64,000 bases of DNA. Source: Chrysomallon squamiferum. Taxonomy: Eukaryota > Animalia > Mollusca. The notes under the pieces were generated by a model, which saw only the letters and a program-made list of their open reading frames with translations, was not told where the DNA came from and made no database searches. Shown one piece after another: positions 1 to 64,000 of this stretch (position 1 is the first letter of the stretch; each line of letters opens with the position of its first letter). The translations under genes and the position numbers were made by a program. The stretch lies in NCBI GenBank assembly GCA_012295275.1, contig CM022679.1, positions 10,540,001 through 10,604,000 of the forward strand, read 5' to 3'.

Positions 1-113
1 AGAAAAAAACAACAAAAAAAACAGCTTTTTAATTCTGAGTATAAACATGTAAGTTATTATTGATTTTTTAAGAAAATGTTTAATATAAAACATTATCTAT
101 GTTTAAATTACAG

Positions 114-134
114 GTTATGGACCACCACCACCTG
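114..134 (+). CDS. LITAF-family gene, microexon A (21 nt, phase 1-1), (G)YGPPPP(G)
   Basis: ttacag|GTTATGGACCACCACCACCTG|gtaata. Canonical AG/GT, length divisible by 3, Pro/Gly/Tyr-rich, in frame with downstream exons. The start codon and any earlier exons lie upstream of the window. Confidence 0.85.
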
Positions 135-958
135 GTAATACTTCACATTATTATCTATACAGTATATTAACTCACTTAATAGCTGTTTTCATTCCTTGGC
201 CTTAGCCACACATTTGATAATAATTTCATGAGTTTGTGGTTAACTGCAATGTGTGTGTGTGTGTGTGTGTGTGTGTGTCTGTGTGTGTTTATATTTTCAA
301 ATCTTTCTTCTTTTTTTAAAGAAATAAATGTTTTATATTCTTTGTAAATGTCTTTTTATCATCATCATCATTTAAATTATAAAAATAATTAAACTAATGA
401 TTTATCACATATTGCATGTTACTTGTAGATTTCTTCATTTGTAATAGCTTTTTATAAAATTATAAATTGTGTCTTTCTGGTCTGTATGTCTTTGTTACAT
501 TTTATCTCTGCCAGTAAAATACTTTTAGTATTACATTAATAAATGTTGAACATAATGTTTTACATATAATTAATCTGGAATGAAGAGAGATGTTTTATTA
601 AATAATGTTAACATAACTAAATGTAATAGAAAAAAAAATAATAAAAAAAAAAAAAATATATATATATATATATGAATCCATGTACAGTTACACTAATGAG
701 TTAATAATAATTCTTTGTCTTCTCTTTTAAAGTTTAATTTTTAAAATTGAATACTTGTTCAATTTAAAAAAAAATTTTTTATATAAATGTACAAATAAAT
801 TAAAAAAATTATGTTTTACTTTTTTGTTTGAAAAAATGGATAATTTCAATAAAACTCGTACTGTTTTTTTTAAATTAGACTCGGAAAATAATTCAAAAAC
901 GTAAAGTAAAATTGTCAAAAACGTAAAATATAATTTACATGATTTTTACTCTTTTAAG

Positions 959-979
959 GTTATGCACCACCACCAGCTG
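959..979 (+). CDS. LITAF-family gene, microexon B (21 nt, phase 1-1), (G)YAPPPA(G)
   Basis: cttttaag|GTTATGCACCACCACCAGCTG|gtaagt. Consensus donor; 19/21 identical to microexon A. Confidence 0.9.
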
Positions 980-1876
980 GTAAGTTTACATTCCCACAAA
1001 CCCACTTGTACAGAAATTAGTTTTTTTTTTATCTTACAATATCACGTTTTCCTTTACGAAATTAGCACCAGTTGTTTCCATCTTATTTCTGTAATTTCTG
1101 TACTTCTTATTCATTGTGCTGCTGTTTAACCCTTCAAATATCTGACTTATCACGTTTATGTGCTTTTCTGTCTGTGGCAACAGCAGGTTTTCTCTTCTTG
1201 TCCATACAGTCCATATTTGTGTGTTCAATATGATTATAAATATTAAGCCATATTGTTGTAGATTAAAACTATTGTTAAACAGAACATCTGAAATTTATTT
1301 GTTAACACCCAGGCATGTCATTTTCCTTGACAAATAATCTTTTTTGTTTCTTTCTGTTATGGTAAAAATTACTGATATTTAACAATAATGGCCAAATTAA
1401 AAATGTCTGAATCTTTAATCTGGTGCACAAATTACTATCAAGGCATGCCTATTAATTGGTGGGGAAAAGGTTAATTAGACTGTTAGTTTCTAAAATGATT
1501 ATTTTTATTGATCCAAACAACGTCTGGCCATGGAAGGCTTCATATTTGATGTTTAAATAAAAGGCCAAATGATTAGTGCCTGTTCAAAAGAATTCAGTTT
1601 CTGTAGACTGGTGACAAAAGTAAACTTCTTCTAGTTTCAAAACTTTGAGTGGTATTCCCTTGACTTTGGCTTCATCAGTTTATATATATGTATATATGTT
1701 GACATTAGATAGTTGTTTGCTGTGTTTAAATTGTATTTCAGCTTGTATTTACATTCTATTTTAGTTTGTGATGTAAAGACTAATATCGTTTTCATAATTT
1801 GTTTTAAAATTTTGTTTATAACTAAATTATTAAAATGTCATCTTTTTTCTAGCATTATAATAAAGTATTTTGTATC

Positions 1877-1977
1877 TAATTGCAAAAATTTTAGGAAGTA
1901 GCTTTCCAGTAAAATTATTTTACATTTAATTGCAAGCATTTTATGAAGTATCTTTCCAGTAAAATTATTTTACATTT
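1877..1977. repeat. 50-bp tandem duplication (2 copies), intronic
   Basis: taattgcaa..att tta.gaagta.ctttccagtaaaattattttacatt at 1877 and 1927. Confidence 0.9.
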
Positions 1978-2205
1978 TATAAATAATTTTGTTAAAATAT
2001 TTGTTGTTGTTTAAACAAGCCATGTGAATTAGTTAATCACATTATTCTCCTGAGTTTCTGTAATATGAAGACCATTTTGTTCATCAATAATAATTATTAT
2101 TATAGTACTGAAAATGAATGCACAAATTAGATATTCTTGTACTGATGAGTACAGTGAATACATTATAAAAAAATTTTCTAATTTTTTTTCTTTAAAATAT
2201 AACAG

Positions 2206-2232
2206 GACAACCAGCTTATGGTATTCCCCAAG
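2206..2232 (+). CDS. LITAF-family gene, microexon C (27 nt, phase 1-1), (G)QPAYGIPQ(G)
   Basis: T-tract...taacag|GACAACCAGCTTATGGTATTCCCCAAG|gtttgt. An alternative in-phase GT lies at 2221. Confidence 0.82.
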
Positions 2233-2671
2233 GTTTGTAAAAAGCTGTTGTTGTGTGCACTTAACTGTTGTGGTTGTGTAGAGGATCTAACATAAATATT
2301 GCAGTATCTTGTTCACTTTTCACTCATTCACTCTTCTTCAGCATTAGAGGTGTCACTTAAAAAAAACAAGTCTTTATAAGAAAAGTAAAATGTGAAGGGA
2401 ACTGGATGTTACTAAAGTTTATCAATCAGTGCTGCAAATACGTTTCTGTTCTGTATGTCATTCACTAAAAGTTTTTATCTTGTTTTTCTTCAGGAAAGAT
2501 TTCCAGAATTAAACTTATGATAGATATAGTATATTAGTATACTATAATGCCTTGGGAGTAGACATTATTCTAGTGTAGTCATGTTTTATTTTGTATAATG
2601 AGAAAGAAAAATAAAATATAAAATTTTTTAATTTACTTTTGTTTTCATCACACTGTGCATTTCATGGCTTT

Positions 2672-2712
<41 letters not shown>

Positions 2713-3414
2713 CTGATCAGTCTCTTTTTAATTGTAATATCTATAATGTAGATTAATGTGTGGAATAATTTATAATAAACCTTATTGGGTTTCAGCTCTT
2801 GATTACAAAAGATGAAACTATGGTCTTAGTTTACTTTTAATAAGTATCTAATGCTTAATTAACTTTCTTATTAACAGGCACAATTTATTTATTACCTTTT
2901 GTTTTAGAGTGTTTGTGTTTACACAAATTAGTCTTAACTAATACTAATACTGCACAATGCTTAAAATAATAGATGTATTCATAATTAAATTATACACATA
3001 TAAAACAAAGTGCTTTGTTTTCTGTCTGTAATATCATTATTAACATATTGTCTGGCAATTGCAATTGGATCTGTAAACTGATTGCATCACATTTTGCTAG
3101 TTAGATTAGTAAAGACACTAAATTACAGGTGTCAGAAAAGAGCTGATACCATTAGTTCACTTCATTTTGTAACTTGGTTGTGATATTTAAAAAATGACAG
3201 ACTTTGTACTGCAGTTTTGTTATGTTTCTTTAAAGAAAAAATGAATGTTTAGCAAAATAGTATGTTTAGTATCCTATGTTAAGATCTGAATTCAAAGCAC
3301 ACATCATGATGACTTGATTATTGATGTTTATTAAAATGTTATTGCAGATATAAATAATATTAATTAACAAAAATTTAATGTGTTTGATGTGAATTGATTA
3401 TTAAAAAAAAAAAA

Positions 3415-3456
<42 letters not shown>

Positions 3457-3779
3457 GTATATCTCCATATTGTTGACTCTCCATTTAATGGACCAACTCA
3501 GGTTGTTATAAGTAGCACAAATAATGTTGAATAATGCACTTGAATACACTAAATTTACTGTAAATATGATAAATATTCTTTTAAGGATATGCATAATTAA
3601 ATTTACTCATACTCTACATTCAATTCAGGTTTCACCAACTCTGTTTGATAGCAGGTTGAAGTTGTTTTCCTGTGATTGGAATAATTTATGCCAAGTCAGT
3701 GGAAAATCAAGGAATATGTATTTCCCACATTTTGTCTTGATTTTGTGAAATTTGGTAAACAGGGGTGCATTAAATGGAG

Positions 3780-3812
<33 letters not shown>

Positions 3813-3927
3813 CATCTTCAGTTTCTTTGGGTTCATTATATTTTTCTTGGTTGTACATTTTTTCTTTCATCCAGATATTGTTTTTCTTTTTTTTTTTCAT
3901 ATAAAATTAATAACTATGTTTTTTCAG

Positions 3928-3951
3928 GTCCATTTGGCTATGGCCAGCCAG
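3928..3951 (+). CDS. LITAF-family gene, microexon D (24 nt, phase 1-1), (G)PFGYGQP(G)
   Basis: gttttttcag|GTCCATTTGGCTATGGCCAGCCAG|gtgtgt. GC-rich island in an AT-rich intron. Confidence 0.85.
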
Positions 3952-3974
3952 GTGTGTAAAACAAAAAGGTTCCC

Positions 3975-4256
3975 TGAATGTTTATAGTGAAAACTAACTC
4001 CTGTCATCCACAGTTTTAGTCCATATTCAGTTTATTGTTTTTTAAAGTAAATTCTGTGGGCATGTGTGTTTTGTTTAAACCTTAAAAGTAGTTTGTTTCT
4101 GTAAATAATAATGATTAATAACGACAATAATATTAATGCTTAATAATGAATGTTTATAGTGAAAACTAACTCCAGTTTACCCACAATTTTAGTCCACATT
4201 CAGTTTTTTTTTTAAATTAAATTTATGGGCCTGTATGTTCAATCTAAACCTTAAAA

Positions 4257-4292
<36 letters not shown>

Positions 4293-4296
4293 CCTG

Positions 4297-4305
<9 letters not shown>
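3975..4305. repeat. Diverged tandem duplication, period 172 bp, just downstream of microexon D
   Basis: tgaatgtttatagtgaaaactaactcc...ttttagtcca.attcagttt...taaaccttaaaagta at 3975 and 4147. Confidence 0.9.
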
Positions 4306-4332
<27 letters not shown>

Positions 4333-5211
4333 ACATTTGCAATAATTTAAGCCAAGATGTTAAATTTCAGTTGTACATCAGTACTTAAAGTGGGAAAGCA
4401 TTGAATGTGGAGGAATCTTACATACATCATAAATGTAAATACATTTTTTAGAAAATACATATGGGAAGGTTATAATGGAAAATGACTCAAGTAAAAACTA
4501 ACATGCTCGTGTTTTCTAAGTCTTGTTGTTGCTTGTTAATGCATGAAACAATTGACATAGCACTGGTAAAAATGTTTTGCATGGTATTAACACAGGCAGT
4601 TTAGAACTAATGATGAAACATGCATTAGATTGCAACAAACCACTGACAGTGCATTTGAATTACGAAATGTATCTTTGTAGATGTAATCCTAATTGTAAAT
4701 GTGTGTGTCTGTGTGTTATAAGAAACATTTGTTATGTAGATTATATAAACGGTATCAGAAATGTCTGGAATCATAAATATCATCCATATAGTGCATAATG
4801 TGGTCACAGATCAAAAGGTGATGGATGGAACATAGATAATGAATTGAACATGCTCTCTCTCTCAACATTAATGCATTACATTTTTGTTTATGTTGAATTT
4901 TTCTGTTGAGCTATTTTTATTTCTAGTCAGTGCTATACAAGGGGTGAAATAAAGTAAGATTAATGTGAACCCCCCAAAACCCACATATATTCCCATGAAG
5001 TTGGCTTTCTCTCTCAACTGAATGGCTGATAACCATATGTCCAGTGCTGTATAATAGTAAATGTAAAAAGGTTCTGAGTGCTGTTAACATTTTGAATTTA
5101 TTTTATTTAAATGAGTGCATCATTCAGAATTTGAATTTTGTTTTTTATTTAAACAAGTACATCATTAAAATTTTAACTGACTTAATTCAAATAAAACAAT
5201 TCCCTCAAGAA

Positions 5212-5365
5212 TATTTTTTATCCCAGTAAAACCCAACAACATGCTGTCTGCATTCCTGTTCATGGGGAGGTACATGTAAAAATAAAATTTGTTGCTGCTG
5301 CTGTTTGAAAAATAAAAGCTAATTATATGGTGACAGTGGGTTTCTTCTCTCTGTTAAGTATGTTG
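5212..5365 (+). mobile_element. Decayed SINE-like fragment in a LITAF intron
   Basis: Shares ggtacat.taaaa and gacagtgg...tttc..ctc blocks with the element at 18631-18920. Confidence 0.45.
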
Positions 5366-6074
5366 TTCTTTATATCACATGAATTATACCAATTACCTTT
5401 AGAAATGTTGTCCAAGAGAAATGGTACCTCTAAACTCTTTTGCATTTATCATGTGATGCCAGACATTTTAAGACATGGTGTATTACTGTTTGTGACAACT
5501 GTATGAATTAATTTGTCAGTTCAGTGTCAAGTATTAATAAAGCAATATTGAAAACAGCTTGAATGTTTTAACACTGCATGCAGATATATACTGTTAACAG
5601 ATCAGTTTGCTGTAGTTTGAACCATACACTTACAATTAATCAATACGTACATTTTACAGTGATATGTTATTTTTATATTATTTTTATGCAGGTATATTTA
5701 CACTGTAAATTTTAAACTGTGCAGTTATACATTTTTGTAAAATAACTTTTAAAGTTATACTACTGTAAAAATTGTTCCTTAAAAAAAAAAGAAAAAAAAA
5801 GAAATGAATGATACTGTAACTTAAAAAAATGATTTTACCTTGAGGCAAAGATTTTTTTTTCTTTCTTTTTTTATAATCAATATAACTGTAAACTGTCAGT
5901 TGTATTTTCACACACAACACACACACATACACAGAGAAATAAAGAGATAATGTTAAATTATTAATGTACACTCTGAAATTACCGAACAAGGAATATTTAG
6001 TATACTATACTTGAAAATTCTTTTTTGTTTTGTTCTTGATTAATCAATTATTTTCATTATCATTACGTTCACAG

Positions 6075-6092
6075 GACCCTATCCACCACCAG
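6075..6092 (+). CDS. LITAF-family gene, microexon E (18 nt, phase 1-1), (G)PYPPP(G)
   Basis: gttcacag|GACCCTATCCACCACCAG|gtacat. Confidence 0.85.
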
Positions 6093-7088
6093 GTACATAT
6101 TATTTATATTTCAGCATGAAATAATAAAAAAAAAAAAAAAAAAAGAAAAAAAATGTATAACCTAGTAAACTATTAAAGAGTTTAATTTGCCTTACAATAA
6201 ACTCTTTATAAATAAATATAAAAATGCCTTAATTATTTCTGTTAAAGAATTATTCTTTAATATTTTACCAATTAAAATTCCTTTAGAGAAAAGAAAAATT
6301 AACTGTTTATATAATTTAATTTTGGTAATTCTTCATTGTAACCCTTCAGTTATTTTGCATTCAAGGCAGAACCCAGTAATTTGTTTAGCAAAGACCATGG
6401 CTAAGGTGTTGTGGTATTAAACAATCTCTTTGCTACTAATCAGTACGATTAGCTAAAGAAATGGTAGCTAATGATTATCTTACATAATCCTTAAACAAAA
6501 AATGTATGTAATAATTAATACCGTTCGTATCTGCTACAGTATCATTTCTTTCATTTACCGCATATGTTGTAATTTTGCATAACATGATTTGGATTTAAAC
6601 TGGGTTTTGCTGTGGATCAATTTAGATTATTGTATTTTTACTGAGTGTTAAAAAAATCAATCAGGCTCTTTAGAATCAGTAGTAGCCACAATAAACACTT
6701 GATGTTTGGAAGTGTAGATGAATTATTTAATACATAATGAATGCTGTTGTCATGGGGGAAAATAACCCCAAAACATTTGGACATAAAGAATAAAAATATA
6801 ATGAAATATAATATTGAAAATTTCCACAACAAGATTTTTTATTTTTATTTAAAAAAAAAAAAAAGAAGAAAAAAACCTGTCCAAAAACAAAACAAATCCC
6901 CCTCAAAGTTTTATACATTTTTATACATATTCATGTTTTGATAATAAACAAAAAATTAATATATTTATTTCACTTTCAGTTTTTGACTGTATATAAGTCG
7001 AAGAAAAGTTAAAGTTAACTTTATGTATTTATAACTGTATTGAATAACATCATCATAATTTTTTTTTCTTTTTTTTTTTTTTTTTCAG

Positions 7089-7106
7089 GTCAATATCCTC
7101 CAGCAG
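7089..7106 (+). CDS. LITAF-family gene, microexon F (18 nt, phase 1-1), (G)QYPPA(G)
   Basis: Long T-tract, then ttcag|GTCAATATCCTCCAGCAG|gtaaca. Confidence 0.88.
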
Positions 7107-7660
7107 GTAACATTGTATACTTTAATTCAGTTGATTTAATACAGACATGTAATGTATTTCTTTTGAAATCAGTTTTCTTTAATTTTCCCATTCATCTGAA
7201 ACTGAACCTTTACCATGTGTCCTACAGGTTTAATTCTTTAGAATATTTGAAAGATTTATATTTATTTTTGATTTATTATTGTTTCTTTTATAGTACAAAA
7301 CTAAAATAGATTTATACATAACAAGTGCACAGTATTTTGTATCAAATGACATTATATTATTTAAACAATGAGCAACTGATATGTAAACACACACACACAC
7401 ACATACAAACTGGTAAATATATGCATACAAAAATATGCTGCAAAGACAAGTAAACAAACACACCCAACATAAATTGGGATTCATACATGCCATGAACCCT
7501 TTAAAGATGAATTTAACACAAACATGCAGACAAATGCACATATATAAATATAACATACGCAGGCATACATATGTACATAGATATATAAGGTTTGAACAAA
7601 AGTTGTTAGTGTTTTTTAAGTAAAATTCAAAGATACAGTTGAGATATTTTGTATATTTTG

Positions 7661-7696
<36 letters not shown>

Positions 7697-7944
7697 TACA
7701 GATACAGATATAGATATAGATATATACATATATATATTCTGTCATATGAAATGAAATCAAACATCAACTACCAAGTAATGCTAGGAACTTTTGTCCTATT
7801 ACAAGTAAAAGAAAGATTTATAACAGCCATAAACATAACACAAATACATAACATAAACATAACACAAATAAACAGAAACAGTGTGAATAATTATACCAGT
7901 GTCTTGAACAGTTAAAGACAGATTGTTTTGATGCTGTATTTCAG

Positions 7945-8152
7945 GACAACCTGTCCAGCCAGGATACTATCCACAAAGTCAGCAAGGCACCACCGTGGTT
8001 GTTGCTCAACCAGCAGTGACAGTGATACAGCAGTTCCGGGAGTCGCCAGTACACACCCGCTGCCCCTACTGTCAGGCCGAAGTGATGACCGGTACACACT
8101 ATGAGACTGGAACCTTCACTTGGGTCATCTGCCTCATTCTGGCTCTTGTTGG
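7945..8152 (+). CDS. LITAF: LITAF/CDIP1-family exon (208 nt, phase 1-2): end of the Pro-rich region, first CxxC and hydrophobic segment
   Basis: atttcag|GACAACC...GTTGG|gtttgt. Encodes QPVQPGYYPQ...FRESPVHTRCPYCQAEVMTGTHYETGTFTWVICLILALV, matching the LITAF-domain pattern (P-x4-C-P-x-C, T-x4-E-x-G-x2-T-W). The symbol denotes family membership; orthology was not tested. Confidence 0.95.
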
Positions 8153-8630
8153 GTTTGTACTTACACATATTCAAATTATGTCTGCGTTAAACAGACTCTT
8201 TTCTCTCGGAATATTCCAAAATTAAAGTTGACTGTCGGCCATCAGTACTTATAAAATATAATTGTGTAAAGTTGCTGGTGAATGTGAAAGCAGAGATTTA
8301 AGTGGGGTATGAGGTGGAGATTCATAATTATTTGATTTTAAAATTATTATTGTTTTTGGATTTATTGTGATACAAACGCTAAAAACTAAACAGACTGATA
8401 ACCTGTTTCATTTAAACAGTTTAAATGGACACGGATTTTTCAAACTACTTATGGTATTTGTTTTTCTTTTGTTCTAGCTTTTTTTGTTTTATTAACTAGA
8501 CAGTATTTTCTTGCCAATAATCAGAAAGAAAAATAAAAATCCTTTTTACTCACTGTTTTACTCATATATTTTTTCTTTTCTTTTTTTTCTTTTCATGTTT
8601 GCTTTCTGTATTCACTTCTCTAATTAAACT

Positions 8631-8666
<36 letters not shown>

Positions 8667-8707
8667 GGAGGATATTTTCTTTCATTATTGTGTTTCTTTG
8701 CAATCAG

Positions 8708-8816
8708 ATGCTGGGTTGGCTGCTGCCTGATCCCATTCTGCGTTGACGGCTGCAAAGATGTAATCCACACTTGTCCTAACTGCAGACAGCAGATTGCACG
8801 CTGGAGTCGCATGTAA
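8708..8816 (+). CDS. LITAF: LITAF/CDIP1-family terminal coding exon: GCCLIPFC and HxCPNC, stop TAA
   Basis: caatcag|A TGC TGG GTT GGC TGC TGC CTG ATC CCA TTC TGC...CAC ACT TGT CCT AAC TGC...ATG TAA. GG|A completes a Gly across the intron. CCLIPFC...KDVxHxCPNC is the LITAF-domain hallmark. Confidence 0.95.
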
Positions 8817-8999
8817 AAGCAGGAGCAGCAGGAGCAGGAGGTTGGAAAAGAAGTGATCCATCAAACCACATTAAACTACTGTGTAAAATCTTTCAGTGTG
8901 AGGATGTATAATTTTCTTTAATTTATAATTTAATATGAAAAACGAAAAAAAAAAAAAAAAAATGCAAAACAAAATCAGCTGTTAAAAGCTAAATGGTGA

Positions 9000-9370
9000 T
9001 GACAAGGTTAACATTTTAAAATTTTAAAATTTTAAGCTTGATTTTTAAGTTTTAAAATAGTTAGAAACTAGTGATGCCAACGTGAAGATTAATATTTTAA
9101 TTTAATGGGTTTTAAAAATGTAGAATTTCGCATTTTAAAATGAAAAAAAAAAGAAGAAAAGTCCCAGAATAATTCATTTTATTAATTTTAATGAAAAGAC
9201 CAGTATTTTAAAGTTTGAATTTTAAAAAGTTGAATTTTAAATATTAAAATAAACAGAAAAAAAAACAGATGTAAGCTCAGTTTACATATATTAATGAAAG
9301 GACAAGCATTTTAAAGTTGGAATTTTAAACAGAAGTAGAATTTTATATTTTAAGTAATGAAAAAATTATT
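9000..9370. repeat. Degenerate ~100-bp tandem repeat in the proximal 3' UTR
   Basis: taatgaaaagaccagtattttaaagtttgaattttaaa (9189) vs taatgaaaggacaagcattttaaagttggaattttaaa (9292), with weaker copies upstream. Confidence 0.6.
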
Positions 9371-12300
9371 ATATTTTAAAAAATGAATAGTAATTAACAT
9401 ACGTAAGATATTTGTTCTATTTAAGATAAAATTATAAAAAGAAAAAGACATTTGTTACCAATATTAATAAGTTAGCATTAAAAATAAGTTTTTTCTTCTG
9501 ATTATATTCATTTGGCACTTTTTTATTTCATTTCAAAATGAATAAGAAATTTAATAATAGGTGTTTAATAACACTCTCTACAATTTTTAAGATTTTAAAA
9601 CGAAATTTGTGATGATTTTGTTGGTTATAAATAACAGCAATGTTTTATCTGACATTATTATTTTATTTTTTATTATTATTGGCATTGTGTACTGGTATTT
9701 CAAAAGTAAGGAGAATGCTTAATATTACTAAAGATATACTCATGGAAATAATTAAATTTATTGCTGATTACATTTCAAATCACTGTTATTTTTGTTTGAT
9801 AAATGAATTACATTTTAATATCTGTACATGTTATTTTTGATATTTAGCCATTAAATGTTTATGGAAATTTTTTCAAAATTTTAGAAATCTTTATTTTGTT
9901 TTTCTTTTGTATCTTTCATTTGCTGTTTGTACATGCATGCACTTATAAGTATTTTAATTATTTTAGTTTGTTTTATTATCTTTATTTGATTTTGTTTTTC
10001 ATGGTTTTCATTGGCAGTATCTTTCTATTGCATTTCTATTGAAATAATATTGGAGAAAAAACTCAAACATTTATCTTGCCAGCATTGGTGAAAATGACTG
10101 TAAAAAGAAAATTATTTGATAAAAAAATTAGATTGTGTTGATTTTAATCTACCAAGATTTTGTAATCAAAATATCAAACGTCTTGTCATTGCTTTTCATC
10201 TACTCTTGTGAGAAACAATGACGATGTTCATACAGATTTTGTTTTTAAAGTTCTTATGACTTTGTCTTAATTCTGTCTTTTTATAATGATCGTAAGGACA
10301 AATTCCTAATTATTATTATTATATTTTTTTTCAAAATCAAAAGCTATATATTTAACATTTAATATACAAAACATCTCAATTTTCTTTTCTGAATTGAAAA
10401 CTCCACATTATATACTCATTTTTGTTTCTGTGTCAACAATTTATGTAAAATCTGTTCTTGTTGTAATAGTGAAATAAATGTCAAAAGTTTTGAACCTTAA
10501 ATAGCAGAGCCAGTGGAACGATCAAAGTAGTTTCATTGATTGATTTAAATCCATCAAAACAAGATGGTGGCATTTGTTTTTAAAAGAAGATTTTGTAACT
10601 TAAGTGATGATGAAAATTATTGTTTCCACGAAATATTGTAGATTAATTAACCTTATGATGTAATAATGTCTGAGAATACTGAATGTAATTTACAAATAAA
10701 ATTAAAACTTAGTTTTAATACTAAAGTATCAGTTCTGATGTTCATATGTATTGATGAAAAAATAAATTGGGAATAAAATGATTTTTATATTTATCTGTTA
10801 ATATTGATATTTTTACTTAGAAGATAATTTTTATGCTAAGTTTTATTTAAGTATGGTTATTGTGTATTTAGCTGGGTATTAATTCAGTTTTATGAAAATA
10901 GAACAAAAAGATAATGTGTTATAAACTAGTTTCAAATTTTCATAATGCCAAAATGGATTTGTAAAATCAGGTGTTAATATTAGCAATTTGAATCATTATT
11001 ATTACTTCAAAAAATGCTGAAATTTTTTTTATAAAATGAAATTAATAACAATAATAATTTAAAAATTGGTGTTGGCCATAGCCTTGTATACACATTTTAG
11101 GTAAGTGGTTTTGAAGATTGTTACCATTGTTTATTTATGGTTGTGATATGTTTGTTATCTCGTTCAGGTTGATCAGAAAGTTTTTGTTTTCTGCTTTTGT
11201 TTATAACCTTGCAGTGAAAGTATATTCTCTTCTCAAGGTAACAACATAGATTTGCTTTTGGTTTTTTATCTTTAATCATTAATGATTGTGGGGTTTTTAA
11301 TTTTTAATTTTTTTTTCCTTTAATCATAGATGATAGTTTTCCAGCAAGTATTTTTTAAGTTTTAGCATAGATCTTTTTTTTTATAGTCAAAATTATTTTC
11401 AGGCAGTTTTGTGAAAAACTCTCATCTGTGATTAATACAATTTTAATTTTTATAAATGATCAGTGTATTCACAAAGATGTGTTTTTGTAATGTTTTTGTT
11501 GTTTGTACTTTTCAATTATTTCATTTTAGCTGGGCCCTTATGAAGCATATTTTAAAAAGTGAAATACAGAATATTATTTATAAGTTCAAAACGTATGTTG
11601 AGAAGTGTAAATTTATGAATTAAAATTGGTTTTAAATTTGTAAAGACGCCCAATCTTCAGCATAAAAGGATAGTTTTACTGTATGTGTTTAGCTTACTTC
11701 CTAAGGGCCTGTGTGTAAAGCAGTTTAAAATTCTTGATGCATATCTTAACATTCTGTGATCATTTTAACATTATTACAACATGGAGCATTGCGTTCTGCA
11801 GTTTTTAAAATAATTCCTTTATCAAAGTAAATTTGTCAGTAGAACACAAAAATTATGTAGATAGTTTTTTTTTTTTCTTTGCTTGTAGTAAAATGTTTTT
11901 AATATTATTTCACTGGTCCTATTTTTTCTTTGTCTTATTTTCTTTTTATTAAATGTTTTTTAAAAATGCTTTTGGTCAGATTAAAAAATTTAAAATCATT
12001 AATTATGTAGTCTGTACAAAGAAGAGAATTGTTTTATTTATTCTGCTAAAAATACAGCCACAGACTATTTTATAAATTAAACATTTGGATGTTATATTAA
12101 AAACAGTGCCTAAAACAGTGACATCTGATATACTGTTCGTGGACAATGATGATAAATTTGTTATGTCTTAATAGAGACCAGTTTGAAATTTATTGTAAGA
12201 GATATTTTTCAGAGTTTTTGTTTATCAAATGCAATATATAATACTCTATGCTTGTAAATGATTTGGTTTTGTTTTTGTGATTAACAAAAATTGTCATCAG

Positions 12301-12850
12301 TATAATTGTAACATTGTAATTTTTATTTATCAACATCCATTCCATTAATACTGGGGTTTTTTCAGTGATTCATGTTTGTATTATTATTATTTGATGAAAT
12401 TTCTAATTCAGTAATTGATGCAAAATTTATAGACTTAATGTTGTTAAACATTTTTAAACATTCTGTCCAAAATATTTTGAAATTATTTTCTGTGAGGAAG
12501 ACATTTTTGACAAGTAAAATGATAGCAATATTTATTTATATTTTTTTTAATATGGAAGTGATAATGGATATGAAAACACAAGCACACATAACCACAACAT
12601 AACACATGCACATGCACTTACCATGGTGAAAAACATACTTACACATGCACTATAAATCCTGAGTACACATAGTACACAAATACACATACACAGAAAATAC
12701 ACCAACAAACTTTTATATTAGCATTATGTTATTCTGATATAGAGACGCATTTATAATTTTACCTGTATTCATACAAAATTTCTTTTCTAGACTATTGCTT
12801 TTTCATAGAATGTTTGCTCACTTGTATTCTTAATCTGTACCACTTGTCCA

Positions 12851-12856
12851 AATAAA
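12851..12856 (+). terminator. Candidate polyadenylation signal
   Basis: AATAAA, then gtatgtattttgttgttcgaatgtgtttatgtg (GU-rich downstream element). Other AATAAA copies near 10473, 10695 and 10761-10777 are alternatives. Confidence 0.45.
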
Positions 12857-12902
12857 GAATGAAAATGTATGTATTTTGTTGTTCGAATGTGTTTATGTGA
12901 AG

Positions 12903-12940
<38 letters not shown>

Positions 12941-14063
12941 TTAAAGAGAAATTAATTGTGATGAATAAAAGGTATTTTGGAACATTTTTCCTTATAATTC
13001 ATCAATACCATTTTGCAGTTCATGTAACATAAAGGCTGTACAATATGTTTAAATCCAGATCTGTTGTTCTTTTATTACATACTGAAAGGATACGAGCTTT
13101 TTTCAATAAATCATGAATGAAAAAAAAAAAAAAAAAAAATGTATCACAGGCAATCTATGAGTCATTCAGCAATACCTTAAATATAACACCATTAACCACA
13201 CAGTTTAGCTATTAACCAAGTTAAATGCATACTTATACACCTAGTGACGATAAAATGATTGCTTGACTTGCTTGTAAACTGATAGGATTCATAAAAAAAT
13301 AATCACTTCCCAACAGGCTTATGTTATTTCAGTGTTAACAGTGAAAGCACTAATGTGAAGTTGTGGGTTATAAAAGACGTCAAGATTGTTAAGCTGTTGT
13401 AATTATTTAGAAATTTATTTAATGTTCATTTAAAAAAAAAAAAAAAAAAAAATTTAAAAGTTTTATTTGCTTTGTTTAGGTCAGTATTAGGAAATATTTC
13501 AGATTCTGATATATATATATATACATACAAACATATACATACATTATTGTACAGTGAAATTATAAAATGTTGAAATGTTAAATACATTTCTAAATTTTAC
13601 AATTTTATTTATTTATTTATTCATTTATTTATTACATTATATTAATATTCATACTACAGTAGATCTGAAGAAAAAAAACTGTCATGTGCTTCGACATAAT
13701 TAGTGACACATCTTAATTCGAATATATTTGTAAGAATTAATGTCATTTTTCTCTATTTACAGACTTATTGTATTAGTAATTAAATTATGCATTTAAATAT
13801 CTGATGTGCATTCTAAATATTTAATGAATTATTTTTAAACATTCTTGTGTGAACTTATATTTAATAGAATACACAAATGCTTTGGTGTATGTCTGAAGAA
13901 TAACAGCGTCGCAGCTGAATATTAATGCGTAATCATGTAAGTGGTAACTTCAAATGGGAAATAACTCTTGCTGGTTTCTTGAAAAATGTATTTAGTTACT
14001 TTTCCTTAATTCTTTGATAAAGTTAAAATAATAATAATAATAATAATGAAAAATAATAAATAA

Positions 14064-14115
<52 letters not shown>

Positions 14116-14664
14116 TAATGTCTTTTTCTTATTGTTGGTAGTAGTTGTAGCAATGACAGCAATTTAACTGTAATTACAATCATATAAGAATTTGTATTTT
14201 TTAATGAACAACCAAACACCCTTTGTTTAGCAGCATGGCCTATTTTACTACAGGATACATTCCACATCTTGGAAAAAACCACACATACAAACTCTCTTAT
14301 GTCTCTGTCTATAAGCAACATATTTCAGGATGCCTTATTTGAAATAATTAATGATGTTAAACTGTAAAATTCAGAGGCTTCAGATTTGATGACAAATGAT
14401 AACATGGGTTCAAATTAACATTGTTTGAGATTCACGTTCACATTTAACTAAAATTACGGTTTTAAGGCTTTATAATAGCTGTAAAATCCGGGAATAATTA
14501 GAAAATTAAGCTTACTGCTGTCATCTTACTGTTCAAATAACAACAGCAGCAGCAGCAACAACAACACCACCAACAACAACAATACATGTAATGCATTTAA
14601 TAATAATAATCAGGAAATTAATATATTCTTATTTATTTATTTCTAAAATTTCTATTTGTTACTA

Positions 14665-14705
14665 CAGTGAAACTCTTCTTAACCGAACACCCTTAGGGCC
14701 GAATC
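14665..14705 (+). mobile_element. Solo pogo/Tigger-like terminal fragment
   Basis: ta|CAGTGAAACTCTTCTTAACCGAACACCCTTAGGG resembles TA|CAGT-starting pogo-type ends, like the element at 33087. No partner end seen. Confidence 0.4.
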
Positions 14706-15356
14706 AGTTACTACCAGCATCTTTACCACTCTTACTTGTTAAACAACAGCTACTACTATCACTGTTATCGCTTCCCATTTTAACACGACTTAGTGCCAAA
14801 CAAATGTTTTGTACAGAATATTCTATGTTATTATTAGAAATAACTTGGATTTATTTCGGTAGATATTCTCGAAATTTCTAAAGTCACCTTTTGCAAGAAA
14901 ATTAATTTGAAAATAAATGTGAAATAATCAAACACCCAGTACTGAAACAACCCTTGACAATTAAAACAATAACTGTATTATCTACAATGATTTACTGAGA
15001 AGACAGATATCGTATTTCCTACGACATCATTATTCATGGTCATTTGCTGTGGAGTCGCTTCCATCTTGGTTATTAACTTTTGTTATTAATGTTATTTCCG
15101 CCATTTTATTTGTGACCATTCCGTAATTGGCTTTCTTCTAGCCTCTTTTTACATTATGTTCTGTCTGCTATTTGACACTCAGGATTTCTCAAAGTTCATG
15201 TTTGCGTATTATTTTCATGAAATATGAGAACATTTTCCTATTTTAGGATCAGCACGCCGGATCTTATATGTTACCAATGAACCATCGTGTCTGCTGCCAT
15301 CTTCTTTAATAGCTTTTGAGAGACAACCTGAATCTCACTTGACTCGTATATTTGAA

Positions 15357-15390
<34 letters not shown>

Positions 15391-15716
15391 ACGTTGGTAA
15401 TGACCTCAGTAAATTCATAAATATTATTAATTGTTGAAAACTGGAGAAGATTTACTGATTTATTCGAGTTAATAATTCCAGATACTCAGGTCTGGACGTT
15501 AAACGTGTTCTGTTAACAAACTGTCTCATCTCTTGAACATCAACGTTTTCCGTTCCGTTTTGTTCGGAATATTTATTAGTGTTGTTGTTTTTGTTGTTGT
15601 TGTTGTTTTATTTCAGTTCGTCTCTTGCAAATTGGAACGATCTGTAGCTCAGCCTTCCTCTGATTTCCCACTGGACAATATCCCGTTCCACAAAGTGTCC
15701 ATAATTAGTTTATCAG

Positions 15717-15759
<43 letters not shown>

Positions 15760-16250
15760 CGAGTTTGTAGCCTATACTGGTGTGAATTTACGTATGTACA
15801 AATTCTCGTAAACAGTCCTGTTCAGTGAACTCTGGAAATGTTTCTGTGATAATTTAATCTACTGGAAGAGAAGTAAATTAAGACAATGCGACGAAGACTG
15901 TATTAATTGCGCCCTTTCGCACTGGCGTCATTGCGTTGCTCTATATACAGACTGGAAAAGTCAGAGAGGCTGATAGTTAATTGGATGAGATAGTTTCCCG
16001 AGGTGGCAGCATAATCAGTGTCAAATTGAAAGGGAAAATCTAACGGTCCGGTAAACAAACGAAACGGTATTTCGTGAAAAGAAATAGGTGATTCTCAAAT
16101 TTGGTCATCGATTGTACACTAGTGATAACTATGTCGTTACACACAGGGAAAATCGAGATTAAAGTGTGTGATAAAATCATTTCAATTGACTTGCGGCAAA
16201 TTCATCTGAGCCTCATTAATTTTTGGTGGATTTTTTGTGTGTGTGTGTGT

Positions 16251-16252
<2 letters not shown>

Positions 16253-16318
<66 letters not shown>
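16253..16318. repeat. (GA)n microsatellite preceded by (GT)n
   Basis: Seen directly in the sequence. Confidence 0.95.
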
Positions 16319-16320
<2 letters not shown>

Positions 16321-17602
16321 CTGAAGGAACGTATGTCTGAATACTGTTATCTCTAATGGCTAATGGCATAATTCTGTTTCTCCTGCTCGACAAAAACATA
16401 TATATATCTTTTGTAATTATTGTCTTATAGGACTGAACCAATATAAGCATTCAGTGGAATCGCACAATTCACATGCTCTGATCTCAGACATGCCAGTGAT
16501 GTCTCGGTGGATATCCTACTCGTTGAACATTTCTTTCTTTTTTAATTTGTTTTGATATTAGTATTTGGAAAATCAAAATCAAAACATAAACAGTTCTCCT
16601 GAGAAAACAAATAAACAATAATATTATTAAGAAAAACATATAACTGAAGAGACAATAAATAAATAAATAAATAAATAAATAAATATACTTTAGTCCTACG
16701 TGGCATTCGTCGTGTGTTTCAAAAACTAGTGCTGAAGAAAACAAATTGTTAAAATGATCTAAACTGGTATAATACAGTAAGATATTATATAGCATTAAAA
16801 AAAACTTGAAAAGAAGCTAACTTTTAAATGACATCAGTTAGTGTTTGTTTTGTGGGTTTCTGTAATCAGTAAAAAAAAAAAAAGAAGAGAAAAATGTTTT
16901 ATTTATCGTCGTTCAAATTTTTTTTTTTTTTTTTTTTTTTGTTTTTTTTTTTTGTATTTATTTTTTTGTATTTAATATTATTTTTTTTTTTTTCTGAGTC
17001 TATCTCTTAACAGTGACCTCCTTGTATTCACTTGCTGGCTTCACCTCATCAAGCACGATGACTTAGTAGTCTGCAGACTGTTGGAACTTTGGTTTCAGCC
17101 TGACTCACTCAGTATCTTGTATCGTAGAAACGATTCAATTTGATTGATGACTGCACGTCACTGGACGTAATATGAAACTGTGTTGATTTTTCGGACACAT
17201 ACGATAAATTATTATGAATGGCAAGTGTCCAGCAAAAAGTTGCAGAGTTAGAAACATACTGAACGATAAAAGATACTCAACGTAAGTTACGTAAAGTTAA
17301 ATAAAAACAGTGTATTTAATGTACTTAAAGATGTGAGTGTAAAGCAGCTTCTGGGCTGATTTAAAGATGGGCGTGGCACAAGTGTACAAGAAGGTTTATA
17401 AGAAAGATGCTAAAACATAAAATGATGTACTATAGTTTTAGTCGTTGAACTTCATTGCATATCAGATCAAACAGTCCTTAAAAATATACTTTATTACAGC
17501 AAATGAAATAATTCGGTTTGACGACACTTCAATATAAAGTACAAAATTTCCTTAAAAAGATACTTTGTGAAAGTAAATGAATCAATATTTGTTTCACAGT
17601 TA

Positions 17603-17830
17603 TTCAACACATTTTAATATTAAAACTCATTAGCTACGATGTATAATGTTTCATGTATAAGTGAACGAATAAGAGAAAACAAGCTTTTTTTTTCATTAAT
17701 TCATTGTTTATTCATGTACATTAGCAGTAATGAATCCCCTTCACTGTTTTTTGAATGATAATATTAGTTGGGGACACTGGTTGGAACGAGAAAATTATAA
17801 AGAGCACACTGATCACTGAGCAGCTACAGG
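17603..17830 (-). mobile_element. Decayed SINE-like copy, minus strand
   Basis: The reverse complement of 17775-17793 (tttctcgttccaaccagtg) matches 18700-18718 at 14/19. A-box-like gtagctgctcagtg on the minus strand at 17814-17827. Confidence 0.45.
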
Positions 17831-18630
17831 GTTACAAATCGCTGTAGTTATTATTGCATGTCTATCGCTATATCGCTACATATTGCTCCAATTTACCTTT
17901 ATCGATTTTCGTCTTTATATACATGTAAAAGAACTAACGATTCAAGTTTATTTTTTTCTGATCTCAGATATCTGACCTTGCTTTCAAGACGCCAGTCTAG
18001 CAATTCATCTGCTCTTTTATCCTAATGAGAATGCAAAAGCTTGCGACAGTATTTAAAAATACATTCTCTGCAACCGTCTTGCCGATGACGTTAAAGTTGT
18101 TGACGCAGTGCAGTAAACACGACAGTTGTCATGTTCCGTGGATTTGCCAGCGGAAGACGTATAATTTGAAAATGACAGGCTGTCGTATTAATATTGAATT
18201 TTTCACGTACTTCGTTCTAAACAGAATGCTGCCGATGCTTATGGGTATTGTTGTCATTGACGCTTGTTGCAGATTCTCCGTTGTTTTGTTGGATATCTTG
18301 AAATACATCGCTTCAGCTACGTGCCAAAACAGAAATATTTAACGGATTATCATCAACGGAATAAATATTGTTACGTTTAGAAAGATTAAAATTTGGATAC
18401 ATTCATGTATCTGTCTAACCATCCGTCCATCCATGCATGGATACACACACATATGTAGTATTATTAGTGTTGTTAGTATTATTCAAAATTATTATTTGGA
18501 TGTAAAAAAACACCTTCTTCTGCTAACTCAAATTAAAAAACAAACGAGTACGGCTTATAAACGTGGTTTAAAAATATACTCAGTGCATCATTAAAACAAA
18601 AATTTCTTCCTTCCATATTTCCTTCTTGAT

Positions 18631-18920
18631 CGGAATGAAGCTCAGCGTTACTGTGAGTTGGGTCGTCTGAACGATCCTTCTTGGTAGACCCACTAAACAT
18701 TTCTTATTCCAGCTAGTACTCCGCAGCTGATGTAACAAAGACCGTGGTTTGTACTATCACGTCTATGAGATGGTACATATAAAATACTCCTTGATGTTAG
18801 AGAGCGACAGTGGAGGTTTTTTTCTCATTATTTGAATGGTCCTTAACCGAATATCTGAGAAGCCACATCGTCATCTAACCGTAAAGAAACCATGTGCGAG
18901 TCGTTACGCAAAACATTCCC
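18631..18920 (+). mobile_element. tRNA-derived SINE-like element (decayed)
   Basis: A-box-like agctcagcg and degenerate B-box gaacgatcc. The body (ttccagctagtactccgcagctgatgtaacaaagaccgtgg...ggtacatataaaa...ggtccttaacc...taaccgtaaa) resembles, from memory, a SINE common in gastropod genomes. Related copies occur in this window. Confidence 0.65.
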
Positions 18921-18969
18921 GTCCTTGCCTCAACACATGTTAACGCCTCAACTTCAGAACGTTGTTTAT

Positions 18970-19355
18970 TACTCTGCGACTGGGAATGCATGACAACAAC
19001 CTTTATTTTGCTAGCAATTAACCACAGGAGTAGCCCTTATTTGTTTTTTATGTCTTTTAAGTCTGCTGGAATATGACTTTTGAAGATTTTCCAGAATGAA
19101 TATGAAAGTCAGCATGTTAATAATAACTGTCACTGGCCTCACTGAAGAGGTCAGAGGCTGTGTATTCAGCATCGATACTTCAGTATATGTTGTTTTTGTT
19201 TCTCTAACAGAGGTCGTAACTCTTATATTATAAAGGAGAAAGTGCAGACGTCAAAGGTAAAATGAAGTTAAAGACGTAACACACGAAGGGCTACTCCAGC
19301 GGTAGTTACTGTTAAAGATAACAGTTATAACGATGCCTCCTGAGATAGTCAGAAT
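18970..19355. mobile_element. Old MITE-like element with long degenerate inverted arms
   Basis: Perfect inverted 12-mer ggagtagccctt (19027-19038) / aagggctactcc (19286-19297), within a weaker inverted similarity extending at least 45 bp. Confidence 0.6.
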
Positions 19356-19987
19356 AGCTGAGAAAGGGAAACGTAACAGACTGACACTATAAACTGTATT
19401 ATGCGCTCAATCAGCGTCAACATCTCAGATGTAATACACTGCGGTAATTGTTATCTAGACAATGGTTACATTTTGTCTTCCGAGATGGAACAACAAGCAA
19501 AAACGAGACGCTAAGTACTGCACGGCACGCGCAAACAGTGTCATGGTGTATATATTATATAAATAGCAAAGATACTGACAGTTACTAATTAACGTCACGT
19601 CAGTTATTCTGATTGATTTTGATCTTTTCTCCCCGGGCTTGTCTACTGGTGTCCAGATGTTAATTAAATTGGCAAGATAGAGCTTCGCCTTGAAAATTGC
19701 AGCCAGTCACAGGTCGAACAGTTCGAATCCTTCAAATACAATTCATACGATGTTTCGAATGGTTTTATTGAGTATACCGTTAATATATATGTAAATAGGG
19801 TGTCCGAATTTGTGCCTGATCGTTTTGGGATTTCTGTCATCGTTTGGATAGTGTGGTTTTAATAGTTTGTTTTGAAGATCTTCTGAAGTCCGAAGAAATT
19901 GTGATGAAAATTCACAGCTGAAAATAATGAAGTATAAAAAAATAATGTCAGAGAAAGAAGAAATAATAAATTGTAAAACTATGGTAT

Positions 19988-20290
<303 letters not shown>

Positions 20291-20556
20291 ACGTAAAAAA
20301 CAAAACAACAATAAAAAAAAAAAAAAAAGGAATAGAAAAAAAGAACCACTTACAGACATTACGCAAAATAAACATAACTAGCTTTTTTACCAAAGTAACA
20401 CGAACAATATAAAGCAATAACAAGACCAACAAAAGTTATGTAATCCTGTTGTCATAGCGTAATTGTTAGTTACAAATGGCATTGACGTCATACGCATTGT
20501 ACCTGCCAAAAAAAAAGATTACTAGGAAGAAGTGAAATCTATTATCTTTCTTATCC

Positions 20557-20604
<48 letters not shown>

Positions 20605-21032
20605 TGTCTGTTGTTCTGATTATCCTATAAAATCTCTTTTCTTTTGGAATTATCAGAGAAGGAACAGCGATGACCCACCGGAAGTGTATTCTTTTATTTC
20701 TTTGTAATTTCCTTTTTCTTCTTTTTAATTTTTTTTTTTTTTTTAATTCTTAATTTTTAAAAAAAAAATTTAAAAGGAATCCACGCTAAATGTTGTTTCT
20801 CTTTTCTTTTTCTAATATCAAATTCGACTATAAATTTATTCATGTTTCAGTTTAAATTTTATTATTGTTATTATTTTATTATTATAATTACAGATATTGC
20901 GCAAAAAAAAAAAAAAAAAATAAAAAAAAAAAAATAAATAAATAAATAAAATAAAATAAAAAAAAAAAAAAAAAAAATAAATAAATAAATAAAAAAAAAT
21001 AAAAAATAAAAGTTATATTAAGTTCGTAATCC

Positions 21033-21104
<72 letters not shown>

Positions 21105-22041
21105 CATTATTATTATTGTCTATTTCCAACAGAATGTATTAGGTATTTCGTAATTTTAACAGGACTTGGCTTGCTTGAGAACGAAATAAATACTGAAACA
21201 GTGAATGGTGTGTGCTAACGTCAGAGTTGAAGAGACTAGTAATAATCAAACAGTTTGAACCCTTTTGGCACAACCGCCGGCCATATAAGACGTTCATTCC
21301 AGACCGAGTTTTTCTTATTCTGTACAATATATTCGAGATCATTATTATTTTTGTCAATTGCCTCTAAACTCCAATTATTATCAAATATTGGGTCTTGTCG
21401 TGCCATTTACATGTCAGAGCATAACAATTTCAAAAATCTAGGTTGTCGCAAATCATTTTCGGACTCGTATTGATCGTGGAGGAAGTCATGGGACTTTCCG
21501 AGTTGTGTTTGGCAAATAAATTACCTCTGAAGGTTAAACGGATTAAACTATCTTCATTATACTTTAATAACAGATCGTGTGTGTGTATCTGAATATCGTT
21601 CGCTTAATATCGTTATCGGTAATATCGGTGATGCGGTCCCAATTTTCCTGGCATCGTTATTCAAAAGTTTAACGGAATTGAGCGATGTTTTTCGAAATTT
21701 CAAGTCAGCTCTAAAAAGAGAGAATACCGACACCAAGCTGAACGCAAACGGGAACTGAAGAGATATTTTGAAATCCAATTTGCTTCGAGTTAAAGCTCGC
21801 ACTTATAAGTAATGAAATGGAAACTTTCTTAAGTTCCCCGTAAAATCGATGTCTTCGACTTGATGGTTTTGCCCGCGGTAATTACGAGTTTATAGAATTA
21901 CTCTTACCGTCTTTTTGTCTGAGAGAGAACTACATTATACAATTTGATACGAAGGTGACTGTCATCTGTACACATGACTTACTTATTTAGAATTACTTTG
22001 TTAAGAAAGGTACGTGCGGTGATTGCCGCTTTTCCATGCCT

Positions 22042-22325
<284 letters not shown>

Positions 22326-22779
22326 TATATTTACGATATTAATAAGCTTTTATTTCAATTTTCTAATTTATCTGACAGAACTAAAACAGAAAACTTAAAG
22401 TCGTTTTCGGTAATTAGTTTTTATTTGAGTCGAATCTGTCCTTCTATTTCATTTTCTTTTCTTTCTTTAATGTTTTCTTAAACATTTTTTTTACTCATAA
22501 TATTATTACACTGCTGTACACGATTTCCTTTTTTAAAGAATGATGAAGATAATTTAATCCCTTTTACATGTAGAGCTAAAGAAAAAAACAAACAAACAAA
22601 ACAAATCAAAATATTGATCGATGTTTTTTTTTTTTTTTTTTTCCCTTTTCATAAGACAGAATTAAATAATGCAAATTAATATTGTCATATCTACTGTTCA
22701 CCAAAATACTGGTTGATCTCTCCCATGGAATAAAGATTTTTATTTTATAGAACTAATCTTGCTAGCTTTTATTATGTAA

Positions 22780-23315
22780 CGTTAAATAACAGTATTTTAT
22801 AGTTTGTATATAATGGTTGATTGTACTTTGTAACTGTACTTTATATTTTAATTATAATTATGCATTATGGTTTGTATCTAATGTTTTATGTCGTATAAAT
22901 ATACTTTGTATGTAACTGTACTTTATATTTTATATATAACTATGCATTATAGTTTGTATCTAATGTTTTATGTCGTATAAATGTACTTTGTATATAACTG
23001 TACATTATATTTTATATTTAACTATAGATTGTAGTTTGTATCTAATGTTGTATATTATAGTATAAATATAGTTTGTAACTACATCATATCATTTATATCA
23101 AACGTTGAGTTATAGTTTGCATGTAACTGTAGATTTTATTTTATATATGATTATACATTACAGTTTGTAGCTAATGTTATATATATGTTGCATAAAAATA
23201 TTTAGTATGTAACTGTACATTATATATTTTGAATATAACGATACCTTATAGTTTGTATGTAACTGTACATTATGTATTCTCTGTAACGAAACATTTTATA
23301 TTTTACGTGAAAATA

Positions 23316-23346
<31 letters not shown>

Positions 23347-23570
23347 TATTATTATTATTATTATTATTATATAATCATACATTACAGTTTGTATGTAACG
23401 TATTTTACATTATGTATGTCATTTTATGCTGTATGTGACGGTATTTAATGCGTTGTGTGCTACTGTACAATATGTTTTGTATATAACACTGCAGTATGCT
23501 TTGTATATATGCTTTGTGCATTATAGTCTGTATGTAATGGTACATTTTGTATATAACTATGTTTTATATT
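22780..23570. repeat. AT-rich minisatellite: ~20-21 bp subunit with an 82-bp higher-order period
   Basis: taactgtac.ttatatttta...tttgtatctaatgtt at 22831, 22913 and 22995 (period 82), decaying into taactgtacattat-like subunits. Confidence 0.85.
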
Positions 23571-24096
23571 CTGCTTCGGTCCTTGTTACAGATCTGTGTG
23601 GAAAACAAGGACGTACTTTTATTTTATCGAAATGGATTAAAAAAAAAAAAAAAAAAAAAAAAACCCAGTAATTTCACAACACTCGTTATTTTACTGAGAA
23701 TCGATATTAATTTGTTTATAAATAATCTTAAGTAATTGTTTTATTTTTTTATTATTATTATTTTTTTTTTTTTGTCGAGATTATTTCGTTGTTTTCCGTG
23801 AGATATTTGGTTCACTGGCCGATTAATTTGAATAAACACTGTTTTCAATCTCTCTTTCTTTGTAATTTCAATTAATGCTCTTGTTGTTTTTTTTTTTTCT
23901 TTATGGTAACTTTTTCTTGTTACTTCAGATAAATAAAGAAATAATAATAAAATTAAATAAATAAAAATTATTAAATTAAACTGCTATCTTCTTGGGCTTT
24001 TTTTTTTAACACACATCTGTTAGAAACATTTAAATTAATTTCTGTTTACGGTTTAATTTTGTTGAAAATTGTTATAGTACAAATTAATGCACAAAT

Positions 24097-24132
<36 letters not shown>

Positions 24133-24144
24133 TGTTTGTGTGTG

Positions 24145-24197
<53 letters not shown>

Positions 24198-26742
24198 CGT
24201 ACGGGGCATAATCATTACTATTCCATTTCTTGTCAACCAGTGTATTTTACTTTATATTTATAACCATTTTACCTTGTTATAAGTATATTACGTTTTGTAT
24301 GTAAATATCCTAATATACCTTAGACTACGGCCTGAGTCTAATAAAGTTTGTCCAGCTCAGTAACTGTTTTAACCACAAAGATTACATCACCTTTTCTTTT
24401 CTGAAACCGAGTCATATATGTGAAAAGCATGAAAAAATTGTTCTTTTATTCATATCTGTGTCACATTTCTGGAAAATCACCATCTGCCCCCTTAACTAAT
24501 TTATATATATATAAAGATAATCGATATAAAAAAAAAAAAAATGATATACCAATTACTATTTTACTATCTTTAAAAGCAAATTAAAAGGATAAACATTTGA
24601 GGAACTATTCTTCCTTTATAATGTCTGTCAAATATATATTCTTTCCTTTTGAGATAACATCAAACACGAAATGAATAAAATCACACACACACACACATAT
24701 TTACAGTTTGTCATTAACTTTTGTAAGTCTCTGAACAAATATAAAAAAGCAATCTGTTACTTTGTGTGACTTGATGTACTTTTCTGTACATAGAATATTT
24801 AGACAAACCGAGCAAATAAAAGTCCACTTGAAGACGTTTTATCCACTAAGATCAATTAACTTCTGTCAATAAACAGTGTTTGAAAATGGCCTGATCTCTT
24901 TCGTAGATGAAAAGGAAATGAGACGAAAAAGAACTTTTTTTCTTGTCCTGTTTTTTTTTCTTTAAAAAGAATAAACCCGTTATCTCTCTCTGTTTCAACA
25001 TTTGTATGTCTTTCGGTCTGTTTGTCTGTCTGTCTGTCTGTCTGTTCTCATTTATCTGTTCCTTTTAATTTTCTTTTTCATATATTCTCTTTCTATCATC
25101 TCTGTTTCTGTCTCCTTCTCTCTCTCACTGTTACATGATTCATTTAATCTTTCTTGATTTTCTGTATCATTCTGTCTATCTGAATTTTTTTTGTCTGACT
25201 GTCTGTCTCTGACAATATTCAAGCTTGTTCTGAGTTTTTTCTTTCTTGATTCATTTCACATTTCCATCTCATATAACATGTTTTTTATTTTTTTTTATAA
25301 ACATAACTTTGGCCTGTTCAAATAGTAATAATAAAAATTATATTATGAAAATACACAAACAAACAAACGAATGAACAAGCAAACAAACAAACAAACAAAC
25401 AAACAATTAAAACGAACAATCATAAACAAATAAATAAATAAAACAGAATTAAATTAAAATAAAATAAATTAAATTAAAAAAGTAAAAATATAAAATTTAA
25501 AAATGTTTAACACACACACACACCAGAATCTCAACCATTATCTAAAACTGACCTAAACATACCAATTAAAAAAAAACAAAAGAAAGTCTTTTAATGAGCA
25601 GGAAACAAATTTCTAAATAATTACAACAGCTTGACAACCCTGACGTCTTTGATAACCCACAACCTGACATCGGTGCTTACGCTGTTAACACTGAAATAGC
25701 ATCAGCGTGTTGGGAAACGATTAATTAATTTCTATGAATCGTATCGATTTGTAAGCTAGACGAGCAATCATTTTATCATCAGTAGGTGTAAAAGTGTGTA
25801 TTTAACTCGGTTAACGGTTATACGATGTGTTGAACGGTGTAATGGTATTTAAGATATTCCTGTTTGATTCGTCGTTTATCTCTGATGCAAGATCATTTCT
25901 GTTGTTCAGTGACGACTGACAGCAAAACACTGACAGGTCTTTTCATTGTGTAACAAAAGAAAGGTAGAGCTGGATTCATTTGTATTGTGCAGCCTTTTTT
26001 GTTACATAAATAACTATAAAACTGAATTCAGAAGTTATCAGGTAAAATGTTTCAAAATAATAGTTTTCGTTATAATTAGTTTTACTTTATTTTTTTATGC
26101 TTTTAATATTTTTGTCTACTTAATATGTCCATTAATCCATCCATCCATCCATCCATACATCTCTAAATCTGTCTTTCTTTCCATCGCCTATCTGCCTGTC
26201 TGTTTCTGTTTCTTTTTCTTTTCTAATTTCGATACTGAAAGGACATTAATCCATATTAGTCTTAGAAAGTACATTTTCATCAAAAACATTTCTGAAATAT
26301 TTCCTGAATCAAATAAAAAAAACCCAAATCAACATACTAGTACCGACAGAACTCAACCAGCCACACAGGCACTATCAACCCATTGATAGGTAATAAATCA
26401 CTGCAAGAATTTTTGTTCGCTGACATTTTTCTAATGCCGCTAATACTCTCTTAAAGATACACGAAGCAAAAATAAAAGTTTTTTTTTTTGTCTTGGCATG
26501 TTCCGTAGAAACACAGTGTCAAAGGAGAAATCTATGGCAATACATTTGTTATCCTCTTATTTTTTTCATTTCAAAAGTCACCTGAATTCTCAAATGGTTA
26601 TGAAAGAAGGATTGTCTCCGTGAAAGGGAAAAAAAAAATTGTTATTAACCTGAAAATCCTTCTATTGTACAATTTAAAAAAAAAAAAAGAAGAAGAAGAA
26701 AAAAAGCTGAATTGGGAATTGAGAGAATGCGTATGAGAAACA

Positions 26743-26822
<80 letters not shown>

Positions 26823-27237
26823 ACACCAGACTTTTTTATTTTTTTTTTTTTTTTTGTATGCAGTATTCATAATCATGGAGTTTTATTTAATCCGACTTGA
26901 CCTTAACTCCACACATTCGGAAAATTTCTTTATCAGCACGTTAATATGAACCATCGGCAGGTTTCAGCATGATCGGTCAATTGGGCAAATAGGCACAGTT
27001 TGAGCCTTAACGACAGGATTCACGGAAAGCACGATATGCACGATGTGGCACGTGCATCACGTGGGCGCACTTAATTATTTTAATGACGCTTACCGTTATG
27101 GTAAAAACAGTTTTACAGAAACCGTCACGAAACTGGCACGCATGAGCAATGAGAACCAACGCACGTCTAATACTCGGCTGCCTGTATCGAATTTTGTTGG
27201 TAATTATTATTATTATTATTGCTATTATTATTATTGC

Positions 27238-27278
<41 letters not shown>

Positions 27279-29047
27279 CGTAGAACATGGCTGTCTATAA
27301 ATTCCAATTAAACCTGTTTAAGACCTTGAGGACTGCGAGAGGACAGAGTCAGTCCATAGGGTTGATGGAGATCATTTTTTTCATTAGAGGCAGTCTGTCA
27401 ATTTCAGAAAACAATAAATAATCAACACTGCTATCTGTAAATGCCAATAAGTAGTTTATGAATCCCCGGGGAGAGGTGAGGGGATTGGGGGACGATAAGA
27501 GCGTCCTTGGAAAAAAAAAAAAAAAAAATCATAATGCAAATCAATATACTGAAAATTTATTTAATTTCGAAAACAATAAACCATTCATTCTTTTTTTTTT
27601 TTTTTAAAGTGTGGTGTATTTATAACCATAAACTTGAGAATAAGTATCGGTTTTCGGTTCTGTTTTGTGTGTTGATGACTGAAATACTACATATAATAGA
27701 AAATTATTAAAAAAAAAAGAAAAAAAAAAAAGAGTTCATTAATGATGAATATAATTAATGTTGTGTTGCCAGCAATTAAATCTAAAGATAGACTATACTC
27801 AGTACGGCGTCAGATATAATTTCTAATTAATTTTAAACTAGATCTGGATTCGTCGTGTGACAGTTGAGTGATTATTATAATTTTTATTAATAATTTACAC
27901 AAGTGTTGTAGTATTTAGTAAATTCAATAAAGTGCCAGTAATTTAGATTAATGACAACAACAACGACAACAATAATAACAGCAGCAGCAGCAACAACAAC
28001 AACAACAACAATAATAATGATATTACCAGTAGTAGTAGCGGTTGTAGTAATTATAATAATAATAATAGTAGTAGTTGCAGTCGTAGTAGTAGTAGTAGTA
28101 ATAATTGTATTAATAATAATGATAATAATAATAATTGTAGTGCTATTAATATTTGTATAGCAGTGATGATATGGGTACTTGAAGTGGAGCATTAAGAGTA
28201 GTGGAAATAACAGTAATGTTTACTAATAGAAGTAGCATTAGTAAAAGTCTTAAAGATAAAACTGTAGATTTATTCTAATACATAAACCGCAGAACGTGTA
28301 TGATTATATTAAGGATTTTAACGGTGAGTTTTGGGGCCTTTTTGTTTTCACAAAAACGCCATTCATCGTCTATCAGCATATAATCCAAATTAATAATAAA
28401 ATAATTACATGCTTCTGTAGAACGATTTCGTCGTTAATTTCCTTTATTTAAATGTGATGTTATTAAATTACAAGTTACGTACATTCGTAGGTTACAGGCC
28501 AGCATTGACAATAGGATTCCTGGAGACATTTTCAAGATCAGATTTAAGAAAATCTATAAAACTTGTTACGTTTGATGACTATGTTGAGATCTGTAATTTA
28601 CCACACAGAAAATGGATAATTTCTAACCGAGAGACCAAAGCTGGAAGACGTTTATAACCTAAACTGCGTATTAAATACAATGATGATAATAATTATTATT
28701 ACAATAAATATTGTTTATGTATATATATACATTTGTTCCCCCATACAGAGGCTTGATAAGTCCTGGATATTTAACATGTTTTTAATGCCAGTTATTTTTT
28801 TTAGGGAAAATAACAGATTATTATACAAAAGTAAACAGAAAAAGAAGATAATAAATAAAAATAATGAATAATGTGTATCAGAACTAAATATGATTTAAGA
28901 AAGAATTTAAGAAAAGAAGCCAGAATCGTTGACAAAAACAAGAACAAGAAGAAAACCCCTTTGTTTTAATGTTTGAAAGAAAATAAAGCAATAAGAATAT
29001 ATATTTTATGATGTTTAATCTAATAATAATTATGATTTGCTAAAAAA

Positions 29048-29083
<36 letters not shown>

Positions 29084-31340
29084 AAAAAAAGAAAAGAAAG
29101 AAAAATACCCCAAGAAACAAACAAACAAAAGAGAACGAAACAAAACAAAAAACAACCCAAAACAACAACACAGAAAATAAACAACCCTCCAAACAAAACA
29201 ATAGCTAAAAAAAAGTAACGTAAAATGTACACTAATTCAAAGATAAACACTCAAATATTGCAGAAGATATATTTATCTCCAAACTATGAATCTTTTTTTT
29301 TTGTTCGCTTTTTTCTCTTTCATCAAGTAACTCAATACCAAAGTTCACTAAGATATTCCTCCATTGCGTAAAATCTTCAAACAATCTTCGCAGTCTTTTT
29401 CTTTCGCTTTGGACAGAGATGCAATCTTCTAACGTAATTTCCAGTGAAAATTTACTTGCACAAAACGTACTATTACGGTTTTCGTGACGGGAATTTTGAT
29501 GCTTAAATGTTGATATTCCGTTAGTGTTGAAGAATCCAGAAGCAAAGATAAAAACTACAGCGAAGACGAAATTCTCGAACCGGAGACTGAAGATTACGAA
29601 ATTACCCATTTAGCTACAGTGCACTTCAGTATGACAACAAGCATGGTTTAGGTTCGATAATTAGTATTTGAAGGATTCCAATGTCGTCACACTGTATTTT
29701 TTGTTTATTTTCAGAGCAAGGTCGTCTGTATGATTTAACCTACACAATAATCAACCAGACAGCTTTAATCTGTTGCATGTGACGTATATGATATTGGTCT
29801 GTGAATAAAGAATTGGCATTTTTGTCATGTGTTTCATGTATATAAATAATTGTACCAAGGAATGCGAAAGAAGCCTTTTTTGTTTTACATGACCGAGTTC
29901 TACACGCTTGAATAACAATATAAATAAACGAAAATAATAAATAAATAATAAATTTATAAGTAAATGAAAAACAATGCCATACACTATTCAAATAATAATG
30001 AATGATGTTGATGATGATGATGACGCTGACAATAATGATGATAAATAAAACTGATAATAACAGTGAACAATGGAGAGAGCCAAGACCCGGTTTCTTTATC
30101 ACTTTGAAAATCGTAACCACGCATCAATAAGAAAAAGCCAGTATATTAAATGAACACATGCTTTTTAATAACGACATTTAGATTTAAGACACAACAACTG
30201 GCAGTTCTAGACAGACAACCAGATAAAATCATAATCTGTCGATATATACAACAAGGCCACAAGACACACAAATATATAACATAACAGGTGGACAAACAGA
30301 CCTTACACCAACTCCCAACTCTCCTAATTTACAATCACTTAAACAAAAAAAAAGGTCTTTGAAAATTTAAGCTATTACGAATTGCTGCTACATAACCCAC
30401 CTATAAGTATTTAACACAACGGTCGTAAACAAGGAAGGTTTTCATGTCTCGGATTAATTACCTTCTTTTATCCTTTATTGCCAAAATATCTTTTATATTC
30501 AGGAAAGCACAAACAGCACAGCGTTTGAGGCGATAGCAATAACGAGAAATCGGGCAACGCGCACGCTAAGGAACTGATCTCGCCGTCTCGTTCTCTGCAC
30601 GAATTACAGCCCACGTCTGTATATCACTATTTACGCTATAGATCTTAAATGGCAATAATATATTTGTTTGAAAATTTTATATGTATATACCAGGTTGTTA
30701 ACCGATATGACTGCGACATTAATGTCGACGTTCTCTAAATTGGTGTCGTCGTCCTGATGGTTAAACATAACAGGTACATGATCACACACGACTTCGTACC
30801 AGATACATACTTCTATAATCGTGTCTGCCGCGGGAGACAATTACAAAGAAATCTAGCAACTGTTGGATGATAATAAAGTTTCTGTCCTCTGGATCTTTCA
30901 GAACAATTAACATGAAAACATTGTTAACTGCTCCGAGATTTGCCTCCCGACATGACTAGATTATGTTCCCACTTTGTTGTTAATCTCGGGACATGCTACC
31001 CACATGAAGAAACTACGGCATTGATGGCCTTGTCACATGCGACATACGTCAACAGGGTTTGGCTTATTCCTGGAATGATGTTGGCGGTAAACCTCAGTTT
31101 TGTTTCACGTGTCTGATAAAGTTATATATTCGCAGTGGTAGTAGTAATAGTAGTACTGGTGGTGGTAGTGGTAGTAATAATAATAAGAAGAAAGAAACAG
31201 AAGCCCAATATTAGGAAAATCATTCTACAACTACTACTGTTACTACAATTACTACAACCACCATTAATTCTTCTTCTTCTTCTACTTCTCCTCCTCCTCC
31301 TCCTCCTCCTTCTCCTTCTCCTTCTCCTTCTCCTTCTTCA

Positions 31341-31371
<31 letters not shown>

Positions 31372-32140
31372 GAATCTTCTGCTACTACTTCTACTACTAT
31401 TACTGCTGCTACTACTACTTCTACTACTTCTACCTTGTCTACCGTTTCTACTATTATACTACTTTTGTCATTAATATTACCACAGTAACGAGAACGTCAT
31501 TTATTGTCAACACATCTTTTATTTTTCTTCTACTTACAGAATTTCGCTTCCTCTTAATAACACCTTCAGTGCTGGTACTTTCCCTATTACAACATAGACG
31601 ATCAATAGTACTACCACTGCTACTACGACTCATACTATAATAGACATCTCAGATGAGAATATATTTTAACCAAAAGGACAAACATCTAAAAAAACAAAAT
31701 CTAAAAAAAACAAAAAAAACAACACATTTGTATCATCTTCTATTCTGTTCACATTTAATTTAATTACAACCTTTTTTGTTATCGACATTAATTAATTTAA
31801 ACCTTTTAATTCTAAAATGAATTTAGATCAAATATCTAATAAAACATTTCGTGTTGGAAATTCTAACTGAAATGAACTGAATTTAGAAATGTTAAAACGT
31901 AATATACCTAATTTACTTCGAATTCTTTTTTTTTTTTTTTTTTGTTTGTCTTTTTTTTTGAAATGTGAATGCTTCTTCTGCTGCAATTAAATTCTTTTGA
32001 GCCTTTGCAGTCAAGCTGAGATCAATCGCTATTTTTACAAGCTTAATGCAAAGTAGTTGAAGGGCGAAACGTAAATAGCTGTTGGTAATACACAGTATCG
32101 TAATTTGTGCTAATGAGATACCGAGTTTAGAAAGACCATA

Positions 32141-32680
<540 letters not shown>

Positions 32681-33086
32681 TTTGCCAATCTTTCTCATAC
32701 GATTTGTTAAAAGATATATAACCAAATCCATGACATTACATTAATACGATCTTTAAGTATGATTTTCAGAATAAATAAATCATTAGATTCAGTAACTTGT
32801 TGCAAGATTTATCACGTTTTCCACCGGTTCGGTGTAAATTAAAGTTGTGAGATAATGTAGTTTTGAAACTGATATGTAGATGTACAGATTCTTTAAACAG
32901 AGGCCAATAATATCGTCTGGAATTACTGCACAGAGTTTATTGCAGCAAGTTTTGAAATTAATACTAGAAATTAGAGCAGTCGATGTAATTTTGAAGCAAT
33001 AAAACCCCCTCAAAATTCAACTTTCTTTAGTAAATATTAGACGTTGTAGTTAAAGTCTTCTATAAATAAAGTTGTTAATCGCACTA

Positions 33087-33417
33087 CAGTCGACCCCCCA
33101 TTTAGCGGACTACCAGGGGGGATGCGTATGGAAAATACAAAATCCGGATTTTCCGACGGGATGTTAGAAATGGCACTGCTATTAATAATGACAATGTTGA
33201 ATAACACAGAAAACTAAATTTACTTAAAATTCACAGTTTTTACTTACCCTGAATGGCAGCAGAAATCGTAGTTTGTTTTGTCGTAATCATAAATTGGGAA
33301 CTGTAAATATTTACTCCGAGTCAACAGAGTTTCGGCAACATTCGTATTTTTCCCTGATTTTGTCCAGATTTTTACGAAATCCGGAAAATAAGGTTCCGTT
33401 AAATGGAGGGTCCAGTG
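33087..33417. mobile_element. pogo/Tigger-like MITE, 331 bp, TA TSD
   Basis: ta|cagtcgaccccccatttagcgga ... tccgttaaatggagggtccagtg|ta. 23-bp TIR with 4 mismatches; no transposase. Confidence 0.8.
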
Positions 33418-33639
33418 TATCTTAACGTAACGTGCAAAGTGAACTTGGAGATTCTCTTTTAAAATACTCTGGTAAAAGATATTTCTGACGGAGTTATCTA
33501 GTACGAAGAATCTCATATTTCAGATGCTGATATTTTTAGATTTTCGTACGAAGAAACTGTATAAGATAGTTTTTATAGATAGTGTCATGAAAGCCGTTAA
33601 CAGTCGCACTTCATATAATATTTATTTTTCTTTGACTAT

Positions 33640-33752
<113 letters not shown>

Positions 33753-34025
33753 GTCTGTCTGTCTTTTTCAGCGTCTCTGTTTATTCAGATACTTTTACAA
33801 TTTTTTTTATAACTTTAAAGAGTATTGTATGTTTTAGTCTCTCCAATTTCAAGTATTAAGAATACTGTTTCTTATACGTCTATCAGAATGTATCATTCAA
33901 TTTATTTTTATTTTATTTGTTACAGTGTATTTAATATAATTACAAAATTCGTAGAGATAAGTAATGAAGTAAGTCTGTGTTTTGTTATCGAACTATTTGG
34001 TCTTAATAACAACAACAACAACAAC

Positions 34026-34056
<31 letters not shown>

Positions 34057-34748
34057 TGTGCTAAATGTGGCTGAAACAATTATTTACGGAAAGATTCATT
34101 GTATCTATCACAGAGAATGGTTTTACACTGACGCAAGGAAATGCTATTATAAAGAATTATGTCCCTCTTGAACAACGGGTTTAATCAAGGGCTTGTTTTA
34201 GTACTGAGATCAATCTAACAAGCAAATATATACGAATGTTTATTTTTGTTAATAAAGAGTTCAAAAACATGGTTTCATTTACAACGTAAAATTGCAATGT
34301 TGTGATAAACGTAGATATATCTCTGTCTGTGTGACAAGCTTCATTTGCTTTCATCTTTGGGATAATTTAATCCGTCGCCAGAAACAAGCAGAGAATTATC
34401 GTCTGAAGGCTCCGATGTTAATTGAATCCTAGAAAAGTAACATTTTTATTAGTTAATTCGAACAGATCAATAGAGCGCGATAGACTAATAAGGATTTATG
34501 TGTAAATGAATTGGGTGAACGAGACGATAGCAAAACCTGATATCTCATGTGAAATATGAACATAATAATGTCATAACAGAATAGAAGTTTTCATACATCT
34601 GATAATAATAATAATGATAATAATAATAATAATAATTTTGATGATAATGATGATGATGACGACGATAATAGCAACAACTTAAGTTTTAATTTAGTTAATA
34701 ATAAATATAATGGCAACAGCAACGACAACAAAACAAAACAAAACATCA

Positions 34749-34783
<35 letters not shown>

Positions 34784-35912
34784 TAAATAATAATAATAAT
34801 AATAAATAATGATACTAATAATAATAATAATAACAATAATAATAATAATAAATAATGATACTAATAATAATAATAATTAATAATAATAATAATATCAAAT
34901 TTTCCTCTCTTTATTATTTCTTACATATACTTCTTTATTATTATAACCATTATATTAATATCAGTTTAATATCCTTTAAGTTACTTGATTCAGTATTCGC
35001 ACTGCTTTTCTTGGACATCAACTATTAACAATTTTACTCGGAACTTGAAAAAAAAAGAAGAGAAAAAAAAACAACTCTCGTTTATTTTGGAATGTAAATC
35101 ATTTTTTAAAATGGTATCTCAACACATATATAGATATCTACTATACAAACAGTAACTGTAAATTCTGACGCTATTCATGTAAATTAATGATGACAAGGTG
35201 CAAGATTTGTGATGACAAGACTATCGCAAGTGTTTAATTTAGATTAATGAATCAGACTTATTAAATTTCTTATCGGTAGCTTTACTCAAATTCACCATGC
35301 TTTATTCGGATCCTATTTTTAGTACCTTTTTTTTATTTTGTTTTTAATCTTTATAATTAATTTAATTCCATGTTTAAAAGTACATCCACAGAGTTCATTC
35401 TGTCTAATATTATGAAAATACCCTTGTGCAAAATGAAAACAAGAGTCACCAGATGTATCAAGAACATTTATCATGTAGCGACAAAAATACACATATTTAC
35501 CCATCATTTTTGTGTTCTGTTCTTCTTCTCCTTTGGCTTCCTCCTTGAAGACATCCCTGGCGTTGATAATCAGCCAAAATCTATCAGAGAAATCATTAAT
35601 AAAAAATGTCAGTCCGAAAAGCAAATCTTTGCTTTCAGACAGCCAAAGTATTTATGGTTGTATATATACATATCAGATTTTATGTTTAATATATCAATGC
35701 CGTAAGCTTAGATTTCCAAAATACGAATACTAAAGTATTATAGACTGCAGTCTGTCAGCAGCACTGAGAGACATACGGACATAGATATATACATATAAGC
35801 ATGCATACAGGCTGATAGATAAATGAAATAATAATTAAATCTATAGATAGATAGATAGATAGACAGAGAGAGAGAAAAAAAAGACATATATATATATATA
35901 TATATATATATA

Positions 35913-36125
35913 CGCAATAAAGTCACTATACAGTGACTTCAATAACAATTAAGACAAAGCAATTAATCAACAGTCCAGACATTTATTATTAAAAATGGTT
36001 CTGGTTAATTCTGGTTAATAACAATAAAATGCTACGGTAAAAAATAGTAAATTAATTATTTTTTTCTAATTTTGATTGGCTTTTTTTATCATAAGTAACT
36101 GTATAGTGACTTTATTGCCACCCTG
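35913..36125. mobile_element. Tc1/mariner-type MITE, ~213 bp, inserted in (TA)n
   Basis: gcaataaagtcactatacagtgactt vs the reverse complement of aagtaactgtatagtgactttattgc (25/26). Right end ...gccaccctg|ta; the left end lacks agggtg. Confidence 0.85.
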
Positions 36126-36969
36126 TATATATTTAGATATGAAGATGTAAAAAGAGAGAGAGAGAGAGATAGACGGATCGATAAAGAGAAAAATGTCTGT
36201 CTCGTTTTAACAAATCATTAACTTCTAATACAGAATACTGACACAAAAACAGAAATATTCAAACCAATAAACTGTATTTATTACTGACATAATATAAAAT
36301 GATTTTTGACATTGATCTATGCTGAATAAAAATATAAAGGCTAATGTTTAATAAAATTGTTATTAAATAATATAATCAACTGAATAAAGGTACAAAGCAA
36401 GATAGCATGTTAAAAAACAAGATCTAATACAAAAGTGGGGTTTTTTTTTAAATGTTCACGGACTATTTAGAAATCCGAGTATTCAGGAGAGAGTGTATGA
36501 CATGGAATTTTAGATATGCATGTTATTAGCTTAGTTTTGTCAAAATAAAAACACAAAACAAACAGTTATTAGCGTATTGCTGCTTTTCTCCAGTAGCTAT
36601 GTCAACATTAACGTTTACCCAGTGTAGAAGATCTGTTTGAAGACGATTGTTAACAGTTAGGTCAGATACCATTTCACGCGCGTTTTACATGCATCCATAA
36701 ACAATTCCAAGAAGGTTTTATTGTGTCTGGAATTTACAAATGGCACACCAAGAACTCGATCAGCATATTTGTCGGCTGAATGGTTCTTGTGAGCAAAGGA
36801 AATGACCAGGAACGTTATTCGTAATTGACATAGGGGTGTTCAGAGAGTTTGTTAGCGCCTTTGTGTAGATATAAATATAAAACTTTGAAATGGGCTCCAG
36901 CAACAGGACACGTTCCGATATTTCCTAGATTGACTCCTTTGGGCCCAAAATGATGTAAATTTGGTAGTA

Positions 36970-37309
36970 CTGGTACCGGACCAATTATCCGGAATCAGTC
37001 GGGGCCGGAGGCGTTCCTGATTTATGGATTTTCCGGTTTTCTGGTACCAAGGCATCTAAATACGTAAATAATTAGGCATAAACATTTTAAAATTAAAAAC
37101 ATAAAGAGAATTGACGATACACAACTGTGGCGACTCGATACGTAACCAATGCGGCGAGTGAATGAACGCCACGCGGCTTGAAAGAGTAGTTCCGGTCTGA
37201 TGAGTACAATACCCATGAGCGTGAACATTGAAAATAGCGTCGGAAAAAAAACATCCGGTTTTCTGGTATTTCCGGATTTCCGGACGCCGGATAATTGGTC
37301 CGGTACCTG
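36970..37309. mobile_element. Tc1/mariner-pogo-type MITE, 340 bp, TA TSD, GC-rich
   Basis: ta|ctggtaccggaccaattatccgg ... ccggataattggtccggtacctg|ta. 23-bp TIR with 1 mismatch; internal repeat tccggttttctggta occurs twice. Confidence 0.9.
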
Positions 37310-37335
37310 TAATTGGTGCACTCTGTTATTTTTGT

Positions 37336-37366
<31 letters not shown>

Positions 37367-38394
37367 TTGTAAGAGAGGATTTTATGTTATCAACAGGTCT
37401 TAGAAATGCGAATCAAAGTTTATCTTAGTAAAACAATTGCACGAAGTGGACCAAAGAATTATTTTCAAAAATTATGGACAGACATTGTTTTTTGTTCCCT
37501 TTGTCTTTCATGTCAAGGAAATGATACATGGCAAGGGATTTAAAAAATAATTCGAAATAAAATAAAATAAAATCCCCAAAAAACCTTAAATACATTTTAT
37601 CAGATTATTCGCTTTCTTACAATGTTCAGTATATTAATTAATAGTGAATATCTAAGCCTCTAACTACGGCAGTGTGATAATAAAAAACAAAATCTAAATT
37701 TTTTGTTAAACAATTTCACTGACAGCTTGATTAACCAGTTTTAGTTTTGTATATTGGTTCAGGAAACATGACAATAAAATGGTCCTTGTTAATTTGATAA
37801 AATTTGCCGGTCGTTTCATAACCTAAGTGAACTCAAATAAACTCTGTGATGCTGTCCCTAATTCCATGAAAATTAGATGAGTTATTTTGAATACTCCTTG
37901 CTGAGAACATACAGAACATGTAATTTCTTTTTATGTTGTTTGTTGTTTGTTTGTTTGTTTTTTATTTAGTAATGTTGCATAATATTTTATCTCGACGTTT
38001 AACTTCAATTACTCTTGATTTTTAAACGCACTGGTTATTCTAATATTTGTGAAAAAAAAAAACAGAAAATAAAAACAAATTCGGAATATCCGGAAAATGC
38101 AGAAATTTTGAAACTGCATTTCTTTTTGGCTTTAATATTTTCTCTTCCTTGTTCACGACAATATTTTTATGTTTAATAATAATAATAAGATTGATTTTCA
38201 CTGTGGGAAGAGAAAATTTTCTTTTTTTTTTTTTTTTTTGCGAGAACGAAAATAAAATTTAATTAGCATGTTTCTTTTGCAGTTCATTTAAAAGCATTAT
38301 TACAGTTTCTAAATGCAACAGGCATGCAAGATTATTCTCCGTTATTACACAGGCAGTCAGGTACAAACTGCCAGCGAAAATCACTAAAAGTCCT

Positions 38395-38499
<105 letters not shown>

Positions 38500-38883
38500 A
38501 GATTAACAAAATCTTCATATAAATTATTTAATAATATGGAATAACTTGAAATCCGGAGAAAAAATTAATTCATTAACTGAAAAAGGCTGCACAAATTTAA
38601 TATTACCAAATTCCCACAATATTTTCAGAATTCAAAACTAATTTCTAATCTGTTTTTCATATTTTTCCCGAAACGTTTTTACTTTAATTTTGCATTTTCT
38701 ATGAATTTTCCATGTATAATTACAAACATTCTACAGATCCATTAAACAAAAAAACAAAAAAAATAGATAAATTAAAAAACTAAGAACAAAAAAATAAATA
38801 AATAATAAATAAATAATAATGATAATAAGAAGAAAAAGAAGACGAAGTAGAAATATGAAATAAGAAAGAAAAAAGAAACTCTC

Positions 38884-39215
38884 TTCTAAAGATTTACGCA
38901 AAACGTTAAACGTTTTCTAACGATCCACGCAAAACATCAAGTACTTTCTAAAGATCAATGTATAATAAAGCGCTTTCTAAAAAGCCATCAAAAAACCGTT
39001 AGTATTTTCTGAACATCTGTGCAAAACTGCAACAATATTCTACAGTTCCATAAAAAAAAAAAATGCAAAAAATACCTAAAGAAACACAAAACTTTAATCA
39101 TATTCTAAGCATCCATAACAAAACTGGAAGTATATTCTAAAGAGCCAAGCAAATCTTCGAGCATTTTTTTTTAAATATCGCGCACGTTTTTCTAAAAAAC
39201 CTTGCAATACTTCTA
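38884..39215. repeat. Degenerate ~31-bp minisatellite
   Basis: ttct(aa).gat...gcaaaac units at 38884, 38915, 38946, 38975, 39007 and 39038, continuing more weakly. Confidence 0.7.
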
Positions 39216-39494
39216 ACGTTAAAAGAAAATCCTGCTGACGCTGTAGTATACTGTAACGTATGCAAAAATCTTTACAAGTCTTTTGACTTGCATGGCACGT
39301 TAATCTAGCATTTCCAGAGATCACTGGTTATTGCGGCTGTCCGGAAACAGACATGCCTTGCTATGATTAATGACATCTAACGCGTCAAGTGATGAAAACA
39401 AAGATATTAAATATCGAAGGATTCATCGATTGTGAACGTTTCAAATACATACTTCTAGTCTTGTGTGTGGATCTGGTTTAGACTGTTTAGTAGT

Positions 39495-39990
39495 GTATTA
39501 TGTTACGTTATATTACGTTGTGTTATAGTATGTTATGTTATGCTATGCTACACTGTGTTATACTATGTTATTTTGGACTTATTTTAATTACTGTATTATG
39601 TTATTTTGTTGTTATGCTGTTATGTTATACTGTGTTATGTTTTATTAGGTTATGTTGTTTTATGACTATTTTATTACTGTATTGTGCTATTTTGTGTTAT
39701 TCTGGTACACTATGTTATGTTATATTATGTTGTTATGTTATACTATGTTATGTTATATTATGTATTTATTTTATACTATCATCTTGCATTATGTTCACCT
39801 TATGTAGGATTGCATTCTATTACATTACTTTATGTTATCGTGTTCATTGTATTGTATAAGGCTGTACTGTATTGTCACGTGTTGTGCTGTGTTATGTTGT
39901 GTTGTATTTTTACGTGTTGTATTGTGATGCATCGCATGGTATATTACTATATTTTATCACCGTATAATATATATTGTTATTATATTTTAT
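39495..39990. repeat. Degenerate (TGTTA)n pentanucleotide repeat
   Basis: Recurrent tgtta/tatta/tgcta units; source of the spurious C/Y/V/L-rich ORFs. Confidence 0.85.
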
Positions 39991-42469
39991 CATATCATGA
40001 AGGGTCAATTGTGATAGTGTTTAAAATAAAGAAATTTTATTATAAGCACTTATACATACAGAATCATAATGTTGGTCTATTTCTCGCTCTCGGCAGAACA
40101 CCATATGTCAACTAATCTGTTCTCATTACGAGAAAACGCCTTTCAAAACATGACCAGATGTTATTATTAATTTATACAACAGAAAAAGAAAAACCATTAA
40201 CTTTCGGATATAAATATTTTGACTAAATTGTAAACTGACGATTTTTGTTTCGGATATATTTACAGAGTTTCTTTCCTAAAGGTAGCAGATTTCATCAAAT
40301 GAAAAGTTATCTTAATCAGATATACGAAACGAAATAAGAAAATATTCTGTCAACATCTGCCAATTAGAATTGCAGTTCCTTCCAAGTATTTGCTTATCTC
40401 AAGTTTATTTCAGTCAAAAAAAGTATGTGAAATATTTCGCTTTGGCAGAGTTTCACTGTTGATTCTCAGATTCAAAAGTGCGAGAGTCTTAATAGTTTCA
40501 CAACAAAGATTCTTTTTTTTTCTCTCAGTGAAATGTTACAGCAATGCATTTCTTACTAGGTATTGTCTAACGTAAAAGCGAAAGAGGATTCTTCAGCTGT
40601 ATAAAAAGTTAACGTTTATATTTTGGGCGACAAATAATGAATGTATTTGATATGGATGGGTTTAACACGAGATAACATTCATCTCGACAACAGAGACCAC
40701 ACATGTCTGAACGATAATCATTACGTATATACGATATTTTTGTCTTCATAAATCTTACGACTTCGTCATTAAAGTGTGGGAAGAATATTCTAAATCTGTT
40801 CTGCTTCATATTTTTTTTCCGTCCAGTTTTAATGAATGATGAAGTATGATAACAAAAAAGTACAGTTAAGATACACCAGGGCGTCGCCATTTTTCTGTAT
40901 TCATGAGGTCATCGGGTTCAAGGGCGAACCGATTTTCTATAAAGTTTTATTTTAGTGTTGTCAGAAAAAAATACTGTAGACATTCGTACGCCTTGATGTC
41001 TCGACCCCACTTGAAAGATAAGATGTCGACAACGATAAGGTATTTCGTAAAAGTAGTATTATTATTTTTATTTTAAACTTTGTTACGACCAATTAAAATA
41101 ATAAAATAATTTTTGGATGTATAAAGAATTTTATTCAACCGCTTTTTCCGTGACACCACAAGTGAAATTTAATTTACGTAAATGAGGTCAGAATAAACAC
41201 TTAGCAGTAAAATTCTGTAATCGTCATTTCATTCGTTGAGGTGTTATTAAATAAACATTCCTTACTCAGATGAAAAGCTAATTTTAATTCAATCAGTGAT
41301 TTTTCATTTTTGATATTTAAACATTCTTTCGCACTTGCTGAAGAGCATTACTTACATTCATGGGGATCATTGGCAGCAAATGAGCCTGACCCCAGAAACA
41401 AACGGAGAGGAATGTTACTTTTTTATTTTTTATTTATATAATGCCACTTTCAGTTAGCCATATGGGGAAGAATCATTAAATATTAATTCACTTATCTTAT
41501 AATATGGATTATTTTAACCAGGATCGCCTGAATTCAAAGGATTTTTTTTTTCTGGTTTTTAAAAAAAAAATTTTATCTCCCCATAAAGCCATGAATTTCT
41601 TTGAAATAATTTCCAGCAATATTTTCTCAGAAACAAAAATAGAGACGGATGATTGAGGTCTGTTTGATAAAGCAAATCACCTAATCGTTGATGGTGCTAA
41701 CTGAGTTTAAAACCATGTTAAAGGTTTCTCACCAAGCATTCCTCCTCTGAGAGTTCTGATGACGGGACTGGTAAACACTAAATCATTTTCCAACACGGAA
41801 TGTTTCAGGCAGACATGCAATTTGTATTGTACTGCGCTGACATGCAACTCTATTTTTTTTTATTTTTTTTTCAAAAATTGACAATCATTCCGCATTATCT
41901 CTGAAAGAAAATTACAACAGTGAGGACAACAACAACAACAACAACAACAACAACAGCAAAATAAATAAATAAACAAACAAACAAACACAGGGTAAAACAG
42001 TATTTTAAATTCATGTTTTATTTATATTTATTTCATGGAAGGGGTTTAAAAAAAAAAAGTAGAAATGACGATTTAGGTTGCAATTTTTCAGGAAATCGTC
42101 TGCCTAAAAGAAATCACAGCACTGTCAGATAATTATGTAGAAGAAAACAAAAAACGAATACTTGAAAGGCAATGAAATAAGAAAAACTTATTACGTATGT
42201 GCACAGGAGACTACAATAAAAAAATAGAAAACTTTCTTTTAGGAATAAAATCTGATAAAAAAAAAAAAATTAAAAAAATTAAACAAAAAAGTCGTAAGCT
42301 GTTCAGGAATTAGTAAATTATACGAACTTCACACTTGACATGGTCTCCCTGCATAAAGAAATATCATTTATTGTATATGGAACTAATTACAATTTTTGAT
42401 TGATGGCGTTCTGTTTCATATATATTATACTGCGCATAAAAGAGTTGGCTTATGCTTATTATTATTATT

Positions 42470-42685
42470 TGTAACAGTAGGAGTAGCAGAAGAAGCAGTA
42501 ATAGCAGTAGTAGTGGTTGTATTGGTTGTAGTAGTGGTGGTAGTGGTAGTTGTAATAGTGGTGGTGGTAGTAGTAATAGTAGTGGTAATAGTAGTAGTAG
42601 TGGTTGTTATAGAAGCAGTAGAAATAGAAGTAGCAGTAGTGATAGATGTGGTACTAGTGGTACCACTACTAGTTGTAGTAAAATA
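42470..42685. repeat. Degenerate (GTA)n trinucleotide tract
   Basis: Seen directly; similar tracts at 27950-28140, 31135-31450, 44735-45150 and 51960-52600. Confidence 0.9.
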
Positions 42686-44563
42686 ATGTGGTTATTGGAG
42701 GTGAAATAATCAAATCCAATGTTTCAAACCGACAAGTTATAATTTGGTTTTATTATTTTATAATTTTTTGTTTGTTTTGCTGTTGCTGTTGCCGTTGTTG
42801 TTGTCGTTGTTTTTTTGTTGGAGTCTCCGTGACGATTAGCTCAGTTTATCATTTGTTCATGTAATAAATTAAACTTTAACTTTCTAACAGGTTCACACAA
42901 ACATCTTTATGGTTTTCTACTAACTTTTTCTCTGTGTTTGTTATAATTTATTTTACTGCAAAAAGTAATTTTTTATGGTACTCTGTCCTTACCCAAAATC
43001 AGTAAGACTGAATGAAGAATAATTAGCTAAAACATTTATGGAATCTTTTATATATATATAAAAATAATAATAAGAAAACAAAAAGAATGATGGTAATGAC
43101 ACCATATATATATCAGATTTTAATGAAACAAATATTAATAAAAAAAAAATATAATAAAATAAACATATCTTGACACGAGTTTTTATAACTGTCACACCGA
43201 AGACCTATGAATTCTTCTAACGAACTCCTTTGTAACGAAAAACTTTCTCAAAACTCTGGCTTTCATTTTGAATTAGGCATAAACAAATCTTAACAGCACA
43301 GCCTGCAGGCACTACTAACTCAGATATCCAAGTAGCAATATCAGTTATTTACCATCCTAATCAGTTGAAATATTTTTCTTTTTCTTCTCTGTGCACGAAA
43401 CATCTGGTACGTTTGAACCAGAAGAAAGACATCTGAACCTGAAATGATGGAATGATAACCGATTCCTTTAATGAAAATTGTCAATAGCCCGAGATAAGTT
43501 TTGTCGAGAAGAAAACGGAAACCAATTTTTCTTTTGAAATTTGTGATGTTAGATCGACTGGACTGATATTATTTCTTCTTTTGTTTTCATCTTTTTACCT
43601 GTGGGTATATGTGCGCTTGTATGTGTGTGTGTATGAATGCAGATTTGTGCTCTTGTGTATAGTGGAGATGGGGTATACAAATTAAGGTTATTAAAAATAC
43701 ATTTATTTCCTTGTACTGAATTTATCTTTAAAACGACTAGCGAATGTGTTTTACCAGAAATTTAGCTGATAGAAGAAGTAAATCGGTATAATTCTATGTA
43801 ATTATGATAATGATGATGATGATGATAATAATAATAATAATAATAATAAATATTATCATCATCGTCGTCGTTGGCGTCACTATAATTATTGTTGTTTTTG
43901 CTTTTGTTGCTGCTGCTGTTATTATTATTATTAATAATATTTTAAATTTAGCATCCTTCCTACCGTTTACAAATTATTTTAAAATAAATAAAATATGACG
44001 ACAGTTTTAACTCTTAAATACACGGCACTGAAGGACACTGAAGACTGTGACTTGTTACGCAAACACTTCATATCAATCTGGAGAATGTCATTCGGTGCTT
44101 TTAACACAACGGAGCTACTTAATCCATAAATTCCACATTACTCGGGCAAACATGCAAAAAAAAAAAAAAAAAAAAAGAAAAAGAATTGATCTAACATCGT
44201 GTTGATCGTCAAACTCGTGCATCTCTTGTTTTCTGCCTCGGGTGGGTAATGTCATCACTTCGAATCGGTTGATTTTCTTTCCGTTTTTTTAAATAGAAAC
44301 ATATTTGTTTTTAATATTGTGTTATCTTCAAGCGTTTTGTTAAAAAAAGATATTTTTTTGTGTGTGTGTCTATGATTATTCAGTCGTGTTTGTTTACTGA
44401 CGATGGTGTCGTGATCGATGTTGTAATTATCTTCTTGCACATTCGTGATGGTAATTGTCGCTAATGAATCCCAGACGTGGGTTGATATGGATTTTGACAT
44501 CAGAGATGAAAAGTTGTTTTAGAAATGGAATAATCAGATTATGGCAAGTGCATTAATTATATA

Positions 44564-44598
<35 letters not shown>

Positions 44599-46352
44599 AA
44601 AAAAAAATAAAAGTAATAAAAAATATAAAACAAACAAAAATAAAATAAAATAAAAATAAACAATATATATGTAAATTAAAATAAAGAAAGAAATATAATG
44701 TAATAGTTGTAACATCATAGTCTTATTAATATTCATAGTAGAAGTGGTAGTGGTAGTAGTATAGAACAGTACTGACATAGCAGTAGCAGCCGCTGTTGTT
44801 GCTGTAAAGTAATAACAGTAGTAGCGGAAATAGTAGTAGTAGTAGCAATGATAATTGCAAAATTGTTGTAGTGGCAATAGTAGTAGTAGGTAAAGTCGTA
44901 GTAGTGGCAATAGTAGTAGCAGTGGTAGTAATAGTGGTGGTAATAGTAGTAGTTATAGTAGTAGTAGTAGTAGCAACAATGGTAGAAAGGGTAGTAGTAG
45001 AAATGGTACTAGTAGTAATGGTAGACGTAGACGTAGTAGTAGTAGTAGTAGTAGTAATAGTAGAAATGGTAGTAGGGTAGCTGTAGTACTGACAGTAGTA
45101 ATTGTGGTGGTCGTAGTAGTGGTGGTAGTATTAATAGTAAAAGTAATTGTAGTAATTTCATTGCTATTTTTGTTATTGTTTGTGCTGTTTGCGGTAGTGT
45201 TACCGATGTGAATCGTAGGATTTATTACATCTGCCTTCCTACTGAAATGAAAGCACATGTCATGGATTTTCATAAACCAAGCGCAAGGCTCTGGAAACAC
45301 GAATAATCCCACTAAGGATATCGAATTCTGTGATCTTTGTATGCCAGACGTCTGCAAGCTAATAAATAAACTGCAGCTAGCCCTGGATAATTATTTATAA
45401 AACAAATTATTGATAGATAATCTAATTAATGTATTCACATAATCAGCATGTAAAACGAACCTGATTAACATGAAAGATATTTATTTTTAAAAAACAATTT
45501 CACAGTGGTCGAGTTACTTAGTCATTTCAAAATAATAGCTTACTCATGTTAAATATTAGGCTCCAATATCCCATATTGTTATGTAAATATATGGATATAA
45601 ATATATAATGTTTAGTATTATAGTAAACTGTAGCTAGTCAAGACTGGTTTGAATTTTATTCTTATTTTATACCATTGACATGCTATGTTTCATTAATTGG
45701 ACGAAGGAAAATATTTTTTATATTTAGGTAGAATGAAGGTATGTACACACCATGCAACAATTCGTACGAAACTGTCGCATTTAATTTAAATATAAAAAGT
45801 AACAATTTCAGTCTTATGATGAACATGACATTCTTTTAAGATTGACTTCTGAACTGCGTTTAGTAAAACGAAAACCAGAAAAATTCATAGTTTATCATCG
45901 TACGAAAATAAATAAATAAATAAATAAAATTATACGGTTGTCAAGATGACACAAAAGCGAAGGGACACAACTCTTGCCTGATATATATTTTAGCTTGCTA
46001 AAACGATACGGCAAAGACCTTGCGGAATCTGAGTGAAAAAGAAAAAGAGGATAAAAAGAAGCTAATAATAAAATAAAATAAAATAATGTACATACATATA
46101 CAGACACACAAAACAACACGTTTGACTTTGACACGACTGAAATCTCGCGACATGCATGCTAAATGCAAAGAAAAACTGTTTCAATTTGTTGTTTTGTGAG
46201 AACGAACCTTTAGTAAAGAAATCAAATTTTTTGATGAAAAACCCCAAAACATTCATTATCTTAATAAGAATTCTGACAGACTATCCATTTTACTCCATGC
46301 TGCTAACTCTCAACTTGATATTTCTCAAAAGAATTATTCTATTTTTTTTCAG

Positions 46353-46432
46353 GTTTTATGATGCTTGGTCACGCAGTTGGTTGTGTCATCAGATTTTTAT
46401 TTCACTCTCTGTTTTATGAACACCAGCAACTG
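46353..46432 (+). other. Orphan exon-like segment (80 nt)
   Basis: attttttttcag|GTTTTATG...CAACTG|gtaaat. One frame is open (FMMLGHAVGCVIRFLFHSLFYEHQQL) with no recognised homology. Confidence 0.35.
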
Positions 46433-48382
46433 GTAAATAATACTTAAATGTTTTACAGAATGTCGCTAAGATTTTGAATTGAGAAACATACTACTAAGCC
46501 TTTTGACTGCTACTAATTTTAGTAATGTCTGCGACATTGTTTAAACCATATAACAACGTCAGGAGTAATATATTGTCGAAGGTACAGAAACTTTTATTTG
46601 AAGTTTAGCTAAAAGGAAAAAAGAAATAATCTGTTTAATGCTCTCTGATGATTTTTTTTTTTTTTTTTAAATTATAACTTTTATTATTTGTTTTCTATTT
46701 TATTATTTTCATATTTAGACTTCGATTGGTTGTACTGTCTTCAAACAGTTCAGAAATATATACACCAATGTACATAGCTCTAATAAAAGTATATCAGTAC
46801 ACTTATATATTTACGATCGTTCGAACATTTATACATCCATCCATCTGTATATAGATCCATCCACACACATATATATATACACACACATCCACACACAAAC
46901 ACACACATGCACACACTCGCGTACACAGACACACACAAATATGCTCAAACAAAAACGGATACAAATATATACACACACATGCATGCATACATGTCTATAC
47001 ACACAAACGCAGATACGTACATGCACAAACAAACATTCATACAAACACAGATACAGACACAAAAACACTTGTATGTACGTATGTACAATCAACATTTGAT
47101 TACATGTTCACAAAAGAAAAGTACTATTATTGACAAATGGTGGAAGTAAATATATCAGAACGATAGACATCCATAAGCTGCGGTTTCCAAGGAGATCAAA
47201 GACAATGCACCGACATGAAACAATAAATTGATCAACTAATTTTACTGCTGAAAATATTCTCATTACATTTATTCCACATAAAAAAAAAAAAAAAAAAATA
47301 CAAAAAAACTTGTAAAAAAAAACAAAAATGATAATGAAAAGAAAAAAAAATAATAACAATGTTAATAAGAAGAAATCTTATTTAATCAGATTCCTTGTAA
47401 GTCACGCACTTAAAGCTCTCTTTAATAATTTAAGAACTTTCAAATTAATATTGCAATATTTTACACTTATTAAATTATTTTATAGTTGCGATTTTTTTTT
47501 TTTTTTTAGACATATACTAATTATCGTAATGCATTAACAAATAAAACTTTTCTATATTTTTTTTTTTTACATTTACTGGCGGTGATTGTAGTAAAGATTT
47601 TATCTTGATATATATGCTGAAATGTTATTTAAATATACAAATATATATTTATACTCTTTTTTGATAAAATGTAATCGACTAAACGAAAATATTGCATAGA
47701 TTTTCAGAAAACTATTTCTGATTTTCTTTTTAAAATGTATCTGTTCTTTGCTAATATCCATTAAAGTTTAAAACACAATGTCCCCGGATGACTTAATAAA
47801 AGCATCGAGTTGCATTAATCACACAAACAATCTAACCAAAGGTTATTCTTACGATTAAAGCTCCACTGAAAATTACCTATTTAAAATGATTAATTCAAGT
47901 GATAACGATGATGATGATGATGAAATAATGATAATAATTGTTAACTTTTTTTTTATGTCTGCTGGTTGGGTTCAACAGCATAATTTGCCTTTAGAAAATC
48001 ATTTGCATGTAATTATGTGTTTAATACTGTAATACTATTCCAATTGTATTTAGACTGTTAGAGAAAACAGTTACACTTAAATATCTCCAGCTAGTAAACA
48101 CAAGTTTTTCAAAAGTAAATGAAAACCAATGTGGGTTTATTTTTTGGGGTGGGGTGGGGTTGTGTATGTGGGGTTGAGAGTGTAATAATAGAAATTGTAT
48201 TTGTTTAGTTTTAATGTCGTTGTTTTCGTTCTTGTAATTCTTGTTACTGTCGTTGTTGCTGTTGTTGTTATTATTTTATTTTTTAAATTAATTTTACAGT
48301 TTGCAACGAGTTTGATTAGGTCTAAGCTATGTCCAGACTCATTAACTAAAAAAAAAAAAAAAAAAAATAATAATAATAATAA

Positions 48383-48413
<31 letters not shown>

Positions 48414-49009
48414 AAGAAGAGGAAATAACAGTAATAACAAACAGAAACCACACACACATATACATATGTAATACAGCTTAGTCTCACTCACGTTCACACT
48501 AGATGGGGAAAAAAATCACAGCTTTAACCTTGTCCTACAAAGTCTTTATTTGCCGTAACAAATTTTCACCTCAGGAAAAACCTCAGTCTTTGAACTCCGC
48601 CCATGTCACTGATTTCTGCCGAAGATTACGGGCTGTTTCGTCTGGGGAAATATATATGCTAAACAGAACTCTTCTACAATGCCAGGACGGTTGCACTTTT
48701 CGAGCATGTTTCTTGTAAGATTTGCTACACCATTTTTAATGGTTTTTACGTATCTTGGGTTCAGAAGTCTTCAAGATTCTTCCTAGTTACATATCATACG
48801 CCTCTGTGAATGTAAATGAAAACGAAGAAAAGTTTAGTGCATATCGCCAAGTCTAGCGTGAGCTTTGGCCATGACGAGTCTGTGAGACGTAGTAAATTAT
48901 TTCTTTGATCGAGAGTAAAATCCAGTCACTTTTAGTTTTCTTCGTGTGTGCAGATAACTTTATTATCCAGTCGTATAATTACAGTTAAAGTACAGTTTGT
49001 TCGACGACT

Positions 49010-49160
49010 GTTTTATGTCAGCAACACATGCAGCGTAATTCTTGAACATACAGTGCTGAAAACTGTATGTCAGAAATGCGTGTTGCGTATTTTGTGAAAA
49101 CTGTATGTCGGAAATAATTGTAGCATATTTTTTTGAAGTCAGTATATCAGAATTACGCTC
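49010..49160. repeat. ~38-bp tandem repeat, 3-4 copies
   Basis: tgaaaactgtatgtc.gaaat at 49057 and 49095, tgaagtcagtatatcagaatt at 49134. Confidence 0.7.
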
Positions 49161-51818
49161 AGTTATATGCATGCATACATACACACACACATGCATACAA
49201 ACATACATACATACATACATACATACACACATAGAAAAGAAAAGAAATAAAGGTCATTAATGTAACGTAAGATCCTCGGTTGAGGTATTTGACATTCCAG
49301 CTTTCCACTGACAATTACTGGTAATCAAAGATCGTAGCATGTTCTTTGCACTTCTTTCCCGATAAAAGTTTTATTAATGTTAATAAAAACTATATATATA
49401 TATACATGCACCTGCTTTCGGTGTGAATAAAAGTATGTGGGCGTGTTAGTTTATATTTGTATACGTACACGAGCCTTTGTGTATGTTTATGCATGTGTGT
49501 ATTATATATGTACGTACGTGAATATGCTTTATATAAAGATAATTCTTAACGGACAAACGTCGGGACGCTTGATACTATTAACTTGTGAAACTGTTAACAC
49601 TAAGTTTTTTCTTTGTACGTAGAAGTGATTACTTATTTCAGTGGGAATATCATTTAGATCATTTTATCATCAAAAAACGTGTTGACTGTTATAACCCGAG
49701 ATGAACAGAGTACCAGTCCATTATACAAGAAAGCTGGGGGCCCAGGCCTGCTAATTAACGCAACGAAGTAGGCCAATTGCCGCGTGGTATGGTCTTTGCC
49801 AGACAGATCACAGAAACATTTTATTTTTAACAGTGTTTAGCCTTTGGTTGTTAGTTATCGCGTTATTCGGAGTAGGAATCTGAAATGAATTCTGTGACGA
49901 CATCGCAGAAGATGTTTGAAGAAAGAACGGAAAGAATTAATTTATAAAAATGGGTTTGTTGGGTCCAGGGGCTGAAAAAGCGTAACAAACGGTTATAAGT
50001 TTAGAACAGAAGTCATTGAGATGATGACCTCACTTTGTTTGAAATTGCTTCTATGAATGAAAAAAATCCCATATAATCTAGTATTATACATTCACACAAC
50101 ACACACATCTATATACAGCCATTTACGATGAACATTCATACAGAAGATTGATATATATATGTATATACAACCACATATATTCACAATAGGCACACACAGC
50201 ACACACAAAACCAAAACCAACTGAGACGGCATACACACATACAGAATACTTAATACGTTCTGACAAGAAAACACACACAAGGCAAATCCACGTTATTTGT
50301 TTAACATCAGCAACTCTTTCATCGGTCACGTTAATATATCTAAATCTCGTAACGCATCAGACTTATTTTGTAATTCCAGTGATTAAACAGACAAACCAAG
50401 GACACTAAACATGACCTGCTACCCTTTGTCCGTCCGAACAGCAAATCAACGTCATCACATTGCCTGCTCATACTACGACGATGAAGTTTTTTTTTTTTTC
50501 ATACAAGTCCTGTATTGATATTTTTTTTTTCCTTCCTAATGATTTTTTTTTTTTTCCCATGACAAGTCTGGCAAAATATTCCGGGTTGATTGATTCTGAC
50601 AGCGGAATTCACATTGTAATTAAGTTGACATTTGTAACGAATCTGGTCCTGATGTTCGAGTCTGCAGTAATGGTGAGCAAGATGCGAGATATGTCACACA
50701 CTGTGTTGATTTCTGAACAGATGAAATACGTTTTTATATCACAAGTGACAGCAGCATGCGTCACTAATTCACTTTTCCTTAATCGTTTATTTATTATTTT
50801 TTTTTTTTTTTTTAGCCTTCTTAATTAAAACTGAGCTTAGTGTGGTCATCATATAGGTTCCCAGATCGCGGTTCTCTCATATGCTTTACGACAAAAACTT
50901 AAAGCGACTCTTCACTTCAAAGTTGTTAAGTCTGAAATTGTAATTAGATGTTCCCCGTTGACTGAGGAACACAACTGGAATTTAATTCAATTAGCAAAGA
51001 GAACATACAAATCAATTCAGAGTTCATTAGAAATTAAACAATTAACAGCGCAATATTCAGATACGATAGACAGACAGACAGATAGATAGGAAGATAGATA
51101 GGTAGATAGATGGATGGATAGACAGACAGTCAGACAGACAGAGATATAGATAGAGATAAAAACATATGGATATATAGAGATATATACAATTACATATAGA
51201 TAGACAGAAACGAATTTCACATAATAAAAAGAAACATATTGAGATCAATACTTAGATTATCAGTTCTTTGAAAAACAAACAACAAAACAAAAAAACACCC
51301 CATCAAAACCCCTGACATTTGATGTTTTCATCAGCTGCAAATAGTTAACTTGAAGTGGTCAGCGCGATTTTTTTATATTTTAAAAAAATATTTATAATAA
51401 ACTGGAAGAACTCAAAATCCACAACAACAACAAGAAAAAAAAAAAAAAACAAAAAAAAAAAAAAACCCAAACATCAGACAAATTAACTCTTTAATATTTG
51501 AAAAGAAATGTTATAGTGTTTAGACTCCCTAGAGGACTCTTAGACAAACATTTGACATTTTACAAAGAGAAAGATCATGTCAGAGACATAACAATGATAA
51601 TTAGCTATTGTCAGATTTTATTTCACTGAAAATCATTCAGTTTTTTTTATCTAATTAGCTTTCGTCTCAAATATAAACGTTCAATTGAACTTGAACTGAA
51701 AGTGAACCACAAAGATAATAAATCTAATCATTTGTGTCTCGGCATTTCATGTAATTGGCTGACAAACTGAGACATTTTGGTCTTGGGCGTTGCAAATGTC
51801 TGTAATGTTAATTGTGAT

Positions 51819-52230
51819 TTGTGAATTGTATTAGACATGCTGGCTCAAAACAGTTATAAATATATATATATATTCTTTTAGTAATTCTTTGTTATGTGCA
51901 AATAAAACCCTAAGACTGCCAATGAGCTAACTGATAATTTATTGCACCAACTAATACCACTACAACCAAAGCTACTACTATTATTACTACTGTCAGTTCT
52001 ACTACTATAACTACAGCTACTACTACTACCACTACTACTACTGCTACTACTACTACTACTACTGCTACTACTACTTACTACTGTTTGTGAGTTTGAATTG
52101 AATTAGACATCCTGGCTCAAAATAATCATAAATATTTTAAGTGTTTTCTGAGTGATTTTCGCTAATGTGCAAATATCACACCTGTCAGCTAATTAATAAT
52201 TTATTGCTACAGCTACAACAACACCAACTA
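51819..52230. repeat. Diverged tandem duplication, period 272 bp
   Basis: ttagacat.ctggctcaaaa...atgtgcaaata...agctaa.t.ataatttattgc at 51831 and 52103; each copy is followed by a (CTA)n tract. Confidence 0.85.
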
Positions 52231-52720
52231 TTACTTTATCTACCACTGCTACTATTATAGCTACTTCTTTTGCTACTGTTGTCACTGCTACTACCTCTTG
52301 TACAACTACTACCGTTACTTCAAACTATAATTACCACTACTGCTTCTGCTACCACTACTTCAAGCACAGCTGTTGTTGGTATTACTACAACAACAACTAC
52401 TACTACTACTACTACTACTACTATTTCATTATCTCTATCGCTTCTGCTACTATTACAAACACTGCAACTGGAACTATTACTACTGCTGCTATTGCCACTA
52501 TTTATTGTTTCTACTATTACTATTACGACTATGATTACTACTCCTATGTTAACACCACCAAAACAACAACTACTACTGCTACTATCCATCGAAAATAACA
52601 CCAATTCAGAACTGAAAAACAACAGTAACAATAATAATAATAATAAAATACAAGATAAATAAACAAAAAACATATATAGTAAAATGAACTAAAGGGGGAA
52701 AAAAAACAAAAGAAAAAAAA

Positions 52721-52753
<33 letters not shown>

Positions 52754-53407
52754 CCACGTAATCTACAAAACCCACAATTAACCTCTTTTCAAATGTATAA
52801 TTTTAAAGAGCAAATTGAAACCAAATGGCTATTATTACTTATTTAATAACTCACCTTCGTAATCAAATCTATAACAGACTCAGCATGGAAAGTCAGCATC
52901 CATACTTAACCACTTAATATTATCATAGCGAACTGCAGGAGAGGCATAAATTACACACATTTTTGAAATTCTACGTCCATATTTAATAACTTAATATTGT
53001 AATAGAGAATTGTTTGCGAGATACAAATTATATAAATTGATAAAAATTTTAATTTCGACTCCCTGTCGAACTCAAAATATCGTGGGAAAATAAAATATTT
53101 TAATTTTGCTTTATGCTTTCAGCCTAATTTTTCTCGATCACTGTACGTTCTGTGACAATGTTTCTCTCATGACCTGCCAGTTGTAAAAGCAAAATTCAGC
53201 AAAGAAAATACCATTGAATACGCTAATGACTTTATTGTCAGAAAGATGATAAAACGTAACTCTATTTTAGATAGAATACTGAAAATCAAATCAATAATTT
53301 ACTTTAAAAAGGCAAAGAGCTTTTGTGTGTGTGTGTGTTTGTGTGTTCATTTTGAGAAAGTAAAGCTATATTTGGAACAATGCATTTAGATTGCCGATCT
53401 ATATGTA

Positions 53408-53531
<124 letters not shown>

Positions 53532-55082
53532 TTCAAGGAATGCTGAAAATAAATAATTAATATAAAAATGTACGACATTTATATCAGAGTTTATATCTGG
53601 ATCACTGATATAAAATTAACTGTATTAATTTATTCAGTAAATACATTAGCCTTAATTTCAGTTCTACGTATTGCCCGTTCGGCCATTAACCAACCACGCT
53701 AGCTGATCTGAAAGTGTCAGCAAGAAACGTGAAACTAATCAAATAAATGAAAATATACGTTAAGAGAACAGACAGATAACAGATAAAAATCAGAAATTCT
53801 TACCTTTATTCTGAAAAAAAAAGAGAAGAAAACTACAAAATAAATAGAAATAAAAAATATATATATATATATAAAGAATAAAATGAAGTAAAATCTTTAT
53901 AAAAATTATTTTAAATAAAAAAAAAAAATGTTGGTCTAAAAGGTATAACCTATGTCATCACCAATCATGTTTCGTTTGGACGTGTTAAATTAAAAAGAAA
54001 ATTAATGAATAGTATTAAACTGCTGGTAAGCAGATACAATTATTAAAAATAATAACAGGATCCGTCAAAAAAGCTGTCATTTGTGCTTTGTTTGCACAAG
54101 ATATCTTAAATCTAAAAAAAACAACATATTAGTGATATCTTATTGTTAGGAAGTGGATACCAGCAATTTAATTTAGTACACATTGTCAGCTGAAGACTAA
54201 GGCTATTTTAGCACTAAAACTCATAAATATATTTAGCAACCTTATTTATAAATGTTCCATTTAGAGAAATTTTGAGAAATTAATAATTTAAATTATTAGT
54301 AAATGGAGGATATTTGTAACGTAATTTAGTAAATAGAACTAAAAATGAATACTGGTTTTACTATAAAAATTTAATAATTAACTTTAATAATTAATGATAA
54401 AAAAATATTGTTTATTTACAGTCCATTTTGTTAAATTAAATTTAAAAAAAAAATAACTAGTACTATTAAACTGTTATCAAACAGATTATAAGTCATTTAA
54501 TTTAATACTTAACCCAAAAATAAGATGAAGTTTATTTTAATTTTTAATAATTAAAACCCATTAATACTCACCCACGTAGTTTATTTATATTCCATACTGA
54601 TAAGAGATAAATGTAAAAAAAAGAGAGAAAAAATGTAAAAAAAAAAAAGAAAAAAAAAAAAAAAAAAAAAAATCGATTAGTTATATTAAACTACCAGTAA
54701 CCAGATATAAGTAATTCAATTTAATGCATACTTTCAGCAATAGACAAAATTCGAGACTAACAAACATGATTCCAGACATTTGTTTATACATGTGATATCT
54801 GTAAAGTTAAAATAAAAACATTAAAATTAAATTTTTTAAAACGTTATTAGTACAGAGAGAAAAAGATTAATACTGTTAAATTAATAGATGCAATTATAAA
54901 GATGGAAACAAGGCAAAAACAATTATTTTTAATAAGATATTGAAAATATATTAAAATGTTGATGGTTATCAAATTTTTTTTTTTTTTTTTTTTTCATTAG
55001 TTGGAACTCGTGCACTCTTTTCTGTTCATTGTTGTTAGATAAACAACAACAGTATTTCTATCACTCTTTTCTTTCCTTGATT

Positions 55083-55144
<62 letters not shown>

Positions 55145-57452
55145 AAGAAGAACAACAAAAAAAAAAAAAAAAAAAAAAAGACCACCAACAACAGCAACAA
55201 CATCCACAACATCAACCTCAACCACGACAACAAAAATAACCTAAATTTCTTCAGCTGCAACGTCATCATCATCATCATCATCATCAAAAACGACGACAGG
55301 AACAACACTAAGTCCGGTCGGATGGAAATAACCATCCATTACACGGAGACGTATCATCCAAGCCACTGATAACTTTTAATGAGTAGAAAACGATCGGAAC
55401 AGAATTAACTTGTCAGCTCTGACTTAAAACAGCAAAACGAGGTTGTAGCTGGTATTAGCACTGAGTGAAGTATTATTGTTACATCAGTCCTCTGAACTTT
55501 TCTGAAATATCTGTGTCTGGTCTCGATCTATAAATACGTGTCAGTGTAAATATAAATTTGTGTCAGTGTGTAGATACAAAACTCTGCTTAAATTATTATT
55601 GCATTTACGTGTTGTGTGTGTGTGTCTGTATGACTCTAAATATACAAATACATACATACATATATACATACATAAATACATACGTACATACGTACATACG
55701 TACATACGTACATACATACATACATACATACATACATACATAGTATTATACACATATACACATATGGTCATACATAAATACATGCATTCATAGATGCATT
55801 TATACATACATAAATAGATATATAAAAATAAATTCATAGACATGTTCCCATGTGTTTGTTAATACATGTAGGCTGGTATTTATGCAATTTCCAAGTCAAA
55901 ATTATTGTCTAAGCTCTAACTTATACGAATGAATGTATATGTATATACTTAATATTTAGGCACTCCCTCTGTACCATTCCTGATCTGTTCTTTACAACAT
56001 TATAATCAGATTAGTTTTTAATGTGTATCACTTAAGACACTTTTGTCAAACCTCTTACGTTTTTATAACCTTTAACACAACTGTTTTTTTTTTTTATTAT
56101 CCATTCATTTAAGTACAAGACTGTATTAAACATTTAAATTTTAGTACAGACCAAACTTTGCTTTTACGACAATTTTGACGGATGCGTAAATACAGCTGTA
56201 AAATCCCCCGTCTTTGCAGACTTGAGTCATCTGCCGTACAGAGAGCAACCAGACCATTTTGGTTACGTGCGTAAGTTTTGGGAGTAAGCGTAAACAAAAA
56301 CGTATCTTAATAGCAATCTACTAACATGGTACTCTCTATTTTTTCCACGCTTGTTACGACGGAATGGCTTTTTAAGATATTTAGAAGATTCGCAGGCAAG
56401 CTATTGATTACAGAATAATGCTGTCACTCATGGATGGCTTGGGTTCTTGTCTTCTCAGTCAGAAAGACTTATTAGAGATGGTTTACAACGTGTAGTGTGT
56501 TTTGTCGTAAGCAGGGATAATTCAGCAGACACTTTAGAGCCGCTCTTATGAAATTATATGAGTCGACCCCGTTTAATAATTTATTGTTTTTCATTTGTCA
56601 ATGCAAAAATGCCAAATGTGTGTGTACACGCAACAGACACATTGACATATGTCATTTCAGATACTGACATACATATAAGTAGGTAAAGCGAAATGCATAC
56701 ATTATAAGCGTGTCTACATACATACATTCATTCCGTACATACATACATGTATGTATGTATGTATGTATGTATGTATGTATGCATGTTTGTATATATTTGT
56801 AAATGTGTGTTTCAGTATAAGTCTGTGTATGTGTGTGTGTGTATATATATATATATACACAAAAAACACACACACATAATTTATACATGCATGCATATAT
56901 ATGTATGTATAGATGTATTTATGCAAATATGTATGCACCTACATCTGTCTGTACACAAATGTAGATAGATGGATAATATATATAAATAGACAGACAGAAA
57001 GACAGAAAGACAGACAGAGAAAGAATGTCAAAATAAGAAAGATATTATAAATAAAAGAAAAAGAAAACAAAGTTATTATGAATTACGGAAAAATTAATAA
57101 CCTTCAGATCAACTTACAGATATTCTATCTACATATCTGTAAAATGTATTTTCGTTACACATTTCCCCAGAGTTCACAGTCCGATTTCTAAAAATCTTCA
57201 GGCTATTTTCCATAATCCCTGTTCTTAATGCAGTGATTTGAAGTAAGAAATCGGAAGCGCCTTTCTGCACTGATTGAATGAAACCTTAACGACACACATT
57301 TCTTGTATGAAAATCATAAGATGTTTATTCTTATATATTAGCAGCAAACAGTCTTTAAATAGATCTTTCCTAAAAAAAAAAAATGTTAAAAAAAAAAAAA
57401 AAAAAAAAGGAAAAAAAAAAAAAAAAAAACACCCCCACAAAAACGAGAGTTA

Positions 57453-57620
57453 AATCATCTTGAGCAATATAATTTATCATCATTATTATCATCTTAACCA
57501 ATACGATAATCATCATCATTATCATCTAAATCAATACGACAATCATCTTTATTATCATCTTAACCAATACGACAATCATCATTACTGCCATCTTAACCAA
57601 TATCACCATCTGCAATATCT
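57453..57620. repeat. 33-bp minisatellite, ~4-5 copies
   Basis: catcattattatcatcttaaccaatacgacaat-like units; reads HHYYHLNQYDN in one frame. Confidence 0.9.
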
Positions 57621-59199
57621 CAATCCTCTTACTGTTGTTGTTTTTGTTTTTTGTCGTTCGAATTCTTTAAAAACAACACACATATTCTTTTTTCTTTGAT
57701 TTTTTCCTCCCACTGGAATTCAAAATTGATTCTATATGTTTGGTTCTGAAAGTAATGGCATAAAAAAAAAGGTATTTGCACAACCGTCATGTTCTTCGTT
57801 TCAGTACCCTACGTCTTGTGTCTGATGTGTAAAGGTAACCGTGATTTTTGTTTTCGAACAACTTCAGCCATTGATTCTGAATAACTGCCGCTAAGGTTCT
57901 TATAAAATAGGCCGATTATCTTGTGTACGTCTTCGACAATGATCATCATTTCAGACGGTTCCGCTCCGTGACTCTGCATAATTCATGACTGCTGATCATT
58001 AAGGCAGTAAATATGACAATGGGAACGATTCAGTGATGTCTTAAAGACGGTTATTACGACAGGGGAAATGTTATAAAAGACGGGAATATTTTACAGACGT
58101 AAATACGATGTCGGAGAATAAAGATGAGATTGCAGTAAAGTGATTTCTGGTGTCTTCTTTTTGTTAATATCGCAGAAGTGTATATCTGTCGTGGTAAGAA
58201 CAAAGACGTCTGAATGCGTTTGTTTAATGTCGAGTGATTATTTTTTTTTTTCTTTCTTTCTTTTGAATACACAGTACTGAAAACATGAATAAATACTCTC
58301 AGTTTATAAACATTTATTTCGACGGTATTGTTTTCGTTGTTACCCGCGTTGTAAGCAACAATAACCTATTACAATAAATAAAAAAAAAAAAAAAAATAAA
58401 AATTCCTGTCGATTCTTTAAAAATATTTATTAAAAAAAAACCCAAAACACACAACAACAACAAAATTCAGTAATAAGTAACTTTTATAGTAGACGGGAAT
58501 ATAAATCTTATAAATTTGTTTGATGTTGGAACCCGTCTGAAAAGTTTTTAAATAAGAATATGTAAAAAAGCTTCTTAATACTGAGATTAATACTGAGATT
58601 TTTTATTTGTAAATGTTTTTCTTGATTTTAGTGTTTTTATGGACGATTTTTAATATTACTTTTAGGACGAAATGTTTGGTACGTTAGTTAAACACTTTCT
58701 GACAGAACTGGGAACGAGTCATTGATTTTATTATGAGTCTTATTTTGGTTTATTAGAAACAAATTTCGAGAATTAAACAATTTAAACTGTTTGACATAAT
58801 TAGAAAAGAAAACTAACTCTTTAAATAAACATTAATACATTTTTTTTTTTGTTACATTCCTGTAATGATTAATGAAAATCAAAAAAAAAAAAAAAAAAAA
58901 AAAATAAAATTTAAATTTAAATTCAAATTCAAATTTAAAAGTTAATAAAAGAAAAAATAAATAAATAAAATAAAACAATAATAATAACATCTGATAAAAA
59001 AATAAAAGAAATCACGAATTCCTAAACAATATTTTAATATCCGGCCAAATAGCTTGATAACTGCAGAAGATAGCCGGCAAAAGAAAAAAGAAAAAAAAAG
59101 AAAAAAAAAAAGAAAACCGAAATAACAATCAAAAACAAGAGTCGAATATCCAAAACATTAAAGATGTCACTACGCGGAACTCTTCAGCCGAGAAACAAC

Positions 59200-59380
59200 A
59201 ATAATTGATTGGAAATTGCGCGAGCTGGCGCGTGCCTCTCGACAGACTCTTCTTGTAGTACTGGCATTTCGCCGTCCAATACCCCAGACGTAACTAAAGT
59301 TCCCAGATTCTTATTGGACAGCGTAGCGGGGTTTGTAACGAAAAACTGCTCGTACAATTGGCTTACGATGTATTAATACA
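59200..59380 (+). promoter_or_regulatory. Candidate CCAAT-rich, CpG-rich promoter
   Basis: ATTGG at 59208, 59313 and 59357; CCAAT at 59276; local CpG cluster (gcgcgagctggcgcgtg); strong donor just downstream. Confidence 0.5.
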
Positions 59381-59461
59381 GAACACTCGGTAATTTTCTT
59401 AGAAAAAGCTTAACAGGAATACGCGCAAAAATATCGGCTGCTGAAATCTTTATTAAAGAAG
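59380..59461 (+). other. Candidate non-coding first exon of a downstream gene
   Basis: Ends in GAAG|gtaagc (GT at 59462), followed by T-rich intron-like sequence. The 5' boundary is inferred. Confidence 0.45.
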
Positions 59462-60466
59462 GTAAGCAAATTGATTTATTTTTCATTTCACTTTTCATTT
59501 ATTATTTTTATTTTTTTTCTATTTAGATTTATATGTTTGGGGAAAATGTTAGTTTAAACCATTTGTCCTACAGACTTAATTTATCATCTTTCAAATAACA
59601 GTATACAAATACTGTTGTATGCAGTCTGCATAAAAAAAAAAAAAAAAGTATCAGATTAAGATAGACGAGTCCGGTACTACTAGATCAATATCGACTTGTT
59701 ATTTTTTTAGTCAGAAATATTGATAAATGACAGTGATGAAAAGTATTCACACTCTCATACAAACTTACAGTTACATACATAAGTACAATATACTAAAAAA
59801 AAAAGTGTTGTTTACTTTTTCTGAAACAATGTAATTGTTATATCTTCCCATAAATGTTAGCAAGGATTAGAAAGATATTTATAGCTTCCTCTTCGCAGAC
59901 GTTTTGTTTTTTAACAGACGTTCATTATTAACAAAACTCCATTAAAGTTAAATATAACTCTTTCTTTAATAGCCTTTGTTGATTATAAATCACTATTTCA
60001 ACAAGAGCAGGAAAAACAAGATGATAGTTTTATATACACTTAACTTTCTTCCTTCGCACGCAAATTGAAATTAAAAACACTACTTTGCATTTCTTGATTC
60101 AGTATAAACATACAGTGGTGCTGTAAAGTTGGATAACGAAAATATCTTTCTATGGTTTACTATTATCCTCATTATCATCATTATTACTCATCTTCATTAT
60201 TGTTATCGGTTCCAAAATAGCTATAGTGTTCATCAACACTACCATCATCCTGACCAACACCACTATTACCATCATCATTATGATAATCAGCATCTGAAGC
60301 TTTTGTCATCAAAATCGTCATCATCGTCATCATTATCATTATCATCATCATCACAACCAACACCACCAACATCAAAAACAATTATGATATTCAAGCGTCA
60401 TTTTCCCTATCACTAGCTTTTATTATTATTATTTGTGTTGTTGTTGTTGTTGTTGTTCTTCTTCTT

Positions 60467-60499
<33 letters not shown>

Positions 60500-61463
60500 A
60501 CTACTACTACTAAGAGTAATTAAGTTTATTTTTACGCTGGACATTGACAAAACGTCTTCTCTCTCTGCACATGTCTGATGTTATTTTCGCTCGTTCCTCT
60601 CGAGTTCGGAAGGCAGACATGACCAACACCGCCAGACGCCAACCGCTTAATTAAAAGAAAGGATTTCACGCCGAGTTCTACATCGGTAGCCAATTAAGGG
60701 AACCTTTAAACCATGGGAGTCGAATGTACACTTCGTAACCGCCATCATTTTCATTAGGCTTCAGCACAGTGTATCCTAGCCGAGCGAACAAACATCGAAC
60801 GTCTACGGCGTTGAAGCTGATTTAGAAAACGGGCTCGTTATTGCAGGATTAAATTGATAGAATTTGATTCTCGTCACAGTACGGAATACAGCACCTTTTA
60901 GGGTATATGATGATATGTATTGTATGAGTATTGGAGCATTTTTATTGCATTTATCGTCGTTTGATAAATTGTTTAGAAATTTAAATGTACATAAAATAAA
61001 GGTCATATGCCGGTTGGTGTGTTTTTTTGGTTCATACTACTACTACTACTACTACTACTACTATACTACTACTACTAACTACTAACATTTAACTTTAAAA
61101 GTTCAATTTAAAAGTCCTATCCACGTATCCCCTTTCATGCATTCCTGTATCCGCCTCTGAAATCCTAGACAGAGTTAATTGAATCGGTTGTGTAAAGTTG
61201 TTCTCTTGTTCTGACAGCATCGCTGTTGTGTAAACACCACTAATGTATTATCGTCTTGAGCTGCTACACTTATGTTGTGCAGTATATTTCTGGAACGTTA
61301 ATCCTGTAGTACTTCTTACCGTTGTTTGAACGTGCTTTCGAAAACATTTTAACAAGATTTGCCTGGTAAAGAACAAAATCGGAACAAGCCTAATGTTTCG
61401 AAGAATGTTTTTAAGTAGTTCTGGCAAAAACATTTTTTTTTTTTTGTTGTTGTTCTTTTTATT

Positions 61464-61500
<37 letters not shown>

Positions 61501-62038
61501 TGTTCTAGAACCCTTTCAATTTTTTCGAAAACGAAGAAAAAAGCAACAAGAACAAACCTCTTCCATTAACACCCAACCACAAGAAAAAAAAAAAGAAAAG
61601 AAAAAAATTCACAGCAAAACAAATTAAAGTAAAAAGCTCTCAAAGCCTTCACACTGTAAACAATGACTTTGCACACGTAGAGTCATTTTAATTTGGCTTT
61701 TTTAAGATGTGCGGTGATGAATGAAAATTTATAACAAAATTTCTACACGTAGTCTAAATGTTTTTTTAATTATCTTAATAATATTTCTTTCCTTTTGGCA
61801 CTTTACTAAATCCTTTATGGCTTTTTTTGTTTCTTCTTTCTTTCTTTATGGTTTTTTTATTTTCTTTCCTTTCCTTTCCTTTTCTTTTTCTTTCTATTCT
61901 TCATTCTTTATTTCCTTCACTTTTTTTTTTTTTTTTTTTATCTCATTCGTCAACCTGATTTTATTTTACACACACACACACACACAAAAAAAAGTGTTGT
62001 CTATAAGATGTAAATTAAAATCACCAGTTTAGACAGGT

Positions 62039-62079
<41 letters not shown>

Positions 62080-62708
62080 ATTTAAAAAAAAAGAGGCGCA
62101 TTTCAACTCAATTTAAGATTGAATGATTAGATATATCCAGTCCAACGCCTCACTGCATAACACGAAAAGAACTTTTGTTCAAATTATTTTTTTTTTTTTT
62201 TGATTCAGTATTATATTAGAATAATTGCACAGAGTAAGCGTATAATTCTTCTCCATTAAAGACACGTTTTTGCTGCTGACCGTTTAACGTCACGTGATGG
62301 AATATACAGATGCATTAAATGTCGTCTGCTTAAGCGATACTATTTTCCTAAATACAGATTCTGTTAACTCGTCAGGCGCGAAGTGATGATAGTTCGAAGT
62401 GATGATAGTTCGAGTAACAGGATCACAACGTATCCATCCATAAACAGTAAAGTGTAAACAGAAACCAAACAAAAAAATGGGTTTCTATAATTTATTTGTG
62501 GGAATTGTGCTTTTATTATCATCATCATCATCATCGTATCATTATATAAATCATTATAATCACCTTTGTCACTCATACATACATATACTATCTCTGTATA
62601 TGTGTGTGTGTCTGTGTAAATATATATACTTCTTCGCTTTGTTTTTTCTTTTTTTTTTCTGTAATATCTATCTATTAATCCATCGATCCATCTACATACC
62701 TATCAATT

Positions 62709-62819
<111 letters not shown>

Positions 62820-63493
62820 CCCAACCTCCCCAGTAATTCAGTCTTCTAACATTCATCTATCTCTTTTTAAATGTTTTTTGTTTTTTTGTTGTGGTTGTTG
62901 TTTTTTTATTTTTTCTTGATCTCCATTTCTCCGTCTCTCTCCATCATTCATCACTGACTTATTTATTCACACAAACTGAGGCAATCACTTACTTTCTGTC
63001 AAGGCGTAGTTCTGTGACAGATCGCTCGATTATGACTCGACTGGCTGTCAAACTGGTGTCATTAGCAGAATCTTTACATAATCACGTCTTGATGAGGTTT
63101 TTAGCAAATCGGAGTGTTTGCGCAGACGTCTCGTACCATCTGAATATACTTATACATTTTTAAATGTCCACTTTTGTATAATCCATTTTTATTTTTAAAA
63201 AAAGATTTTTTTTTCATTGCCCCAGAAAAAGAATTGATAACAACATTGTTATTACATATATTTCATACATCTACATACATAAACTGACGTACATACTATA
63301 TACAGAGACTGATGCATACAAATAGATATAAACAAATTAATATATCGCTAACATACATATACATATACACTTTGTATAACCAAGTTATTGTTTATCAAAG
63401 AAGTATATTGGTAAGACAAATATTTCGTTTGCGTTTCTCTTGATTTGTTGTCAACAGAATATCAAAATATTACTGACATGTAAAATAGTTCAT

Positions 63494-63565
<72 letters not shown>

Positions 63566-64000
63566 AACAAATGAATAAATAAATTCAATTACCGACGACC
63601 AAAAAAGTTTGAACAAAAAATATACCGATAAAAAAAAGAAAAAAAGAAAGAAAAAAAAACCTTTACCAGCTTATAATTACAACCAATTTAACTTTCCTGA
63701 AATGTAATTTCATTTCATTTTAAGCTTGTGAAAAATCGAACTGACAATTTGATTTGAGCTGACACAGAATCTTAGATACTGCGGCTCTTCAAACAAGGAA
63801 AGAATCCTAAAGAGTGAATTCGCAAAAAAATATATGTATTTTAAAAATTATAGAATTTAAAAAAAAAAATAATAAAAAAAATATATATATTTTTTTAATA
63901 GATTACATGAAGCGAATAGCAGATCATCTTTCTTTATAATTAAATCTGAATATTTTGTGTTTATTTTATTTTTATTCACAGCACAGAATCATTCAGTCAT

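Follow-up and report, generated by a model that had tools for sequence, protein, structure and literature searches.

A LITAF/CDIP1-family gene of Chrysomallon squamiferum with in-frame microexons in its proline-rich arm

Structure of the gene

The window which we have analysed, 64,000 nucleotides of the genome of Chrysomallon squamiferum, contains a gene of the LITAF/CDIP1 family with six very small exons. It has the following features:

E1, 114..134, + strand: 21-nt phase-1 microexon, GYGPPPP; present in 3/3 RNA contigs reaching E1 (X2, X3, X4)
E2, 959..979, + strand: 21-nt microexon, GYAPPPA; kept in X3 and X4, missing from the X2 contig
E3, 2206..2232, + strand: 27-nt microexon, GQPAYGIPQ; left out in 3/3 spanning contigs, inclusion expected from the Gigantopelta module
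E4, 3928..3951, + strand: 24-nt microexon, GPFGYGQP; left out in 3/3 spanning contigs, inclusion expected
E5, 6075..6092, + strand: 18-nt microexon, GPYPPP; left out in 3/3 spanning contigs, inclusion expected
E6, 7089..7106, + strand: 18-nt microexon, GQYPPA; present in 4/4 RNA contigs
E7, 7945..8152, + strand: 208 nt, completes the tail and opens the LITAF domain (first half, with CPYC and the hydrophobic anchor)
E8, coding part, 8708..8816, + strand: 109 nt, remainder of the LITAF domain (second half, with CPNC), then the stop codon
3' untranslated region, 8817..9304, + strand: extent of the spliced contigs, possibly longer

The anatomy of the six microexons agrees with the preliminary description of this locus: each one is bounded by AG/GT, has a length divisible by three, starts and ends with G and is read in phase 1, in a single frame which continues into the LITAF domain. 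From E1 to E6 the introns measure 824, 1226, 1695, 2123 and 996 nt; they are followed by introns of 838 nt (E6-E7) and 555 nt (E7-E8). The microexons account for 129 of the 446 coding nt within the window. Among them the polypyrimidine tract is purest at E6. Spliced contigs end at positions 9231–9304, with an AATAAA at 9248. Contigs of runs X3 and X4 have loose ends ahead of base 112, which supports the anticipated continuation of the coding sequence upstream of the window.

It had also been claimed that all junctions split a Gly codon. E1–E6 do begin and end in G, but this is mostly an outcome of the splice consensus: phase-1 introns under the usual exon-edge consensus largely give Gly at the junctions, and in the related gene of Gigantopelta aegis two modules start with Ala, a difference with the window gene.

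When both strands of the 64 kb were scanned for proline-rich phase-1 units, only E1–E6 were found; 200 third-order Markov simulations of bases 1–7944 gave a mean of 0.005 units and a maximum of 1, a contrast which is flattered by a filter devised after the exons had been seen. A looser scan gave no further microexon units inside the gene. E2 coincides with E1 at 19 of 21 letters, and this pair likely corresponds to an exon duplication. A recent duplication of exon plus intron is unsupported: beyond the E1/E2 exon pair, the intron flanks of the six units have no clear homology. Neither a paralogue nor a second terminal exon turned up when the window was searched, which gave a single copy only, and 14 of the 165 listed ORFs elsewhere in the window, compared with Pfam, gave no match.

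The gene belongs to the LITAF family, as first proposed. Pfam PF10601 matches both E7 (38.6 bits) and E8 (46 bits), with a curated cut-off of 23.8. CPYC and CPNC flank a hydrophobic run, and their four Cys are invariant across 55 aligned sequences. A 21-row tree of LITAF versus CDIP1 has no starred branch, and the two fish rows pair with each other on long branches; it does not attribute the mollusc gene to LITAF or to CDIP1. The N-terminal arm is proline-rich in the window translation and its disorder is judged from the Gigantopelta orthologue: the AlphaFold model of its long form has block pLDDT values of 42–56, with no secondary structure over residues 11–80, and values of 79–96 over the LITAF domain.

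Exon skipping in Chrysomallon squamiferum and in other molluscs

All the RNA evidence consists of contigs assembled from four runs of a single study, which carry no inclusion levels. The path E1-E2-E6-E7 appears in two runs (X3 and X4), E1-E6-E7 in one (X2) and E6-E7 in another (X1), whose contig begins one G before E6. They confirm that E1, E2, E6, E7 and E8 are in use, and the splice length arithmetic is exact. The spliced forms E1-E2-E6-E7-E8 and E1-E6-E7-E8 exist: there is skipping of microexons, as the preliminary description had supposed, and it takes two patterns or more. X5 behaves as DNA and has none of these splice joints. The start of the X1 contig might reflect the merging of distinct upstream exons, but merging with an unspliced intron would look identical, and we do not count it. 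Assembly collapse of E1 and E2 is an unlikely source of the X2 form, their shared run being at most 10 letters, far below the assembly word.

The contigs of the four runs never include E3, E4 or E5; such contigs drop rarer paths. A second alignment of X1 and X5 to positions 100–8160 gave no junctions of E3–E5 among the loose-end rows listed. We infer that these three are exons because their splice sites are intact and the isoform records of Gigantopelta hold matching modules; they would be cassettes that, like their counterparts in those records, enter minor transcripts or the transcripts of other tissues.

Gigantopelta aegis has the closest homologue; across the domain region the two share 81 of 88 residues. 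Its tail contains six modules of 7, 7, 9, 8, 5 and 6 aa, to be compared with 7, 7, 9, 8, 6 and 6 aa in the window gene; thus module 5 is one residue shorter. The six database isoforms all decompose exactly into a head, a subset of modules and a tail. Only modules 3–5 vary among them, and six of the eight possible subsets are on record. The shortest isoform, without modules 3–5, equals the X3/X4 form. Module 2 is present in every record, whereas the window gene has the X2 form without E2. These RNA-guided records hold all six modules, contrary to the expectation that gene predictors would miss such exons.

Records of many other molluscs vary in a similar manner. Among 25 mollusc species sets, which we chose for having several records and have seen as proteins without visible exon borders, short tail blocks are deleted between isoform records in all 25; 24 are clean and Patella is ambiguous. 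Variable blocks recur in three classes (snails, bivalves and octopus). Scallop records are numbered up to isoform X16, with counts inflated by a second terminal exon. The sequence of the modules and their number differ between lineages; their free divergence in sequence is what neutral low-complexity sequence would show.

The preliminary description had counted 64 combinations of the six exons. Indeed, the 64 subsets are all free of stops and give 64 distinct peptides when computed, but actual use is narrower: E6 is found in 4/4 contigs, E1 in 3/3 of those which reach it, and Gigantopelta varies only modules 3–5. Microexon skipping is real, is probably old and looks restricted rather than 64-way.

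Possible role of the variable arm

A PPxY motif is found within the first 15 residues in 89 of 97 homologue records; the start of the window gene itself lies outside the window. In 9 of 10 species the longest and the shortest record have equal numbers of PPxY motifs. Tyr residues in the tail do decrease from the longest to the shortest record, from 10 to 6 in Gigantopelta and from 10 to 5 in two scallops. The stretch encoded in the window has 8 Tyr with all six microexons, 5 as E1-E2-E6 and 4 as E1-E6. The E1|E2 junction also spells a PPxY (PPGY), which disappears when E2 is skipped. It is specific to this species; in Gigantopelta the junction PPxY lies at another junction.

On balance we favour the reading that the tail of this LITAF/CDIP1 protein derives in part from six in-frame microexons, skipped in at least two patterns, and that skipping adjusts the length and Tyr content of an arm predicted to be disordered. 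If the protein behaves as human LITAF, its domain would be anchored in endosomal or lysosomal membranes, the constant PPxY near the N-terminus would bind WW domains of NEDD4-type ubiquitin ligases, and the arm would link this endolysosomal adaptor to the ligases. The cassettes would lie between the constant PPxY and the anchor, and therefore skipping would work as a dial and not as an on/off switch: it would mainly change how far the arm reaches and how many weak Tyr/Pro contacts it offers, while the main motif stays. The loss of the PPGY junction on skipping E2 would be an exception. More tentatively, molluscs in general may share an old regulated splicing dial on LITAF, with a cassette array in snails, bivalves and octopus which sets arm length and Tyr valency according to tissue or challenge; in bivalves it would act together with a zinc domain of which one half can be exchanged. 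Our literature search found no description of a microexon-tailed mollusc LITAF, nor binding or localisation tests of mollusc isoforms.

The variation might instead be noise which the gene tolerates: with introns of kilobases around them, the tiny exons would be skipped at random, their in-frame disordered products would work alike, and an array grown by exon duplication would persist only because its loss is harmless and slow. The resemblance of E1 and E2 to a duplicate pair, the varying modules of different lineages and the location of the main PPxY outside the variable part fit this explanation, as does the common encoding of disordered regions by symmetric, alternatively spliced exons, according to PMC3632108. 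We regard it as a serious rival, though less likely: the same three modules are skipped here and in Gigantopelta while module 6 is retained in both, three mollusc classes have variable blocks, and the joint skipping of three exons is the main assembled form and not a rare error.

Alternatively E3–E5, which no contig includes, could be disused in Chrysomallon squamiferum, with a fixed E1-E2-E6 tail and an allele as the origin of the contig without E2. The loss of E2 in X2 could be allelic because no contig of this run covers E2 unspliced (the depth is 0 at 701–1050). E3 is not homozygously deleted in X2, because an unspliced contig across it (2074–2507) accompanies the spliced one which lacks it. 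Disuse appears improbable, since E3–E5 retain AG/GT borders, 3n length, an open frame and a G/P/Y/Q content, and match modules which are included in Gigantopelta records. Equally far from what we expect, or slightly more so, is a combinatorial diversification in which the six exons would shuffle freely into a variable pool and serve immune or symbiont recognition, in the manner proposed for schistosome micro-exon genes (MEGs). The openness of all 64 subsets and the high numbering of scallop isoforms are in its favour; against it, variation is limited to part of the modules, scallop counts are raised by the second terminal exon, and the arm, which we take to be cytosolic from what PMC5142333 describes for human LITAF, would be unexposed to microbes.

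The reading as a dial has practical consequences if it is true. The gene would be a compact natural series in which to test how a disordered arm is tuned by the length of its spacer and by its number of Tyr residues, and its microexons, not of the neural type, would allow the recognition of 18–27 nt exons to be studied in an invertebrate. In molluscs LITAF is commonly assayed as an immune marker; if splicing varies its arm in these animals, studies of a single transcript lump together proteins whose behaviour may differ. Should the variation be noise, we have an ordinary instance of a disordered region encoded by symmetric exons.

Comparison with known systems

In vertebrates the arm of LITAF and CDIP1 is encoded by ordinary exons. 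Neural microexons of the Srrm4 type are another known class: they carry a TGC motif shortly before the 3' splice site and their inclusion is specific to neural tissue. A TGC about 4 to 20 bases upstream is found in none of the six microexons (0/6), and is present at E7 and E8.

As a protein, the window gene resembles human LITAF/SIMPLE and CDIP1, which share a proline-rich unstructured arm and a zinc-binding, membrane-anchored LITAF domain (PMC5142333). For human LITAF the same source presents zinc binding and endosomal membrane location as shown, together with an unstructured arm which binds NEDD4 through PPXY and directs localisation. A difference from the human proteins is the P(S/T)AP motif, absent from the four window forms printed and found in 1/97 homologue records. 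The ALG-2 binding motif PxPG[FW], as defined in PMC7865452 and a feature of vertebrate CDIP1, occurs in 0/97 homologue records and was not seen on inspection of the window translation.

The association of symmetric exons with disorder has a precedent. According to Schad et al. 2013 (PMC3632108), symmetric exons subject to alternative splicing tend to code for disordered regions and frequently originate by tandem duplication. Their survey concerns human genes; here a single gene repeats the pattern across molluscs, with units of 18–27 nt.

Schistosome MEGs, to which the gene had been compared, consist mostly of microexons, have signal peptides and are apparently limited to flatworms, as described in PMC4350168. 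In both systems long introns separate very small symmetric exons arranged in a run, and exon skipping gives a pool of similar proteins: two spliced forms here and six in Gigantopelta. The defining features fail: microexons make up only 129 of the 446 coding nt which the window contains and are joined to a conserved intracellular domain, and the N-terminus of the Gigantopelta orthologue, inspected because the start of the window gene is outside the window, is proline-rich and has no hydrophobic run. The window gene does not belong to the MEGs of the schistosome type. A nearer analogue than the MEGs proper is SmVAL-6, in which a MEG-like run of microexons is joined to a conserved domain.

The microexon array and its gene

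The six microexons (E1–E6) stand at the coordinates of the preliminary description, and their AG/GT borders, lengths divisible by three and phase 1 are all confirmed. When joined they translate as a stop-free frame which runs on into the LITAF domain. This domain is divided between two large exons (E7, E8), both above the cut-off of Pfam PF10601 (38.6 and 46 bits, cut-off 23.8), in support of the LITAF family assignment of the preliminary description.

Exons of the gene; E1–E6 are AG/GT bounded, 3n in length and phase 1, each given with the AG-free zone on its 5' side
E1, 114-134, + strand, GYGPPPP; zone 41-113
E2, 959-979, + strand, GYAPPPA; zone 908-958
E3, 2206-2232, + strand, GQPAYGIPQ; zone 2156-2205
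E4, 3928-3951, + strand, GPFGYGQP; zone 3876-3927
E5, 6075-6092, + strand, GPYPPP; zone 6002-6074
E6, 7089-7106, + strand, GQYPPA; zone 7016-7088
E7, 7945-8152, + strand, large exon, part of the LITAF domain (PF10601)
E8, 8708-8816, + strand, large exon, part of the LITAF domain (PF10601)

A scan of both strands of the window for proline-rich phase-1 units found E1–E6 and no other; simulation gives a mean of 0.005 such units per 7944 bases (maximum 1 in 200 runs), a contrast to be read in the light of a filter designed after the exons were known. A looser scan added an in-frame donor inside E3 and five poor candidates 3' of the gene, nothing else. The donor would yield a 15-nt form of E3 (2206-2220, GQPAY). 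The AG-free zones of the microexons measure 40–73 nt, as compared with 22 and 36 nt for the two large exons. The upstream TGC typical of neural microexons is found in none of the six. The junctions do split Gly codons, as had been remarked, but largely because exons by consensus usually begin and end in G; in the orthologue two modules begin with Ala.

The region 12000-64000 of the window is rich in microsatellites, has one local 167-nt duplication near 22829-23077 and gave no Pfam match in the 14 ORFs tested.

Splicing in RNA contigs

Four RNA runs from one study (X1–X4) and a fifth run of unrecorded kind (X5) were available, all as assembled contigs. In X3 and X4 a spliced contig contains upstream sequence, E1, E2, E6, E7 and E8, and its length agrees exactly with this path. 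The X2 contig is formed by E1, E6, E7 and E8, and that of X1 begins at E6. Therefore E1, E2 and E6 are real exons. E3–E5 are skipped in the three contigs which span them, one of which also lacks E2. X2 also has a contig which reads unspliced through E3, and the loss of E3 in this run is therefore not a homozygous deletion; the absence of E2 from the spliced X2 contig may be skipping or an allele. No inclusion of E3, E4 or E5 was found among the contig joints listed; assembled contigs drop rarer paths. Exon skipping itself is very probably real.

The 30 letters found 5' of base 112 in X3 and X4 give QKGGVPPPPQ by hand translation and match the constant N-terminal head of the protein of the snail Gigantopelta aegis. 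E1 is thus preceded by one or more coding exons, as had been anticipated. X5 behaves as DNA, with a contig that reads through the intron to E7 and no splice joint of the LITAF gene. All four RNA runs also have contigs of 0.6–2.5 kb, with depth 20–34, which begin at 10054-10500 and beyond; they may belong to an extended 3' untranslated region or to an adjacent transcript.

Variable tails in molluscs

The best protein match is Gigantopelta aegis, with 88% over E7 and 81/88 residues over the domain region; a tree also pairs both proteins, with weak support (92/81), so that the source is probably a related gastropod. Each of the six Gigantopelta isoform records is exactly accounted for by an invariant head, a selection from six modules and an invariant remainder, with the module borders drawn by eye on the longest one. 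These modules have 7, 7, 9, 8, 5 and 6 residues, against 7, 7, 9, 8, 6 and 6 in the window, and the shortest form is the same as that of X3 and X4. The 64 combinations proposed in the preliminary description are possible on paper, but the records show less: variation is restricted to modules 3–5, with six of the eight possible subsets on record.

Records were compared within each of 25 species (10, one more by eye, and another 14), all of them picked for their multiple listed records; single-record species, Nucella records and Saccostrea sets were omitted. In every species the tails differ by the loss of internal blocks, for the most part of 5–12 residues; the case of Patella is ambiguous, and paralogues are mixed in one set of Dreissena. 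The species are snails and bivalves, together with three sets of Octopus, one of which has a tentative species label. Records of this type are pipeline predictions made on RNA alignments. Gene predictors had been expected to miss these exons; RNA-guided annotation of the relatives already includes them. From proteins, in which exon borders are not seen, we infer that the variable blocks would be microexons; the array is probably common to molluscs.

Other records have peculiarities of their own. Scallop, mussel, oyster and freshwater mussel have pairs (P0045/P0050, P0012/P0058, P0086/P0091, P0187/P0196, P0224/P0198) in which the C-terminal half of the domain exists in two versions, a DLGCC type and an xPCC or similar type. 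This points to terminal exons that were duplicated and serve as alternatives; in the window there is a single copy (8708-8816). Two unnamed assembly-derived proteins, P0142 and P0157, match E7 at 93–96%, and in one of them the end of the exon and the start of the intron are repeated four times in tandem. The gene of a close relative, annotated as if it were unspliced, is their likely source. A record of Owenia fusiformis (P0033, 313 aa) has two LITAF domains, each preceded by a proline-rich repeat arm, and may represent fused neighbours.

Proposed role of the tail and comparison with known systems

The human LITAF arm, as described in PMC5142333, is proline-rich and unstructured; its PPXY serves as a binding site for NEDD4 WW domains and directs localisation. 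The zinc domain is a membrane anchor. An AlphaFold model of the long Gigantopelta form has a tail without structure and a confident domain. Of the 97 homologue records, 89 have a PPxY among their first 15 residues. The PPxY count is equal in the longest and shortest record of nine species out of ten, with differences in tail length and number of Tyr, from which we infer that skipping would act as a dial on the reach of the arm and its weak multivalent contacts, the main motif not being switched. Such a functional tuning appears somewhat probable; that variable splicing is tolerated noise is less probable but a serious alternative. In the window's gene an additional PPGY arises at the E1–E2 junction, in 16 of the 64 subsets, and the X2 form does not have it; in Gigantopelta the extra PPxY sits at a different junction. 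The pattern PPYP..YP, which we take to resemble another type of ALG-2 motif, appears in 62 of the 97 records. The TSG101 motif P(S/T)AP is essentially absent (1/97), and the ALG-2 motif of CDIP1, PxPG[FW], as given in PMC7865452, was found in none of the 97.

The array is a real, RNA-supported feature of a known adaptor family. It was already implicit in database isoforms; a search outside the subscription journals found no description of it. Many mollusc LITAF cloning papers appear in subscription journals, where an earlier description may exist. The nearest statement comes from PMC4101229, the relevant text of which reports a common terminal exon border in mussel LITAF transcripts and suggests that alternative splicing and gene duplication diversify them, with no mention of microexons.

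The likeness to schistosome micro-exon genes (MEGs) does not hold: these are mostly formed by microexons, secreted and apparently limited to flatworms, according to PMC4350168, and the LITAF gene is not one of them. Symmetric exons which encode disorder are a general pattern in human genes, as described in PMC3632108.
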